Shown in pieces: positions 1-64,000 of a stretch of DNA of 64,000 bases. The stretch is taken from assembly GCA_965223295.1 (NCBI GenBank), contig CBDCWC010000002.1, forward strand, positions 416,001 to 480,000, read 5' to 3'. This DNA comes from Nitrospirales bacterium. Lineage in GTDB: Bacteria; Nitrospirota; Nitrospiria; Nitrospirales; UBA8639. The position numbers were made by a program, and so were the translations under genes. Positions within the stretch are counted from its first letter, which is position 1; each line of letters starts with the position of its first letter. Below the pieces are notes generated by a model. The model ran no database searches, was not told the DNA's origin, and saw only the letters and a list, made by a program, of their open reading frames with translations.

Positions 1-1554
1 TCACTCTGTCAGTTCTTTTTTAGTGAAGGGCTCAAGATTCCAAGTGTGGCCACGTGGTGGTGTGGGCAAACGAATGAACGAGCCTACGTGTTAGAGAACA
101 TGCAGCAGCTCATGATTCGTCGAGTGCTCACGCCGAAGCGCAATCTCTCTCAACGACGTCTTTCTTCGTTTGGTCCAGATTTAACTGACCAGGATGTCCG
201 CGACCTTTCTCAGGCGATTACGAGATGGGGCTATGAATACGTTGGACGGGAAATTGTTTCTCCCTCGACCACTCCATTCTGGGGAACAGAGGATCAGTTA
301 CAACCCGTACCGATGACTCTCCGTCTTTACCTCACCGCAACAAAAGATGGCTATTCTGTGATGCCGGGGGGGTTGGCCCGAGTATCGGTGCAATCTGATC
401 CTCGTGGGCATTGGCACGAGCCCGGAGATTTCAGCAAAGACACCTGGGTGAAGGGAGATCGTGTCTTTGATAGCCATCTCATGGACGCTTCTGCGCAGCA
501 TCCTGTGCTTCTTCGACGAGGCGGGCGGGATCTTCCCAGCAGAACGGCTGATAATCTTTTTTGGCTGGGGCGGTATATCGAACGAGCAGAAGGAGCGATC
601 CGTCTTTTGCGCAGCTTGTTTTCTCGAACAAGCGGGGAAGCAGGCTTGAGTGATGAACCAGACACACTCTCTCGTTTAGTGGCGTTGTTGGTCATGCAAA
701 AGCATTTGTCTCCTAGCCGCGCTAAACGCGCGGTTGAAGGGGGAGCCGATATGGTAGAGGCGGAGCTCAAGACCATTTTGTTTGATCCAGATTCGCCAGA
801 CGGTCTTGCGGTCATTCTGCAAAATGTTCGCCGTACGGCGGAGCTGGTGCGGCATCGCTTGTCGCAAGACACCTGGAATATTTTGGTTGAGCTCACAGGA
901 GTCCCTAAAGAATGGGCTCGGACCAAAGGCCAAAGTATTGATGATGCCATTCGACTGCTTAGCCGAATGATCCAATATTTAGCGGCGGTAAATGGGATGG
1001 TGATGGAGAACATGACGCGTAGTTATGCTTGGCGTTTTTTAGAAATGGGCAGACGTTTAGAACGCGTTCGGCATCTTTCCAAGCTCATTCGACATCTCGC
1101 GATTCGAGGAAATCCCGAAGTCACGGGAAGTCTCAATTTGCTTCTAGAGTTAGCGGACAGTTCTCTAACCTACCGCACCCGTTATAAAGCCGACGCCAAA
1201 CTTGCCGCTGTGCTTGATTTACTTCTCGCGGATGAGACTAATCCGCGTTCTGTGATTTTTCAGATCCTCATATTTGATGAGCATATGGGGGCTCTGCCAT
1301 ATGAAGAGGCGTCTGCCTCACTGAATCCGGCCCAAAAAATTATTACCCGCATTTGTACAGATATTCGATTAACGGACATGATTCAAGTTTCAGAATTTAC
1401 AAAGAATACAAGGGTAAGGGCGAACCTAGTACGGGTGTTGAAACAATTGGATCAAGGAGTCCATCAACTGTCTGATCTCGTAGCCCATACCTATTTTAGT
1501 CATTCCTTGGCACAACGAATATCTGGTCCGCAATGGCTTGAAGGTATTCCGTGA
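1..1554 (+). CDS. Circularly permuted type 2 ATP-grasp protein fused to an alpha-E (DUF403) domain; 5'-truncated by the window edge
   Basis: Frame is open from base 1. Motifs VATWWCG, VMPGGLARV, SKDTWV, then SRTADNLFWLGRYIERAE, MTRSYAWRFLEMGRRLER, NPRSV. Confidence 0.9.
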   Translation, partial: SLCQFFFSEGLKIPSVATWWCGQTNERAYVLENMQQLMIRRVLTPKRNLSQRRLSSFGPDLTDQDVRDLSQAITRWGYEYVGREIVSPSTTPFWGTEDQLQPVPMTLRLYLTATKDGYSVMPGGLARVSVQSDPRGHWHEPGDFSKDTWVKGDRVFDSHLMDASAQHPVLLRRGGRDLPSRTADNLFWLGRYIERAEGAIRLLRSLFSRTSGEAGLSDEPDTLSRLVALLVMQKHLSPSRAKRAVEGGADMVEAELKTILFDPDSPDGLAVILQNVRRTAELVRHRLSQDTWNILVELTGVPKEWARTKGQSIDDAIRLLSRMIQYLAAVNGMVMENMTRSYAWRFLEMGRRLERVRHLSKLIRHLAIRGNPEVTGSLNLLLELADSSLTYRTRYKADAKLAAVLDLLLADETNPRSVIFQILIFDEHMGALPYEEASASLNPAQKIITRICTDIRLTDMIQVSEFTKNTRVRANLVRVLKQLDQGVHQLSDLVAHTYFSHSLAQRISGPQWLEGIP

Positions 1555-2441
1555 TGTATCAAGTCACGCATCGCACAACGTTCACCTATACCCAGCCGGT
1601 GGCTATTTCACATCATGTCTTGCGGTTAGCGTTACGCTCCCATCCTCGGCAACATTGTCTGCGATCAGCTATCGATATTGATCCTGCGCCATCTGTGCGT
1701 TCTAATAGAACAGATTATTTTGGTAATCCCCTCACGCACTTGACGATTCAAACACCGCATTCTGCGCTCGTTGTGGAGGCCCAAACCCTCGTTGATGTTG
1801 TAAAGCCCGACTTGATACATTTGGATCAAAGTCTTCCATGGGATCAGGTTATTCAACAGCTCCAGGGTTCGACCGATGCGGTGGAATTAGATGCACAGCA
1901 GTATTTGTATGATTCTCCTTATGTGACTCTTGATGATGCCACCTATGATTTTGTCTGTGATTGTTTTCCTCCAGGTCGCCCTGTGTTGGCTGGAGTGATG
2001 GATTTGACGAGTAGAATTTTTCGAGATTTTACGTATGAAGGGGGAGTGACTGATGTTTCCACACCCGTTCAGGATGTGTTGATCTCTCGAAAAGGTGTAT
2101 GTCAAGATTTTGCGCATCTGGAAATTGCCGCATTGCGGAGTTTTGGTTTGCCCGCACGGTATATCAGTGGCTATCTATTAACGCATCCTCCCGAGGGACA
2201 AGAGAAATTAATTGGAGCCGATGCTTCTCATGCCTGGCTCTCGGTGTGGTGTCCTGATGTCGGTTGGGTGGATTTTGATCCTACCAATAATTGTATTCCT
2301 AGTGATGAACATATCACCGTGGCTTGGGGTCGTGACTATGGAGATGTCAGCCCCATCAATGGCTTTATGGTAGGTGGCGGACAGCATACGCCTACGGTTT
2401 CCGTGGATGTCTCTCCTGTGAGCCTTCCTTCAATTGTCTAA
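1551..2441 (+). CDS. Transglutaminase family protein (N-terminal bacterial transglutaminase domain + core)
   Basis: Cys-His-Asp triad motifs GVCQDFAH, SHAW, DFDPTNN; GRDYGDV; 4-nt overlap with the upstream gene. Confidence 0.92.
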   Translation: MMYQVTHRTTFTYTQPVAISHHVLRLALRSHPRQHCLRSAIDIDPAPSVRSNRTDYFGNPLTHLTIQTPHSALVVEAQTLVDVVKPDLIHLDQSLPWDQVIQQLQGSTDAVELDAQQYLYDSPYVTLDDATYDFVCDCFPPGRPVLAGVMDLTSRIFRDFTYEGGVTDVSTPVQDVLISRKGVCQDFAHLEIAALRSFGLPARYISGYLLTHPPEGQEKLIGADASHAWLSVWCPDVGWVDFDPTNNCIPSDEHITVAWGRDYGDVSPINGFMVGGGQHTPTVSVDVSPVSLPSIV

Positions 2442-2586
2442 TATCTTGCTCTGCCCCTAGCGTAGAAGACTACTCGGGAGAAACGATTTCTTCTACTGAG
2501 GCCCTTTCAATTTCCACTTCATTTGTGGCATTTTGCCTTGAGTAATCATCCATACTCATTTTTAACCTTATGTAGGTGAACAACGC

Positions 2587-3835
2587 ATGGAATCAAAAAT
2601 GACATATCAGAAGATTGGTTCACACGAAGCCCAGAAGGGAAGCTTCGATAAATGTGTTTTGCTCTATTCGGGGGGGTTAGATACGTCCATTATGCTCAAA
2701 TGGATTCAAGAGGCTTACGATTGTTCTATTGTTGCACTCACTGTGGATGTAGGCCAACTCCATGAAGATCTTGAGGCGATCAAAGCCAAGGCGATGAAGC
2801 TTGGCGCGATAGAAGCTGTCGTCGTTGATGCCAGAAAAGAATTTGCAGAAACCATCCTTTCGCGTGCGATCAAAGCCAATGCAGACTATCAGGGCGGGTA
2901 TCCGCTTTCTACGCCTCTGGCGCGGGTGACCCTTTCAGAAGTGGCTGTTCGTGTGGCGAAAGAGCGGGGCATTAATGTCATTGCCCATGGGTCTACTGGA
3001 AAGGGCAATGATCAGGTTCGATTTGAAAATTATGTGACAACCCTTGATGTCAATATGAAAGTTATTGCACCGGTTCGGGAATGGAGCATGGGGAGAGATG
3101 AACAAATTGATTATGCCAAACAACATAATATTCCTATTAAACAGAACAAGGAGTATTTATATTCACATGACGACAATATGTGGGGTTCCACCAATGAAGG
3201 AGGAGATATTGAAGATCCTGCCTGTATTCCGGATCTCACAAAATTCCTTCAGGTTTGTGTGACTCCGGAACAGGCTCCAGATCAATCGGAGGTTGTGACG
3301 ATTGGTTTTCAGCAGGGGATCCCTTGCTCAATAAATGAGGAAAAACTGTCGTTGTGTCAGATTATTGAAAAAGCCAATGATGCTGGAGCCCGGCATGGAG
3401 TTGGCATTGTCCATTTGACTGAAGATCGTTTGGTCGGATTGAAAGTTCGTGGAGTCTATGAAGCGCCCGGCGCGGAAATTCTTATCAAAGCACATTTCAA
3501 CTTGGAAAAACTCGTGAATACGAGAGATCTGAATGAGCTGAAAAAAACTATTGACGAAAAATGGGCTTATCTGTGTTATGGGGCTAAGTGGTTTGATCCT
3601 TCCATGGATGCCATTCATGCGTTTCAGGATTCAGCAAATCACCGAGTCGAGGGAACAGTCAAGGTGAAGCTGTATAAAGGGAAGGCTGATGTTGTGGCGA
3701 TGGAGTCGCCGTATTCATTGTTTGATGCCAATTTGGCCACATTCAACAAGGATGCGAGCTTTCAATCAAAATGCCTCCGCAGGATTTATTGAGATCTACA
3801 ACCTTCCGCAGAAAATGTATAAGCGCTTTGATTAG
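2587..3835 (+). CDS. argG: Argininosuccinate synthase with an apparent 1-nt insertion frameshift at ~3760-3762 (ORF as read stops at 3792)
   Basis: LYSGGLDTS, HGSTGKGNDQVRFE, KVRGVYEAPG. The conserved tail FNQNASAGFIEIYNL continues in a shifted frame to TAG 3833-3835. Confidence 0.88.
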
Positions 3836-3881
3836 GTGTTTGGTAAACCTGAAGCTATGATGATCAATAGCCTTTAATTAT

Positions 3882-4051
3882 GGGGCACTTCTAAAAACTG
3901 TCCTTTTTCGCGATGGCGGCGTCAACCGCGTGCTCAAGCCTTCGGCGCGCACAGATCCACCGTGCACCCTCATGTATTTCTTTATACACTGTGGTTTTCC
4001 GCGCGCGACTTCCTTGCCTCACACAAAAATCCTAGTTTTTAGGGGTACCCC
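3882..4051. mobile_element. ~170-bp MITE-like non-autonomous element
   Basis: Imperfect terminal inverted repeats GGGGCACTTCTAAAAACT / AGTTTTTAGGGGTACCCC. No coding capacity; lies between convergent genes. Confidence 0.6.
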
Positions 4052-4081
4052 AAGATGTTTCCAGAGTTTTTAAAATCCTCC

Positions 4082-6034
4082 TTAAACTTGAATGTGAAAA
4101 ATTGCAGCAGGTTCTTGATTGGGGTCGAGGCGAATAATGTATTCATTTCCCACGACCTCATGGCGATAGTCTTGTATGAGTTCATGCATCTGATAGGTGG
4201 TGGTTTTCGTTAAGTTCAGATCTTCGAGAGGAATGGTGAGGTGGGCTTCTTGTGTGTGATAAGGGTCCATATTCACAGCACAGAGAAGGATATTGGTTTT
4301 GTCCGGTGTCATTTTTCCATAGAACAGAATGTGCTCATTGTTGCATTCGTAAAATTGTAAGTTCGTAAAAGCCTGTAAGGCTGGGTTGTCCCGACGGATC
4401 TGGTTGATGCGCGTGATATAGTCTCGAATGTTTCCGGGGCGGTCCCAGTCCCAATGCCGGATTTCATATTTTTCGGAATCCTGATATTCCTCGGTACCCG
4501 GAATCGCGCGGTTTTCGCAAAGTTCATAACTATTGTACATGCCATAGGCGGGTGACAAGGTGGCCGCGAGAAAAAAGCGGAACTTGAATGCCGGGCGTCC
4601 GGCCTCCTGAAGGATTGGTGGAAGGATGTCAGGCGTATTGGGGAAAAAGTTTGGCCGAAAATATTCTTTCATCTCACTTTGTGTGAGTTCGGTGAGGTAT
4701 TCAGTCATTTCCTCTTTCGTGTTGCGCCATGTGAAATAGGTATAGGATTGCGTGAAGCCGGCTTTGGCTAGAACTTGCATCATTTTGGGTTTGGTAAAGG
4801 CTTCTGCGAGAAAGATAACGTCAGGATGATCCTGTTGAATTTCTCCAATGAGCCACTCCCAAAAAATAACCGGTTTCGTGTGAGGATTGTCGACTCGAAA
4901 AATTTTCACTCCATGTTCGATCCAAAAAAGGAGCACACGTTTCATTTCTTGCCAGATCTCTTGCCAGGCCTTTGAGTAAAAATCAAAGCCATAAATGTCT
5001 TCATATTTTTTAGGAGGATTTTCAGCATATTTGATGGTGCCGTCGGGACGCTGTTTGAACCATTCTGGATGCTGCGTGACATAGGGATGATCAGGTGTCG
5101 CATTGATTGCAAAATCTAAGGCGATTTCCATTCCATGCTGATGAACGGCTTTGCTCAATCGGTCGAAATCCTCCAGAGTGCCAAGTGTGGGTTCAACGGC
5201 ATCATGGCCGCCATGACGACCGCCAATGGCCCAGGGACTTCCGGGTTCACCTGGTTGAGCGGTGAGACTGTTATTCCGACCTTTCCGATTGGTCTCGCCG
5301 ATAGGATGAATAGGGGTAAGATAGAGGACGTCGAAGCCCATGTCCCGAATAGCGGGAAGGCGTGCTTCACAATCTTTAAAGGTGCCTCCTTGGCCTTCAA
5401 CCGTTCCTTCCGATCGTGGAAAAATCTCATACCAAGCCCCGTAGCGGGCCCGTTCTCGATCGACAACGATGACTAATTCCCGTGGGTAGGTTGACCACGC
5501 TGCCCGTTGTTCATGCAGATCCATGAGCGTAAGGAGCTCGGTATCAAGTGCGATAGCAATTTGCGCCTCTTGGTTTGAGGCACCTTTCCATTTTTCTAAC
5601 CAGCCTTTGAGTGGGGCTTTATCGGTCCCTTTCGTATAACGAATGGCGTTAGTGAGTTGTGCTTGGCCTTCTAATAATTCGCTAGAGAGGTCTGCGATCA
5701 CTCCATGTTTTTTGGTGAGTTCGGCTCTCCAGGTTTCAAAACTTTTAATATAGGCTCCGACGGTATAGAGGTAGCGTGTATTTTCTGAAAGAAGGAAGGA
5801 TCCAGCCCAGCGATCATTGTCGACATGATACATGAGCGTTTCCTGCCATTGCTTGCTGCCCTGAATCTTATAGCGAAGAATGGCTGCGATCGTATCATGG
5901 CCTTCTTTGAATATATCGGCGGTGACTTCCATGGTTTCTCCAACGATGCGTTTAATGGGGTAGCGTCCGCCATCGAGTTCAGGTTCGACATGTTCAATAG
6001 TGATCGTTTGTAAGGTTTTGGGGAGTTTAGACAT
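4082..6034 (-). CDS. glgE: Alpha-1,4-glucan:maltose-1-phosphate maltosyltransferase (GH13_3)
   Basis: WYEIFPRS, GSPWAIG, YAENPPKKYEDI, FRVDNPHTKP, FLAEAFT, NTPDIL. Confidence 0.95.
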   Translation of the reverse strand: MSKLPKTLQTITIEHVEPELDGGRYPIKRIVGETMEVTADIFKEGHDTIAAILRYKIQGSKQWQETLMYHVDNDRWAGSFLLSENTRYLYTVGAYIKSFETWRAELTKKHGVIADLSSELLEGQAQLTNAIRYTKGTDKAPLKGWLEKWKGASNQEAQIAIALDTELLTLMDLHEQRAAWSTYPRELVIVVDRERARYGAWYEIFPRSEGTVEGQGGTFKDCEARLPAIRDMGFDVLYLTPIHPIGETNRKGRNNSLTAQPGEPGSPWAIGGRHGGHDAVEPTLGTLEDFDRLSKAVHQHGMEIALDFAINATPDHPYVTQHPEWFKQRPDGTIKYAENPPKKYEDIYGFDFYSKAWQEIWQEMKRVLLFWIEHGVKIFRVDNPHTKPVIFWEWLIGEIQQDHPDVIFLAEAFTKPKMMQVLAKAGFTQSYTYFTWRNTKEEMTEYLTELTQSEMKEYFRPNFFPNTPDILPPILQEAGRPAFKFRFFLAATLSPAYGMYNSYELCENRAIPGTEEYQDSEKYEIRHWDWDRPGNIRDYITRINQIRRDNPALQAFTNLQFYECNNEHILFYGKMTPDKTNILLCAVNMDPYHTQEAHLTIPLEDLNLTKTTTYQMHELIQDYRHEVVGNEYIIRLDPNQEPAAIFHIQV

Positions 6035-6110
6035 GATTGACTCCGTGGTAACTCAGTGAAAATAAATGGCCCGTGCGTGGAACACGTTCGATCTTATACC
6101 GTTGATTGGA

Positions 6111-9100
6111 TTAGGTTGCTTCTAAAATCTGAAGTATGCCCTCCAAGGGAATTGACACCCAATCCGGACGGTTATTCAATTCATAATTCAATTCATACAA
6201 GGCTTTTTGTAAGATATAGCCATCGAGTAAGAGCTGAATATCTTCTATCGAAGGTGGCAGGATAATCCTGATTTCCTGAATAGATAGATAGGCCTTGAGG
6301 AAGCTGACACTGACCCAGGTCTGCCAAAAGCGAGACCAGGGGGCAAGAAGGATCGCATCTTCCGGACGGACTCCTGCAACGAGTCCGATAGATGAGGTTT
6401 GGGCGGCATAATGAAAGGAGCGCAGCATGCCAGCCACATCCCTCAATGGCGAGTCCTTGAGTTTTCGAACATTGAGTGGTCTGGCCGGCTCTCCTTCAAA
6501 GTCGATAATGATAAAATCTTTTCCAGTATACAGCACTTGTCCCAGATGGTAGTCCCCATGGCAGCGGATTCGTGCGCCTTTCAGCTTATGATCGCGAATA
6601 GTCAACAGGCGTTTTCGGATCTGCCCTTCTCCGGTTAGGACTTGTTTGGCTAAAGCGTTAGTAGGTTCAGGTACATTTTTTAGATGGTTGCGTAAGAGCG
6701 GGAGAGTCAGATTCGCCGTTCCTAGCATACTTTGGTAGAGCCCTCGACGATAAAAATCAGTAAATGGTTCGGGAGTAAATGCATGTTCTTCTTGCGAAGC
6801 AGAAGCTAATGTAGCATGGAGTTCCCCTGTCCTTAACCCTAACAACCGTGCTTCTTCCAGATACGGCCCAATTCGGTCATGAGCTTCTGCTGGGAGGTCT
6901 TCATTCACCAGCGATAGCAACGGTTTGTAAGAGATGGATGATGTTTCGAGAGCATGCGGGTGGGTGAGCGCCTCTTCACAATATCGGCTCATTTCATCCA
7001 AGGTATATTGCCAGACATCACCTTCGTTCTGCACAAATTGCTGTAAGATTCCTAAGGTCAGCAGTTCTCCATTGTCTCGTTGGTATTCGATCGCGCCAGC
7101 CAATGGTGCTGTATGGGAGAACGGCTTCTGACTTAAAAAGCGACCAATTTCTAAATCGGGATTCACTCCGACTTCTACCCGTCGATATAGCTTTAACAAA
7201 AATTGATCGCCAAAGAGGATAGAGGTATTACTTTGCTCTCCTCGCATTAAGGTTGGAGTGAGTTGGGTGCCCTCTGTTTGGAGATGTCGACGAAAGGCTT
7301 TCTGAGTTTGCATGACGAGATCGCCGTGAGGCCCGTTTATGCGTCGACTTCGGGATAAACCCTTTAAGAGTGTCTGTAGAAATTCTTGTTTCCATGTGGC
7401 ATCGATGAGCAATCCTTTGTGTTCAACGTCTTTCTGTTTAATTCGAATTTGAGCAATGGTAGCAGGGGAATCCCATAGGTTTGCGCATTGTTCAACGGGA
7501 ATATATTGCAAGGGTATGAGATAGCTTTCCGGCTCACCCTCGGCGTAATCTACGTGAATGAGGGCTAAGATCGCCTGAGGATCTTCCGGAGGAATGGGAA
7601 TGACTTCAGTAACTTCTGCGGTGTGTATCCTTCGAGCCTTTCCACCGAACCACCGTTGGCTTTGTAGGTGGCGGGGCAAAATCTTTTCGAGTTTGGCTTT
7701 TTCTCGTTTATGAATGAGATGGTCCCAATCCTTTGAAATGGTGATGGAGGGAAGGGCAGATTCAGGTTGAACTGTGGGGAGAGCAACTTCAGCCGAGGAT
7801 GATTCTAAAGAAAACCAATAGAATGTATGGCCTCCAAGCGTGAGTAAGTATGGAAGATCCCCAATAGGAGGGAATTTACTTTGTCCAAACAATGTGAGGG
7901 GTTGCCGGCCTTTGAATTCCGAGAGATCCAGTTCAACCCATTGGGCGTGACGCGATAAATTTGCAGCAACCAAAATTATTTCGTCTTGAAATCGACGAAG
8001 AAAAACAAGAACTTTACGATTGTCGGGATGGAGAAATTCAATCGTTCCCCGGCCAAATACTTTGTACGATTTACGTAATGAGATAATACGCTTCATCCAC
8101 CAAAGCAATGACTGGGCATTGTTTTGCTGAAGGTCTACATTGACAGCTTCATAGTGGTATTCCGGGTCAATCACGATGGGAAGATAGAGTTTCTGAGGGT
8201 TGCCGTAGGAAAATCCAGCATTGCGATCCGCGCTCCATTGCATGGGAGTCCGGACACCGTTGCGATCACCTAAATAAAAATTATCTCCCATACCAATCTC
8301 CTCGCCATAATAAATGACGGGGGTGCCGGGCATAGAAAAGAGCAGACTGTAGATGAGTTCAATTTTCTTGCGGTCATTACCTAAGAGCGGGGCGAGGCGA
8401 CGACGAATTCCTAAGTTGATACGGGCTTGGTGGTCATGTGCGAAGACGCGGTACATGTAGTCACGTTCTTCATCGGTGACCATCTCTAACGTCAGTTCGT
8501 CGTGATTTCGTAGGAATAGGCCCCATTGGCAGGTATCCGGAATGTCTGGAGTCTGGTCGAGAATATCGATGATCGGGAAACGATCTTCCATTTGTATGGA
8601 CATAAACATGCGCGGCATGAGGGGGAAATGAAAATTCATGTGACATTCGTCACCGTCACCAAAATAGGCTGCCGCGTCTTCCGGCCATTGGTTGGCTTCG
8701 GCTAAAAACATGCGATGATCAAAATGCTTCTCGACATGGGTGCGAAGAGTTTTTAAGAAGGCATGGGTCTCAGGAAGATTTTCGCAGTTCGTTCCCTCAC
8801 GTTCATACAGATAGGGCACGGCATCTAACCTTAACCCATCAACACCGATCTCCAGCCAAAAGTCTAAGACGGTAAAGAGAGCTTTTTGAACATCGGGGTT
8901 GTCAAAATTCAGATCTGGCTGATGGGAGAAAAAGCGATGCCAATAATACGCTTTTGCGATTGGATCCCAGGACCAGTTAGAGGTTTCGGTATCTTTGAAA
9001 ATGATGCGAGTATCGGCATAGTCCTCGGCGGTGTCGCTCCAGACATACCAATTTCGCCATTTGCTGCCTGGCGAGGCTTTTCGTGCGCGTTGAAACCAAG

Positions 9101-9446
9101 GGTGTTGGTCAGAGGTGTGATTGACGACTAGTTCGGTAATGACGCGTAGTCCGCGGCGATGTGCTTCACGTACGAAGGCTTGAAAATCACGGCGGTTGCC
9201 ATAGTTTGGATGAATGTTGGTGTAATCTGAAATGTCATATCCATCGTCTCGTAGAGGAGAAGCACAAAACGGGAGGAGCCAAATAGCTGTGATCCCTAAG
9301 TCCTGCAAATATTCCAGTTTTTGGGTGAGACCTTTAAAATCTCCAATGCCGTCCGCATTACTATCGCAAAATGCCCGTACGTGGAGTTCATAAATAATAG
9401 CATCTTTGTACCAAAGAGGATCCTGATCGAGTTGATCATGTATCAT
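6111..9446 (-). CDS. treS: Trehalose synthase (maltose alpha-D-glucosyltransferase) fused to a maltokinase (Pep2/Mak) domain
   Basis: WYKDAIIYE, RLDAVPYL, FLRNHDELTLE. C-terminal EQSNTS, RCHGDYHLGQVL, DFEGEP, RDVAGMLRSF. Confidence 0.95.
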   Translation of the reverse strand: MIHDQLDQDPLWYKDAIIYELHVRAFCDSNADGIGDFKGLTQKLEYLQDLGITAIWLLPFCASPLRDDGYDISDYTNIHPNYGNRRDFQAFVREAHRRGLRVITELVVNHTSDQHPWFQRARKASPGSKWRNWYVWSDTAEDYADTRIIFKDTETSNWSWDPIAKAYYWHRFFSHQPDLNFDNPDVQKALFTVLDFWLEIGVDGLRLDAVPYLYEREGTNCENLPETHAFLKTLRTHVEKHFDHRMFLAEANQWPEDAAAYFGDGDECHMNFHFPLMPRMFMSIQMEDRFPIIDILDQTPDIPDTCQWGLFLRNHDELTLEMVTDEERDYMYRVFAHDHQARINLGIRRRLAPLLGNDRKKIELIYSLLFSMPGTPVIYYGEEIGMGDNFYLGDRNGVRTPMQWSADRNAGFSYGNPQKLYLPIVIDPEYHYEAVNVDLQQNNAQSLLWWMKRIISLRKSYKVFGRGTIEFLHPDNRKVLVFLRRFQDEIILVAANLSRHAQWVELDLSEFKGRQPLTLFGQSKFPPIGDLPYLLTLGGHTFYWFSLESSSAEVALPTVQPESALPSITISKDWDHLIHKREKAKLEKILPRHLQSQRWFGGKARRIHTAEVTEVIPIPPEDPQAILALIHVDYAEGEPESYLIPLQYIPVEQCANLWDSPATIAQIRIKQKDVEHKGLLIDATWKQEFLQTLLKGLSRSRRINGPHGDLVMQTQKAFRRHLQTEGTQLTPTLMRGEQSNTSILFGDQFLLKLYRRVEVGVNPDLEIGRFLSQKPFSHTAPLAGAIEYQRDNGELLTLGILQQFVQNEGDVWQYTLDEMSRYCEEALTHPHALETSSISYKPLLSLVNEDLPAEAHDRIGPYLEEARLLGLRTGELHATLASASQEEHAFTPEPFTDFYRRGLYQSMLGTANLTLPLLRNHLKNVPEPTNALAKQVLTGEGQIRKRLLTIRDHKLKGARIRCHGDYHLGQVLYTGKDFIIIDFEGEPARPLNVRKLKDSPLRDVAGMLRSFHYAAQTSSIGLVAGVRPEDAILLAPWSRFWQTWVSVSFLKAYLSIQEIRIILPPSIEDIQLLLDGYILQKALYELNYELNNRPDWVSIPLEGILQILEAT

Positions 9447-9691
9447 GGAAAGTTAACGCGTCATTGTTGGGAGAAATAATTGACTAGGGAATTTATGAAA
9501 GCCCAGGTGGGATCGCGAACAAATGTAAGACATTGGTGTGAATAAATGATATACAAACAAATCAGCAGGGGGTGCTTGTTCAACAGAAAGAATGTTTCTG
9601 GTCTCTCACTATTTGGCTGAAAAGGAAAAGTCTTGAGAGGTGAAATTTAGTCTCAGTAGGCTTTTCCCTGCTTAAGCGCTGAGATGTTGAT

Positions 9692-10645
9692 TCATGGGTC
9701 AATATTTGAGCCAAAGTGTTGCTTTGAAAAGGTAAGGCGATCTTCTACTGTCTCAAGGTTGAGTCCATATTGTTCAACTAATTGAAGTCGTGTCAAGAGA
9801 CCTGCACGATTGGCTATTTGGATATTGAGCCCTGGTCGTGCATTAAGTTCAAGAATGAGTGGTCCTTTCTCTTTATCCAAGACGAGATCGACGCCTTGAT
9901 AGCCCAAGCCAGTCAATTCATAGGAACGTGCTGCCAGATCTAAAAGTTTTTCCCATTCTGGGACTTGAACGCCTGCTATGGGGCATTCCGTGTCAGGATG
10001 TTCGGTGACAATCTCGTTTAGCCATACTCCACTTAACGTTTTGCCGGAGTTGAGATTTATACCTGCCCCAATGGCTCCTTGATGCAAATTGGCTTTTCCA
10101 TCAGATATTCGGGTTGGAAGCCTGACCATGGCCATGACGGGCACTCCTAAAAAAACAATGATTCGGATATCCGGGACACCTTGAAAACTAATGGCTGCAA
10201 AAACGGGATCAAATTGTACTCGATATTCAATTAAAACTTTGTCTGGGTGTCCTCCCAAGCTGTAGAGGCCGCTGAGGGTATTTGATACATGATGGTCAAG
10301 GTCCTCTTGGTTGATGAGTTGGCCGTTCACTTTTCTGTAGCGGTCATGATGACGCCCTGTGATAACCATAATTCCATCCCCGCCGCTTCCATGTGCTGGT
10401 TTGATGACGAAATCTTCGTATGGTGAGAGTCTGGTACGTAGCTCTCGGACTTGATGCTCAATTTCTATGACTCCGTACAGCGGGGGGACGGCCATTCCGG
10501 CCTCTTGGGCTAGGGTTTTTGTGGTGAGTTTATCATCCACAAGAGGGAAGAGATGGCGTGGATTGTGCCATAAAGTATATTCCGCATTACGACGGTTGAG
10601 GCTCAGGACACCAGCTTGGGCAAGTTTTCTCGCAGTGGCAAACAT
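9692..10645 (-). CDS. Alpha-L-glutamate ligase-like ATP-grasp protein (RimK-related)
   Basis: LVDDKLTTK, FVIKPAHGSGGDGI, GVPDIR, GKANLHQG, LELNARPGLNIQIAN. Confidence 0.9.
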   Translation of the reverse strand: MFATARKLAQAGVLSLNRRNAEYTLWHNPRHLFPLVDDKLTTKTLAQEAGMAVPPLYGVIEIEHQVRELRTRLSPYEDFVIKPAHGSGGDGIMVITGRHHDRYRKVNGQLINQEDLDHHVSNTLSGLYSLGGHPDKVLIEYRVQFDPVFAAISFQGVPDIRIIVFLGVPVMAMVRLPTRISDGKANLHQGAIGAGINLNSGKTLSGVWLNEIVTEHPDTECPIAGVQVPEWEKLLDLAARSYELTGLGYQGVDLVLDKEKGPLILELNARPGLNIQIANRAGLLTRLQLVEQYGLNLETVEDRLTFSKQHFGSNIDP

Positions 10646-10664
10646 GACAAGAGTTACTCACACA

Positions 10665-12191
10665 TTAGGATGGCGTTAAGGCTTTAAAGCGGAGTAATTC
10701 TAAAAGGCGAAATCCCGAATAGCGTCCCAGCAGCAAGGTGCCAGCCAAGAGAACCAGCAAAAGTTCAGGGAAGACAAATAACAAATGCTCGATGTAGGGG
10801 ATGGTCATTGTCAGATAGGTCAGCACGGCGACGAGAAGACTGCCGATGCCTTGTTGCAGTGATTCACTGGCTCCTCGTTCTTCCCAGACAATGCACATTC
10901 GCTCTATGGTCATGGTAATAATGACCATAGGAAATAAGGCGACCGATAGTCCTCGATCAAATCCCAATTGATAACTAAGAATGCTTAAGAACGCCATGAG
11001 GATGACAACTACAATCAAAACGGATGCCAATCGCGGAACCAAGAGGAGTTTGAGTTGCTCCAAATAGAAACGAACGCCTAGCCCAAGGCTCACGATGAGG
11101 CTGAATAAGATGATGCCCCAAAGCAGTTGAGTTTCACGAAAGGCTAAGCCCATAAGGATAGGCATAAACGTTCCAAATGTTTTAATTCCGACAACGTTCC
11201 GTAGTACGAGTAGTAGGAGCGCCCCAAGAGGCACCATAAGTAACACTCGATAGAGGGCTTGGGTCTGAAGAGGGAGGTTAAACAAGGAAAAGTCTAACAG
11301 CTTTGGCATGGCTAATTTGGTGGAAAGTAAGGCTGCTTGGATGGCTTCTTCGTAATTTGGCGACACAGAGACAGTGTATTCAAGCTTTTTGCCGCCGCTC
11401 GCCTCCAGGAATGGATTGGTGCCATGCCACCATTCCACATAGTCTTTGGGAATTTCTGGCGTCCCAGTAATAGGGTCAAAGGAGCGCCACTTTTTTTTAT
11501 CGTATACTTGGAACCAGGATACCCACAGGACGGTGCGTGGTTCGTCAGGGATTCGAATGCCGTGGATCACGCGTGCTGGAAGCCCGGAAGCTTTGAGCAC
11601 TTCCACGACCGTGTTCAATTTGTTTTCCAGCGTGGGGTTTTGACCGATCAATGCGGATATGGTTTCATCAGGCCTTGGCTTATGAATGCGTTTAACTAAT
11701 CCTTGGACAAACGTCTCCGTGTCGGCAGATTTTGAAAGAAGTTCCTTCGCGAGGGCTTGCGCGGCTTTGAGTAGGGGATTTTCAAGTGTGGGTTTGGTCA
11801 ATGGAGAGGTTTTGGGTTCACCAGGCTCATAACCAGAAGCCATGCGACGAATCACGGCACGATAATAGAGTGACTGTTTTCCACTCGATTTGCGAATAGA
11901 CCAAATGGCTCTGCGATTTCCTTCTTCCGGAGTTGTGGTAATTAAGCCATATCCTTGAGAGATAAAATTTTCATCTAAGATGACATATTCGGGTGTATTG
12001 CGTGGAATGTAAATTCCTAATTTAATGGGTTTATCCTGCGCCGTAAAACTTGCATGCACTTCGAGATTCCACAGGAGCGACGAAGTATCGGGAACCAGTG
12101 GAAACTGTAATACGAGAGTTTTGTATGCGAAGAGTCCGAGTCCACTCAGAACTAAAATAAAGGCAAGGATGTAGAGATGGCGCCTATTCAA
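10665..12191 (-). CDS. Inactive transglutaminase domain fused to 7 transmembrane helices
   Basis: Transglutaminase-like GLPARVIHG...FDP segment without the catalytic Cys/His; C-terminal membrane region with GIKTFGTFMP, LVPRLA, FPMVI. Confidence 0.88.
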   Translation of the reverse strand: MNRRHLYILAFILVLSGLGLFAYKTLVLQFPLVPDTSSLLWNLEVHASFTAQDKPIKLGIYIPRNTPEYVILDENFISQGYGLITTTPEEGNRRAIWSIRKSSGKQSLYYRAVIRRMASGYEPGEPKTSPLTKPTLENPLLKAAQALAKELLSKSADTETFVQGLVKRIHKPRPDETISALIGQNPTLENKLNTVVEVLKASGLPARVIHGIRIPDEPRTVLWVSWFQVYDKKKWRSFDPITGTPEIPKDYVEWWHGTNPFLEASGGKKLEYTVSVSPNYEEAIQAALLSTKLAMPKLLDFSLFNLPLQTQALYRVLLMVPLGALLLLVLRNVVGIKTFGTFMPILMGLAFRETQLLWGIILFSLIVSLGLGVRFYLEQLKLLLVPRLASVLIVVVILMAFLSILSYQLGFDRGLSVALFPMVIITMTIERMCIVWEERGASESLQQGIGSLLVAVLTYLTMTIPYIEHLLFVFPELLLVLLAGTLLLGRYSGFRLLELLRFKALTPS

Positions 12192-12197
12192 GAGAGT

Positions 12198-12773
12198 TTA
12201 CTGAAGAGGACAGGAAGGTGATTGAGTAAAAGTCATGGACGCATCGACAATGGCCGTTCCACTGAGAAAGCTGCGGCCGATGAGCATAGGGTATTTAAAT
12301 CTGCTACGGTCAGTGAGGTTGACGGGCACTTCTTGTTTATACGTCGCGCCCACACAGAGATCGAATAAGACGACGGCCCGTTTTTGTGGAGGGACACCAC
12401 CCCTTCGCTTTATGCGGGCGATGCGCAGGACGGGACGTTCAATCCTGATCGCTTCATTTTTTTTAAGTGGAATGGAGAACCGAATCCATTTTTCTTTGCC
12501 TTTTCTAAATTCTTTTTGATTGATCACGTTTAATGACGAATGATCGGCGCCAGTATCAATCTTTGCTGAAAGGGAAAGGTTTTCAGGAAGAATTTGTACT
12601 GTTTCAAGCCATCCGATGATCTGTTTTTCCGCCGGATATGCAGAGGTTGGGTTTGCAACCTGGACACTCCAGAGTAGGGCCAGTACGAAAAAAGTGGTTG
12701 AGATTGATGCTTGGTTGGATTGCTTGCCCAGTATGTTCCAAAAAAGTGCAGAGTTAAGCCATACCATAGTCAC
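12198..12773 (-). CDS. RimB-like retropepsin-fold protease ('ATP-dependent zinc protease' family), probably exported
   Basis: IGWLE, AKIDTGA, LTDRS..YPMLIGR; hydrophobic N-terminal signal. True start may be downstream. Confidence 0.85.
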   Translation of the reverse strand: MTMVWLNSALFWNILGKQSNQASISTTFFVLALLWSVQVANPTSAYPAEKQIIGWLETVQILPENLSLSAKIDTGADHSSLNVINQKEFRKGKEKWIRFSIPLKKNEAIRIERPVLRIARIKRRGGVPPQKRAVVLFDLCVGATYKQEVPVNLTDRSRFKYPMLIGRSFLSGTAIVDASMTFTQSPSCPLQ

Positions 12774-13209
12774 ATGTTTCTTTCTTTAGTTGATTGTGGA
12801 ACCTTGCGCATCGGTAAGATACAAAGGGTGATCTTTTCCATATCAAATAATAGCAGTTTTGTTCAACCATCCTCATAAAAATCTTTGGCTTTTAGGCAAT
12901 GGCCTTCATATTAGAGTGGCAGATAACATGTACTCACCTCAGAGATTTCTTTCTAACCCCTCATGTATTGGCATAGTGGAAAGGATTCTGGATATTCTAT
13001 ATGTGTTCGTACTTCTTTGAGTGGCAAGGTTGAACCGATGCAACTACATACAAGGTTGATAAGAGTAGAGGATCATACCAATTTTTTGACTCAAGAGGTA
13101 CAAGATTCTCATCATGAGGTCAGGTTTTCTTCTCATCTGCTAGTACTAAGGTTAGAATCTTAACAGGCTGGGCTTATTTCAGCATAAGAATAAGAAAATT
13201 CAAAAGTTT

Positions 13210-14013
13210 ATGGAAGCCAACGAAGCCTCGCACCGCTCTCTTATGGATATTCGTCATGCGTCGGTCTATCGAGGCGTTGAGTTGGTTCTTCACAATATCT
13301 CTTTAGAGATTAGCCAAGGAGGCTCGACCGTCATTCTAGGTCCGAACGGCTCTGGGAAATCAACCTTGATGAAGCTTTTTTCACGGGAGTTGTATCCGGT
13401 TCTTCCGGAAAGTGGCTCTTTTCGCCTGTTTGGTCATGAGAATTGGAATGTGTGGGATCTTCGATGTCAGCTTGGTGTCGTCTCTGCGGATTTGCACTAT
13501 GACTATTGGGGCATGACTCCTGGGCGAGATGTCGTGCTGTCTGGGTTTTTCTCCAGTGTGGATTTGTATGATCAGCAGGCGGTGAGTCATTTTCAGCGGG
13601 CACAGAGTTATGTCATGATGGAACGATTGGGGGTGGATTTGCTTGCCGATCAACCATTTGCTCAGATGTCTACTGGTGAGCAACGCCGTATGCTGCTCGC
13701 ACGTGCGTTGGTACATGACCCTTCAACGCTTCTTTTAGATGAACCAACGACAGGGTTGGATGTGTCGGCCTGTTTTCAGTATTTAGACGTTCTTCGAGGG
13801 TTTATCCGTGAGGGAAAAACGGTAATTTTGGTGACACATCATATTCATGAGATCCCCCCGGAAATTGAACGAGTGGTTCTATTACAAGATGGTCGCATCC
13901 GAGATGATGGACCCAAATGCGATGTTTTAAATGAACAGAGTCTTTCCGCCCTGTTTGGAGTGCCGCTTGAATTGCTTCATCGTCATGGCTGGTTTCAAGC
14001 CGTTCCGGCCTAG
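13210..14013 (+). CDS. ABC ATP-binding protein (ModF-like)
   Basis: Walker A GPNGSGKS, signature MSTGE, Walker B LLLDEP, H-loop VTHH. Confidence 0.85.
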   Translation: MEANEASHRSLMDIRHASVYRGVELVLHNISLEISQGGSTVILGPNGSGKSTLMKLFSRELYPVLPESGSFRLFGHENWNVWDLRCQLGVVSADLHYDYWGMTPGRDVVLSGFFSSVDLYDQQAVSHFQRAQSYVMMERLGVDLLADQPFAQMSTGEQRRMLLARALVHDPSTLLLDEPTTGLDVSACFQYLDVLRGFIREGKTVILVTHHIHEIPPEIERVVLLQDGRIRDDGPKCDVLNEQSLSALFGVPLELLHRHGWFQAVPA

Positions 14014-14057
14014 CCTGTCCTAGAAGAAGACGCTACACGCTTTAAACAAATATCATC

Positions 14058-15170
14058 ATGCTTGACGGGTTCCTATTATTTTGTGTGTTCGATGTGTGGC
14101 GTGTGCTTTTACCATTAGGGTTGTCTGTTCTTTGTTTCGGAACATTCTTGTTTCAATCCATGGTGCGAGACTCGCAGAAGACTGGGCTTCATCAGTTTCT
14201 TTGTCTCTTAAACTATGGCGTGGTAGCGGTTTTAGTTGTGATATCGACGGTAGTGGGGATTCTTGTTCCCTGGCTACTGGGCTATGCCCTTCCTGAAAGA
14301 CATCTTGCTGATGGTCCATGGAGTTATGAAGAGATGTGCGGCTATCTATTAGGTCTTGGTGTCCTATGGTTACTTCGGCATCAAGTTCGTCAACGGCAGC
14401 TTCCGAGTGGTCTGCTCATGGCATGTGTTATGAGTCTCTTCATGGTGGTCAGTTTTCTGTGGATTGGCCGATGGGATGAAATGGCACATGGAGGTCAAGT
14501 ATCGGGTGAATGGTGGCTAGGAAGGTTGCCAGTGTGGGAGTGGTCTCGGCTTATTCCTAAGAGTTTTCATCTCTTTTTTTCAGCGATGGTGACTGGAGGA
14601 ATGCTTGTCACAGCAATGGGCCTACTTGGCACACTAACCTCAGGGTCCAACCAGCGAGGGAATGCATTGAATTTCATGAGCCGTTCGTCTGACCTGATTC
14701 GCTATGGGGTGGGGTGGATACTATCTGGGCTGGTCCCGCAAATGTTAATTGGGCCGTGGTTATTTCTTCTCTTACAGGATCACCCTCAAGTGGTGTTGAT
14801 TGAAGGAGTAACCTTGACGTCTCTCATCTTTTTTGTGAGTCTGACAGCAGCCTTATTGGCTTTGGTCTTCTTAAATGCCTCGTTCATGGCGCCATATATG
14901 AAGGGATTGGTTTGGGCTGGATTAGGCAATGTGGCCATCACACTCATTTTGATGGGGATCATTCGTTATGAAATATTTTCCGCCACGTTGTTTGCTCATA
15001 ACATTCCCTCTGCTACGGGCGTGTTGTTGGGATGGCATGTCCTGTCGGTGTTTGTGTTCGTCTTGTTATTAGGTGTTATCGTGTATCGTTGGTGTGTATG
15101 GCCTGCCAACTTGATTTTTGCTGTGAATTGGCCGACAGCACGACTAGACAACAACGGAAGAGGCCACTAA
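14058..15170 (+). CDS. Polytopic membrane protein of unknown function
   Basis: About 9 hydrophobic segments; ends 3 nt before metF. Confidence 0.65.
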   Translation: MLDGFLLFCVFDVWRVLLPLGLSVLCFGTFLFQSMVRDSQKTGLHQFLCLLNYGVVAVLVVISTVVGILVPWLLGYALPERHLADGPWSYEEMCGYLLGLGVLWLLRHQVRQRQLPSGLLMACVMSLFMVVSFLWIGRWDEMAHGGQVSGEWWLGRLPVWEWSRLIPKSFHLFFSAMVTGGMLVTAMGLLGTLTSGSNQRGNALNFMSRSSDLIRYGVGWILSGLVPQMLIGPWLFLLLQDHPQVVLIEGVTLTSLIFFVSLTAALLALVFLNASFMAPYMKGLVWAGLGNVAITLILMGIIRYEIFSATLFAHNIPSATGVLLGWHVLSVFVFVLLLGVIVYRWCVWPANLIFAVNWPTARLDNNGRGH

Positions 15171-15173
15171 GGT

Positions 15174-16079
15174 ATGGATATGCATATATCGGAAGTGTTG
15201 CGGCAGCATCACCCTGCTATCAGTTTCGAATTTTTTCCTCCGAAGACCCAACGAGCGTCGGATGAGCTTTTTACGTCTATTTCGGCGTTAATGCCGTTAA
15301 AACCGGCCTATGTCAGCGTGACCTATGGGGCAGGAGGGACCACTCGCGAACGGACTCATGACCTTGTGGTCAAGTTGCAACGAGAGACCGACTTAACCAT
15401 TGTGTCTCATTTAACCTGTGTGGGGTCGGTGCAGGAAGAAATTCATCAAATATTAGCCAAGTATCAAACCAATGGCATTCATAATATTATGGCGTTACGT
15501 GGAGATCCACCTCAAGGTTCGACCCAGGTTGAGATCCCCAAAGATGGGTTTCCATTTGCTTCTGATTTAGTGGCCTTTATTAAGCAGAAGTTTCCGACAA
15601 TGGGCGTTGGGGTCGCGGGGTTTCCGGAAGGCCATCCTGGTACCCCCAATCGTTTGATGGAAATGGATCACCTCAAGCGTAAGGTTGATGCGGGAGCTGA
15701 TTATATTTGCACGCAATTGTTTTTTGACAATCGGGATTTTTATGATTTTTGTGAGCGCTGCGAAGTTGTGGGGATCAAGGTTCCAATCATAGCGGGGATT
15801 ATGCCAATTGGCTCTCGAAAAGGCATGGCGCGTATGTCGGAATTAGCCTTGGGGGCTCGATTCCCGGCTAAACTTTTACGAGCTATGGATCGGGCAGAAA
15901 ACGATGGGGCTGCGGAACATGTTGGGATTCATTGGGCGACCGAACAGGTGAGAGATTTGATTGATAACAAGGTCCAAGGCATCCATTTTTATACGTTGAA
16001 TAAATCCAAAGCTACCCTCAAAATTTATGAGTCGCTTGGTGTCCAAAGTTCGGAAGGACTGCAGCAAGCTGGTGGTTGA
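15174..16079 (+). CDS. metF: 5,10-methylenetetrahydrofolate reductase
   Basis: SFEFFPPK, VTYGAGG, ALRGD, TQLFFD, HFYTLN. Confidence 0.95.
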   Translation: MDMHISEVLRQHHPAISFEFFPPKTQRASDELFTSISALMPLKPAYVSVTYGAGGTTRERTHDLVVKLQRETDLTIVSHLTCVGSVQEEIHQILAKYQTNGIHNIMALRGDPPQGSTQVEIPKDGFPFASDLVAFIKQKFPTMGVGVAGFPEGHPGTPNRLMEMDHLKRKVDAGADYICTQLFFDNRDFYDFCERCEVVGIKVPIIAGIMPIGSRKGMARMSELALGARFPAKLLRAMDRAENDGAAEHVGIHWATEQVRDLIDNKVQGIHFYTLNKSKATLKIYESLGVQSSEGLQQAGG

Positions 16080-16274
16080 TTGTCCATGATTCATCCAGTC
16101 TTTCTTCCTGTCCCATTCCCATTTAGCGTTTGAAACCATTCAATTTTTAGAGCCGAACCTATGAAATTGTGGTTCTATATCTTGTGGCATTCATAGACCT
16201 GACAAGAAGGAATGATTGTTGTTTTCTTCCACAATAGTTCTTGGGTATGATACGGATTCGTAAGGAGGATTTAG

Positions 16275-16931
16275 ATGAGTCATAATACTGGATTTCAAGG
16301 CACTTTAAATTTAGAAGGCCGTTCATGTTTAGTCATAGGTGGGGATGAAGAGGCGGTTGAGAAAGTGACACGTCTTTTAGAGGCCGGGGCGAAAGTCACG
16401 ATCGTACATCCTACTCTGCATGCAGAATTGCGAAAGCTCACGGCTTCTGGAAAGATTATCCACCGTGGACGAAGTTTTCGTTCCACCGATGCTCAAGATG
16501 TGGTGTTGATCCTCAATGTGCTGAAAGACGACGTGGCTTTGGCGAAATCACTCTATGAATTAGCCAAAACCGAAAAGTTTTTAGTCTGGTCAATGGACCA
16601 ATCAGAGTATTCCACTCTTTTGATGCCTGCTTTGGTGAAGAGAGGTCCTTTGCGTATGGCCATTAGTACCAGTGGAACGGCCCCGGCTTTAGCCCGGACG
16701 CTTAGAGAAAGCTTGGAATCGGTGTTTGATGAAGAGTTTGACCAATTTCTCGATTGGCTCGGGGCCTTGAGAGAAGAGTTACAGAAAACTGAGTCTAGCG
16801 ATAAGCGGCGAAGGGAACGTTTGTTGGAAGCTGTCAATGGCTTCGCCTTGGATGCCACCTTACAGTATCCTAAGTCATGGAAGTTGTCTGAGGAGCCAGA
16901 ATTGAAGCCGGTGGGAAAGGAAGGTGTCTGA
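16275..16931 (+). CDS. Precorrin-2 dehydrogenase / sirohydrochlorin ferrochelatase family protein (SirC/Met8-like)
   Basis: LEGRSCLVIGG..A..K...LLEAGA; PALVKRGPL.AISTSG.APALA. Confidence 0.8.
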   Translation: MSHNTGFQGTLNLEGRSCLVIGGDEEAVEKVTRLLEAGAKVTIVHPTLHAELRKLTASGKIIHRGRSFRSTDAQDVVLILNVLKDDVALAKSLYELAKTEKFLVWSMDQSEYSTLLMPALVKRGPLRMAISTSGTAPALARTLRESLESVFDEEFDQFLDWLGALREELQKTESSDKRRRERLLEAVNGFALDATLQYPKSWKLSEEPELKPVGKEGV

Positions 16932-17245
16932 TGGTTTTGTTGGAATTTAGCATGTCCCCGCTCGGCAAGGGTGAGAGTGTCGGGAAGTATGTTTCACGTT
17001 CACTGGACATTATTGATAACAGTGGAGTTGATTATCGTTTAAATCCTATGGGCACGGTGTTAGAAGGGGAATGGGAAGACGTGATTGGTGTGGTGACGCA
17101 ATGCTACGAACGAATGAAGAAAGATTGCCCTCGCATTTCTTGTGTTATGAAGGTTGATTATCGAGAGGGGCACAAAGGGCGTTTGACTGGAAAAATAGCG
17201 ACTGTAGAAAAACACTTACAACGAAAATTGAAAACCTCCTCATAA
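16931..17245 (+). CDS. MTH1187 family thiamine-binding protein
   Basis: SVGKYV, YRLNPMGTVLEGEW, KVDYR. Confidence 0.85.
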   Translation: MVLLEFSMSPLGKGESVGKYVSRSLDIIDNSGVDYRLNPMGTVLEGEWEDVIGVVTQCYERMKKDCPRISCVMKVDYREGHKGRLTGKIATVEKHLQRKLKTSS

Positions 17246-17280
17246 CTGGTTCAAGCTCTGTAGAGAATATTTCCCCAAAG

Positions 17281-18453
17281 CTAGTCCGCTTGCATATAGG
17301 TTCGATTGGCTTTCCCTCCGATCCCACAGAGGATTTCATACGGAATTGTATTGAGCCAACCGGCATAGTCTTGTGCGGTAATTTCTTGTTCTCCTTGTTT
17401 CCCTAAGAGCACCACTTCTTCCCCCATCGTGGGGTTGGGAATATCTGTCACATCCACCATCATCATATCCATGCAAATTTTGCCAATGATTGGTGCCGCA
17501 ACTCCCTGAATCAGAACATGGCCAATCCCGGTGAGATGACGGGGAAAACCATGTGTATATCCGACGGGCAACACGGCGATATGTGACAATCTTCTTGTGC
17601 GAAAGAGAGCGTTATAGCCGACGACTTCGCCTGGTTCCAAAGAACGAAGGTGGGCAATATATGTGGTAGCTCGCATTACTGGCTGAAGTTCAATAGGCGG
17701 AGGCGCATTCGTGGGGCCAGGGGCGTAGCCGTACAGCATAATTCCAGGTCTAACCATTCCAAAGTGGGACGCTGGATGAAAAAGAATGCCCGCGCTATTG
17801 GCCATATGATGAATGGGAATGCGGCTTCTCTTTTTGGAGGCTTCTTCAAGAAAGGCCTGAAATTGATAGATTTGTTGATTCGTCAGGTTTGGGTCAGGGT
17901 TGTCGGCATCAGCAAAATGCGTTAACAGGCCTTGGATGCTCACTGGAGAAGAGGCTGTTGCTTCTAGAACGCGTATTAATGAGAGTGCTTCTTTGCTATC
18001 GAGTCCTAATCGATGTAAGCCCGTATCAATTTTGAGGTGTATGGGAAATGCTGATGTGTTGGAGGGAAGCTGTGAAAGTAGTTGCTCATAAATATCTGGA
18101 TGGGAGATGACCGGAGTTAAGTCGTAGGTAATCACATCTTTAAGATGATCTTGTAAGAGTGGGCCCATGATAAGAATAGGGGAATGTATGTCATGATTTC
18201 GTAGGAGAATACCTTCAGCGACTGAGGCGACGCCGAATCCAAAAATATCTAAAGGCGCTAAGGTCTGAGCGACGTGGACTGCCCCGTGACCATAGGCGTC
18301 AGCTTTGATGATGGGAAGAATCTTTGTTGTAGGGTGGATAAATTGCCGTATACGTTGGAAATTCGCTTTGAGGTTTCCAAGACAAATACGAACTGTGAGG
18401 GGCATACGAGGCACTGTATTAGGTGGGGATGGGAAAGAAGTTGTGTCAGTCAC
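17281..18453 (-). CDS. alr: Alanine racemase
   Basis: IIKADAYGHG (PLP lysine), KIDTGLHRLG, VRPGIMLYG, VGY, TIPYE. Confidence 0.93.
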   Translation of the reverse strand: MTDTTSFPSPPNTVPRMPLTVRICLGNLKANFQRIRQFIHPTTKILPIIKADAYGHGAVHVAQTLAPLDIFGFGVASVAEGILLRNHDIHSPILIMGPLLQDHLKDVITYDLTPVISHPDIYEQLLSQLPSNTSAFPIHLKIDTGLHRLGLDSKEALSLIRVLEATASSPVSIQGLLTHFADADNPDPNLTNQQIYQFQAFLEEASKKRSRIPIHHMANSAGILFHPASHFGMVRPGIMLYGYAPGPTNAPPPIELQPVMRATTYIAHLRSLEPGEVVGYNALFRTRRLSHIAVLPVGYTHGFPRHLTGIGHVLIQGVAAPIIGKICMDMMMVDVTDIPNPTMGEEVVLLGKQGEQEITAQDYAGWLNTIPYEILCGIGGKANRTYMQAD

Positions 18454-18462
18454 AAGGACGCC

Positions 18463-19020
18463 TCAGACCGTAAGTATTTCCTCCTCTTTTTTCTTAATCA
18501 GGTCATCGATGATGTGAATAAACTTATCCGTTAATTTTTGGTTTTCGTTTTCCAAATGCCGGAGCTCATCTTCGGTGATATCACTTTCCTTTTGCCGTCG
18601 CTTCAATTCATCATTGCCGTCTCGACGAAAGCCTCGAATTTGGATCTTGGTTTCTTCGCCGTACTTTTTGCTGAGTTTCACTAGATCTTTTCGCCGTTCT
18701 TCGCTAAGTGGTGGAATGGGAAGCCGAATAAGTTTTCCGTCATTTGAAGGGGTGAGACCCAGGTCTGAGCTGACGATAGCGCGCTCAATTTCTTTAATGT
18801 GCGAAGCATCCCAGGGTTGAATGGTAATGAGCCGACTTTCAGGAATGCCTAAGTTCGCCACTTGTTTGAGGGGAGTCGGTGTTCCGTAATAATCAATTTT
18901 GATATGGTCCAGGAGACCTAATGAAGCCCGACCAGTTCGAAGAGCGGTGAATTCACGCTTAATATGTTCAATAGCCCCTTCCATGAGTTGCTTGACTTTT
19001 GAGATGGTTGGATCGCTCAT
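18463..19020 (-). CDS. frr: Ribosome recycling factor
   Basis: LRTGRA, YYGTPTPL, PPLSEERRK. Confidence 0.96.
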   Translation of the reverse strand: MSDPTISKVKQLMEGAIEHIKREFTALRTGRASLGLLDHIKIDYYGTPTPLKQVANLGIPESRLITIQPWDASHIKEIERAIVSSDLGLTPSNDGKLIRLPIPPLSEERRKDLVKLSKKYGEETKIQIRGFRRDGNDELKRRQKESDITEDELRHLENENQKLTDKFIHIIDDLIKKKEEEILTV

Positions 19021-19031
19021 GATCGTTCTTT

Positions 19032-19763
19032 CTATTCGTTAGTGCTCGTATTTCTTGAAACGATAGTACCTATAGGCTCGCCTTCAAGAATTTTCCTGAT
19101 ATTCCCAGATGAAGTAAGATCAAACACGATAATAGGGAGATCGTTATCCATGCAAAGGGTGATCGCAGTAGCATCCATGACTTTTAAACTTTTATTCAGT
19201 ACGGATAAGAACGGCAATTCCGTAAATCGTTTAGCGGATGGGGTCGTCATTGGATCGGCATCGTAGATTCCATCAACCTTCGTGCCTTTCAGAATGACAT
19301 TCGCACCAATTTCCATGGCCCGGAGAGCCGCAGCGGTATCGGTTGTAAAATACGGATTCCCAGTCCCAGCGGCAAAAATCACAACTCGTTTTTTTTCAAG
19401 ATGGCGTATGGCACGTCGACGAATATAGCCCTCTGCTAACTGGCGCATTTCTATTGCAGAGAGCACACGTGTGGGGATGTCTCGCTTTTCGAGCGCATTT
19501 TGAAGGGCCAGGGCGTTTAACATTGTCGCCAGCATACCCATATAGTCTGCCGAAGCACGTTCCATGCCTGAGGCACTGGCCGCGAGTCCCCGGAAGATGT
19601 TTCCTCCCCCAATAACAATGGCTATTTCACTGTCCATTGTTAGGACATCGGCAATTTCATTGGCTAGATCTTGTAGAACGGAAGGTTGGATGCCGTACCC
19701 TTGCTCGCCGGCTAACATTTCTCCACTTATTTTTAAGAGAACACGGCGGTATTTGGGGGGCAT
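19032..19763 (-). CDS. pyrH: Uridylate kinase
   Basis: [32 protein letters not shown]. Confidence 0.97.
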
Positions 19764-20365
19764 TAGTCTTGGCCAAGTTGATAACGCGTGAATCGAGCAA
19801 TCGAGATATTTTCGCCTAATTTTGCAATTTTTTGCGCGACTAAGTCTGAAATCTTCACTTTCGGGTCCTTAATGAACGCTTGTTCTAAAAGGCATTGCTC
19901 TTGATAGTATTTTTCCAACTTCCCGTTCACAATCTTCTCCCAGGCAGCTTCAGGTTTTCCGGATTCCTTGACTTGAGCCAGGTATATATTCTTTTCCCGC
20001 TCAATCATGGCTTCTGGGATATCTTCCCGTTTCACAAACAAAGGTTGTGCAGCTGCGATTTGCATGGACAATTCCTTGACAAAGGCTTGAAATTCTTCAT
20101 TCCGCGCCACGAAGTCTGTTTCACAGTTCACTTCTATCAGAACGCCGATTTTGGACCCGGCATGGATATACGATGAGATGAGGCCTTCCTTCGTTTCACG
20201 TCCAGCCTTCTTTTGCGCAGCGGCTAATCCTTTTTGACGTAATAAATCAATCGCTTTTTCAATGTCGCTTCCAGTGTCTTGTAAAGCTTTTTGGCAATCA
20301 AGAATTCCTGCCCCGGTTTTACCTCGCAACTCTTTCACCAAGGCGCTCAAGCTAGACATACGCAT
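19763..20365 (-). CDS. tsf: Elongation factor Ts (short form)
   Basis: [25 protein letters not shown]. Confidence 0.96.
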
Positions 20366-20424
20366 TCTCTCCTACTTAAGAAATGTAAATGAATGTATAA
20401 CTTAATGATATGAATGGACAGCCT

Positions 20425-21207
20425 TTAGGCGGGCTGTGCATTCTCTGAAGCCATCACTTCTGAAGGCCCAGACTCTGATGGTTCGGGAAGAAACCCGTCT
20501 CCATTAGCGGCTGACTCTTGTCGTTTTCTCCGCAATTCAACCCCCTCCAGGCATGCATCCGCAATTTGCGCGGTAAATAGCTTGAGAGATCGAATGGCGT
20601 CATCGTTGCCCGGAATTGGATAGTCGACTCCTTCTGGGTCGCAATTAGTATCAACCAGCGCGATTACGGGAATGCCTAAGCGATTGGCCTCCTTGACTGT
20701 GATATGCTGAATCCGGGTGTCCAAAATGTAAATGCAGCCTGGAATGTCTTTCATGCCCTTAATTCCGCTCAAGTATTTTTCTAACTTCGCCTGCTCTTTT
20801 TTCATTTTGACGATTTCTTTTTTCTTTAGCCGGTCATACGTCCCGTCTGTTTCGGCGGCTTCTAATTTTTTAAGTTGCGTAATACTCTTGCGAAGCGTTT
20901 GAAAATTGGTCAGCATCCCACCGAGCCATCGTTGATTGACAAAAAACATTCCTGAGCGATTGGCTTCTTCTTCCACAATGCTCATGGCTTGCCGTTTGGT
21001 GCCGACGAATAGGACTGATTCACCGGCTGCGACCGTATCACGTGTAAATTCGTAGGCTTTTTGGAAGCATTGCAATGTGATTTGTAGGTCAATGATATAG
21101 ATTCCGTTTTTCTCGCCAAAAATATAGCGTTTCATTTTAGGGTTCCAGCGATTCGTTTGATGCCCAAAGTGGACCCCAGCTTCCAATAACGATTTAATCG
21201 TGACCAT
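20425..21207 (-). CDS. rpsB: 30S ribosomal protein S2
   Basis: [31 protein letters not shown] at 21207 is preceded by GGGAAGG. Confidence 0.97.
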
Positions 21208-21546
21208 AGCGGACCTTCCCACCCCCTTTCAGAGAAAAATGGATTAGCAGCAAGTTGTTCTATCTATTGAAACTGTCAAAGAATTCTGGTGATTCAAATG
21301 GGACCGGCAGGAGACAACGAAGAAAGACTGTCGAGTCAGGCAGGTTATTCCAAGTGAAGAGAGATCCATGAAAAATACGCAAATTTAACAAGATGCTCCT
21401 AAACCAATCAACTGTAGCATAGGTGAAAAAACCAATTCAAGCAATGCTCTTCGGTTTCCGGCGGTTCGTATGGGTTCTCGCAGTCCTTGGTCATTCCACG
21501 AGATACCTTTCACGGGCGTATGCGTTCTAACGTTTTAGATAACATT

Positions 21547-21575
21547 TTGACTCTATGAGACCTCATGGCTATAGT
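21547..21575 (+). promoter_or_regulatory. Sigma70-type promoter for the ProA-like gene
   Basis: TTGACT-N17-TATAGT. Confidence 0.6.
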
Positions 21576-21619
21576 CAATGCGCCGTTTTCCATTTTTTTT
21601 GATGCAAGGAGTGAATGTA

Positions 21620-22975
21620 ATGGTTGAGATTCCCGTAAAGCTATATGTCAAAGGTCTATTAACAAAAGCTAAGGCGGCAGCTCGTCCGATGGCCTGTTTA
21701 TCCAGTCAAAAGAAAAACCAAGCATTGCAAGCCATGGCGGAGTCATTGCTCGCTCACGAATCAGACATTCTAGAAGCAAATGAGCAGGACTTAGATGGTA
21801 TTCCCAAAGATGGAGAGCAGCAGGCTCATCGGCAAGCGCTTGAACGAATTCGTATAAGCGAAGATGACGTTCGCAGCATGGTGAAACTGCTTTTAGATTT
21901 TCTTGCTTATCCTGATCCGGTTGGAGAGATGAGTCAGGCCTGGATGACTCCTGATGGCATGCAGGTCCATACGGTCCGCTCTCCCATTGGGGTCTTGGGC
22001 CTTATTTCCGATATGGGACCTTTCATGACGGTCGAGTCTTTAGGCATGTGTGTGAAAACGAATAATGTGTGTATTTATAGAGGCGGGCCAGAATGGACTC
22101 ATACCAACCAGGCCTTAGTCAGTTGTCTGACTGCGGCTGCGGTGGAACAAGGTGTGCCAGATGGTGCACTTATTTTTATTGACCGTGGAGCGCCTGAGGC
22201 CGCCTTGGAAGTGGCGCGTCAGCCGCAGTATGTTCAGGCTGTGGTCCCACGCGGAAGGGCCAGTTTGCGAAATGGCATTGTCGAACAGGCTCGGGTGCCT
22301 GTGATCGGGTTTGATGGTGGGTTATGTCATGTGTATGTGGATCAGGATGCAGATATTCCTTTGGCACAGACGATCGTGGTCAATTCGAAAGTACAGGCGC
22401 CAATGGCCGCAAATGCCATGGATACAGTCCTTGTGCATCGAGATGTAGCTAGGTATCTGTTACCAGGGCTAACCCGTCGGTTGCTTCATGAATATCGGGT
22501 CGTACTGAATGGATGTCCCAAAACCGTTTCTATGTTGGGAGTGTTGGAGATGACTGGCCATTTAGGTATTAATAAGGCTGAAGAAGCCGACTGGAACAAG
22601 AAATTTCAGTCGTTAGTGATGAATATTAAAGTCGTGGCAGATCGCCAGGAAGCCTTGGAGCATATTGCGAAATATTCTCCAGGCCATACGGATTCCATTG
22701 TGACTCGTGATTATGACTTTGCCATGCAGTTTGCTCGTGAAGTTGATTCAAGTGCCGTACTCATTAACGCCTCCACTCGTCTTCATGGAGGAGAGCAGTT
22801 TGGGTTGGGGTCCGAGCTGGGCACGAACAGCCAACGTTTGCATGCCCGTGGCCCTTTAACACTCTCAAGGCTCACGACTGAAAAATATATGGTGTTGGGA
22901 ACGGGGCAATTGCAACAACCTCATCCGGTTCCACAGCCTTACGAAGACGCTATGATGTTATCTTCAAAGTTTTAG
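21620..22975 (+). CDS. Gamma-glutamyl phosphate reductase (ProA)-like protein lacking the catalytic Cys
   Basis: DPVGE, GLCHVYVD, HTDSIVT, NASTR, HARGP, but AANA where CNA is expected. RBS AGGAG precedes ATG 21620. Confidence 0.85.
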   Translation: MVEIPVKLYVKGLLTKAKAAARPMACLSSQKKNQALQAMAESLLAHESDILEANEQDLDGIPKDGEQQAHRQALERIRISEDDVRSMVKLLLDFLAYPDPVGEMSQAWMTPDGMQVHTVRSPIGVLGLISDMGPFMTVESLGMCVKTNNVCIYRGGPEWTHTNQALVSCLTAAAVEQGVPDGALIFIDRGAPEAALEVARQPQYVQAVVPRGRASLRNGIVEQARVPVIGFDGGLCHVYVDQDADIPLAQTIVVNSKVQAPMAANAMDTVLVHRDVARYLLPGLTRRLLHEYRVVLNGCPKTVSMLGVLEMTGHLGINKAEEADWNKKFQSLVMNIKVVADRQEALEHIAKYSPGHTDSIVTRDYDFAMQFAREVDSSAVLINASTRLHGGEQFGLGSELGTNSQRLHARGPLTLSRLTTEKYMVLGTGQLQQPHPVPQPYEDAMMLSSKF

Positions 22976-23086
22976 TCATCAATTAAAATAGAGTCTGCAA
23001 GGTTTTACTGTTTTGAGGGAATTGGAATGCTTGGTAAAACTGCTTGGATCGTTAATCCTCTTTCACTTACCTGTTTTGACGAATGA

Positions 23087-24577
23087 GTGATGGAAGAAAG
23101 GGGGATAACCGGCCAACTGTCAGATAGAGATCTTATTGATTATTTACATTCTTGGGGTCTACGAGAATTTGATGATGAACAAGCCTATTTTCAATGGCAA
23201 CGTCAGTCGTTGTCTCAACAAGATTTGCTGGAATTGCAGTCATTGGTTGAACAACGGCAGGGGGGGGCGAATGAACGAGCCGATATTCAATTCTATGATC
23301 TGTTAGCCAAGCCTACCGTTCTTCCTATTCTCTATTCTCAGCGTTTTAATTACTTTCAAAAAACTTGTTCTCTTATTTCTTCGAGGCTTCCCTCCAAAGG
23401 CCGTGTGTTGGACTTTGGCTGTGGGGTGGGAATTCTTACGTCATATTATGCCCGTCGGCACCCAGAACTTCAGTTTGTCGGTATTGATCGATCAGTTCGA
23501 TCAATTGAAATGGCACAATGCGAAGCTAAAAGACGGCAATTGAGAAATGTCTGCTATCGGGTGTTTCAGGATATCGGCTCGCATGATAAAGAAGTATTCG
23601 ACTGCATTCTGTCCACTCAAGCCTTATTCCAGTCTGAGCAAGAACCAGGCTTGCCTAGTAAGAATTGGGGAACGTTTGAGCGAGATATTGATCCTGCGCG
23701 GCAAGAAGCCCTTGAAATACAGACTGGCCTGAAAAAACGTTTAGAAGCCTTACTTGCTCTGCTGGCTCCTGCAGGGAAATTGATCTGTCTGGAGAAGACA
23801 TGGAACCTTGGACGTCGAATTTTTTTTCAGCGCGCTCTAAGGGGAAAAGACCTTGGTCCTTTGAGTGAGCCTGTTCCGTGTTCTTATCATGAGTTGGGTG
23901 AGATGAATATTGATGGCCCTTTGTTTGAAGTGTCTCGGGCCTCTGCGAATGAACCTATGATCTGGCATGAAAATCCGTTTCACCGAGATGGAGAAACATT
24001 GTATCAATGTGTTGGTGGGCGTGCTGAACAAATGGCCATGTCTTTGGGTACGACGGAAAATCAGGAGATGTTTGAAGGGCAACATCCTCATTGGGGCGCA
24101 TGGACTTTTCAATTTGGTGTGTGGGAGCAGGTATTAGCTTGGAGTTTCTGTAAGACCGCATCGGGTTTTCGAGGGCTCATGCTTGGCAGTTGGCAGGAGA
24201 AGGATCTCTTGTTTCAATTGACTCAACAAGTGAAGAATCTTAATGATGGGGAATTTAATGATTTACTTCAAGATTGTTGGGGGTCTCCTCGTAATATGAC
24301 TCGGCAGGAGGCCTCTCCAGGTTACGAAAATCATTTTGCTTCTGCGCAGAATATTTATGAACGGCTGCCTCAAAAAGTAATTCTCCAAGAACAAACCTTT
24401 GCTGACGGGCAGGGAAAAGAAATGCATTTGGAAGTTGGAACAACCCAATCTTTGATCTATTTCTATTGGGCCAATACCTTTGATCAGCGCCAATTGGTTC
24501 TTATGGATGAAGCAGGGAGGCACATGCTCAATGAATATTATCAAGAATCTCTTCAAGATGCGCAACGTGCATCTTAA
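23087..24577 (+). CDS. Class I SAM-dependent methyltransferase domain protein with an unknown C-terminal extension
   Basis: RVLDFGCGVG, FVGIDRS, FDCI. Confidence 0.75.
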   Translation: MMEERGITGQLSDRDLIDYLHSWGLREFDDEQAYFQWQRQSLSQQDLLELQSLVEQRQGGANERADIQFYDLLAKPTVLPILYSQRFNYFQKTCSLISSRLPSKGRVLDFGCGVGILTSYYARRHPELQFVGIDRSVRSIEMAQCEAKRRQLRNVCYRVFQDIGSHDKEVFDCILSTQALFQSEQEPGLPSKNWGTFERDIDPARQEALEIQTGLKKRLEALLALLAPAGKLICLEKTWNLGRRIFFQRALRGKDLGPLSEPVPCSYHELGEMNIDGPLFEVSRASANEPMIWHENPFHRDGETLYQCVGGRAEQMAMSLGTTENQEMFEGQHPHWGAWTFQFGVWEQVLAWSFCKTASGFRGLMLGSWQEKDLLFQLTQQVKNLNDGEFNDLLQDCWGSPRNMTRQEASPGYENHFASAQNIYERLPQKVILQEQTFADGQGKEMHLEVGTTQSLIYFYWANTFDQRQLVLMDEAGRHMLNEYYQESLQDAQRAS

Positions 24578-24616
24578 GAAATCCTTCCAGTTGTATGAGC
24601 GATGAAAATTCTTTGG

Positions 24617-24937
24617 TTATTGGGAGAAGAAAAACTGAAACGGCCGATGTAGAGAGGCAGCATAACAGGCTATTGTGTTGTACGTTTGTTGTTGTCTTTC
24701 AATGGAAAAATTTCTCCATTTCGTTGGTAGGCCGATAGTCAAGATTCTTCCATTATCGTGAATCCCGCTTACGGTCCCCCTCTCTAAGTACCTTAATAAT
24801 TGTTCCCCTTCAGATTTGTCTGATGTACAAGTGTGGCCAGATGACGCTGTGACAGTCGAAGGCTGCTGGGGGTATTTGATTGAGATAGTCCCCGACCAGA
24901 GAAATAGGCCTATGGCAAAAATAATGATGTATCGCAT
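24617..24937 (-). CDS. Small hypothetical exported protein
   Basis: Signal-like N-terminus, AGGAGA RBS, two Cys. Confidence 0.6.
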   Translation of the reverse strand: MRYIIIFAIGLFLWSGTISIKYPQQPSTVTASSGHTCTSDKSEGEQLLRYLERGTVSGIHDNGRILTIGLPTKWRNFSIERQQQTYNTIACYAASLHRPFQFFFSQ

Positions 24938-25327
24938 AAAGTCTCCTGGAATATGGACAAAGTGTGGCGGAGACGGTGAAGATGGGTAAATACCCCGAAT
25001 GGAGTGTAGAAAAAATCAATGAATACAGAGGGTTAGACTTGTTATTGCGTATCAAGGAGAATGGAGAGAGAGCTTTGTCGAATGTAGGTGAAATGCTTCA
25101 AGAGCATTCGCGTATCACGACTTAAGAAATATTAAGAAAGCAACAGAAATTTCCGACAAATGAAACACTACTATCAGTGGTTTTCAGGACGAATTTTTGT
25201 TGTTTTTCAATCTGATGAGGTGTTCTTGTCATAACAGACAGGCTGCAATGTTAAAGCCCTGTCAGAAGCCTGAGTGAAATGGGAAATTTCAAGCGGGATA
25301 TTAGGAACAAGAGTCGAAAGAGTAGAA

Positions 25328-26293
25328 ATGGTAAATGAACCAACCGCATTCTGGGTATTGATTGGTACCTGTTGTTTGCATTGGGCAACAGTCCTCGTGT
25401 TAATTCGTCGAGTGCGAGAAACGGAAAAGCCCTTTGCCTGGAATCTTCTAGGTTTGGCCGTGAGCGTGCTAGCGATGCAACAGACCTATGGGCTCTATCT
25501 GCAAATTACTGAAGTTAATCCGCCTCTGTTAAGCATATTGGGGGAGATGTTGGGGTTGTTGGTGGCAGGTTTGATGTTAGGAGGTATTGTCATGTTAGCC
25601 CCTATCTTGAAAATCCTTCAACGAAATAAGGAATTGTTAGAAGTCATTGATGAGCGCAATCTTGCGATTTGCCAATTTCATGAACGGATTGCCGGAACGC
25701 TACGACAGGTTCAAATGGCTATGGAAGTTGGAAAGCCTACGAGTCACACCATTGAGCAAGTATCAGAGATGTCGACAATGGTGCATGTGTTTCTAGAGGA
25801 TCTTAAAGCTGGTGTGTTACTGGGCAACAAATTTGAAATTGCGCTGAAAACGCTTGTTGACGATCTGAGTAAACAAGGACCGTTCCCAATCTCCGTGTAC
25901 GTTGATCCTCTAGTGGAAGATTTGCTGTCCTATGATCAGGGTGCAGAGTTGCTGCATATGTTGCGGGAAGCGATTCACAACAGTGTGCAACATTCCGGGG
26001 CGAAAAAAGGGAAAGTGTCTGTTAAAGTTTCAGACTCATTGATCGTGTTGGAGGTTTCTGACAATGGAAAAGGGTTTGAATTTGATCTTGTCGAGGCCCA
26101 AGAGCATGGCCTTGGGAATATGGCCCTACGTGCAAAAGAAATTGGAGCCCGTCTCAAGGTTCAAAGCCAACCCAATAAAGGGACCACAATTCTAATTGAG
26201 TTGCCACGAAACAAGCAGTCAGCGAATAGCAACTTTATAGCTTCCTCAGGTGATTCTTCCAGAGAAGTTGCGGAAAAAGTCTCTGTCACGTAA
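25328..26293 (+). CDS. Membrane sensor histidine kinase (NarX/HisKA_3-like), with no adjacent response regulator
   Basis: Three TM segments; N-box REAIHN..QHS, G1 SDNGKGF, G2 HGLGNM..RA, GTTI. Confidence 0.8.
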   Translation: MVNEPTAFWVLIGTCCLHWATVLVLIRRVRETEKPFAWNLLGLAVSVLAMQQTYGLYLQITEVNPPLLSILGEMLGLLVAGLMLGGIVMLAPILKILQRNKELLEVIDERNLAICQFHERIAGTLRQVQMAMEVGKPTSHTIEQVSEMSTMVHVFLEDLKAGVLLGNKFEIALKTLVDDLSKQGPFPISVYVDPLVEDLLSYDQGAELLHMLREAIHNSVQHSGAKKGKVSVKVSDSLIVLEVSDNGKGFEFDLVEAQEHGLGNMALRAKEIGARLKVQSQPNKGTTILIELPRNKQSANSNFIASSGDSSREVAEKVSVT

Positions 26294-26425
26294 GGAGCTT
26301 TTTTTGGAAACGGAAATTATTCCTTTCGATACCTCTTTTTGCTATGGGCCGTTTCTGGCATGAAGCAAAGTCTAAAAGACTCAGGATTAATTAATCAATG
26401 AGAATGATAGAGGTTAGGGGAAAAG

Positions 26426-26501
26426 TGGTGGCGGTGGAGGGTCTCGAACCCCCGGCCCGCGGCTTATGAGTCCGCTGCTCTACCACCTGAGCTACACCGC
26501 C
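26426..26501 (-). tRNA. tRNA-Met (CAT), probably elongator
   Basis: GGCGGTGTAGCTCAGGTGGTAGAGCAGCGGACTCATAAGCCGCGGGCCGGGGGTTCGAGACCCTCCACCGCCACCA; 76 nt, encoded CCA, paired G1-C72, G2/C3 acceptor stem. Confidence 0.92.
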
Positions 26502-26645
26502 ATTTACTGAGACAAACGAAGATGTTGACCTTATTGTCACGAATAGAAGAAGAAACCTATACCATAGGTCGTGAAGCTCCCACAATTCCTTTTCTTGAAA
26601 CTGTGAGTTTTCTTTCATTATTTTTTAACCTTAAGTACTGATTAA

Positions 26646-27896
26646 TTGATTATGACTGATACTGCTGAGGCACTTCCGAAACAATCGGTGTTGGTTGGCC
26701 GGCAGGCCATATTTGATCGTCATGGAGAGGTTTTTGGATACGAGCTGCTCTATCGGGATGGGACTGGGAATAGTGCCAATATCATGGATGGAGATGAGGC
26801 CACAGCCCGAGTGATGGTGAACACCTTTTTAGAATTAGGTCTTGATCAGATTGCGGGAGATGCGCTGGCCTTTATCAATCTGACGGCAAATTCTTTCATG
26901 GGCAAGCATTATGAAATTCTTCCTTCAAAAAATGTGGTGTTGGAAGTCTTAGAAACGATTGACCCAACGCCGTCTGTATTAGAGGCACTTCAAGAAGCCA
27001 AGCAAAGTGGCTATTACATTGCCTTAGATGATTTTGTCTTGAGGGAATCTCATCGTCCTCTTTTACAGCATGCGGATTTTGTCAAAGTTGATGTGTTGGC
27101 GTTGACTGAAGCCGAACTTCATGAACAGGTGCAAATGTTTCAGGAATATTCGATTCAGTTGTTGGCTGAAAAAGTCGAGGATTTGGCGATGCATACTCAA
27201 TGCTTGGCTTTGGGGTTCGAGTACTTTCAGGGATATTATTTTTGTAAACCGCAAATCATGGAAGGCGTGAGTCTTTTGGGCAATCGGATGGCGATTGTCT
27301 TGCTTCTTGCGAAGCTTCAAGATCCTTCCCTGGAAATTGAAGAACTTGAAAGTTTAGTCAAAAATGATGTAGCGCTGAGTGTCAAGCTCCTGCGATATGT
27401 CAACTCTGCGTCAGTTGGTTTGCCCCGATCGGTCGATTCAATTTCTCAAGCTATTGGTTTAGTTGGGACAGATCGCATGCGGCAATGGGCTTCCCTGCTC
27501 GTGTTATCCCAGATGGGAGACAAGCCTACAGAGCTTATGCGAGTGGCCCTGATAAGAGCGCATATGTGTGAAGCCTTGTGCCCTCTTTTTGGAGTGTCTT
27601 CAGGCCAGGGATTTACGGTAGGAATGTTTTCGATCTTAGATGCCTATTTGGATTGTGAAATGAAACAGCTTTTGGCAGATCTTCCGCTTGCAGAGGAGAT
27701 TCTCGATGCGTTGTTGAAGGAAGAGGGTCAGTTAGGGGAAATATTAAGAGGTGTTCTGGCCTATGAACGTGGAGAATGGGACCAACAAACTATTGGGGTT
27801 GTTGAGCTAAGCATATTGAAATCTCTCTACTGGCAAAGTATTGAATGGGCTAATGGCATCATGGCGACGATTAAACCAGAGAAGAAAGGTTCCTAG
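26646..27896 (+). CDS. EAL + HDOD domain protein (YuxH/PdeH-like c-di-GMP phosphodiesterase)
   Basis: GRQAIF, GYELLYR, IALDDF, LLAEKVE, FQGYYFCKP, followed by HDOD (LLRYVNS). Confidence 0.88.
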   Translation: MIMTDTAEALPKQSVLVGRQAIFDRHGEVFGYELLYRDGTGNSANIMDGDEATARVMVNTFLELGLDQIAGDALAFINLTANSFMGKHYEILPSKNVVLEVLETIDPTPSVLEALQEAKQSGYYIALDDFVLRESHRPLLQHADFVKVDVLALTEAELHEQVQMFQEYSIQLLAEKVEDLAMHTQCLALGFEYFQGYYFCKPQIMEGVSLLGNRMAIVLLLAKLQDPSLEIEELESLVKNDVALSVKLLRYVNSASVGLPRSVDSISQAIGLVGTDRMRQWASLLVLSQMGDKPTELMRVALIRAHMCEALCPLFGVSSGQGFTVGMFSILDAYLDCEMKQLLADLPLAEEILDALLKEEGQLGEILRGVLAYERGEWDQQTIGVVELSILKSLYWQSIEWANGIMATIKPEKKGS

Positions 27897-27908
27897 TGTC
27901 GCTTGGAC

Positions 27909-29075
27909 TTAGGTTCTCCGTTTATCGTCCTGCTCTCCGATAAAGGAATGAAGAACACCTAAGCCCTGTTCGCCAAGTTCCACAGGTTTTTCTTCCTCTT
28001 CTGTTGCAATTTGATCATCAGGTAGTTTGGGGGTGATCTTGGCCTTAATTTCGTCTTCCAGGGCCTCGTCAGAAAGGTCCATATCATTTAAGAGCGCATG
28101 TAAACGCTGGAAAGCCAGGATGGAGCGTGCGTGAGAAGCCCACGAACCTGAAAACTCCGTATCATTGACTTTGGTAATGCTAGTCCAGAACTTAGATTCT
28201 TCAGGTTCAGACATGGTGCCATCCACAAAGGCTTGCAATTTGTTCAATAAGGTTTCTTCGGTCTTTTCGAATCCATCATACTCGACAAGGGATCGTTCGA
28301 TAGGCCGTTGAGCCAGAACGGTAAATGTTTCTCGCCAAATATCTAAGGGTTGAGTCGTGCCATTTTCAGAAGAAGAGGGATCTTGTTGTTTCTGCAGAAT
28401 TGTCAGGAATTGTTCTAGGGCCTTCACTTTCCTGGCCGCTAAACTGCCTAGCGGGATTCCCCAGACATGGGCAATTTCATGATCTTTCATCGGTGCTGTG
28501 CCCGCCGTCACAAATTCTTGTTGTGACATTTTAAGGCGGCGACGAAAGATTGCCCGTCTTCGTAACAAGGCTTGAAATTCTAGCAAGAGTCGCTGAGTTT
28601 GATAATCTTTTTGAGTAAGCTCCTCTCGTTCCCAGGCTCGATCTAATTTGCGCAGTTCCTGCCGAAGTAGAACAGAGGGTGCTTGGTTTTTTGTCGTTTT
28701 TAGCATTTCTTGGTCAGTGTGAAAGTCTTCGCGAAGCAAGCGTTCAGCCATTGCAATCTTTCGATCGATGAGTGCAAGTGCTTGTTTGAGAAATTCTACA
28801 TGCATGCCTGGCCGTTCGCGCTTTTGGCGATAATAGCTTTTATATTGATTTGAACGGGAAGCCACGTTCTGTACAGCTTCCAAAGAAATCGTTTTCCCTG
28901 TTGGCTGTGTCCCAGATAAAAAGCGGGAATCAGGTTGGTCTGTGGCCATATAATCAATTTGGTCTTGGGTCATGTCCATATATTGTAATAAGAGCAGCTG
29001 TATCATGGTCTGATTCTGAAGAGGAAGGGCCTTCAGAGCCGATTCGATGTGTTCATACTGCAGGGTTGATGTCAT
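27909..29075 (-). CDS. Hypothetical helical protein with sigma region 4-like segments
   Basis: 388-aa ORF; see findings. Confidence 0.7.
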   Translation of the reverse strand: MTSTLQYEHIESALKALPLQNQTMIQLLLLQYMDMTQDQIDYMATDQPDSRFLSGTQPTGKTISLEAVQNVASRSNQYKSYYRQKRERPGMHVEFLKQALALIDRKIAMAERLLREDFHTDQEMLKTTKNQAPSVLLRQELRKLDRAWEREELTQKDYQTQRLLLEFQALLRRRAIFRRRLKMSQQEFVTAGTAPMKDHEIAHVWGIPLGSLAARKVKALEQFLTILQKQQDPSSSENGTTQPLDIWRETFTVLAQRPIERSLVEYDGFEKTEETLLNKLQAFVDGTMSEPEESKFWTSITKVNDTEFSGSWASHARSILAFQRLHALLNDMDLSDEALEDEIKAKITPKLPDDQIATEEEEKPVELGEQGLGVLHSFIGEQDDKRRT

Positions 29076-29104
29076 AACTGTTCCTGTTTTGATTAGACTG
29101 TGAG

Positions 29105-29338
29105 TTATCCTGAGCTGGCCTCATTCATAGATTCGAGATAGGTGGCGGCGTATTCACGGAGTTGTTGGACCGTTCCGCTGGCATAGAGCTCTCGAGGTAT
29201 AGGAACTTTTACGAGCTTGGAGACATCGGCTCCTCGTTCAGCCGCCCAATCTTCATCAACATACAAAGTAACTGCCCCGTCTTGTTCTCGGCGAACAAAT
29301 AAAATATTCTGTTCTTCTTCTTCCATCGTAATCCTCAA
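29105..29338 (-). CDS. Small acidic hypothetical protein
   Basis: Co-directional with the 388-aa gene, 29-nt gap; likely start MEEEEQ. Confidence 0.65.
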   Translation of the reverse strand: MRITMEEEEQNILFVRREQDGAVTLYVDEDWAAERGADVSKLVKVPIPRELYASGTVQQLREYAATYLESMNEASSG

Positions 29339-29502
29339 AAACTAGTAATAAATCATAGAGTTGTGATAGCACAGCCGTCAAATCGCTGTCAAAAGATGAG
29401 GTGCAAATGACTAGGCTGGCGCATTTTTGACAATACTCTAAAATGGGAACTATCTGGAATGATTGAACCTTTCCATACCGTTAGTAAGAGAAAAATACTG
29501 GC

Positions 29503-29540
29503 AAAAAAATGCACTGGCTAAGAATACCCTTGCCAGTGCA
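29503..29540 (-). terminator. Intrinsic terminator downstream of the chdC-like gene
   Basis: TGCACTGGC/GCCAGTGCA stem followed by a T-run on the minus strand. Confidence 0.6.
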
Positions 29541-29592
29541 CAACCTTTAAGGAATACTTGATGTTGTTAAGCCGTTGGGGCCAACCAAAGGT

Positions 29593-30300
29593 TTACCCTC
29601 CTAAGGTCTCCACGACTTCCTTCATGCTCTTCATGATACAGGTAAAAATTGGGATGTCTCGTTTCACGTACCGGCTGCCTTCGGAGCCTCGTAATTCCAT
29701 AACGAGGTCTAGGAAATCTTGGGGAGAGTCGGTTTCAAAAGCCACCACAAATTCCTGATCATCCAACCCAAAAGAGTAGGTGGTGTTGAGTTTGACGGAT
29801 GGGTATTTATGCCCGATTTCAATATGTTCATCCATCATGCCTTGCCGGGCGGCTTTGGTGAGTAGGTACCATTCGCGGGTTTTTTCAAATGGATAGACAA
29901 ATATATACTTCGCTCGGCCTGGAGAAATTTTTAAACGGCGGCTTTCTTGCCCTTCATGTACGTGATTGTCGACATAAATAGACCGCTTTGTCATGGACAA
30001 ATAAGAATAAGGGGTGGACAAATATTGTCCCAAGCCAGTAGCTAAGAGCTTTGAGCTCATTTCTTGGAACATTTCTAAATCATAGGTGATTCGCCACAAC
30101 ATGAAGTCGCAATCGCCACGAATCCCTGTGGTGGTATAAGGGACCACAATGACTTTGCCTGTGTATTCCTCTGCAGCTCGGATAAACTCTTGTTTTCCTC
30201 TGTCCCGTTCTTCTTTAGGAAGGCGGCGCCATAAGGGGTCGACTTTATAGAAACTAAAATTGACAAATTGTTGTTTGCCAGCCTGTTCGGCACCAGCCAT
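29593..30300 (-). CDS. Chlorite dismutase-family protein, probably coproheme decarboxylase (ChdC/HemQ)
   Basis: YPFEK (Tyr/Lys), REWY, proximal His in DEH, Leu rather than Arg at the distal site, SFGLDDQEF. Confidence 0.75.
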   Translation of the reverse strand: MAGAEQAGKQQFVNFSFYKVDPLWRRLPKEERDRGKQEFIRAAEEYTGKVIVVPYTTTGIRGDCDFMLWRITYDLEMFQEMSSKLLATGLGQYLSTPYSYLSMTKRSIYVDNHVHEGQESRRLKISPGRAKYIFVYPFEKTREWYLLTKAARQGMMDEHIEIGHKYPSVKLNTTYSFGLDDQEFVVAFETDSPQDFLDLVMELRGSEGSRYVKRDIPIFTCIMKSMKEVVETLGG

Positions 30301-30548
30301 AATACGACCTCCCCTGGAAAGAAAAACCTATGTATTTCTAATGATTTAAAACTAAAACTGGAAGTACTACCATCGAGACTCTAATCTTGTCAATCGGCAC
30401 GGACTTCAAAGTCCAAGTTGCGTCGTGTGTTGCCAATAACTTACGGAAAAAAGGTTTATAGAATTTGAAAAAATAAGTAATATACGTAAATAAATACACG
30501 AATAAAAATATTAAAAATGTAGAAATTTTCTGATTGAAAATTAAAGTG

Positions 30549-31353
30549 ATGCTTGCATTGCAGGAAAGGCTCATAGGCCTGAGTCTAAGTCTAAGTGTTC
30601 CCCTCATTCTTTGTGGAGCCCTGGATGCGGAGGCCCTCCTCAAAAATCTCACATCCAAACAAGTGCAGGAAGCCTTAAAAAGAGGAGCAGATTTTGCTGA
30701 ACAACGCCGACCTCCCAATGAGCTGTACTGGCATTTTGGATCGACTGAAAAATTTGCGCCCTACGGTTTTATGGTCACGAAAGTCAGCGGGCTTGCCGTG
30801 ATGTCCTGTCACTATGCCTTACGTGGGGAACGACCCACCGATCAAGATATTCAACGAATCTTAGAAGAAGACATGTTGCAGGTGGTGGTCATCATCTTTG
30901 GAGATTCCTTCAGCTTTGCGCGAGAGAGTTACCTGCTCTTTCAGCAGAATGGTCAGATGGTGGGAGTGTTGAATAATGAAGATAGCAAAGGCCATATTTC
31001 GTTAGGAAGCCGTTGACGATCAACAGCGTCAGGTCTGTTCAAAACAGTCCGACCAGCAAGGCCGCAGCCATTTTTTCGCGCGGAGCGTACTGGCACTACG
31101 TGAGCACGGAAAAAGGGCGAGAACGTCGCTGGCGGCTTTTTTCAACAGACCCATGGTCAAACCGACTTGCATTCGATTTAATGTGCGAGCGCAAGCCATG
31201 GGACAACACCATGGGGTAATGGTTTACCGCGCAAAAATTGTGGGTTTATTTTCGTATGATACATTTGATTCTGAGGCGCAGAGTACGCTTTTGGTTTTTC
31301 CAGGAACGGGCGGGGAGATACGTTTTGATCTAGACTTGTTAGCGATTCCCTAA
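30549..31353 (+). pseudogene. Hypothetical exported protein interrupted by a MITE
   Basis: Removing 30962-31152 plus one ATGGT joins ...QQNGQMV to KPTCIRF...LAIP* in frame (~202 aa). Confidence 0.8.
30962..31152 (+). mobile_element. 191-bp MITE, copy 1
   Basis: TIRs GGGAGTGTTGAA / TTCAACAGACCC; 5-bp target duplication ATGGT (30957-30961, 31153-31157); homologous to 51820-52010. Confidence 0.9.
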
Positions 31354-31397
31354 ATTTATTTAGTTCCAAACTTTATTTAAGATGGAGTGGTCCTGCG

Positions 31398-32669
31398 ATG
31401 AAATTGTTGCGTGCTGATATTTTGGCAATCGGATCAGAGTTGCTTCATGGAGGTCGTGTAGACAGTAATTCTCTCTTTATTGCCCAGATGTTGGCTCAAT
31501 GTGGCATTCGAATGCGGCATAAGATCGTCATGGGAGATGATGGGTTGGATATTCAAAAGGTGCTGAAAGCTTCGTCTCGGCAAGCCGATGTAGTGGTGTT
31601 GACGGGTGGTCTTGGTTCTACCGTCGATGACTGTACGCGTGAGGCTGTGGCTAAGGCATGTCATCGTCCTCTGACTGTGCATCGAAAAGCTTTAAAGATT
31701 TTGAACCGTCAACTTCAAAGGCGGAATCGAGAGGTGACACCCCTGTTAGCTCAACAAGCGCGTATTCCTTCTGGCGCAACGGTTTTGGATAACCCTATTG
31801 GAACTGCTCCTGGATTTTACGTTCATGAAGGAAGCTGTCTTGTGTTTGTCCTTCCCGGTGTTCCCCGAGAAGCCAGAGAAATGATGGGTTCCCAAGTTCT
31901 TCCTATTCTAAGGAAGAGGCTTCGAGCTACGGCCTTTCTTTGGACACATTCTTTTAACACCATAGGGTTGCCAGAAACTGATATTCAACAGCATGTCACG
32001 CCATTTTTGAACAAACAATCCGCGATTGCTCTAAGCTTGTTGCCGTCCACAAGAGGTGTGCAGGTGACGCTGAGTGCCTGGCGGCCCAAGAACTCAAAAA
32101 CATCAAATTCCAAGAAAGCTTGGGTGTTTCCAGATGGAGAATCTCTGATCCGGCAGGTTCGAAAAGCTCTGAAGCCCTGGCTGTTTTCTGAGGGTGACAA
32201 TACGATGGAAGAGGTGGTTGGAGAAATGTTGTCCAAGCACCAATGGACTGTTGCTTTGGCTGAATCCTGCACGGGCGGGCTTATTGCGCATCGTTTAACC
32301 GAAGTGCCGGGGAGTTCACGATACTTAGATCGGGGTGTCGTCACGTATAGCAATCATGCCAAACAAAAATTGGCCGGAGTCTCTTCTACTCTGTTCCCAA
32401 AATATGGTGCGGTGAGTGTTCAAGTCGCAGAAGCCATGGCCAAGGGGATTCGAACCAAAAGTGGTGTCGATCTTGGCGTGAGCGTCACGGGAATTGCCGG
32501 GCCTGGTGGGGGATCTGTTAGAAAACCAGTCGGTCTGGTCTATATAGCAATTGATGGCCCTAAAGGTTCCCAATCGCAACGTTTTCAGTTTGGAGGAAAC
32601 CGTACGGAAATTAAATTTCGTACTTCTCAAGCCGCCCTCAATATGATTCGGTGTTATTGTGTTGGATAA
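31398..32669 (+). CDS. cinA: Competence/damage-inducible protein CinA (molybdopterin-binding-like domain + NMN deamidase PncC)
   Basis: IGSELL.G, TGGLG.T.DD.T, NPIGTAPG, AESCTGG, TGIAGPGGG. Confidence 0.92.
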   Translation: MKLLRADILAIGSELLHGGRVDSNSLFIAQMLAQCGIRMRHKIVMGDDGLDIQKVLKASSRQADVVVLTGGLGSTVDDCTREAVAKACHRPLTVHRKALKILNRQLQRRNREVTPLLAQQARIPSGATVLDNPIGTAPGFYVHEGSCLVFVLPGVPREAREMMGSQVLPILRKRLRATAFLWTHSFNTIGLPETDIQQHVTPFLNKQSAIALSLLPSTRGVQVTLSAWRPKNSKTSNSKKAWVFPDGESLIRQVRKALKPWLFSEGDNTMEEVVGEMLSKHQWTVALAESCTGGLIAHRLTEVPGSSRYLDRGVVTYSNHAKQKLAGVSSTLFPKYGAVSVQVAEAMAKGIRTKSGVDLGVSVTGIAGPGGGSVRKPVGLVYIAIDGPKGSQSQRFQFGGNRTEIKFRTSQAALNMIRCYCVG

Positions 32670-32719
32670 AATCTTTGCAAATGGCTCGATGGAAGAGGTG
32701 CTGTGCCATCCACGAGTTC

Positions 32720-32790
32720 GTCATGCCCGCGAAGGCGGGCATCCAGGATGCTTACAAATAACCCTGGATTCCCGTATTCACGGGAATGAC
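32720..32790. repeat. Inverted doublet of REP-like units
   Basis: GTCATGCCCGCGAAGGCGGGCATCCAG ... CTGGATTCCCGTATTCACGGGAATGAC. Confidence 0.75.
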
Positions 32791-32851
32791 AACAACGCGA
32801 GAAATATCTTGAAGGTTCGCAACCTACAGACTTCCTGATGAAAGTGCGAAG

Positions 32852-33436
32852 ATGATCCGGGCTTTTGTTGCAGTAGAGCTCTCGTCTGATATTCGAGAAA
32901 AACTTTCTGCTCTCCAAGGACAACTTAAGAAAGTATTGCCGCCGATGAATTGGGTGCACCCTGAATCAATTCATCTGACTTTAAAATTTTTGGGTTGGGT
33001 TGATTCTTCACGAGTCTCTCAGCTCCTGTCTGCTCTGGAGCTTATTGGAAATAGGCAGAACACGTTTTCATTGGAGATTCAACGTCTAGGGGTTTTTCCT
33101 TCTATCAAACGTCCTCGCATACTCTGGGTTGGGGTAACAGGACAGACACACATCATGCAACAGTTAGTCTTAGAAATTGAGGCAACTTTAGAGTCTCTCG
33201 GGTTTCCACCTGAAGAGAAACCCTATCATCCTCATCTCACTCTCGCCCGGATTAAACGAGACAATGCGCTTGTTGGAGCAGCATTGATAGAAAACAAGGT
33301 TTTGGAAGCAGAACAGTCGATTGGCCTCATGACTGTTGAAAAATTTCTCCTCTTTCAAAGTGACATTGATGCTTTCGGAGCCACATATACTCCGTTGGGA
33401 ACTGTCCAGTTGTCAGATAGTAATCCAGAGGCCTAA
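32852..33436 (+). CDS. thpR: RNA 2',3'-cyclic phosphodiesterase
   Basis: Two HxT motifs (HLTLKFLG, PHLTLAR); cinA-thpR-recA synteny. Confidence 0.9.
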   Translation: MIRAFVAVELSSDIREKLSALQGQLKKVLPPMNWVHPESIHLTLKFLGWVDSSRVSQLLSALELIGNRQNTFSLEIQRLGVFPSIKRPRILWVGVTGQTHIMQQLVLEIEATLESLGFPPEEKPYHPHLTLARIKRDNALVGAALIENKVLEAEQSIGLMTVEKFLLFQSDIDAFGATYTPLGTVQLSDSNPEA

Positions 33437-33530
33437 AAGAGTTGCCCAAGAAAGGCATTTACCTGTTTGGGTGCGTCGGGTAAGATAGTCAGACCCTATT
33501 TTTCATTGATATTGAACCAAAGGAACATTG

Positions 33531-34628
33531 ATGGCTGATCGTACTGCGTCCCACAAAGAGAGTCCCAAAGACGGAAAGAAACAAGCATTGGATCTGGCTT
33601 TGACCCAAATTGAAAAACAATTTGGGAAAGGGGCTATTATGAAATTAGGGGGAGCTGAAGTTCCGGCTGATATTCCAGCAATTTCGACCGGCTCCTTGAC
33701 TCTGGATATGGCGTTAGGTATCGGAGGCTTGCCCCGTGGCCGAGTTATTGAAATCTATGGGCCAGAGTCGTCAGGAAAAACTACCTTGTGCTTGCATGCT
33801 ATTGCCGAAGCGCAAAAAGCCGGAGGAGCCGCCGCCTTTATCGATGCCGAACATGCATTGGATATTGCCTATGCCAAAAAGCTAGGGGTGGATACCGACG
33901 ACTTACTTATTGCACAGCCAGATACCGGTGAGCAGGCCTTAGAGATTGCGGAAACACTGGTTCGCAGTGGCGCCTTAGATATCATTGTCGTGGATTCCGT
34001 GGCGGCTTTAGTGCCGCGAGCAGAAATAGAAGGAGAGATGGGCGATTCCCATATGGGTTTGCAGGCTCGACTCATGTCGCAAGCGTTACGAAAATTAACG
34101 GGAGCAATTTCTAAGTCACAAGCTTCGCTGATCTTTATTAATCAGATTCGGATGAAAATTGGCGTGATGTTTGGTAATCCCGAAACGACTACGGGCGGCA
34201 ATGCCTTGAAATTTTATTCATCAGTCCGTTTGGATATTCGCCGAATCGAATCCATCAAAGAAGGGCAAGATGTGAAGGGCAGTCGGGTGCGAGTCAAAGT
34301 GGTGAAGAATAAAATGGCTCCACCATTCAAGCAGGCGGAATTTGATGTCATGTTTGCCGAAGGGATTTCTAAGGTCGGTGAGCTCGTCGATCTTGGAGTG
34401 GATCGTCGGATTATTGATAAGGCAGGAGCTTGGTATTCCTATAAGGAAGAACGCTTGGGCCAAGGGCGGGAAGCTGTGAAAAATTTCCTGAAAAGTAATC
34501 CAGATATCGCCGACACCATTGCCACCAAAATTCGAGAGAGTTTTGGGTTGGCGCCGAAGGGCGAAGATGCCCCGCCGGCCACGGTTTCGCGAGGTGATTC
34601 AAAAAAATCGGTTGGTGCAAAATCATAA
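33531..34628 (+). CDS. recA: Recombinase RecA
   Basis: [32 protein letters not shown]. Confidence 0.98.
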
Positions 34629-34684
34629 CGAAGAAAAATATAATTTATTTCTTTAAGTTTTGAATTACAGTCAATGCCATTGCC

Positions 34685-37330
34685 ATGATTTCTACTTCTC
34701 TGGAACTACGCCAGGCCTTCCTCGACTACTTTAGTGAGCGAGGACATGCCGCCGTTCCCAGTGCCCCGCTAATTCCACAGGCAGACCCCACACTCCTCTT
34801 TACCAATGCGGGAATGAATCAATTTAAGCGCATTTTTTTGGGCGAAGACACGCGGCCCTACTCTAGGGCTGTGTCGATTCAAAAATGTATGAGGGCTGGT
34901 GGAAAGCATAATGATTTAGAAAACGTCGGCTTTACGCGGCGGCATCATACCTTTTTTGAAATGCTGGGCAATTTTTCCTTTGGCGATTATTTCAAAAAAG
35001 AGGCCATTGCGTTTGGTTGGGAATTTCTGACAAAAACCGCCGATCTTCCAGCCGATCGGTTGTGGGTCACGGTTTTTCGAGATGACCAAGAAGCCTATGA
35101 TTTATGGCACAAAGACATGGGCGTATCGGAGAATCGGCTAGCTCGGCTTGATGAAAAAGACAATTTTTGGCAGATGGGCGATACGGGTCCCTGCGGTCCC
35201 TGTTCGGAAATTCTCATCGATCAAGGTGAAGCGTTTGGTTGTGGGCAGGCCACATGTGCGGTGGGATGTGACTGTGACCGGTATCTGGAGATTTGGAATT
35301 TGGTGTTTATGCAGTTTGATCGAGATTCAACTGGAACTTTGAACCCACTACCCAAGCCGAGTATTGATACCGGGATGGGGCTGGAGCGTTTGGCAGCGGT
35401 TACTCAAGGAGTATCTTCGAATTATGACAGCGATATCTTTCAACCGCTTTTAGAGAACATTGCTAAAGCGACTGGCCATGAATATGGAACGGTCACGGAG
35501 CATGACCGCTCCATGCGTGTGATTGCGGATCATGTGCGAGCGATGACCTTTCTTATTTCTGATGGGGTGTTGCCGTCCAATGAAGGCCGAGGCTATGTGT
35601 TACGGCGTATCATGCGACGAGCTGCGCGACATGGGCGGTTGCTTGGAATGGAGCGCGAATTCTTGTTTGAATTCGTCCCCACCGTGGTTACACAGTTAGG
35701 GGCTACGTATCCAGAGTTGCGGCAAATGGCCGATACCGTGTCCGAGATCGTTCAGGGGGAAGAGGGCCGGTTTATAGGCACGTTGGAACAGGCCTTGCCC
35801 CTTCTCAATCAAATCTTGCAGGACACCAAGCTGCAGGGAAAGACTCTGGTCTCTGGGGATAAGGTCTTTAAGCTTTACGACACCTATGGGTTTCCTTTGG
35901 ATTTAGTGGAAGACGCGGCTCAAGAAGAAGGCCTGGCATTGGATCATTCCGGTTATCAGCAAGCGCTGGAGGGACAGCGGGAACGTGCCAGAAAAACCGC
36001 CAAATTTACGCAAGCGGCGTCTCGAGCAGATGTGGTGAAGGCCATTGAACAGTTTCCCGTAACGCAATTTGTGGGCTATAGCCAGACACAGGCTCAAGGT
36101 GTTCTCTTAGCCATGGTGAAGGGTGAACAGGTTGTCGATGAGTCCTATCAGGGAGAGGATGTGGAGTTTTTGCTAGATACCACTCCCTTTTATCCGGAGG
36201 GTGGGGGACAGGTTGGTGATCATGGAATGTTGGTTGGGCCTTCAGCCAGAATTCGTGTCACCGATACGACGAAACTCGGTAAGGGCTGGTTTCTTCACAA
36301 GGGACACATCACAGAGGGAGCCGTGCGTACAGGAGATTCTTTAACCGCCATGGTGGACGAGAGTCTGCGAGCCGATGCCGCTCGCAACCATACGGCCACA
36401 CATTTAATGCATGCGGCCTTGCGAGAAATACTTGGTCCTCATGTCAAACAGCATGGTTCTTTGGTGGCGCCCAATCGGCTGCGATTCGATTTCTCCCATT
36501 TCAAGGGTTTGGGTTCCCGACATATGGAAGATATCGAAAACATGGTCAATGAACAGATTCGTCTGAACACCTTGGTGCAATCTGAAGAAATGGGTATTCA
36601 GGATGCCTTGGGTCGCGGGGCTTTGGCGTTCTTTGGTGACAAATACGGGGACCAGGTGCGGGTTGTTGAGATTGGCGATTTTAGTAAAGAATTATGTGGA
36701 GGAACCCATTGCCAACGTACCGGTGATGTGGGAGTTTTTCGTTTAATGTCAGAAGGGGGTATAGCCGCAGGGGTGCGCCGCATTGAAGCGCTAACAGGTC
36801 ATGGTGCCTTACAGCATGATCAAAAGCGAAATAGCGAATGGGAAGAATTAGCCGGTCTGCTAAAAACCAGTCCACAAGAAGTTATCGAAAAAACAAAAAA
36901 ACTCTTGGCCTCATTAAAAGACGCTGAGCGGGCCTTAGCAGAGACTAGGCAAAAAGCCTTAGAGCAGCAAGGTGCAGGGCAAGAGGCCGTGGTAAGAGAA
37001 GTGAATGGAGTACCTGTGCTTGTTCAACGGATTGATGGGCTCAATATGCAGGAATTACGTATCTTTTCTGATAAACTGCGCCATAAAGTGATGTCGGGCC
37101 TCCTGGTCTTAGGTTCGGCCCACGAAGGAAAAGTTGCTTTATTAGTCATTGTGGGAAAAGATCGAACCAAACAGTTACAGGCTGGGAAGGTTGCCCAGCA
37201 TATTGCCAAGTTTGTTGGCGGATCAGGCGGAGGTCGGCCGGATATGGCGCAAGCTGGCGGCAATCAACCGGAACATCTCAATGCGGCTTTAGAAAAAGTC
37301 TATGACTATGTCGCGACTCAGCTTGGTTAA
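34685..37330 (+). CDS. alaS: Alanine--tRNA ligase
   Basis: LLFTNAGM, HHTFFEMLGNFSFGDYFK, HTATH, ELCGGTH, GGGRPDMAQAGG. Confidence 0.98.
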   Translation: MISTSLELRQAFLDYFSERGHAAVPSAPLIPQADPTLLFTNAGMNQFKRIFLGEDTRPYSRAVSIQKCMRAGGKHNDLENVGFTRRHHTFFEMLGNFSFGDYFKKEAIAFGWEFLTKTADLPADRLWVTVFRDDQEAYDLWHKDMGVSENRLARLDEKDNFWQMGDTGPCGPCSEILIDQGEAFGCGQATCAVGCDCDRYLEIWNLVFMQFDRDSTGTLNPLPKPSIDTGMGLERLAAVTQGVSSNYDSDIFQPLLENIAKATGHEYGTVTEHDRSMRVIADHVRAMTFLISDGVLPSNEGRGYVLRRIMRRAARHGRLLGMEREFLFEFVPTVVTQLGATYPELRQMADTVSEIVQGEEGRFIGTLEQALPLLNQILQDTKLQGKTLVSGDKVFKLYDTYGFPLDLVEDAAQEEGLALDHSGYQQALEGQRERARKTAKFTQAASRADVVKAIEQFPVTQFVGYSQTQAQGVLLAMVKGEQVVDESYQGEDVEFLLDTTPFYPEGGGQVGDHGMLVGPSARIRVTDTTKLGKGWFLHKGHITEGAVRTGDSLTAMVDESLRADAARNHTATHLMHAALREILGPHVKQHGSLVAPNRLRFDFSHFKGLGSRHMEDIENMVNEQIRLNTLVQSEEMGIQDALGRGALAFFGDKYGDQVRVVEIGDFSKELCGGTHCQRTGDVGVFRLMSEGGIAAGVRRIEALTGHGALQHDQKRNSEWEELAGLLKTSPQEVIEKTKKLLASLKDAERALAETRQKALEQQGAGQEAVVREVNGVPVLVQRIDGLNMQELRIFSDKLRHKVMSGLLVLGSAHEGKVALLVIVGKDRTKQLQAGKVAQHIAKFVGGSGGGRPDMAQAGGNQPEHLNAALEKVYDYVATQLG

Positions 37331-37424
37331 AAGTCAATAGGCAACATTCTGCTACGTTATTTTTTTATCAAACTTGCCTCAGATTGAACCGAAAAGGGTT
37401 TCAAAGAGCGTAAGGAAGGGTAAG

Positions 37425-38441
37425 ATGAAGCTGTTCAGAAAACTGGCAATTGTGGGTCTGTTGACAGGGATTGTTGTCCTTCTCAGTATGTTAGTTTTTC
37501 TGGAATTCAATAGGCCTCTAGGAAATTCTCAGTCCGTGCAAATTGTTGATATTCCTCCCGGCACGGCCTTTACTCAAGTCTCGCACCTTCTTCATCAGCA
37601 AGGGTTTATCGAACCGGAGTGGTTTTTTCAGATGCTGGGGCGCGTTCAACAACTTGATCGAAAAATCATACCTGGTGAATATGAGCTCCATGCTGGTATG
37701 CGTCCAACAGAATTACTGGACAAGTTGGTCCGAGGAGAAGTGTACGAGCATTCTGTGACGATTCCGGAAGGCTATAACGTCGTGCAAATTGCGAATATTC
37801 TGGATCAGAAAGATTTAGCCGACAAACAAGAAATTCTCCGTCTGAATCGCGACCAAGCCTTTATTGAAAGTCTGAATATTCAGGCTAATTCGCTGGAGGG
37901 TTATTTGTTCCCTGATACCTATCGATTTGCCCGCTACACTCCACCAGAGGCTATTGTCCGAACGTTCGTGAGTCGTTTTCATGAAGTTGTGACGCCGGAA
38001 ATTCGTGCTCAAGCCAAATCAATGGGTATGACACTTCAGGAAGTGCTGACGCTGGCATCGGTTGTTGAAAAAGAAACAGGATTAGCTACGGAACGGGCAC
38101 TCGTCTCTGGCGTGTTTCACAATCGATTGCGAAAAAATATTCCACTCCAAAGTGATCCAACTGTCATCTATGCATTAGAGTATTTTGACGGAAATATTCG
38201 CAAAGCCGATCTTTCTGTCAATAGTCCGTACAATACCTATAAAGTAAGGGGTCTGCCTCCTGGGCCCATTGCGAATCCTGGTTTGGCTTCTATTCGAGCT
38301 GCCTTGTATCCAACTCCCAGTGATTTTGTGTATTTTGTTTCCCGCAACGATGGGAGTCATAAATTTTCTGTTACTTTGGCGGAACACAATAAGGCCGTGG
38401 ATAAATATCAACGGCGGCCACGTTCCAGAAAATCCTCGTAA
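37425..38441 (+). CDS. mltG: Endolytic transglycosylase MltG
   Basis: TIPEG, LEGYLFPDTY, LASVVEKE, LQSDPT, SPYNTY, GLPPGPIANPG. Confidence 0.95.
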   Translation: MKLFRKLAIVGLLTGIVVLLSMLVFLEFNRPLGNSQSVQIVDIPPGTAFTQVSHLLHQQGFIEPEWFFQMLGRVQQLDRKIIPGEYELHAGMRPTELLDKLVRGEVYEHSVTIPEGYNVVQIANILDQKDLADKQEILRLNRDQAFIESLNIQANSLEGYLFPDTYRFARYTPPEAIVRTFVSRFHEVVTPEIRAQAKSMGMTLQEVLTLASVVEKETGLATERALVSGVFHNRLRKNIPLQSDPTVIYALEYFDGNIRKADLSVNSPYNTYKVRGLPPGPIANPGLASIRAALYPTPSDFVYFVSRNDGSHKFSVTLAEHNKAVDKYQRRPRSRKSS

Positions 38442-38465
38442 AATTTCCCCCCACCGGTTACCTGC

Positions 38466-38930
38466 ATGACTATTACCGAAAATCTCCAGCGACTAGGAGT
38501 CACATTACCTTCAGCACCACGACCAGTCGGGTCATATGTCCCTGCCTGTCAAGCAGGGGATTTGGTCTTTGTCAGTGGTGTTTTACCATTTCAGGATGAA
38601 AAGATTCTTCAGCCTGGCAAAGTCGGTCGAGAGTTATCGATCGAAGAGGGAAAGGTTAATGCCCGAATTGCCATCATCAATACGTTGGCGATTCTGCAAC
38701 AGGAGCTTGGGGATTTATCTCGCGTCAAACGCGTCGTGCGATTGACGGGTCATGTAGCATCAGCAGAAGGGTTTGCCGATCAACCGACTGTGATTAATGG
38801 GGCGTCAGATTTCCTTGTGGAGATCTTTGGAGAAAAAGGGCGACATGCACGGTTGGCACTTGGAGCATTTGAATTGCCGCTCCACGCTTCCATAGAACTC
38901 GAACTCATCGTTCAAATCTCCCTAACCTAA
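38466..38930 (+). CDS. RidA/YjgF family protein
   Basis: PVGSYVP, VINGASD, GRHARLALG..LP. Confidence 0.88.
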   Translation: MTITENLQRLGVTLPSAPRPVGSYVPACQAGDLVFVSGVLPFQDEKILQPGKVGRELSIEEGKVNARIAIINTLAILQQELGDLSRVKRVVRLTGHVASAEGFADQPTVINGASDFLVEIFGEKGRHARLALGAFELPLHASIELELIVQISLT

Positions 38931-39052
38931 CCTAATCTGATCTGTTCAAAATACTTTTCTTTTCCAGTTCCTAATTTTTGACAAAACGCATAGAATGTTT
39001 CTTGGTAAGGATCTTAGACTACCACATGAGGCTGTCTGCGACAGAACCGAAT

Positions 39053-39877
39053 TTATTGTGAGTCTGTGGTCTGAAGCTGTCGAATTTCTTCCGCTTGTTC
39101 ATCCACTTTTTTCTGCAAATTCAGTAATTGTTTCTGAAGTATCTCGATATCTGAAGAGTTTTCTTTCTCGAGATAATCGATGGTGGGAGGGAACAGTGCT
39201 TCTTCTTCTGATAATGCTTCTTTTGATGGTTTGGTTGAATAGTTGATAGCGATCCAAGAATCCGTTTGAGAAAATTTCATAAAACGTTGAGCGGCTTCTG
39301 TGGAAAGGATGGCCTCTTTGTTGGAATACAGAATCCTCGTGGTTCTCTGGAGATTTTTTGAAGAAGTCGAAGTTTTAGATGCCTTGATTGGATGATTCCT
39401 AGAATTTTTCAACGTCAGAACCATAATGGTCGGTGAGAAGATTGAAATGGTCCCGTCCACGGGTACGATGTCTTCATTTTCCCCTGCACATTGAAATGTT
39501 ACCAGCTCATCAGGTGTTGCTCGAGAAATGGCTTGAGCAAGGTGGGGAACTAAGAAATCAATCTGGGTGGAAGAGAAAACGGGGAGTGAAGTGGAGCTAG
39601 AAAAAAAAAGTTCTTGGAGGATACCCTTTTCCTGGATTTGAGAGAATTCTTTTAGGATATTCTTTAAGAGAGATTCTGTGAAAGTGTGAGGATGATTGGG
39701 CAAAAGAGTAAAGAGTTTGGATGTTTCTAATGCGACGCGGCCTTTCGGGCTTTGATGAATAAGAGTTTCGATTTCAGGTGTCCAAGAACATTGAATCGTC
39801 AAGAAAAGAAAGAGGGCCAATGTTCCACTCGGTTTGAGAACAGAAAAGAATCTAGATGAGAAAAGTGGAGTCTTCAA
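39053..39877 (-). CDS. Hypothetical probable lipoprotein with a C-terminal coiled coil
   Basis: Hydrophobic leader ending in Cys; long ORF; start uncertain. Confidence 0.6.
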   Translation of the reverse strand: MKTPLFSSRFFSVLKPSGTLALFLFLTIQCSWTPEIETLIHQSPKGRVALETSKLFTLLPNHPHTFTESLLKNILKEFSQIQEKGILQELFFSSSTSLPVFSSTQIDFLVPHLAQAISRATPDELVTFQCAGENEDIVPVDGTISIFSPTIMVLTLKNSRNHPIKASKTSTSSKNLQRTTRILYSNKEAILSTEAAQRFMKFSQTDSWIAINYSTKPSKEALSEEEALFPPTIDYLEKENSSDIEILQKQLLNLQKKVDEQAEEIRQLQTTDSQ

Positions 39878-40008
39878 AAGAGAGGCAGGTCTTTAAATGC
39901 GAATGAGGTTTAGATCAATGGGATGCGTGAATAAACCGAATGATGAGGCAACGAGAAAGTTGTTGGTATCGAGCACAAAAATATTGGCAGCCCCAATACA
40001 CACAAACT

Positions 40009-40758
40009 TTATTTTGGCTTGATCCCGCAAGCTCTGGCTATGCCATCTTGATAGCGCCCCCATAATTTGAGGGATTCTTCTAAGTGAGAAAGGAGCATCT
40101 GTTGTTGATCTCCCTCAGTGCTATGATGAACGATCATATCGTAGATGACTTTTCTAGCCCCGGGCTCAAACATGTGCTCTGCGCGAATATAATCCATAGC
40201 TTCTAACGATAGGCCATGGTGTTGGACGAGCGCGTCCTTTTTGATTAAATCTTCAATCTCAGCTTGGTTTTGTGCAGGAGTGGGATATAAAACTTCTTCG
40301 GGGTCGCTGGATGTTCCCTTAATAAAGATCGTTAAAACGGCGGCTCCCAAGGTCCAATCATCTGCTTGGCAAATCGTATTGAGCCATTCGCGATAGAGTC
40401 GGCTTGGTCCCAATAACTCCACATCTCGAAAACCCGCTCGATTGAAACCAAGTCCGTTCATCATTTGTAGGAATAATTCCTGGTGGGGTCGGCCAAGAGA
40501 AAACCCGCCGGTTTCTTCCTCATAAATAATTGTGGCAAGGCGTCGGCGAGCTTCCCATGGAGGGTTTTTCCCAAGAATTTGTGCGAGGAGAATAGAAAAA
40601 TCGCGAATATACACGACGTATTCTTGGTGAAAAAAAATATTTAATTGTTTTTTTGTGATTGTGTTACTTTGAAAGAGAGCGGTTGCCCAATGTTGTTTGC
40701 GGCGCAACACATCAAAAATGCGGTCGCGGAACTGTTCGGGAGAAAGTGTCCTCGGCAT
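40009..40758 (-). CDS. Heme-oxygenase-like (PqqC/CADD/TenA fold) protein with degenerate metal ligands
   Basis: EEETGG..PHQELF helix; all-helical pattern. Confidence 0.65.
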   Translation of the reverse strand: MPRTLSPEQFRDRIFDVLRRKQHWATALFQSNTITKKQLNIFFHQEYVVYIRDFSILLAQILGKNPPWEARRRLATIIYEEETGGFSLGRPHQELFLQMMNGLGFNRAGFRDVELLGPSRLYREWLNTICQADDWTLGAAVLTIFIKGTSSDPEEVLYPTPAQNQAEIEDLIKKDALVQHHGLSLEAMDYIRAEHMFEPGARKVIYDMIVHHSTEGDQQQMLLSHLEESLKLWGRYQDGIARACGIKPK

Positions 40759-40892
40759 TGACGTCTGAATGAGAAGATGAAATGTTCCTGAATGACTAAG
40801 GGAAGGTGATCCTGAGTGGCGCTAATAACTTAAACGTTGCGACGGCGTATTCATTAAGCATAGAATATCACATATTTAGTCTATCTGTAACC

Positions 40893-41177
40893 ATGCAACC
40901 AATTAGTATTGCTGATCCAGACAGTATTTTGGAATTGTTAGCCCACGTGTCCCTGAGGGGGCCCGGGCTGATAACTGAAAATCTCATGGAATACATTATG
41001 GATGAGGGGTTTATGGAACCCACATATCTTAGTGCAAAGGGGGAAGATCCTGAAGCTTACTATAAAGGGGAAGCAAATGCCTGGGCGGTCTATCAGGTGC
41101 GGGAATGGAAGCGAGTGTTGATTATTTCAGGCGGTGCTGGGAAGGAACGAAGGATGCAAATAACGGAAACACCCTAG
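40893..41177 (+). CDS. Hypothetical protein
   Basis: 94-aa ORF (MQPISIADPD...) with protein-like composition. Confidence 0.6.
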   Translation: MQPISIADPDSILELLAHVSLRGPGLITENLMEYIMDEGFMEPTYLSAKGEDPEAYYKGEANAWAVYQVREWKRVLIISGGAGKERRMQITETP

Positions 41178-41242
41178 GGTAGTAAGGCTGTGGCATCGCT
41201 TGTTCAGCGAATGCTTGAGTGAAAACCTGTTTTGAGGGTAAG

Positions 41243-41632
41243 TTAGTACCATCCGCCCAACAGTTTCCCTTCTTCAAAATATAAATACCGGTGTTTGATG
41301 GTACTGGAATCAATCCAATCCTCATAGACCCATTCTTCTCGTCGGATGCCCTTATCGGTATAGCTGACATTCATTTGGTAGGGAGAACCCCAGGCCTTCA
41401 TGACCTGTTCGCGGCTCATTCCAGCCATGACAGCTTTATCCTGAACATGTTGCTCGCCGGTAGGGTCCAAGTATCGAGGGATAATGCCCCAGCCGAGCAT
41501 CCAGAGAGCAAACGCTCCGAGCACGCAATACAGGGCAAGCCGAACTGGCCGACGGCAGATCCAGGGAGTTGGAATTGTGCTGGAAGGTTGGTCGTCGGAT
41601 GCTTGGGTGTTTAGTGGGTAGGGAGCGGCCAT
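41243..41632 (-). CDS. Membrane-anchored SmpA/BamE-like (DUF2845-like) small protein
   Basis: TM helix then GMSREQV..AWGSP...EEWVY...YLYFEEGKL. Confidence 0.65.
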   Translation of the reverse strand: MAAPYPLNTQASDDQPSSTIPTPWICRRPVRLALYCVLGAFALWMLGWGIIPRYLDPTGEQHVQDKAVMAGMSREQVMKAWGSPYQMNVSYTDKGIRREEWVYEDWIDSSTIKHRYLYFEEGKLLGGWY

Positions 41633-41690
41633 CAGATAAGTCTTGTCTGTTCTAGATCTTTGAATTTGTCTAGTAGAACTCACTCTATCA

Positions 41691-42098
41691 GTGGGTTTGA
41701 AAATGGGTCAAGGGAATGATTTCATGTTTCTTGAAGTTGAAAATAATCCAAATTTTGATGGGTCCTATTTTGTTCGATTTAACGAACTCGGACCTCCTCG
41801 GCTCTTAACGCACATCAAGTCGTATGAACGGCGCTCAAGGGGAGAATGGTGTCAGGTCGTCGGATGGTGTGATGATCCTGAACAACCCCTGTGTCCTGCG
41901 TATGCACAGAAAGTGGAAGATTCTGGCGCGGGAACGGCGTTTATTGTCTTTGGTGGGAATTGGGGGATCCGTTTAAAGCCGGAAGACCATACCGGAGAAT
42001 GGAATCTTTATGATGATGAGCAATGGGGAGAAGGCTATTTATCGATTGGAGAAGAGCGCGACCTTCGATTTGTCTCGCTTGACGAAAGCAACTTGTAG
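41691..42098 (+). CDS. Hypothetical protein
   Basis: 135-aa ORF filling the gap; start uncertain. Confidence 0.6.
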   Translation: MGLKMGQGNDFMFLEVENNPNFDGSYFVRFNELGPPRLLTHIKSYERRSRGEWCQVVGWCDDPEQPLCPAYAQKVEDSGAGTAFIVFGGNWGIRLKPEDHTGEWNLYDDEQWGEGYLSIGEERDLRFVSLDESNL

Positions 42099-42110
42099 AA
42101 GAACGGTGTG

Positions 42111-42920
42111 TCAATCTTCATATTCTGGACGGGGAATTGATTTCTTTGTTGGGGGTTTCACGGGTTGTTGTTGAAAGTCTTCGGAAAAAGGGTTCATGAT
42201 GGATTCGTGGGTTAATCGTTGTTGACGTTGGACAAGCTGGAGACTTTGCGTGCCAATTTCTAAACGGTCAATTGGAGTGTGACTTGAAAGGCTAGTGGGA
42301 ATCCCATTAATGGCAAACATTTGGTAGGCTAAGGACCATGATAACTTTTCCTTCTCTCGTTCTCTCACGATAAATGAGGCTTCAGGCGAGGGTGGGCCTT
42401 TAAACACTAATACCCATAAATTTGATCGAAACGCGGGAGCTGCTCTATCCGAAGGGGGTAAAAATTCAGGTACGAGAGATTGAATCGTATCTAATGGGAC
42501 TGCCGGGGAGAACTCAATTTCACAACGCTGCACATAGAGTGTTGGAAAGTCTTTGCCCTCGTTACGGTCGGGAATATAGGTAAACGAATAGCGAACCTGG
42601 ACACCATTTCGTGTGTAGGTGTACACATCTTCCCCATTTTCAGGTGACACTAGGTTTTTGAAATATTTTTGCCAATCTGCAAATGTGTAATAACTAAAGA
42701 CCCGCAACGCGGCTTTTCGAGAGCGCACAGCCATTGGCGTTCCCAGTTTGGCGCGTAATTCTTCTTGTGTGAGCCCCAAGAATCCATCTTCAAAATATGG
42801 GTTGGCAGAGGCATTGGAAGGAGCGTTTGTGCTAGCGACGAAGCAGAGTAGAAGCGACAAGATGAGAAGAGAGAGCTGAGAAATGGGTTTTTGGTAAATA
42901 GTATTTGGCATTGGCATCAC
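42111..42920 (-). CDS. Hypothetical exported protein
   Basis: Signal-like N-terminus; GLTQEELRAKLGTP motif. Confidence 0.65.
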   Translation of the reverse strand: MMPMPNTIYQKPISQLSLLILSLLLCFVASTNAPSNASANPYFEDGFLGLTQEELRAKLGTPMAVRSRKAALRVFSYYTFADWQKYFKNLVSPENGEDVYTYTRNGVQVRYSFTYIPDRNEGKDFPTLYVQRCEIEFSPAVPLDTIQSLVPEFLPPSDRAAPAFRSNLWVLVFKGPPSPEASFIVREREKEKLSWSLAYQMFAINGIPTSLSSHTPIDRLEIGTQSLQLVQRQQRLTHESIMNPFSEDFQQQPVKPPTKKSIPRPEYED

Positions 42921-43058
42921 ATGACCAACGTAGAGATAGACAATGTTTTATCCTATTAGTTGAAAATCTTTCAAGTCAAGAAAGGCTTAGCTGCGCAGGT
43001 ACGTGAATTGTAATTTCATCTGATGTGTGTGACAAGCGAACATGATGGGAGGACGGGC

Positions 43059-46000
43059 ATGATCGAACAGTTGGAGGAACTCTTAAATAATCGAATCCTT
43101 GTGCTGGATGGTGCGATGGGGACGATGATTCAAAACCATAAATTAGAAGAAGCTGATTTTCGAGGAACGCAATATGTCGATCATGTCTGTGATGTGAAAG
43201 GCAATAACGATCTGCTAGTGCTGACCCAGCCAAAGATTATTGAAGATATTCATGTGCAATACCTTCAGGCCGGCGCCGATATCATTGAGACCAATACTTT
43301 CAACTCCAATGCCATTTCAATGGCGGATTATCAAATGGAAGCATTAACGCATGAATTAAATGTGGCTGGGGCTCAAGTTGCAAAGCGGGCGGCGGCGAGA
43401 GTGATGGCGGAGCAGCCAGGCAGACACTGTTTTGTGGCGGGGGCCCTAGGTCCTACTAATCGAACAGCGTCGATGTCTCCGGATGTCAATAACCCGGCGT
43501 TCCGTGCTGTCACATTTGATGATTTATCTCAAGCCTATTACGAACAAGTCCGGGGCTTGGTGGAGGGTGGAGTCGACTTGCTGATGGTTGAAACCATCTT
43601 CGACACGTTGAATGCCAAAGCGGCGTTTTTCGCAATTTCTCAATACTGCGAAGAAATTCATCGCGAGATCCCAATCATGGCATCAGTGACTATTACGGAT
43701 TTGAGCGGACGGACGCTATCTGGTCAGCTTATTGAGGCATTTTGGAATTCTATCTCTCATGCCAAGCTTCTGAGTGTGGGAATTAATTGTGCATTAGGAG
43801 CAAAGCAAATGCGTCCTTATATTGCGGAACTCTCCAATGTGGCGCCGGTCTACATTAGTTGCTATCCCAATGCGGGGTTGCCGAATGCTTTTGGTGGGTT
43901 TGATGAAACCCCAGAACGAATGGGCGCAGACCTTCGAGATTTTGCCAGTCAGGGGTGGGTGAACATTGTTGGTGGTTGTTGTGGCAGCACGCCCGATCAT
44001 ATTCAAGCCATTGCGGAAGGGGTCAAAGGTTGCGCGCCGCACAAAAAAACGCATGTGCCGCGCATCACCCGCCTGAGTGGATTAGAACCCGTGTCCATTC
44101 GCCCTGAAGCGAACTTTGTCAATATCGGGGAACGCACGAATGTGACGGGCTCGCCAAAGTTTGCCAAGCTTATTCTTGGCGAAAATTTAGAAGAGGCGTT
44201 AGCCGTAGCTCGGCAGCAAGTAGAAGGGGGCGCGCAAATCATCGATGTAAACATGGATGAAGGCCTCCTGGATTCGGAAAAAGCTATGGTGGAATTTTTA
44301 CATCTCATTGGGTCAGAGCCGGATATCGCGCGAGTACCCATTATGATTGATAGCTCAAAGTGGTCGGTGATAGAAGCTGGGCTGAAATGTATTCAAGGAA
44401 AAGGCGTCGTGAATTCCATCAGCTTGAAAGAAGGAGAGGAAAAATTCCTTGAACAGGCTCGGCTGATTCAACGCTATGGTGCCGCGACGGTTATTATGGC
44501 GTTTGATGAAAGGGGTCAAGCTGATACCCTCGAACGAAAAGTCGAAATTTGTACCCGCGCGTATCGATTGCTTACCGGAAAATTAGATTTTCCGCCAGAA
44601 GATATTATTTTTGATCCCAATATTTTGACGGTGGCAACTGGGATGGAAGAACACAATGCCTACGCGGTGAATTTCATTGAAGCGACACGGCAAATTAAGG
44701 CCACCTTACCGTTCTGCAAAGTTAGTGGGGGAGTGAGCAATATTTCTTTTTCGTTTAGAGGAAATAATGTGGTGCGTGAAGCGATGCATTCGGCATTTCT
44801 CTATCATGCTATTAAGGCTGGATTAGATATGGGGATTGTGAATGCCGGCCAACTCGGTGTGTATGAAGAAATTCCCAAAGATTTGCTCACGTTAGTGGAA
44901 GACGTCTTGCTCAATCGTCGGCCTGAGGCGACGGAGGAATTGGTGGTCTTTGCCGAAACGGTGAAGCAGCAGGGCAAGACCGTCGTGAAAGATGATGTCT
45001 GGCGAAAAGGAACAGTTGAAGAACGGCTCTCCCATGCGTTGATCAAAGGTATCGTAGAGTTTATTGATGACGATGTTGAGGAAGCCCGTCAGAAACTCCC
45101 GAAGCCATTAGATGTCATCGAAGGGCCACTCATGGATGGCATGAATGTCGTGGGAGAATTGTTCGGTGCGGGAAAAATGTTTTTGCCACAGGTCGTCAAG
45201 AGCGCCAGGGTCATGAAAAAAGCGGTGGCCTATTTATTGCCGTTTATGGAGGCCGAAAAAAGTGCAGGTGCGAGTCAGAGTCAAGGGAAGGTTCTATTAG
45301 CAACGGTCAAAGGTGATGTTCATGACATTGGGAAAAATATCGTCGGGGTCGTTCTGGCGTGTAATAACTATGAAATTATTGACCTGGGCGTGATGATCCC
45401 ATGCGATCAAATACTCCAAAGGGCGCGAGAGGAAAACGTTGATATTATTGGCCTCAGTGGGTTGATCACGCCATCGTTGGATGAGATGGTCCATAACGCG
45501 CGGGAAATGGCCCGAGAAGGGTTTTCTGTTCCTTTGCTCATTGGTGGAGCCACGACCAGTAAGGCGCATACCGCCGTGAAAATTGCACCGGGTTATACCA
45601 GTCCGGTGGTGCATGTGCTGGATGCATCTCTAGCGGTGAATGTTGTGCGCAAGTTACTGAGCTCAGATGATAGGGCTGCGTTTGTTCAGGACATCCAGGA
45701 AAAACAACAGAAAACTCGGGAAGCCTATGAATCGAAAACGACAGCCAAGAAACTTGTTTCTTTAGAAGACGCCAGAAAAAATCGTGTGGCGATTGACTGG
45801 GAGGCAACCGACTTGGCCAAGCCGACTGTTCTTGGCGCGAAAGTTCTTGAAGATGTCTCGCTGGAAACCTTCGTTCCCGTTATTGATTGGTCGCCGTTTT
45901 TTCATGCGTGGGAGCTGCGCGGGAAATATCCTAAAATTTTCGAAGATCCAGTCGTAGGCTCAAAAGCCAAAGAATTGTTTGACGATGCTCAAAAATTGTT

Positions 46001-46739
46001 ACAAGAAATTATTGACAGCAAACTTCTCATCGCAAAAGGCGTCTATGGACTATTTCCTGCCAATAGTCAAGGCGATGATATTACGATCTATGAGAATGAG
46101 ACTCGTTCGAAAGGCTTGTCGGTTTTTCATACGTTGCGGCAACAAATTGAAAAGCCACAAGGAAATCCAAACTACGCCTTAGCGGATTTCATTGCTCCGC
46201 AGTCGAGTGGAAAGGCTGACTATATTGGAGGTTTTGCTGTCACGGCAGGTATTGGTATTGAAGCACTATGTCAGCGGTTTGAGAAAGATCACGATGACTA
46301 TCATTCCATTATGGCGAAAGCTCTGGCCGATCGTTTAGCTGAGGCCTTTGCTGAATGGTTGCATCGGGAAGTCAGAAAAATATGGGGCTTTGGGCAGGAC
46401 GAAAAGTTAACGAATCAAGAACTTATCCAAGAAAAATATCGTGGAATTCGTCCCGCGCCGGGTTATCCAGCCTGTCCGGATCATACCGAGAAGCAACATC
46501 TGTTTGAATGGCTCGAGGTTGAAAAGAATGCTGGTATCACACTGACCGAATCGTACGCCATGTATCCTGCTGCATCAGTGAGTGGGTTTTATTTTGCTCA
46601 CCCGCAAGCCAAATACTTCTCGGTAGGAAAGGTCAAGCATGACCAAATCCAAGACTATGCCAAACGGAAAAATATGGAAGTCTCAGAAGTGGAGCGCTGG
46701 CTTTCGCCGAACCTTGGTTATAATCCTGAGGAAATTTGA
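43059..46739 (+). CDS. metH: Cobalamin-dependent methionine synthase
   Basis: [54 protein letters not shown]. Confidence 0.97.
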
Positions 46740-46795
46740 CTTGAATCACGAAATGTGGCTGTCACTAGCTAGGTTGGATAGGCGAGTGTTGGTTG

Positions 46796-46818
46796 TAAAA
46801 GGTGTCTGACACCTTTTA
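46796..46818. repeat. Perfect palindrome; REP-like element or bidirectional terminator
   Basis: TAAAAGGTGTC-T-GACACCTTTTA between convergent genes. Confidence 0.6.
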
Positions 46819-46827
46819 TGGGGGGAG

Positions 46828-47055
46828 TTATTCGGGGTCGGAGTAGCGGTTTCCGGCTTCGCCAGACCAACTGGAATGTCCAATCTCTTGAGATTCCCAG
46901 AGGGCTTGAATTTCCTGGTCGGCAAGCTCAGCTTCTTTTTCTTGTAAGACCTCTTCTCCATCCACGATTTGCATGTTCTGCGTTTCACCGTTGGCTCGGG
47001 TCGGCTCTGGCCCTCGGCCGCGCGGGGTGTTTTTGGGTAGGACATTAATTGGCAT
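46828..47055 (-). CDS. Small acidic hypothetical protein (75 aa)
   Basis: TAAGGT RBS-like motif upstream; follows 47082-47609 co-directionally. Confidence 0.4.
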   Translation of the reverse strand: MPINVLPKNTPRGRGPEPTRANGETQNMQIVDGEEVLQEKEAELADQEIQALWESQEIGHSSWSGEAGNRYSDPE

Positions 47056-47081
47056 AATGATTACCTTAGCAGGGTTTCTGC

Positions 47082-47609
47082 TTAGGTTTCCACCAAAACA
47101 GCTTGAAGGTCTTCTTTCTGCTCAGCTATGTCTGGTTGACTTTGACTGCTCACAATCTGAAGCGCTGAGGCAATCCACCCGAATCGTTCTTCTGCCCATT
47201 CATTGAACGCTGTGGAGTGTTCAAAAACCAAATCCCAGGCAGGGGCGGAATCGAGTAATAACAATTGGTGAGGCTGGTTGTGTCCTGGATAGTAGACGAC
47301 CAAGACCGCTGATTTTCCCATCAAACTGATGTCGGTGAACATGTGAATCATGGCCTTTGATGGCATGTTTACGGTCCGTGAGGCCGCTTCGACTATCGGA
47401 CCATAGATGTGATGTAAGAATTGTTGAATGGCTTCATAGGGGGACTTTGAATGGTGCAAGTGTGTGTTAGGTGGTTCCCCAATAAGATTGTTGGTCAGGT
47501 ATTCGAGGGCTTCAGCGGCTGGCATGGCTCCCGAGTTGACGAGCGAATCCATGATGTACGACATCCAATTTCTTGATTTAGGCACAGCAGTCATAACTTG
47601 ATTCCTCAT
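47082..47609 (-). CDS. Hypothetical protein
   Basis: 175-aa ORF with AAGGAG RBS. Confidence 0.65.
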   Translation of the reverse strand: MRNQVMTAVPKSRNWMSYIMDSLVNSGAMPAAEALEYLTNNLIGEPPNTHLHHSKSPYEAIQQFLHHIYGPIVEAASRTVNMPSKAMIHMFTDISLMGKSAVLVVYYPGHNQPHQLLLLDSAPAWDLVFEHSTAFNEWAEERFGWIASALQIVSSQSQPDIAEQKEDLQAVLVET

Positions 47610-47773
47610 AGGCGCTCCTTTTGTGTTGAAAAGGAAGGCAGTTAGTTGTGGGTAACGGAGTCTACTTCTTAGGCGGGACCATGTAACATATTGAGTCCAT
47701 TATAATAATAGCTTGTTCCATTTGGGTCAATTTTGAGCCATAGATTCTTGAGCATCTGATTTTAAGTATGCTC

Positions 47774-47803
47774 TTGACCATCCATTTTTAGAGGACTTAG
47801 AAT
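47774..47803 (+). promoter_or_regulatory. Candidate sigma70 promoter for the radical SAM pair
   Basis: TTGACC-N18-TAGAAT. Confidence 0.4.
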
Positions 47804-47934
47804 GCACAATCGCTATGTTAAAAAATAATGCAAAATCAAAGAGTTACTTTCTTTCATCAGCATTTGATTGCTCGTTGTTTTTCTCGGATATTTCCCAGTA
47901 AGAGATAACTCATATTTTTACCTAGGGACTGTAG

Positions 47935-49830
47935 ATGAGAGTCAATTATGATAAAGGCGGCCTGATTAGTCCTCTTCGTGTTCAATCCTCTTCAACCACG
48001 AAGGCCAGCAGTTCAGGCAAAAAAGCCAAAGTCATGCTAGTGTTTCCTCCCGATTGGTACCCCTCTGAGCCGTACTTGAGTCTTCCCACGTTAACGGCCT
48101 TTCTGCGTGAGGCTGGGCATGAGGTGGTTCAAAAGGATGTGAATCTCGAAATGTATGATTGGTATTTTAGCGGGGATTTTCTCAAGCATGTCTTGAAAAA
48201 AGTCCCGCGGCAGTTAGATCGCTTGAAAAGAATCGCTCGTGATCGAGAGCTAACCGATGCAGAAGTGGAGTTGCAACTGGCGTTGTGCGACTGCACTCGT
48301 AGTCGCATTGCAGAACTCACAGAAAAAGCTGAACAAGCCAAACGGATTGTGCGGACACCGGAATTTTATGACAGTGAGAAATTGGAATGGGCCATTGCAG
48401 TATTTCGAGAAGTAACTGCCACGATTTCTCTTGTGTATTCCCCTGCAAGAATTTGCATGCCGCCGATGGAAACGGATTTATCTTATAAGCTCTTTATGTC
48501 ATCGGAAGTGTTAGACGCGGTTCAGGATACGCAAGTGAATGTGTATCGTGATGTCTTTGAGCATATTCTGAAACCGGCGATTCTTGCTGAACAACCGGAT
48601 GTGATTGGGATTTCCATTGTTCTCCGGCAACAACTATTTTCTTCCATGACGTTTTGTGCGCTGATCAAAGAACATTTCCCCAGTATACATGTCACGATTG
48701 GCGGCAATACGGTCACGCGATTTCGTGATGTATTGCCGAATATCCCCAAATTATTTGCGTTATTTGATAGCGCGATTGTGTATGAAGGGGAAACGGCTTT
48801 ATTGCGATTAGTGGAGGGTATTGCTAATAAGACAGAGCTTTTGCATGTGCCCAATCTCATGTTTAGAGATGATGCTGGGATTCATGTGAATAGTGAAACG
48901 TTTGCTGAAAATATGGGTGCGTTGCCGCCGCCGGATTTTGACGGGTTACCGTTGGAAAAGTATTTTGTGCCGGAACCGATCTTGCCATATTTGGCCACTC
49001 GGGGTTGCTACTGGGGACGATGCGAGTTCTGTGATCATGGCGAAGGTTATACGGCTGGATATCGGACGAAGAAAGATTGGCAAATTATTGAAGAGCTAAC
49101 GTTGCTGAAGCAGAAATATCAGGCCCGGCATTTTCATTTTACCGATGAATCCTATCCCCCGGCCCTCTTTCGTAAGATCACCAGAAAATTGGTTGAGACA
49201 AAATTGGATATCGCTTGGACCACGCATATTCGATTTGAGAAAAGTCTCTTAGATGATCAAGTTTGGCGAGATGCCCAAGAGTCGGGATGCAAATATTTGC
49301 ATATGGGCTATGAATCGGGAAGTGAGCGGGTGTTGCAATTGATGGATAAGGCGACCACGACTGAAATTATCCAACAGAGTTTAGAGTTATCTTCTCGACA
49401 TGGTGTGTGGAATCATGTGATGGGTTTCTTTGGGTTTCCTGGAGAAACCTATGAAGATGCCAAATTCTCTACCCAATTCTTGGAAGATAATCGGGAACAT
49501 GTCCATTCTATTGGATTTGGGACATTTGACTTGAGTCGTCATACGCCAGTAGCCCAAAATCCTGAAAAATTTGGCGTCACCTTCTACAAAAATCCTGACT
49601 GGGATTTAGCTATGGATTATTACTTTACCGTGAAACAGGGCTTGAGTATCGAAGATGCTGAACGTGTCTTTGAAGAATTTGAACAAGACCATTATGCGGG
49701 TTGGGATTTGAAAATTTTTGTCCGTGAATATGTGTTCCTCTATGTCTCGCATTTTGGTTCGAACAAGTTGCCAGCGTTGCAATTTCAACTAGGCTCAGAA
49801 GATCCCTCCTCTCACCTTGCTTCTGTCTAA
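47935..49830 (+). CDS. B12-binding-domain radical SAM protein (paralog 1)
   Basis: N-terminal FPP..PYLSLP.L..L...GH, PDVIGIS, IGGN; RGCYWGRCEFC; GYESGS; GFPGET. Confidence 0.9.
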   Translation: MRVNYDKGGLISPLRVQSSSTTKASSSGKKAKVMLVFPPDWYPSEPYLSLPTLTAFLREAGHEVVQKDVNLEMYDWYFSGDFLKHVLKKVPRQLDRLKRIARDRELTDAEVELQLALCDCTRSRIAELTEKAEQAKRIVRTPEFYDSEKLEWAIAVFREVTATISLVYSPARICMPPMETDLSYKLFMSSEVLDAVQDTQVNVYRDVFEHILKPAILAEQPDVIGISIVLRQQLFSSMTFCALIKEHFPSIHVTIGGNTVTRFRDVLPNIPKLFALFDSAIVYEGETALLRLVEGIANKTELLHVPNLMFRDDAGIHVNSETFAENMGALPPPDFDGLPLEKYFVPEPILPYLATRGCYWGRCEFCDHGEGYTAGYRTKKDWQIIEELTLLKQKYQARHFHFTDESYPPALFRKITRKLVETKLDIAWTTHIRFEKSLLDDQVWRDAQESGCKYLHMGYESGSERVLQLMDKATTTEIIQQSLELSSRHGVWNHVMGFFGFPGETYEDAKFSTQFLEDNREHVHSIGFGTFDLSRHTPVAQNPEKFGVTFYKNPDWDLAMDYYFTVKQGLSIEDAERVFEEFEQDHYAGWDLKIFVREYVFLYVSHFGSNKLPALQFQLGSEDPSSHLASV

Positions 49831-49843
49831 CCCCTAGGAAGGG

Positions 49844-51817
49844 ATGCCCATGCCTGAAACTCTCATTGACATTGACGGGCTGGCATCGACCAGCAAGCCT
49901 CGGCGGACCTTTAAGACGATGCTGCTGTTTCCGCCGGAATGGGTGCCGACGGCTCCTTACCTGGCGCTCCCCAGCCTTACCTCTGTCCTCCGCTCCTATG
50001 GCCACGAGGTCATTCAAAAAGATATTAACATTGAAATGTATGATCTATTTTTCACCGATACCTTTTTGATTTGGGTGAAAATGCGCATGGATCAACAGCG
50101 CCGGGAGCTGGAAGAGAGAGAAGTCCGGCAGCAATTATCCGATGTCGAGCATGAGCGACTGGCCTGTCTTCGTGCGCAAGATCACATTGACGTGATGGAC
50201 CTAGCTGAACAGGCAGAGGAAGCCAAAGGTATTGTGCGGGGTGAAGCCTTTTACGAAGCTCCGAAGTTAGAGGGCGCGCTGAATACCTTTCGGGATGTGA
50301 TGCAGTTTATTTCTGCCGCCTATTTTCCAGCTTCTCTTGTGTTTTATCCGATGGAAAGCAATTTAGGGTATCGCTCCGGCGTGTCCACCGAAGTCCTGGC
50401 CAGTCTAGAAGATGAACAGGTGAACATCTATCAGGATGTTTGTCGACAACTAGTGCTCCCGGCCATTCAAAAAGAACAGCCGGATGTAGTGGGTATCTCC
50501 ATTGGTACGCAAATGCAATTGTTGGCTGGTATGACTTTTGGCAAGATGATTAAATCGGAGTTTCCGAATATTCATGTGACCGTTGGTGGTAATGTCATCA
50601 CACGGTTGCAGGAAGATCTTCCTAAGCAGAAAAAATTTTTTACGACCGTGTTTGATACAGCCATTCTCTATGAGGGTGAGCATGCGTTGGTTTGGCTTCT
50701 GGAAGCTCTAGCCGGAGAACGATCCTGGGAACAAGTCCCTAATCTTATGTGGCAACATGATGGACGAGTGATTGTTAATAAGGAAATTTATACTGAAAAA
50801 ACTACGGCGTTGCCCCTGCCGGATTTTGATGGGTTGCCCCTGGATATGTATTTTGTGCCAGAACGGATTTTGCCTTATCTGGCCACGAGAGGCTGTTATT
50901 GGGGACGTTGTACGTTTTGTGATCATGGCCAAGGGTACTTTGATCAGTATCGTGGCAAACCGGCGCAGGATGTGGTTCGGGAAATTAAAGCGTTGCAGGA
51001 AAAATATGATGCCAAGCATTTTCTGTTTTCAGATGAATCCTATCCACCTGCTTTGTTGAAAAAAGTTACCCAGTTGCTGATTCAGGAAAAGGTGCAGATT
51101 AAGTGGACGACGCTGATTCGGTTCGAGGAGACGTTACAAGACCCCGAGATATGGAAGCAGGCTGTCCAAGCGGGCTGCTGTACGCTGTATTATGGAATGG
51201 AATCGGCCAATGAGCGCGTCTTGGAACTCATGGATAAACATGCTAAGAAATCGGTGATTGAGAACAATTTACGGGAAGCGGCTAAGGCGGGTATTTGGAA
51301 TCATGTGATGGCTTTCTATGGTTTTCCAGGCGAAACACAAGATGAGGCTGAGGAAACCCGTCAATTTTTGCTGGATAATAAGCGGTATATTCATTCAGTG
51401 GAGCTCTTTTACTTTGTGGCCTACCGGCATACGCCAATGGTACGAAATCCTGAGAAATTCGGCATCACGATCCATAAACAAGACGAATATGATATGCCAC
51501 TGGATTACTACTATACGTTGAATGAGCCAGGTGGGTTGACCTGTTTAGATGCTATGAAGATGGCAGAGGAGTTTTATCAAAAAGACTTCGAGCCCTGGGC
51601 GGTTCGGGTGAATGCCCGAGAACATGTCTTTCTCTATATTTCGAAATATGGCAGTAACTATCTCCCCCAAATTTATGCGATGAAAGCGGGGCAAGAAGAA
51701 CCTCGCACAGATGGAGTTCATGGTCTTGTGACTTGGCCTGTTGCTCACGGGCCTGCTGAGAATGATGGCTCTGGAGAGTCTGGTATGTCACGCGTTGTGA
51801 GTCACGCGTCTCCTTAG
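49844..51817 (+). CDS. B12-binding-domain radical SAM protein (paralog 2)
   Basis: Same architecture; RGCYWGRCTFC; GMESAN; GFPGET. Confidence 0.9.
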   Translation: MPMPETLIDIDGLASTSKPRRTFKTMLLFPPEWVPTAPYLALPSLTSVLRSYGHEVIQKDINIEMYDLFFTDTFLIWVKMRMDQQRRELEEREVRQQLSDVEHERLACLRAQDHIDVMDLAEQAEEAKGIVRGEAFYEAPKLEGALNTFRDVMQFISAAYFPASLVFYPMESNLGYRSGVSTEVLASLEDEQVNIYQDVCRQLVLPAIQKEQPDVVGISIGTQMQLLAGMTFGKMIKSEFPNIHVTVGGNVITRLQEDLPKQKKFFTTVFDTAILYEGEHALVWLLEALAGERSWEQVPNLMWQHDGRVIVNKEIYTEKTTALPLPDFDGLPLDMYFVPERILPYLATRGCYWGRCTFCDHGQGYFDQYRGKPAQDVVREIKALQEKYDAKHFLFSDESYPPALLKKVTQLLIQEKVQIKWTTLIRFEETLQDPEIWKQAVQAGCCTLYYGMESANERVLELMDKHAKKSVIENNLREAAKAGIWNHVMAFYGFPGETQDEAEETRQFLLDNKRYIHSVELFYFVAYRHTPMVRNPEKFGITIHKQDEYDMPLDYYYTLNEPGGLTCLDAMKMAEEFYQKDFEPWAVRVNAREHVFLYISKYGSNYLPQIYAMKAGQEEPRTDGVHGLVTWPVAHGPAENDGSGESGMSRVVSHASP

Positions 51818-51819
51818 GT

Positions 51820-52010
51820 GGGTCTGTTGAAAAAAGTCGCCAGCGACGTTCTCGCCATTTTTCCGTGCTCACGTAGGACCAGTACGCTCCGCGCGCAAAA
51901 ATGGCTGTGGCCTTGCTGGACGGACTTTTTTGAACAGACCCGAGGCCTCTGACATGTGACACCGCAGAGGCTAAATGTGGCCGTTGATATCATCATTATT
52001 CAACAGTCCC
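51820..52010 (-). mobile_element. 191-bp MITE, copy 2 (inverted relative to copy 1)
   Basis: TIRs GGGTCTGTTGAA / TTCAACAGTCCC; 5-bp target duplication TAGGT (51815-51819, 52011-52015) overlapping the radical SAM stop codon. Confidence 0.9.
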
Positions 52011-52090
52011 TAGGTCTTTTGTCTAGCTGAAAACATTGTTGTAGCCTTACTCGCATTCGAAATGACGGAATAATCTAGTGGAGAAGCCGG

Positions 52091-52354
52091 TTAGGGGTTT
52101 TGTTGAATATCTAAGTGGGTCAATAGTAGTTGGTAGGCGGCGTGAATCTCTTTTGTCTTCGCCTCTCCTTTTTTATACATTTCCATGTATTTCGCTGGAT
52201 TGTTGGTGAGGCCTGCATAGCGTGATGGATACCAAGTTCTCCGAGCTTTTTCATATTGTTGAGTCAAGGTCTCTTTCGAAAATGGTATCGTGAGATCCAA
52301 TAGATGGATTGCTTCTTCGAGGCCGGGAGTTGGTGATAGATTTTGGTCAGTCAC
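52091..52354 (-). CDS. J-domain-like small protein lacking HPD
   Basis: LLDL...L...Y......WYPSRY......K.KEIHAAYQLL helix pattern. Confidence 0.6.
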   Translation of the reverse strand: MTDQNLSPTPGLEEAIHLLDLTIPFSKETLTQQYEKARRTWYPSRYAGLTNNPAKYMEMYKKGEAKTKEIHAAYQLLLTHLDIQQNP

Positions 52355-52472
52355 GGGGATTGTATCTTTGTAGTTCGATCGGTAAGAGCCTTCAAGTTTT
52401 TCAAAGATTTAAGTGCCATGTCAATCTGCTTGGGGCCATGCCTTTAGAAGAGGGAAAATTTTTCGGCCTACG

Positions 52473-53711
52473 ATGTCTCGTGAACTTCCCATTTTAGAAG
52501 CCCCCAAGCTATTTGCGGCTCAGAACTACCGTGATGTCTTGAAGCGGGAGATGGATGGTGGGAAAATCCCTCTAAGTTTGGGAAAGAAATGCCCTGTTCA
52601 ATGCGAATTTTGTTACGAATTAGATCATTCTTATCGAGAAACATTAGATCCTCCAAAAACGACGCAGGAAGACTGGGAGTTTATGTTGAATTACATCAAT
52701 TCCCTCCCAACAGATCCCTTGCAGTTTTGGTGTTTGGGTGGGAATGAGTTTATGGAATGGACGGATCTTTTTCTCCACCCCAAAGCAATGGAATGGTTGG
52801 AAGACTTTTTAAAACACACAGATAAGAATGTTCAGTTTTTTACTGTCGGGTTTGTGCATGTACCCAAGATTCATCGATTAGTGGACCAATATCCTGGGCG
52901 CATTAATTTTGAGTTGTCCGTCATTACGCTCGGGGAGTACCGGCAGAAGCTGATGCCTCATGCTCCTTCGGTCAAACATTTAATGAAAGTGTTAGATGGG
53001 CCTGCCGTTTCCGCAGCTAATTTTTACGCATTTGATCAACATACGATGTCAGAAGATGCCAAAACCATTTCCCGAATTAATCAACAATGTGTGTTGTGGA
53101 TGGGTTGTTTAACGCCCGTAGGCGGTATCAATGACTCCACCAAGACTCTCATGCGGCAAGGCCGACGGTATCTGCCTCTTGAAGCGGAAAAAATCTATGA
53201 TGCGGGTCTGCCGAATTCAACCACAATCCATACTGAAGCCTATGTGACGGCTTTTTTGAACCGGCAGAGAATTATCAGTCTGTTTGATTCTTTGGAATTG
53301 GAAAAGCGAGATTCTGTCGTGACAGCAGGAAGTGTGTATAAAGTTTTGAGAATGTTTCGAAAGAACCGGGCCAAATTTTTGCATGTTCCCAATGCCACGT
53401 TGGGTGGAGATTCCGACTGCACGGTCCTCTTAACCCTGAATGATATTGCCAAGCGGTTGACCAACGAAAGAGTTCTTTATCTTCCCCAATGCGTGTTAGA
53501 GTCTGGAAGAGGACAAGGACGAGATATTGCTGGCGTGCATGTCGATGAGTTTGTGAAAATGACTGGCGTCAAAGTACGAATGCTGCGAAAAATAGACACC
53601 AAATTTGCGAATAATCGGTTGTATCGAAATGGCTCGTTAAAAAATTATGTGGAAGATTATGTACGAAACCCCCTCACACGTTCCTATGAAGCCTTTCCTT
53701 TGACAGCTTGA
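52473..53711 (+). CDS. Radical SAM protein with a DUF512-like C-terminal region
   Basis: CPVQCEFC; C-terminal VPNATLGGDSDCTVLLTLNDI and LYLPQCVL resemble DUF512 motifs. Confidence 0.7.
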   Translation: MSRELPILEAPKLFAAQNYRDVLKREMDGGKIPLSLGKKCPVQCEFCYELDHSYRETLDPPKTTQEDWEFMLNYINSLPTDPLQFWCLGGNEFMEWTDLFLHPKAMEWLEDFLKHTDKNVQFFTVGFVHVPKIHRLVDQYPGRINFELSVITLGEYRQKLMPHAPSVKHLMKVLDGPAVSAANFYAFDQHTMSEDAKTISRINQQCVLWMGCLTPVGGINDSTKTLMRQGRRYLPLEAEKIYDAGLPNSTTIHTEAYVTAFLNRQRIISLFDSLELEKRDSVVTAGSVYKVLRMFRKNRAKFLHVPNATLGGDSDCTVLLTLNDIAKRLTNERVLYLPQCVLESGRGQGRDIAGVHVDEFVKMTGVKVRMLRKIDTKFANNRLYRNGSLKNYVEDYVRNPLTRSYEAFPLTA

Positions 53712-53792
53712 TAGCAGAATGTTTTCCAGGATGAGTCCCTAGAACGAGCGTTAAATTGTTTTTGTAAGGTTTTTTCATCCGACGGATATTCG

Positions 53793-54725
53793 ATGGATCC
53801 TTCTCGAAAGTGTCTTCAATTTTACCAGGCAGATGTCTTTACAGATGAACCGTTTGGTGGAAATCCTCTCGCGGTCTTTCCGGATGCTGGCGACCTTACC
53901 GAACGCGAATTTCAGCAAATTGCCCGAGAGATGAATCTTTCGGAAACTGTATTTGTTCTACCGCCGAAAGACCCTAAGGCTGCGGCAAAAATTCGTATTT
54001 TTACCCCCTCACAAGAAATTCCCTTTGCCGGGCATCCGGTATTAGGGACATTTTTTGTATTAGGATCACTGAAACGGTTAGAGCTGCAGGAGCCTGTGAC
54101 CCATGTATTCTATGAATGCCATTTGGGGGTATTCCCGCTTGAGCTCATTGTGTTGAAAGGCAAGATTGAACAGGTGGCGATGTCCCAGCCGGCTCCAGAG
54201 TTTCTGGAGGTTGTCAGTGATGTTGCAGTTGTTTACGAACTGGCCAAAGCCTTTGGGATCCACAAATCGTTGATTGCCGACTCTCCCTTTCCCGTTGAAG
54301 TGGTCTCAACAGGTTTGCCCGTGTTGATTGTGCCGATTCGCACCCTTACTGGGATCAGGTCCATGCAAGTGAATCATTCGGCTGTTCAAGAAGTCTGCGC
54401 TCGTTTGGGCTCAAATGGCATCATGGTTTTTACCACGATGACGGTTGAAGAAAATGCCTCGGTCCATACCCGTATGTTTGCAGATCCAATTGGAATCCAT
54501 GAAGATCCTGCGACAGGCAGTGCAAGTGGCGCCTTAGGTGCCTATCTGGTGAAAAACGGTGTCGTGGAAGTGGGACCTATCACGGAAGTTGTGGTTGAGC
54601 AGGGCTACGAAATGGATCGTCCTTCTCGAATATTGGTCCAAGTTTCCTCAGATGATGATATGATTCAGGAAGTCAAAGTTGGCGGTCAGGTGGTCATGGT
54701 CGCTGAAGGCAAGATGGTCTATTAG
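53793..54725 (+). CDS. PhzF family isomerase/epimerase
   Basis: DVFT..FGGNPLAV, EMNLSET, EIPFAGHP, EDPATGSA, EQGYEM.RPS. Confidence 0.9.
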   Translation: MDPSRKCLQFYQADVFTDEPFGGNPLAVFPDAGDLTEREFQQIAREMNLSETVFVLPPKDPKAAAKIRIFTPSQEIPFAGHPVLGTFFVLGSLKRLELQEPVTHVFYECHLGVFPLELIVLKGKIEQVAMSQPAPEFLEVVSDVAVVYELAKAFGIHKSLIADSPFPVEVVSTGLPVLIVPIRTLTGIRSMQVNHSAVQEVCARLGSNGIMVFTTMTVEENASVHTRMFADPIGIHEDPATGSASGALGAYLVKNGVVEVGPITEVVVEQGYEMDRPSRILVQVSSDDDMIQEVKVGGQVVMVAEGKMVY

Positions 54726-54752
54726 ATAAGTAGTTGTGAGAATGCAATGCTC

Positions 54753-55292
54753 CTATTTCGCCAGTTCTCCGGCTATGTGACCTATTTCAGGAAGGATCAA
54801 CTGCTCCATGGCCAGGCGAACTGCGCCTTGTGAGCCTGGAATAGAAAAAACAGCAAGATGTTCATGGATGCCAGCTACTGCACGGCTGAGCATAGCAGGC
54901 GACCCAATGTCCTTATAGCTTAAATAGCGGAATAACTCCCCAAAACCGTCTAAGTGTTTTTGTAGAAAATCATCCACAGCTTCAAATGTCGAATCTCGTC
55001 GGGAAATCCCGGTTCCTCCATTAATAATGATCACTTGTTTGTCGGTCTGCTGAGCGGCTTGTTGCAGAAGCTGAGAGATTTCGGCTGGTTCATCTTTGAT
55101 GAGATGGTATTCGCTAATCGAGTGGCCTTGTTCTTTGAGTAAATGACAAATCAACTTTCCACTCGTATCGCTCTCTTTAGTCCGGGTATCACTGCAAGTA
55201 ACGACAACGCAGGAAAGGGAGAGAGTCGCATGGGCCTTATGGGAAACATGCGATGGTTGCGCATGGTCGGTGTGCTGGTGGTGATCACCCAT
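54753..55292 (-). CDS. MoaB/MogA family molybdopterin biosynthesis protein with a His-rich N-terminus
   Basis: VTCSDTR..DTSG, GGTGISRRD.T, SRAVAG, PGS. Confidence 0.88.
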   Translation of the reverse strand: MGDHHQHTDHAQPSHVSHKAHATLSLSCVVVTCSDTRTKESDTSGKLICHLLKEQGHSISEYHLIKDEPAEISQLLQQAAQQTDKQVIIINGGTGISRRDSTFEAVDDFLQKHLDGFGELFRYLSYKDIGSPAMLSRAVAGIHEHLAVFSIPGSQGAVRLAMEQLILPEIGHIAGELAK

Positions 55293-55319
55293 AGTGATGT
55301 ACTCTTATGTGGGAGGACG

Positions 55320-55646
55320 TTATGACCACACTGAGTCAGGGTTGAGTTGAGCTGCGGGCTCACCTTTTTTAATATGTTCGTCTAAGATCACCGCAACATC
55401 TTCATCCTTGACCTGTGAATACCAGGTCCCAGTTGGATACACCACGACATTGGGCCCTTGTTCGCATGGCCCCAGGCAAGTCGTTCCTGTCACGAGAACC
55501 TCTCCGGGTTCCACTCCACGTTCAATGAGTCCCATATTTAAGGCCATGAGTAAATTTTGTGCACCGGCTGCGCCACAAGACGGTTTTGGATGCCCGGGAG
55601 GACGGGCATTTGTACAAACGAGTATGTGATATTTTGGTTTTGGCAT
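55320..55646 (-). CDS. Thioredoxin-like [2Fe-2S] ferredoxin
   Basis: HILVCTN.R......SC, CLGPC..GP.VVVYP..WY. Confidence 0.9.
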   Translation of the reverse strand: MPKPKYHILVCTNARPPGHPKPSCGAAGAQNLLMALNMGLIERGVEPGEVLVTGTTCLGPCEQGPNVVVYPTGTWYSQVKDEDVAVILDEHIKKGEPAAQLNPDSVWS

Positions 55647-55705
55647 GGAGCCTCCTTATTGTGAATGGTGTTGAAGGTATAGAGAAGAGTCTGTCTGTTG
55701 TGATA

Positions 55706-56149
55706 TTAGTGAGAACGGAAGAGGTCCCACATATCACTGCATTCGTTTGGCAATTTCCAATGTCGGACGCCCGCCATGACCCAGTCCAAATAATGGTCTT
55801 TCGCTTTGAATTTTCCAATGGCTTGTCCGATATGGGTTGTGACAAATTCCTTTTGGTCGTTTTCCGTAAAGACATGAATTTCTACGTGGCGAAAAGCTTC
55901 TTCCGGGAGATCCCCTTCGAATTTGTCCAATTCCTGAACGTCTTCGGGAGTTAATTCAAACACGGACCCCCAGACGCGTTCACCGGCAGAGGGTGTAATT
56001 GTGGCGAGCCCGCACCGCCATTGATTAGACCATCGTCCGAAGGTGATGGTGTGATCCGGGACATAGGCGTTGAATAAAAATTGGTGTTCTGGGGCGCGTC
56101 GTTTCAGTTGGGTTGGATTGAGATTGTCGGCATACATAAAAAATCGCAT
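55706..56149 (-). CDS. Gamma-glutamylcyclotransferase family protein
   Basis: FFMYADNL (YFAYGSNL-like), VWG, LDKFEG. Confidence 0.75.
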   Translation of the reverse strand: MRFFMYADNLNPTQLKRRAPEHQFLFNAYVPDHTITFGRWSNQWRCGLATITPSAGERVWGSVFELTPEDVQELDKFEGDLPEEAFRHVEIHVFTENDQKEFVTTHIGQAIGKFKAKDHYLDWVMAGVRHWKLPNECSDMWDLFRSH

Positions 56150-56318
56150 AAATGACATCCTGTTCGTTGGAGGGACAGGTAGTATTACCATACTGCCTTT
56201 GCAGACTGTCAAGAAAAGATTTGGTCTAATAGTCGATGGAAGAAAGAGGAAAGGATAGTCAAGAAATGTTAGGCAACGGCAGAAAGAGGCATTCGGGTCA
56301 GAGAAACCGGAAAACGTT

Positions 56319-56867
56319 TTAGAAGGTCTTTGGGGTAAGGTGGAGTTGACGTTGCGAATGATCAAGGCGAACCAGAAAGCGATCGAAGAAACTGAGTCCT
56401 AGTAGACCATCAATGCCTTCAGGAAGATTGGGGATTGTGTGAATAACCACGCGAACATCATCCCGTCCGGTCTCTCCTACGCGAATTCTGGGGGCAATCC
56501 CCATCGTGGCTTGCACTTTGCCTCCGGCGGTCGTGAGGTTCACAGAAGAATTGCGAGGGTCAGATTTGATTCCAGTGTCAAAGGCGAGGTCTTCTGATAT
56601 TGTCGTAAACGTTGCCCCTGTGTCGACGATGAGTTTTGCCTGATGCAAATCATTAAATTCCACGCTGGCAATCCAGACTCCTCCTTCGCGTTCTAAGGGG
56701 ATTATCGAATCTTCTGATCCAGTCGTGATCTTCCCTGATGGTGCCGTTTCTCCTTTGACTTTCAGTAGCGTTTGATCGAGAGGGACTCGCTTGAAAATGG
56801 CTTGTCCTCCTACGACTGCTCCGATGATCACGAGTCCCATTAGGAGGAAAAATCGACTTGATCCCAT
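56319..56867 (-). CDS. Membrane-anchored retropepsin-like aspartic protease (TIGR02281-like)
   Basis: N-terminal TM; LIVDTGAT; DGLLGLSFF. Confidence 0.85.
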   Translation of the reverse strand: MGSSRFFLLMGLVIIGAVVGGQAIFKRVPLDQTLLKVKGETAPSGKITTGSEDSIIPLEREGGVWIASVEFNDLHQAKLIVDTGATFTTISEDLAFDTGIKSDPRNSSVNLTTAGGKVQATMGIAPRIRVGETGRDDVRVVIHTIPNLPEGIDGLLGLSFFDRFLVRLDHSQRQLHLTPKTF

Positions 56868-57229
56868 ACAAAAGGCTCCTTAGCAGTGCTGCAGAAACTA
56901 TTTGAGTGCTTGGTGGGTTCCCTGAGTCTGTTTGTCGGTTTCTTGGGGCGAACTCTTAACGGCGAAGGGATTTGTTATGCGTCGTTATGAACAATTTCTG
57001 TGATATAAAATTGTGTCTTTTGTTTTGTTCATTTCAGATCTTAGGGTAGATAAGTAGATGGCAGGAGATTTTTACTACAAACTACTTGCAATTGTTATTG
57101 ACATGTTTCAATGTACCTTCTTGCCTCAAATGGATAGAGCCGATCCCGTGGAAGAGGAAGTTTCTGTCTGCATTCACTTCCGGACCGAGTAAGTCCAAAG
57201 CAATCTTGAATGTGAACCTGGGGAATGGA

Positions 57230-59743
57230 TTACGCTAAAGAGATATTTTTGAGGCGTAGCGAATTGGTCACGACACTGACTGAGCTGAGAGCCATCGCGG
57301 CTGCAGCGAGGATGGGTTGAAGAAAACCGTATTCTCCAAACACCCATTGTAGCCCGTCCGGGACCCCACCTATGTACTGAAAAAATGGGTAGAGAATGCC
57401 GGCAGCTAGTGGAATGAGTGCAATATTATAAGCAAAAGCCCAGAACAAATTTTGGTGAATGGTCCGCATCGTAGACCGACTTAATTGAAAGGCCTTTTTG
57501 ATGCCCCGAAGGTCGCCACTCATTAAAGTAATCTGCGCTGTTTCCATAGCCACATCCGTCCCAGTTCCGATGGCAATACCCAAGTCGGCTTGAGCGAGTG
57601 CTGGAGCGTCATTAATTCCATCACCGACCATGGCCACGTGGTTCTTGCCGTGCTGTTGAAGTTTTTGAATTTCAGCGGCCTTTTCTTCAGGAAGGATCCC
57701 CGCATGAAATTGTGTAATGCCTACTTCAGAAGCAATGGCTTGAGCAACTTGATGATGGTCGCCAGTTAACATCACCACCTCGAGCCCTGCATCCGTCAGT
57801 TCTCGAACTGCTTCCTTGGCTTCGGGGCGAATGGTGTCGGCGACACCAATGACGCCTTCTATTTGTTTGTCGACACCCACCAGGACCGGAGTTTTTCCAG
57901 CTTGAGCCAGTGTTTGTACTGAATGAGCGACTCTGTCCATACTGCTGTTTCCCAATACTTTGGTCATATATGAAGTGTTCCCGATCGTCACAGTCTGTCC
58001 TTCAAGTGTGCCCTGGACGCCTTGTCCGGGAGTACTTGTAAAATTTGTGGGTTTTCTAAGCGTCACAGACTGTTGTACTGCGTGATCCACAATGGCTTCG
58101 GCCAACGGATGTTCCGATTGACGTTCTAAAGAAGCCGCTAGACGAAGAAGTTTCTGGTGATTCCATGTCGGGGCGATAATATCCGTGACCGTAGGTATGC
58201 CTCGTGTTAACGTCCCGGTTTTGTCTACCACCAGGACATTGATCCGATGAGCAGTTTCAAGAGCGGCACCATGACGAATTAAAATGCCTTGTTCGGCTCC
58301 TCGCCCTGTTCCAACCATAATCGCGGTAGGAGTTGCCAGCCCCAAAGCACAAGGGCAGGCAATAATTAGCACGGACACAAAAGTGAGAACGGCATAGGTT
58401 AAAGACGGTTCTGGCCCTAAGCTCCACCAGAGGAAAAAGGCTAAGGTTGCAATTCCCAGGACTGATGGAACAAAGATGCTGGCGATATAGTCAGCGACTC
58501 GCTGGATTGGAGGTTTGGAACCTTGGGCTTCCTGCACAAGTTGGACGAGACGGGCCAGAACTGTGTTCTTTCCAATTGCAGAAGTTTGAAAAAGAAAACT
58601 TCCGGAAGTATTCAGCGTACCGGTATAGACCTGAGAGCCAGGTTCCTTTTTTATAGGCAAGCTCTCCCCAGTGAGCATCGATTCATTGACAGAAGATTGT
58701 CCTTCTTGTACTACGCCATCCACTGGAATTTGTTCGCCAGGTCGCACAACTACGATGTCTCCCAATTGAACCTGTTCAATAGGAATGTCTTGATCTTCAT
58801 GGCCACGTCGAATTCTAGCTGTCTTAGGCCGTAAGCCCATGAGTGTGTGAATTGCTGAGGATGTTTGATTTTTTGCACGAGATTCCAGATAGCGTCCCAA
58901 GAGAATCAAGGCAATAATGATGACAGCCGTGTCGTAGTATATGGCTGCCGCAATTCCGGGGGTTTCGACGAGTGACGGGACAAAGGTCGCAACCGCGCTG
59001 TATCCATAAGCCGCTAGTGTGCCGATTGCAATGAGAGTGTTCATATTCGTCGTGCGATGTTTCGCTGATTTCCATGCGGCAGAATAAATTGGCTGTCCGG
59101 CCCACAACAAAACGAAACTGGTCAGAATGAAGAGGCTGGTATGACGAACTCCCATTGGCAAGACGGAGAAGCTTGGCAGCAAGTTCATTGTGCCCAGCAT
59201 AACAAGAAGCCCAGCAATTCCACTTACAATAGCTCGTTGAAGTAGTAGGCGTTCCTCAGTCTTTTGCGATTCAGGTATTTCTGCATTGGACGAAAACCCG
59301 CTTTCCGGTTCAAGGAGAATAGAATATCCTGCATCTCTAATGGCCTGTTGAAGCTCATGTGCTTTGGTGTCTGAAGCCCATGTGGTAATGGTGGCTGTGT
59401 GTGTTGCTAAGTTGACATTTGCGGTTTGAACGCCAGGCACAGCTCGTACGGCTTTTTCGACATGATTGACGCAGGACGCACAGGTCATTCCACCAATGTT
59501 TATCGTGTGAGTCTCAAGGGGGATTTCATACCCACCTTTCTCAATGGCATTAGTGAGTAATTGAGTTGATGCAAGGGTGGGATCAAAATCCACAGAGGCT
59601 GTTTGGGTGGCCAGGTTTACGGAGGCAAGTGATACCCCTGGGATGGCTTTCAAGGCACGTTCCACGTGACTGACACATGAAGCGCATGTCATCCCACGAA
59701 TAGGAAGTGAGGCATGGGTGACTTGAGTTGTCATAACAGTCAA
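57230..59743 (-). CDS. copA: Copper-translocating P1B-type ATPase
   Basis: Two GMTCASC HMA domains, [32 protein letters not shown]...SS. Confidence 0.95.
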
Positions 59744-59746
59744 TCG

Positions 59747-59968
59747 TTACTGTGGTGGTTGCCCCATCGTGTAGCCAGCTTCTTTGAGCGTTGATACCAT
59801 TGTTTCATAGGTCAGCAGGGTGGAGTCATATTCTACCATTGCTTCCTGTTTTTCGAGATTCACTGCAAGCTGAGAAATACCAGGAAGACTGTTGAACGCT
59901 TGTTCCACATGTCGTACGCAATTGCCGCAGGTCATGCCCTGAATAGGAAAATATTCACGTTTGGTCAT
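59747..59968 (-). CDS. copZ: Copper chaperone (HMA domain)
   Basis: GMTCGNC; 73 aa. Confidence 0.88.
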   Translation of the reverse strand: MTKREYFPIQGMTCGNCVRHVEQAFNSLPGISQLAVNLEKQEAMVEYDSTLLTYETMVSTLKEAGYTMGQPPQ

Positions 59969-59996
59969 TTTTCCGCCTCCTTGTTAAGACACCAGT

Positions 59997-60260
59997 TTAC
60001 CGCCCAACCGTATAGAGTGAGCGAAGTTCATTAATAATCTGTTCGGCCTTGCCTTTTTGAATGCCATCCACCACACAAGTTTGAAGGTGGCCGTCAAGTA
60101 GTAGCGCTTCAAGCTTTTCAATGGCTTTTCGAATCGCATGCGTTTGTTTCAAAATATCGACGCAATAGCGGTCTTCTTCCAGCATTTTTCTGACGCCCTG
60201 CAGATGTCCTTCAATATAGGCCAATCGTTTGATGGCATCAGAATGAATATCTGGGGTCAT
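59997..60260 (-). CDS. csoR: CsoR family copper-sensing repressor
   Basis: RL..IEGH..GV.KM....YC; HLQTC. Confidence 0.88.
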   Translation of the reverse strand: MTPDIHSDAIKRLAYIEGHLQGVRKMLEEDRYCVDILKQTHAIRKAIEKLEALLLDGHLQTCVVDGIQKGKAEQIINELRSLYTVGR

Positions 60261-60295
60261 AGATGAGTTCTCCTCTTAGTCCTTGATTTTTTATA

Positions 60296-60318
60296 ACCCA
60301 TACCCATAGGGTATGGGT
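60296..60318. promoter_or_regulatory. CsoR operator
   Basis: Perfect inverted repeat ACCCATACCC-ATA-GGGTATGGGT (TACCC..GGGTA core) ~35 nt upstream of csoR. Confidence 0.8.
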
Positions 60319-60535
60319 ATATTCTCATTTCTCTCATCCTGAGTCAAGACTGGAATTTCTGGTGGGTTGAGAGTTATGCCAATTTGTTGCGTGTTAGGAC
60401 GAGAAGGTTTTTGGTTAACGTCGTTGTTGAATGTTCTTGCCTTCTATCCGAGAAACAGATGTTTCACTTCATTGTTCATCCTTAAGTCTGTGATCTCTTC
60501 CTCCGACAAACATGGAAAACGGAGGGAGTTTCTTT

Positions 60536-61093
60536 ATGTTTTTACGATTACTTGGAATAATTGTCGTATGTTCAGTTTGGGGTTGCGAATCCCTATCGAT
60601 GAATCATCGTACGTCGGAAGCCGAACAAACCGTTCCGACCAAGCCGATTTTGACGTCCTTTCCCACAGCACTCGACCCTGAATCATCGGCTCTTGCTGAT
60701 CGTATGGTGATTCCTGAGAATGCAGGTGAGCAGAAAGTCTCTGAGATGCACACGCAGGTTGAACCTTTTCCGACAATTTATTTCCCATTTGATAGTTGGG
60801 AAATTACTCCTGAAGTGAGGGAACGTCTTGATGCTACCGCAGAATGGATGACACATTTTTCAAGCTATGGACTCACCATTGAGGGCCATACCGATATTCG
60901 AGGGAGTGAAAGTTATAATATGGTGTTAGGTGTAAAACGGGCCAAGGCGGTAAAAGAATATCTAGTACATTTGGGTGTTCCCCGTACTCGCTTAGATATC
61001 GTTTCCTATGGAAATGTCTTAGTGCTTTGTGATGTAGATGATGAACACCGCTGTCATCAATTCAATCGGCGGGCCGACTTACTGTTGGAATAG
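60536..61093 (+). CDS. OmpA/Pal family peptidoglycan-associated lipoprotein
   Basis: Lipobox VWGC; IYFPFD, IEGHTD.RG...YN..LG..RA..V, SYG, NRR. Confidence 0.88.
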   Translation: MFLRLLGIIVVCSVWGCESLSMNHRTSEAEQTVPTKPILTSFPTALDPESSALADRMVIPENAGEQKVSEMHTQVEPFPTIYFPFDSWEITPEVRERLDATAEWMTHFSSYGLTIEGHTDIRGSESYNMVLGVKRAKAVKEYLVHLGVPRTRLDIVSYGNVLVLCDVDDEHRCHQFNRRADLLLE

Positions 61094-61797
61094 ATATTTT
61101 TGAAGCTCCAGTGAGCAGTCTCGTCTTTTTTTATCTAACCTATCAGAGTTTCTTGTTCTCTCCTTGTCGTTAAACATGCAAGGAGTATGTTCGCAACGAT
61201 AGCGGTCCCTCTCTTTTTCTGGTTATCCCTTACCTTTCCGGACGGGTTTCTTCCCTGCGCCTTGGTTGTACGTATGCGTCTCGAGAATGGAGGCCATTGT
61301 GAAAATTCTCAGCAATCAAAGCTTAAGAGACTGTGAGACGTTGGGTTTTCCTGCGATGCTTGTTCCTTTCTTCTCTGTTAGTGAGTCCCACCCACTTTTT
61401 TAATTAAAAAACAATACATTTTTAAAGGGTTTTCTGTTTCAGCTTGAGGCCGACTGAAAGAGTTGAAGTTATTCACCGTTTTTGTTCCCATGGGGGTAAC
61501 TATGGGAACAGCCTCGTGGAGTTGTAAGGAGAAAAGATCTATAACTCACGGAATACATCGTATCGTGGCGAAGTCCTAAGGAATGAAAACTCTTTACTCA
61601 GTAAGGATGAAATATGCCTTGAAATCATACTGAGGCCCCAGCAAGCGGTGAAAGGGGCTTACGGCAGCTATAGGTTAGATAATCGCTGAGGCTGTTAAAA
61701 AGGTCAACGGCAAACAGTTGATAGGCCACTCTGAAAATTTGAGGGACTCGCCTAGTTATGTCTTATCAAACCAGGTTGTATCTATCGGTAAGCCAGC

Positions 61798-61813
61798 CGG
61801 CAAACCGTATGCA
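61798..61813 (+). promoter_or_regulatory. Possible sigma54 (-24/-12) promoter for the LodA-like gene
   Basis: CGGCAAACCGTATGCA has GG-N10-GC spacing, ~40 nt before an AGGAGG-preceded ATG; weak match. Confidence 0.25.
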
Positions 61814-61855
61814 TGATTTATAACGGACAGTAAATCCTAAACAAGGAGGAAAGCG

Positions 61856-63535
61856 ATGAAGCTCACGAGACGGCAACTTATGGTACGTATGAGAGGTGAT
61901 GATGTTGAATTGCTTCAGAAAGAGCTGAAACTTTTAGGTTATTCGATTAGGGATAGGAAAGGATTTTTTGGTAGATCAACCAAAAAGGCGGTGCGGAAAT
62001 TCCAAGAGATTGCTGGTCTCGAAACGACAGGAGTTGTCGATCAAAGTACAGCTCGTTTGATTAATGAAGCTGTGGACAAACTGCAGCGTGGATTGCGGCG
62101 TAAATATCGAATTCACCCGGGGATTGGAATTGGGCGGCTTGGAAATGCAAAAACCGATTACTATATTGGTCCTGAGGTCTCATCACTCGATTTTCAACCT
62201 GAACCAGATGGAAATTATCGGGATGCTCGTGGAAAAATTCGAAGACAGGCTCAGAGATTTCGAATTTATGAGTACACCTATAGCGATAATTCAACTGAGC
62301 CACAGATGGTGCGGGAAATCACATGGAAGGATGCAGAAATCCACTGGGAAGTTGAACTTTCTAATCGAAAGCCTTTTGTCCAGAATAATGGCGAACGGGA
62401 ATCTGTTCCATTAAGTCCTGGAGTAAAAGCTATTAGCGGTCTTCGGCAGTCTCTTGCAGTGAGTTCATCAATATTTGGGACTTCAGTGCAATTAGGAACC
62501 CTTTCTACCGACAACGATGGCCGCTTGTTAGTATTAGGAGGTTTTGGGAAATCTGACTCGCCAGATGGAGCACCATTAGTCGGTCTGTACAGCCCTGGTT
62601 GGTATGATGATGTGTCTGATGGGCCGGTACGTGCTTCGATTCAACTTAGAGATACTGGTGAACGTCCTGCCGTCGAGGCGGCCTGGGTGATTATAGGAGT
62701 GCCAGCCTATGCCACACCAATCATTAATATTGTAACGCTCTATGATCTTATTTTTCAAAAGAGTATGGAGTTGCCACCACCTCATAGAATTGTTCCACCG
62801 ACAGAGGTTTCTTTTACAAAAGACATTTTTCCGATTTTACAGCGAACGGCCCTCATTGTATGGACCAGTGGACGTGCAAGAGGCTTTCATGACTTTCTTA
62901 ATAGTGAACGTATTAAACTTCTACGAAACAATGATTCGCGAGTCGGCTCGGCGGCACGAAATGCTCGTGAAGCCATTTTTAGCCGAGTGAATAATCCCAC
63001 TCCACCACCTTCAAGGGGTTCCATGCCTCTCTTAACAGGACTGACTGTCACTCCTTATCAATACACAATCTTAGAAAAATGGAGTAAGGGCGATTTTCTT
63101 GCAGATTGGAACGGTGCACCAAAACAGCAAAAATTTGATGCTCTCTCGCCGCAAGATCAAGTGGTTGAGTTGGAGAAAGCGGCACTGGGCTCAATTGTTG
63201 GTGGCTCATTTCATCCAGGAATTGAAGTCGGTGCAATGGTTAATGATGTGACAACCTATGAGCGTCCCTTTCGGATTAATACAGATCTTCTTCCCGGGGC
63301 TTTGACCGAATCACTTTCCATCCCCTGGCAGGCTGATTTTCGGGCATGTGGTACAGGTTGGTGGCCAGGCGGACGTCCCAATAGTGTGACTGCCGATGGC
63401 ACACAGTTTTATGATTGGATACCCCAGGACTGGGATTTCTTAGATACGGTTGAAAATTGGTGGAAACTTGGATTTATCAAGAAAAAGGTTCGTCGTGGGA
63501 ATACCGTGTATACCGAGGCAGAACGGAAGGTGTAA
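61856..63535 (+). CDS. LodA/GoxA family CTQ-dependent oxidase with an N-terminal peptidoglycan-binding domain
   Basis: aa ~8-72 PG_binding_1 pattern (GDDV..LQ..L...GY....G.FG..T..AV..FQ...GL..TG.VD..T); then YRIHPGIG..RLGN, FRIY, GWYDDVSDGPV, GGSFHPGIE, PWQADFRAC..WWP..RP. Confidence 0.88.
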   Translation: MKLTRRQLMVRMRGDDVELLQKELKLLGYSIRDRKGFFGRSTKKAVRKFQEIAGLETTGVVDQSTARLINEAVDKLQRGLRRKYRIHPGIGIGRLGNAKTDYYIGPEVSSLDFQPEPDGNYRDARGKIRRQAQRFRIYEYTYSDNSTEPQMVREITWKDAEIHWEVELSNRKPFVQNNGERESVPLSPGVKAISGLRQSLAVSSSIFGTSVQLGTLSTDNDGRLLVLGGFGKSDSPDGAPLVGLYSPGWYDDVSDGPVRASIQLRDTGERPAVEAAWVIIGVPAYATPIINIVTLYDLIFQKSMELPPPHRIVPPTEVSFTKDIFPILQRTALIVWTSGRARGFHDFLNSERIKLLRNNDSRVGSAARNAREAIFSRVNNPTPPPSRGSMPLLTGLTVTPYQYTILEKWSKGDFLADWNGAPKQQKFDALSPQDQVVELEKAALGSIVGGSFHPGIEVGAMVNDVTTYERPFRINTDLLPGALTESLSIPWQADFRACGTGWWPGGRPNSVTADGTQFYDWIPQDWDFLDTVENWWKLGFIKKKVRRGNTVYTEAERKV

Positions 63536-63720
63536 GAGATACCTGTCAAAAAAGAATTTTTTAGAAAGTTGTCGCTGAAAATAAAGGCAAGGGACAAGTT
63601 GGCAATTAAACGATGTGATGGCTCTGGTGTTATTCAGTAACAGAAAGGTGAGGTTTGTATCAGGAGCCCATCAATGAATGAGTAGTCTATGTCTGCGTAA
63701 ACGAAAGGAATCGTTTCCAA

Positions 63721-64000
63721 TTGAAATCATGCCACAATGTTGATGTATTAGTCGTCGGAGGAGGGCCTGCGGGGTTAGCTCTTAGCCTAACCTTAGTAAA
63801 AGAGGGTTTTAGCGTCACAGTACTAGAGCGTTCGTTCTATAAAGATCTGCGTGTGGGAGAAACCGTTCCACCGGACATCAAGCCACTTCTGCGTGAATTG
63901 GGTCTTTGGCAACGGCTCAGTATGAGCAGTCATTTGCCCTATGAATCGATCTGTTCATATTGGGGATCACCTACTCCACAGATTCATGATTTTCTACTCA
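63721..64000 (+). CDS. LodB/GoxB-like FAD-dependent oxidoreductase, 3'-truncated (not in the ORF track)
   Basis: Manual translation: (TTG)KSCHNVDVLVVGGGPAG...VTVLERS...RVGETVPP..PLLRELGLW...WGS; AAAGGA RBS upstream. Confidence 0.8.
   Translation, partial: MKSCHNVDVLVVGGGPAGLALSLTLVKEGFSVTVLERSFYKDLRVGETVPPDIKPLLRELGLWQRLSMSSHLPYESICSYWGSPTPQIHDFLL

Follow-up and report, generated by a model that had tools for sequence, protein, structure and literature searches.

A peptidoglycan-binding head on a short LodA/GoxA-family oxidase, encoded with a LodB-like partner in a strain-specific insertion of a Nitrospirales bacterium

The DNA analysed here (the window) is a stretch of 64,000 nucleotides from Nitrospirales bacterium assembly GCA_965223295.1, contig CBDCWC010000002.1, positions 416,001 to 480,000. 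Near its end lies a gene in which a PG_binding_1 domain (the head) precedes a predicted cysteine tryptophylquinone (CTQ) oxidase of the LodA/GoxA family, followed by a flavoprotein gene that runs over the window end. The features are listed below in window coordinates.

60512..61093, forward strand: Pal/OmpA-type lipoprotein gene (Pfam OmpA, NCBIfam Pal), conserved in congeners
61094..64000, continuing to about position 5180 of locus L003, no strand: strain-specific insertion of ~4.5 kb, delimited by flank conservation in congeners
61843..61849, forward strand: Shine-Dalgarno sequence AAGGAGG, 6 nt 5' of the ATG at 61856, read from the sequence
61856..63535, forward strand: fusion gene, PG_binding_1 head and short LodA/GoxA-family putative CTQ oxidase, 559 aa
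61892..62059, forward strand: PG_binding_1 domain, three-helix bundle, aa 13-68 (Pfam, genome scan and model)
62090..62092, forward strand: in-frame TTG (Leu79) at the head/oxidase junction, one codon before the start Met of aligned homologues
62114..62695, forward strand: LodA_N domain, aa 87-280 (Pfam, 170 bits)
63038..63373, forward strand: LodA_C domain, aa 395-506 (Pfam, 88.3 bits)
63335..63364, forward strand: cofactor motif D494-x3-C498-x4-W503 in PWQADFRACGTGWWP, from the alignment
63721..64000, forward strand: 5' part of a predicted LodB/GoxB-type flavoprotein maturase gene, first 93 codons within the window

The ATG of the fusion gene is preceded by a strong and perfectly spaced Shine-Dalgarno sequence. 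Just five open codons lie 5' of it (the open frame amounts to 564 aa), and residues 1-30 of the protein are charged and lack a hydrophobic stretch, which confirms the absence of a signal peptide reported in the initial annotation. Residues 4-9 read T-R-R-Q-L-M, which we take to be similar to the twin-arginine consensus; Tat export was rejected, as charged residues follow and a hydrophobic region is absent. In a 98.7%-identical strain variant the fusion ORF is intact, with eight synonymous and three conservative changes. The 762-nt spacer upstream of the fusion differs between the strains by about 17 substitutions and two indels.

The head scored 58.2 bits against Pfam PG_binding_1 (PF01471; E 9.7e-16, profile positions 1-55 of 57, gathering cut-off 23 bits), and a profile scan of the genome gave 61.3 bits for the same domain at G000:C2:477892-478059. 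An AlphaFold model of aa 1-90 alone (pLDDT 87.2) consists of helices H15-26, H40-52 and H63-84. With Foldseek it matched the N-domain of SleB (6tci; TMt 0.90, rmsd 1.3 Å) and CtpB (including 4c2g; rmsd 1.1-1.2 Å), and it also superposes on phiKZ gp144 and the Zn DD-peptidase 1lbu. The best structural and sequence neighbours are all wall enzymes or phage lysins; proMMP chains occur among the weak fold matches (E 0.8-2.4). With a score far above the Pfam cut-off and a confident fold, the head is not decaying. In the models its helix 3 continues directly into the first LodA strand (aa 81-87). The N-terminal ~70 aa had been described as a PG_binding_1 three-helix pattern joined directly to a LodA/GoxA domain, and the profile score, the modelled fold and the junction agree with both statements. 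This genome encodes two further PG_binding_1 proteins, both with signal-like N-termini, and among the three the fusion is the odd one out.

Pfam searches on both parts of the protein, as had been proposed, returned PG_binding_1, LodA_N and LodA_C, all above cut-off (26.3 bits for LodA_N, 25 bits for LodA_C); in the genome scan LodA_N was found in two stretches, covering profile positions 1-85 and 112-213. D494, C498 and W503 are the same in all 45 sequences of the alignment. D494 aligns with D512 of LodA and D678 of GoxA, C498 with LodA C516 and GoxA C682, and W503 with LodA W581; in LodA, C516 and W581 form the CTQ (PMC4417212). The full-length model (pLDDT 85.9, >90 over most of aa 81-559) had LodA and GoxA as its only top PDB matches. 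The LodA_N and LodA_C profiles, the LodA fold and the kept Asp, Cys and Trp bear out the CTQ-type domain of the initial annotation, and judged by its sequence the fusion is a LodA/GoxA-family protein in which the CTQ residues are kept. Its scores against the equivalog models of lysine 6-oxidase (NCBIfam LodA, NF038172; 153.3 bits) and glycine oxidase (NCBIfam GoxA, NF038173; 204.3 bits) are below the curated cut-offs of 600 and 750 bits. The alignment of the LodA and GoxA chains begins at their residues 4-5, opposite query residues 83-85, so the characterised enzymes do lack the head, as had been supposed.

The complete flavoprotein gene, read beyond the window, occupies L003:3721-4830 on the same strand (369 aa, TTG start). 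It had been called a LodB-like partner following immediately, with FAD-binding GGGPAG and RVGE motifs. The motifs are present and the LodB likeness was confirmed by an end-to-end profile match (NCBIfam LodB, 285.5 bits, profile positions 1-361 of 361), but a spacer of 185 nt separates the oxidase stop from the maturase start. GoxB (219.3 bits) and QhpG (177.8 bits) scored less, and the protein is below the equivalog cut-off of 400 bits for both LodB and GoxB (NF038171 / NF038174); on sequence grounds it is a putative maturase of the LodB/GoxB type and not an ortholog of either. Rfam gave no match on the two spacers and hence no riboswitch clue to the substrate. The RNA fold of the lodA-lodB spacer had a z-score of 0.05, and terminator and promoter scans stayed at chance level.

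Both genes lie in an insertion that extends 1180 bases beyond the window end (L003 ~5180). The flanks (L003 1-323, 480-1092 and 5640-7700) had matches in all 49 congeneric genomes compared; L003 1100-5180 was absent from the matches listed for these genomes. The Pal-like and the Fur-like gene lie 4550 bp apart here but 264 (G040), 305 (G148) and 386 bp (G192) apart in congeners; in a sample of 48 other genomes of the genus, no match to the LodA part was obtained. Horizontal acquisition of the two-gene unit is the best reading of this pattern. The G+C content (45-46% in the islet, 47% in the genome) is not informative. The islet contains the oxidase and the maturase only, without a holin, a secretion gene or a small Tat-leader partner; together with the missing leader, this leaves the fusion without a recognisable feature for access to peptidoglycan. 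The Pal/OmpA gene is the native left flank, outside the insertion, and as a Pal-type lipoprotein gene it indicates a diderm host.

The oxidase part has its nearest relatives in a clade of LodA-like proteins of just ~470-540 aa, which come from metagenomes and from MAGs assigned to Planctomycetota, Acidobacteriota and Chloroflexota. Of 80 related loci, 73 have a LodB-type gene downstream, 70 of them on the same strand. The head was found in none of the 119 nearest homologues listed (the best 120 of 749 matches) and the fusion in none of the 80 genome loci; a peptidoglycan-binding partner is also absent from the LodA-family fusions in the available text of a 2015 family survey (PMC4417212). The possibility that the architecture is already common was thus not borne out by these three sources. 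A literature search found no LodA/GoxA protein with a peptidoglycan-binding domain.

Whole-library HMMER with aa 1-180 returned 9008 matches, of which the best 150 all carry 4-15 tandem PG_binding_1 repeats, so that this search rules out only fusions scoring at least 119 bits. A word-indexed search with aa 1-180 gave eight matches, seven head-less LodA-likes and the window's own protein; with aa 1-85 against longer proteins it gave 50 candidates and no match, which is weak evidence. In the ESM Atlas the whole protein hit LodA clusters only, at 0.78, and residues 1-200 had no usable match. A degenerate DNA pattern joining the head motif F-Q...L...G to the oxidase motif H-P-x-[IV]-G-[IV]-[AG]-R was too narrow for a survey, with one codon choice for F-Q; its ten metagenome-contig matches were attributed to chance, none encoding a LodA-like or PG-like protein.

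Congeneric genomes encode TcA-like giant proteins with N-terminal PG_binding_1 heads (L121, 3360 aa; L120, 3174 aa; a split copy in L092), and the best order-wide match of the fusion head is one of them (E 3e-11, 46-47% identity). In both architectures the head stands at the extreme N-terminus of a leaderless protein, follows a lead-in of 11-13 residues of the form M-(K)-L-x-x-R-x-L and carries other residues in place of Asp at the two canonical positions (D-G-x-F-G and x-D-G), whereas the body is a Tc-type A subunit in one and an oxidase in the other. The likeness is uneven: identity to the three TcA heads is 47%, 37% and 26%, against 38-44% for unrelated PG domains, and two of the three (37%, 26%) are thus no closer than unrelated domains. 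Recent recombination with a TcA-like gene was rejected, since DNA similarity is absent upstream of the start codons. A literature search found no peptidoglycan-binding head on TcA. Tc complexes are released via a phage-like lysis cassette, according to the accessible part of one study (PMC10847046). A leaderless wall-binding head common to unrelated cargo (an oxidase and Tc-type A subunits) in one genus is relevant to the way in which leaderless proteins get to the wall, or stay there, once released.

In the initial annotation the protein was proposed to be a wall-targeted oxidase, either producing H2O2 at walls or deaminating amines of peptidoglycan; from the sequence this is plausible. Our preferred explanation, held tentatively, is a horizontally acquired CTQ amine oxidase that would be matured in the cytoplasm, released independently of Sec and Tat, and retained on murein as a source of H2O2. 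The LodB-type flavoprotein would hydroxylate Trp503 in the cytoplasm, the Cys498-Trp503 cysteine tryptophylquinone would then form, and the mature oxidase would convert a primary amine and O2 to an aldehyde, ammonium and H2O2, like LodA and GoxA. Having acquired the N-terminal head, the oxidase would reach murein most likely by a non-classical route, by lysis of a subpopulation or otherwise, since a Sec or Tat leader is absent; release of this kind is reported for 'autolytic' LodA-type proteins and for Tc complexes. The head would hold it on wall material, either of the producer's biofilm or of neighbour cells, and concentrate H2O2 there; we presume a small, soluble substrate, either an amine or an amino acid.

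This explanation is favoured by the established domains and fold, the kept CTQ residues and Asp, and the LodB-type gene downstream here and in most related loci. The strong Shine-Dalgarno sequence at 61856, the intact ORF in the second strain and the wall enzymes and phage lysins around the head point the same way, as do the leaderless TcA-like heads of congeners and the lysis release of Tc complexes. Precedents exist in the family: in the accessible text of one study H2O2 mediates the action of LodA and AlpP in biofilms, the term autolytic is applied to AlpP, and PfaP is extracellular (PMC4699246). Against it stand the lack of a visible export route in an islet without holin, secretion gene or Tat-leader partner, the signal peptides on the genome's two remaining PG_binding_1 proteins, the start of the ~500-aa homologues listed (best 120 of 749) at the oxidase domain, by which the short clade may be cytoplasmic, the singleton status of the fusion, which could make it a young accident, and the uneven likeness to the TcA heads.

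A cytoplasmic enzyme is the first alternative: the head would bind soluble muropeptides or wall precursors, for recruitment or regulation in recycling, or would serve as a protein-protein module. The leader is absent both from the fusion and from the head-less homologues aligned, and maturation needs a cytoplasmic flavoprotein. The three-helix fold also serves as the matrix metalloproteinase pro-domain, and proMMP is among the weak fold matches. However, these matches are weak indeed (E 0.8-2.4), all strong neighbours of the head are extracytoplasmic or lysis-released wall enzymes, and H2O2 in the cytoplasm would probably be costly. We regard a cytoplasmic role as unlikely.

The head could also be neutral baggage or the product of a misread start, a recent accident without a wall role, with either the whole chain or a product starting at the Leu79 TTG working as a short LodA-like protein. 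As a singleton in one species the fusion could be a young accident (0/119 of the nearest homologues listed, best 120 of 749; 0/80 loci). The starts of the homologues, M-x-x-Y-R-I-H-P, align opposite query R80-P88 (alignment A1), and the in-frame TTG lies one codon before that position. Its DNA context, CGTGGATTG, is without a spaced Shine-Dalgarno sequence, whereas the upstream ATG has a perfect one, and an internal start at Leu79 is possible but poorly supported. The Pfam score and confident fold also argue against baggage, as does the single substitution in the 234 nt of the head between the strains versus 2.2% divergence in the adjacent upstream spacer, on a small sample. This alternative is distinctly unlikely.

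A peptidoglycan amine oxidase, comparable to lysyl oxidase, would dock on murein and turn peptide-bound -CH2-NH2 groups of the wall into aldehydes, for example the epsilon amine of Lys in Lys-type stems or the amine of an N-terminal Gly in bridges; transpeptidation would be blocked or new cross-links formed, with H2O2 as a by-product. LodA and GoxA attack an amine of the -CH2-NH2 type, at the epsilon position of Lys and the alpha position of Gly. In meso-DAP the free amine is borne by a methine carbon, and its oxidation is less likely than that of Lys-type stems or Gly bridges; the wall of the host is probably of the DAP type, to judge from its diderm envelope. We know of no LodA/GoxA-family member acting on a polymer, and the relatives without the head presumably act on small molecules. 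On the other hand, the absence of a flexible linker after the head fits a fixed geometry of binding and catalysis, and the site may be more open in a short-clade protein with a C-x4-W spacing (64 residues in LodA). Amines of just this kind, in free form, are the substrates of LodA and GoxA: the epsilon amine of Lys and the amine of Gly (PMC4417212). On balance this activity seems improbable. Its narrower form, a wall counterpart of lysyl oxidase whose head-docked CTQ site oxidises stem or bridge Lys or Gly amines in competitors with Lys-type walls, is the least probable of all; if true, transpeptidation acceptors would be removed or non-enzymatic cross-links made, by the first quinoprotein known to modify murein.

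To our knowledge the substrate and role of most LodA-like proteins are not known, and accessory domains provide some of the few hints. Here the hint is a peptidoglycan-binding head, which suggests the cell wall as the site of action, or even the substrate, in a case that rests on one gene in one species.

In comparison with known systems, LodA (Marinomonas mediterranea L-lysine epsilon-oxidase; PDB 2YMW, 3WEU, 3WEV) shares the fold (Foldseek E 1e-30, TMq 0.65), both Pfam domains, a maturase partner and the lack of a signal peptide. Identity is only ~21%, however; the catalytic part measures ~480 aa against 726 in LodA, Cys and Trp are 4 instead of 64 residues apart, and LodA has no N-terminal PG_binding_1 head. 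GoxA (Pseudoalteromonas luteoviolacea glycine oxidase; PDB 6BYW and others) is of the same family and fold (E 4e-24) at ~16% identity and a length of 816 aa, and a twin-arginine motif is present in the majority of group II GoxA-type proteins (PMC4417212). The short clade, the fusion included, is ~250 residues shorter than LodA and ~340 shorter than GoxA. Its other members are 45-54% identical to the fusion over aa 80-559, share the C-x4-W spacing and have LodB-like genes downstream, but those listed (~500-aa homologues, best 120 of 749) start at the oxidase domain, with a query coverage of 82-89%; some members have a different, unannotated N-terminal extension of ~140 aa.

N-terminal accessory fusions known in the LodA family comprise PF00199 catalase-like, PF14518 iron-redox and PF13519 vWA domains, as given in the accessible portions of two sources (PMC4417212; bioRxiv 10.64898/2026.03.27.714854). 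Those partners are redox or adhesion domains in proteins of ~960-1400 aa, whereas the fusion here has 559 aa and a PG_binding_1 partner. Fusion of accessory domains to LodA-likes is therefore already a known theme, and the combination of PG_binding_1 with LodA/GoxA was found in nothing else searched. With wall enzymes and phage endolysins (SleB, CtpB, phiKZ gp144, L,D-transpeptidases) the head shares sequence family and three-helix fold; there PG_binding_1 sits on hydrolases or transpeptidases, here on an oxidase. Phage endolysins are leaderless, as is the fusion protein.

The fusion of a PG_binding_1 head to a LodA/GoxA-family oxidase, with a LodB-type partner, was confirmed. The window corresponds to C2:416001-480000 of the source genome. 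The partner gene lies on L003, a locus running past the window end (L003 3721 is window position 63721).

61856..63535, + strand: fusion ORF, 559 aa, PG_binding_1 head and LodA/GoxA-family oxidase
L003:3721-4830, extending beyond the window: LodB-type flavoprotein gene, 369 aa, TTG start, by profile match

An AAGGAGG box is located 6 nt 5' of the ATG of the fusion ORF and the upstream frame is open for five codons only, which makes the ATG at 61856 a well-supported start and leaves no room for a signal peptide. Charged residues occur throughout the first 30 aa, and the initial annotation was right in seeing no signal peptide. Pfam placed PG_binding_1 at aa 13-67 (58.2 bits, cut-off 23) and recognized LodA_N (170 bits) and LodA_C (88.3 bits), as had been proposed. 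By NCBIfam the protein falls between GoxA, with 204 of the 750 bits required, and LodA, with 153 of 600; it thus belongs to the LodA/GoxA family as an ortholog of neither. Just 5' of the ribosome-binding site, at window position 61819, 13 inserted bp (ATAACGGACAGTA) resembling a tandem duplication are present in the variant strain described below.

Modelled alone (aa 1-90, nine sequences), the head formed three helices with a pLDDT of 87.2. It superposes on the PG-binding domain of SleB (TMt 0.90, rmsd 1.3 Å) and on those of CtpB, phiKZ gp144, Zn DD-peptidase and L,D-transpeptidases. Helix 3 is predicted to continue into the first oxidase strand without a flexible linker, in agreement with the claim that the two parts are joined directly. 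R80 is positioned opposite the start Met of head-less homologues, with an in-frame TTG (Leu79) one codon earlier; the head is therefore joined exactly at the former N-terminus of a short LodA-like protein. Six proteins of the same clade (P0028, P0031, P0034, P0036, P0040 and P0117; 619-672 aa) have a different conserved N-terminal extension of ~140 aa, to which Pfam gave no match. Accessory modules are evidently added at the N-terminus in this clade.

LodA and GoxA were the sole matches of the oxidase body in PDB sequence searches. The AlphaFold model of the fusion protein, from 45 sequences, had a pLDDT of 85.9 (>90 over most of aa 81-559), with LodA (E 1e-30, TMq 0.65) and then GoxA (E 4e-24) as best PDB structure matches. 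D494, C498 and W503 are invariant in the alignment with homologues (45/45 sequences). C498 is opposite LodA C516 and GoxA position 682, D494 opposite GoxA D678 and W503 opposite LodA W581; the cysteine tryptophylquinone of LodA consists of C516 and W581 (PMC4417212). The Cys-Trp spacing is 4 residues in the short clade versus 64 in LodA. LodA and GoxA are established to convert amine and O2 to aldehyde, NH4+ and H2O2, following maturation by a flavoprotein in the cytoplasm (PMC4417212), and we infer the same chemistry and cytoplasmic maturation for the fusion protein.

The flavoprotein aligns with the full length of the LodB maturase profile (285.5 bits; GoxB 219, QhpG 178), which upholds the proposed partner, although it begins 185 nt past the oxidase stop and not immediately after it. 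A LodB-like frame was present in 73/80 related loci from species genomes, on the same strand as the oxidase in 70; several of the seven others stop close to the oxidase gene. In a mostly actinobacterial set (L007-L010, L012, L015, L016, L019, L022, L027, L034, L042, L047, L054 and L055), the LodA-like open frames measure 1050-1200 aa and the LodB-like frame follows ~1.7-1.9 kb past the oxidase-domain end. Such a layout suggests that the oxidases have a large C-terminal extension or that an additional gene is present; alternatively, the long frames may be stop-free frames in high-GC DNA.

Any match to the LodA part was limited to 5/401 same-order genomes, all of another family, with at most 36-48% identity over parts, and to 0/48 of the other same-genus genomes sampled. 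The left Pal-like gene and the right Fur-like, membrane-protein and DAHP-synthase genes are conserved at the DNA level in 49/49 congeners. For L003 1100-5180, no congener was among the matches listed, unlisted ones being weaker; the oxidase-maturase pair is thus an inserted islet. The flank-to-flank distance is 264-426 bp in G040, G148, G192 and G046, 1440 bp in G031 (all congeners) and 4550 bp in the source genome. With 45-46% GC against 47% for the genome, the islet does not stand out. A dispersed repeat of ~180 bp (L003:5185-5370), ~1.2 kb beyond the window end between the maturase and Fur-like genes, lies at the insertion's right edge; blastn gave 131 further matches to it in the source genome, congeners have copies too, and Rfam gave no match. 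The insertion sits amid metal and redox genes, with a copper cluster (CsoR-like, CopZ-like, CopA-type; window 57230-60260, - strand) to the left and a regulator of the Fur/PerR family and a membrane protein that is rich in Cys and matches no family (L003:5643-6558) to the right. These neighbours are native flanks conserved in congeners, outside the islet.

Across the order, aa 1-74 were matched best by the very N-terminus of each of two giant proteins from one congener, and a third, split copy was found in a different congener (genomes G046 and G218).

L120:1171-10692, + strand: TcA-like giant, 3174 aa, leaderless PG_binding_1 head
L121:975-11054, - strand: TcA-like giant, 3360 aa, leaderless PG_binding_1 head
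L092:1423-1719, - strand: split TcA-like copy, leaderless PG_binding_1 head

Pfam labelled both giants as Tc-type A subunits (TcA_TcB_BD, ABC_toxin_N; one also has VRP1 and a neuraminidase-like domain), each with the head at residues 13-72. These heads share with the fusion protein the N-terminal position, a lead-in of 11-13 residues and the loss of both canonical Asp residues, but identity is uneven (47%, 37% and 26%) and the upstream DNA is unrelated. A common head subtype is suggestive only. A literature search turned up no account of a PG_binding_1 head on TcA. PF18276 occurs in 9/50 genomes of the genus, including the source genome, whose TcA-like gene (C2:1060531-1069434, 2968-aa frame) is without head; its two other PG_binding_1 proteins have signal-like N-termini.

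The wall-targeted oxidase of the initial annotation is plausible but unproven. A leaderless protein with a head for binding walls is most readily understood if its release bypasses Sec and Tat. LodA-type proteins are described as working extracellularly in biofilms, one being termed autolytic (PMC4699246), and a phage-like cassette for lysis has been described as the exit route of Tc complexes (PMC10847046); together these favour a released, murein-held oxidase. The enzyme would leave the cell without Sec or Tat, be retained on murein by its head and there turn a small amine into H2O2, a reading we hold tentatively. A cytoplasmic role with muropeptide binding is unlikely. The variant strain is represented by contigs of four runs from one study (two samples), which may include the source sample and so serve as an assembly check, not an independent occurrence; they cover the 3-kb stretch in full with 98.7% identity. 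Within the ORF, 11 substitutions (8 synonymous and 3 conservative: A53S, S183T, V462A) and no indels were observed, versus ~17 substitutions and 2 indels in the 762-nt upstream spacer. This small sample fits purifying selection over the entire fused frame. That the fusion has no function, or that translation starts internally, is rather improbable. Direct oxidation of cell-wall amines by the fusion protein is more improbable still.

The survey of the architecture, covering the top of each hit list, found PF01471 only in the window's own cluster among the top 120 of 749 homologues from a 5.8-billion-protein collection (others 0/119, the nearest relative being head-less at 53-54% identity). By phmmer, a head-like N-terminus was seen in 0/80 oxidase frames of the related loci, which were retained out of 564 relatives across 185,579 species genomes. 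Literature searches turned up no account of a PG-binding and LodA/GoxA fusion; the fusions in Table 3 of the 2015 family survey are confined to catalase-like, iron-redox and vWA partners (PMC4417212). The fusion protein is a new version of a known enzyme family.
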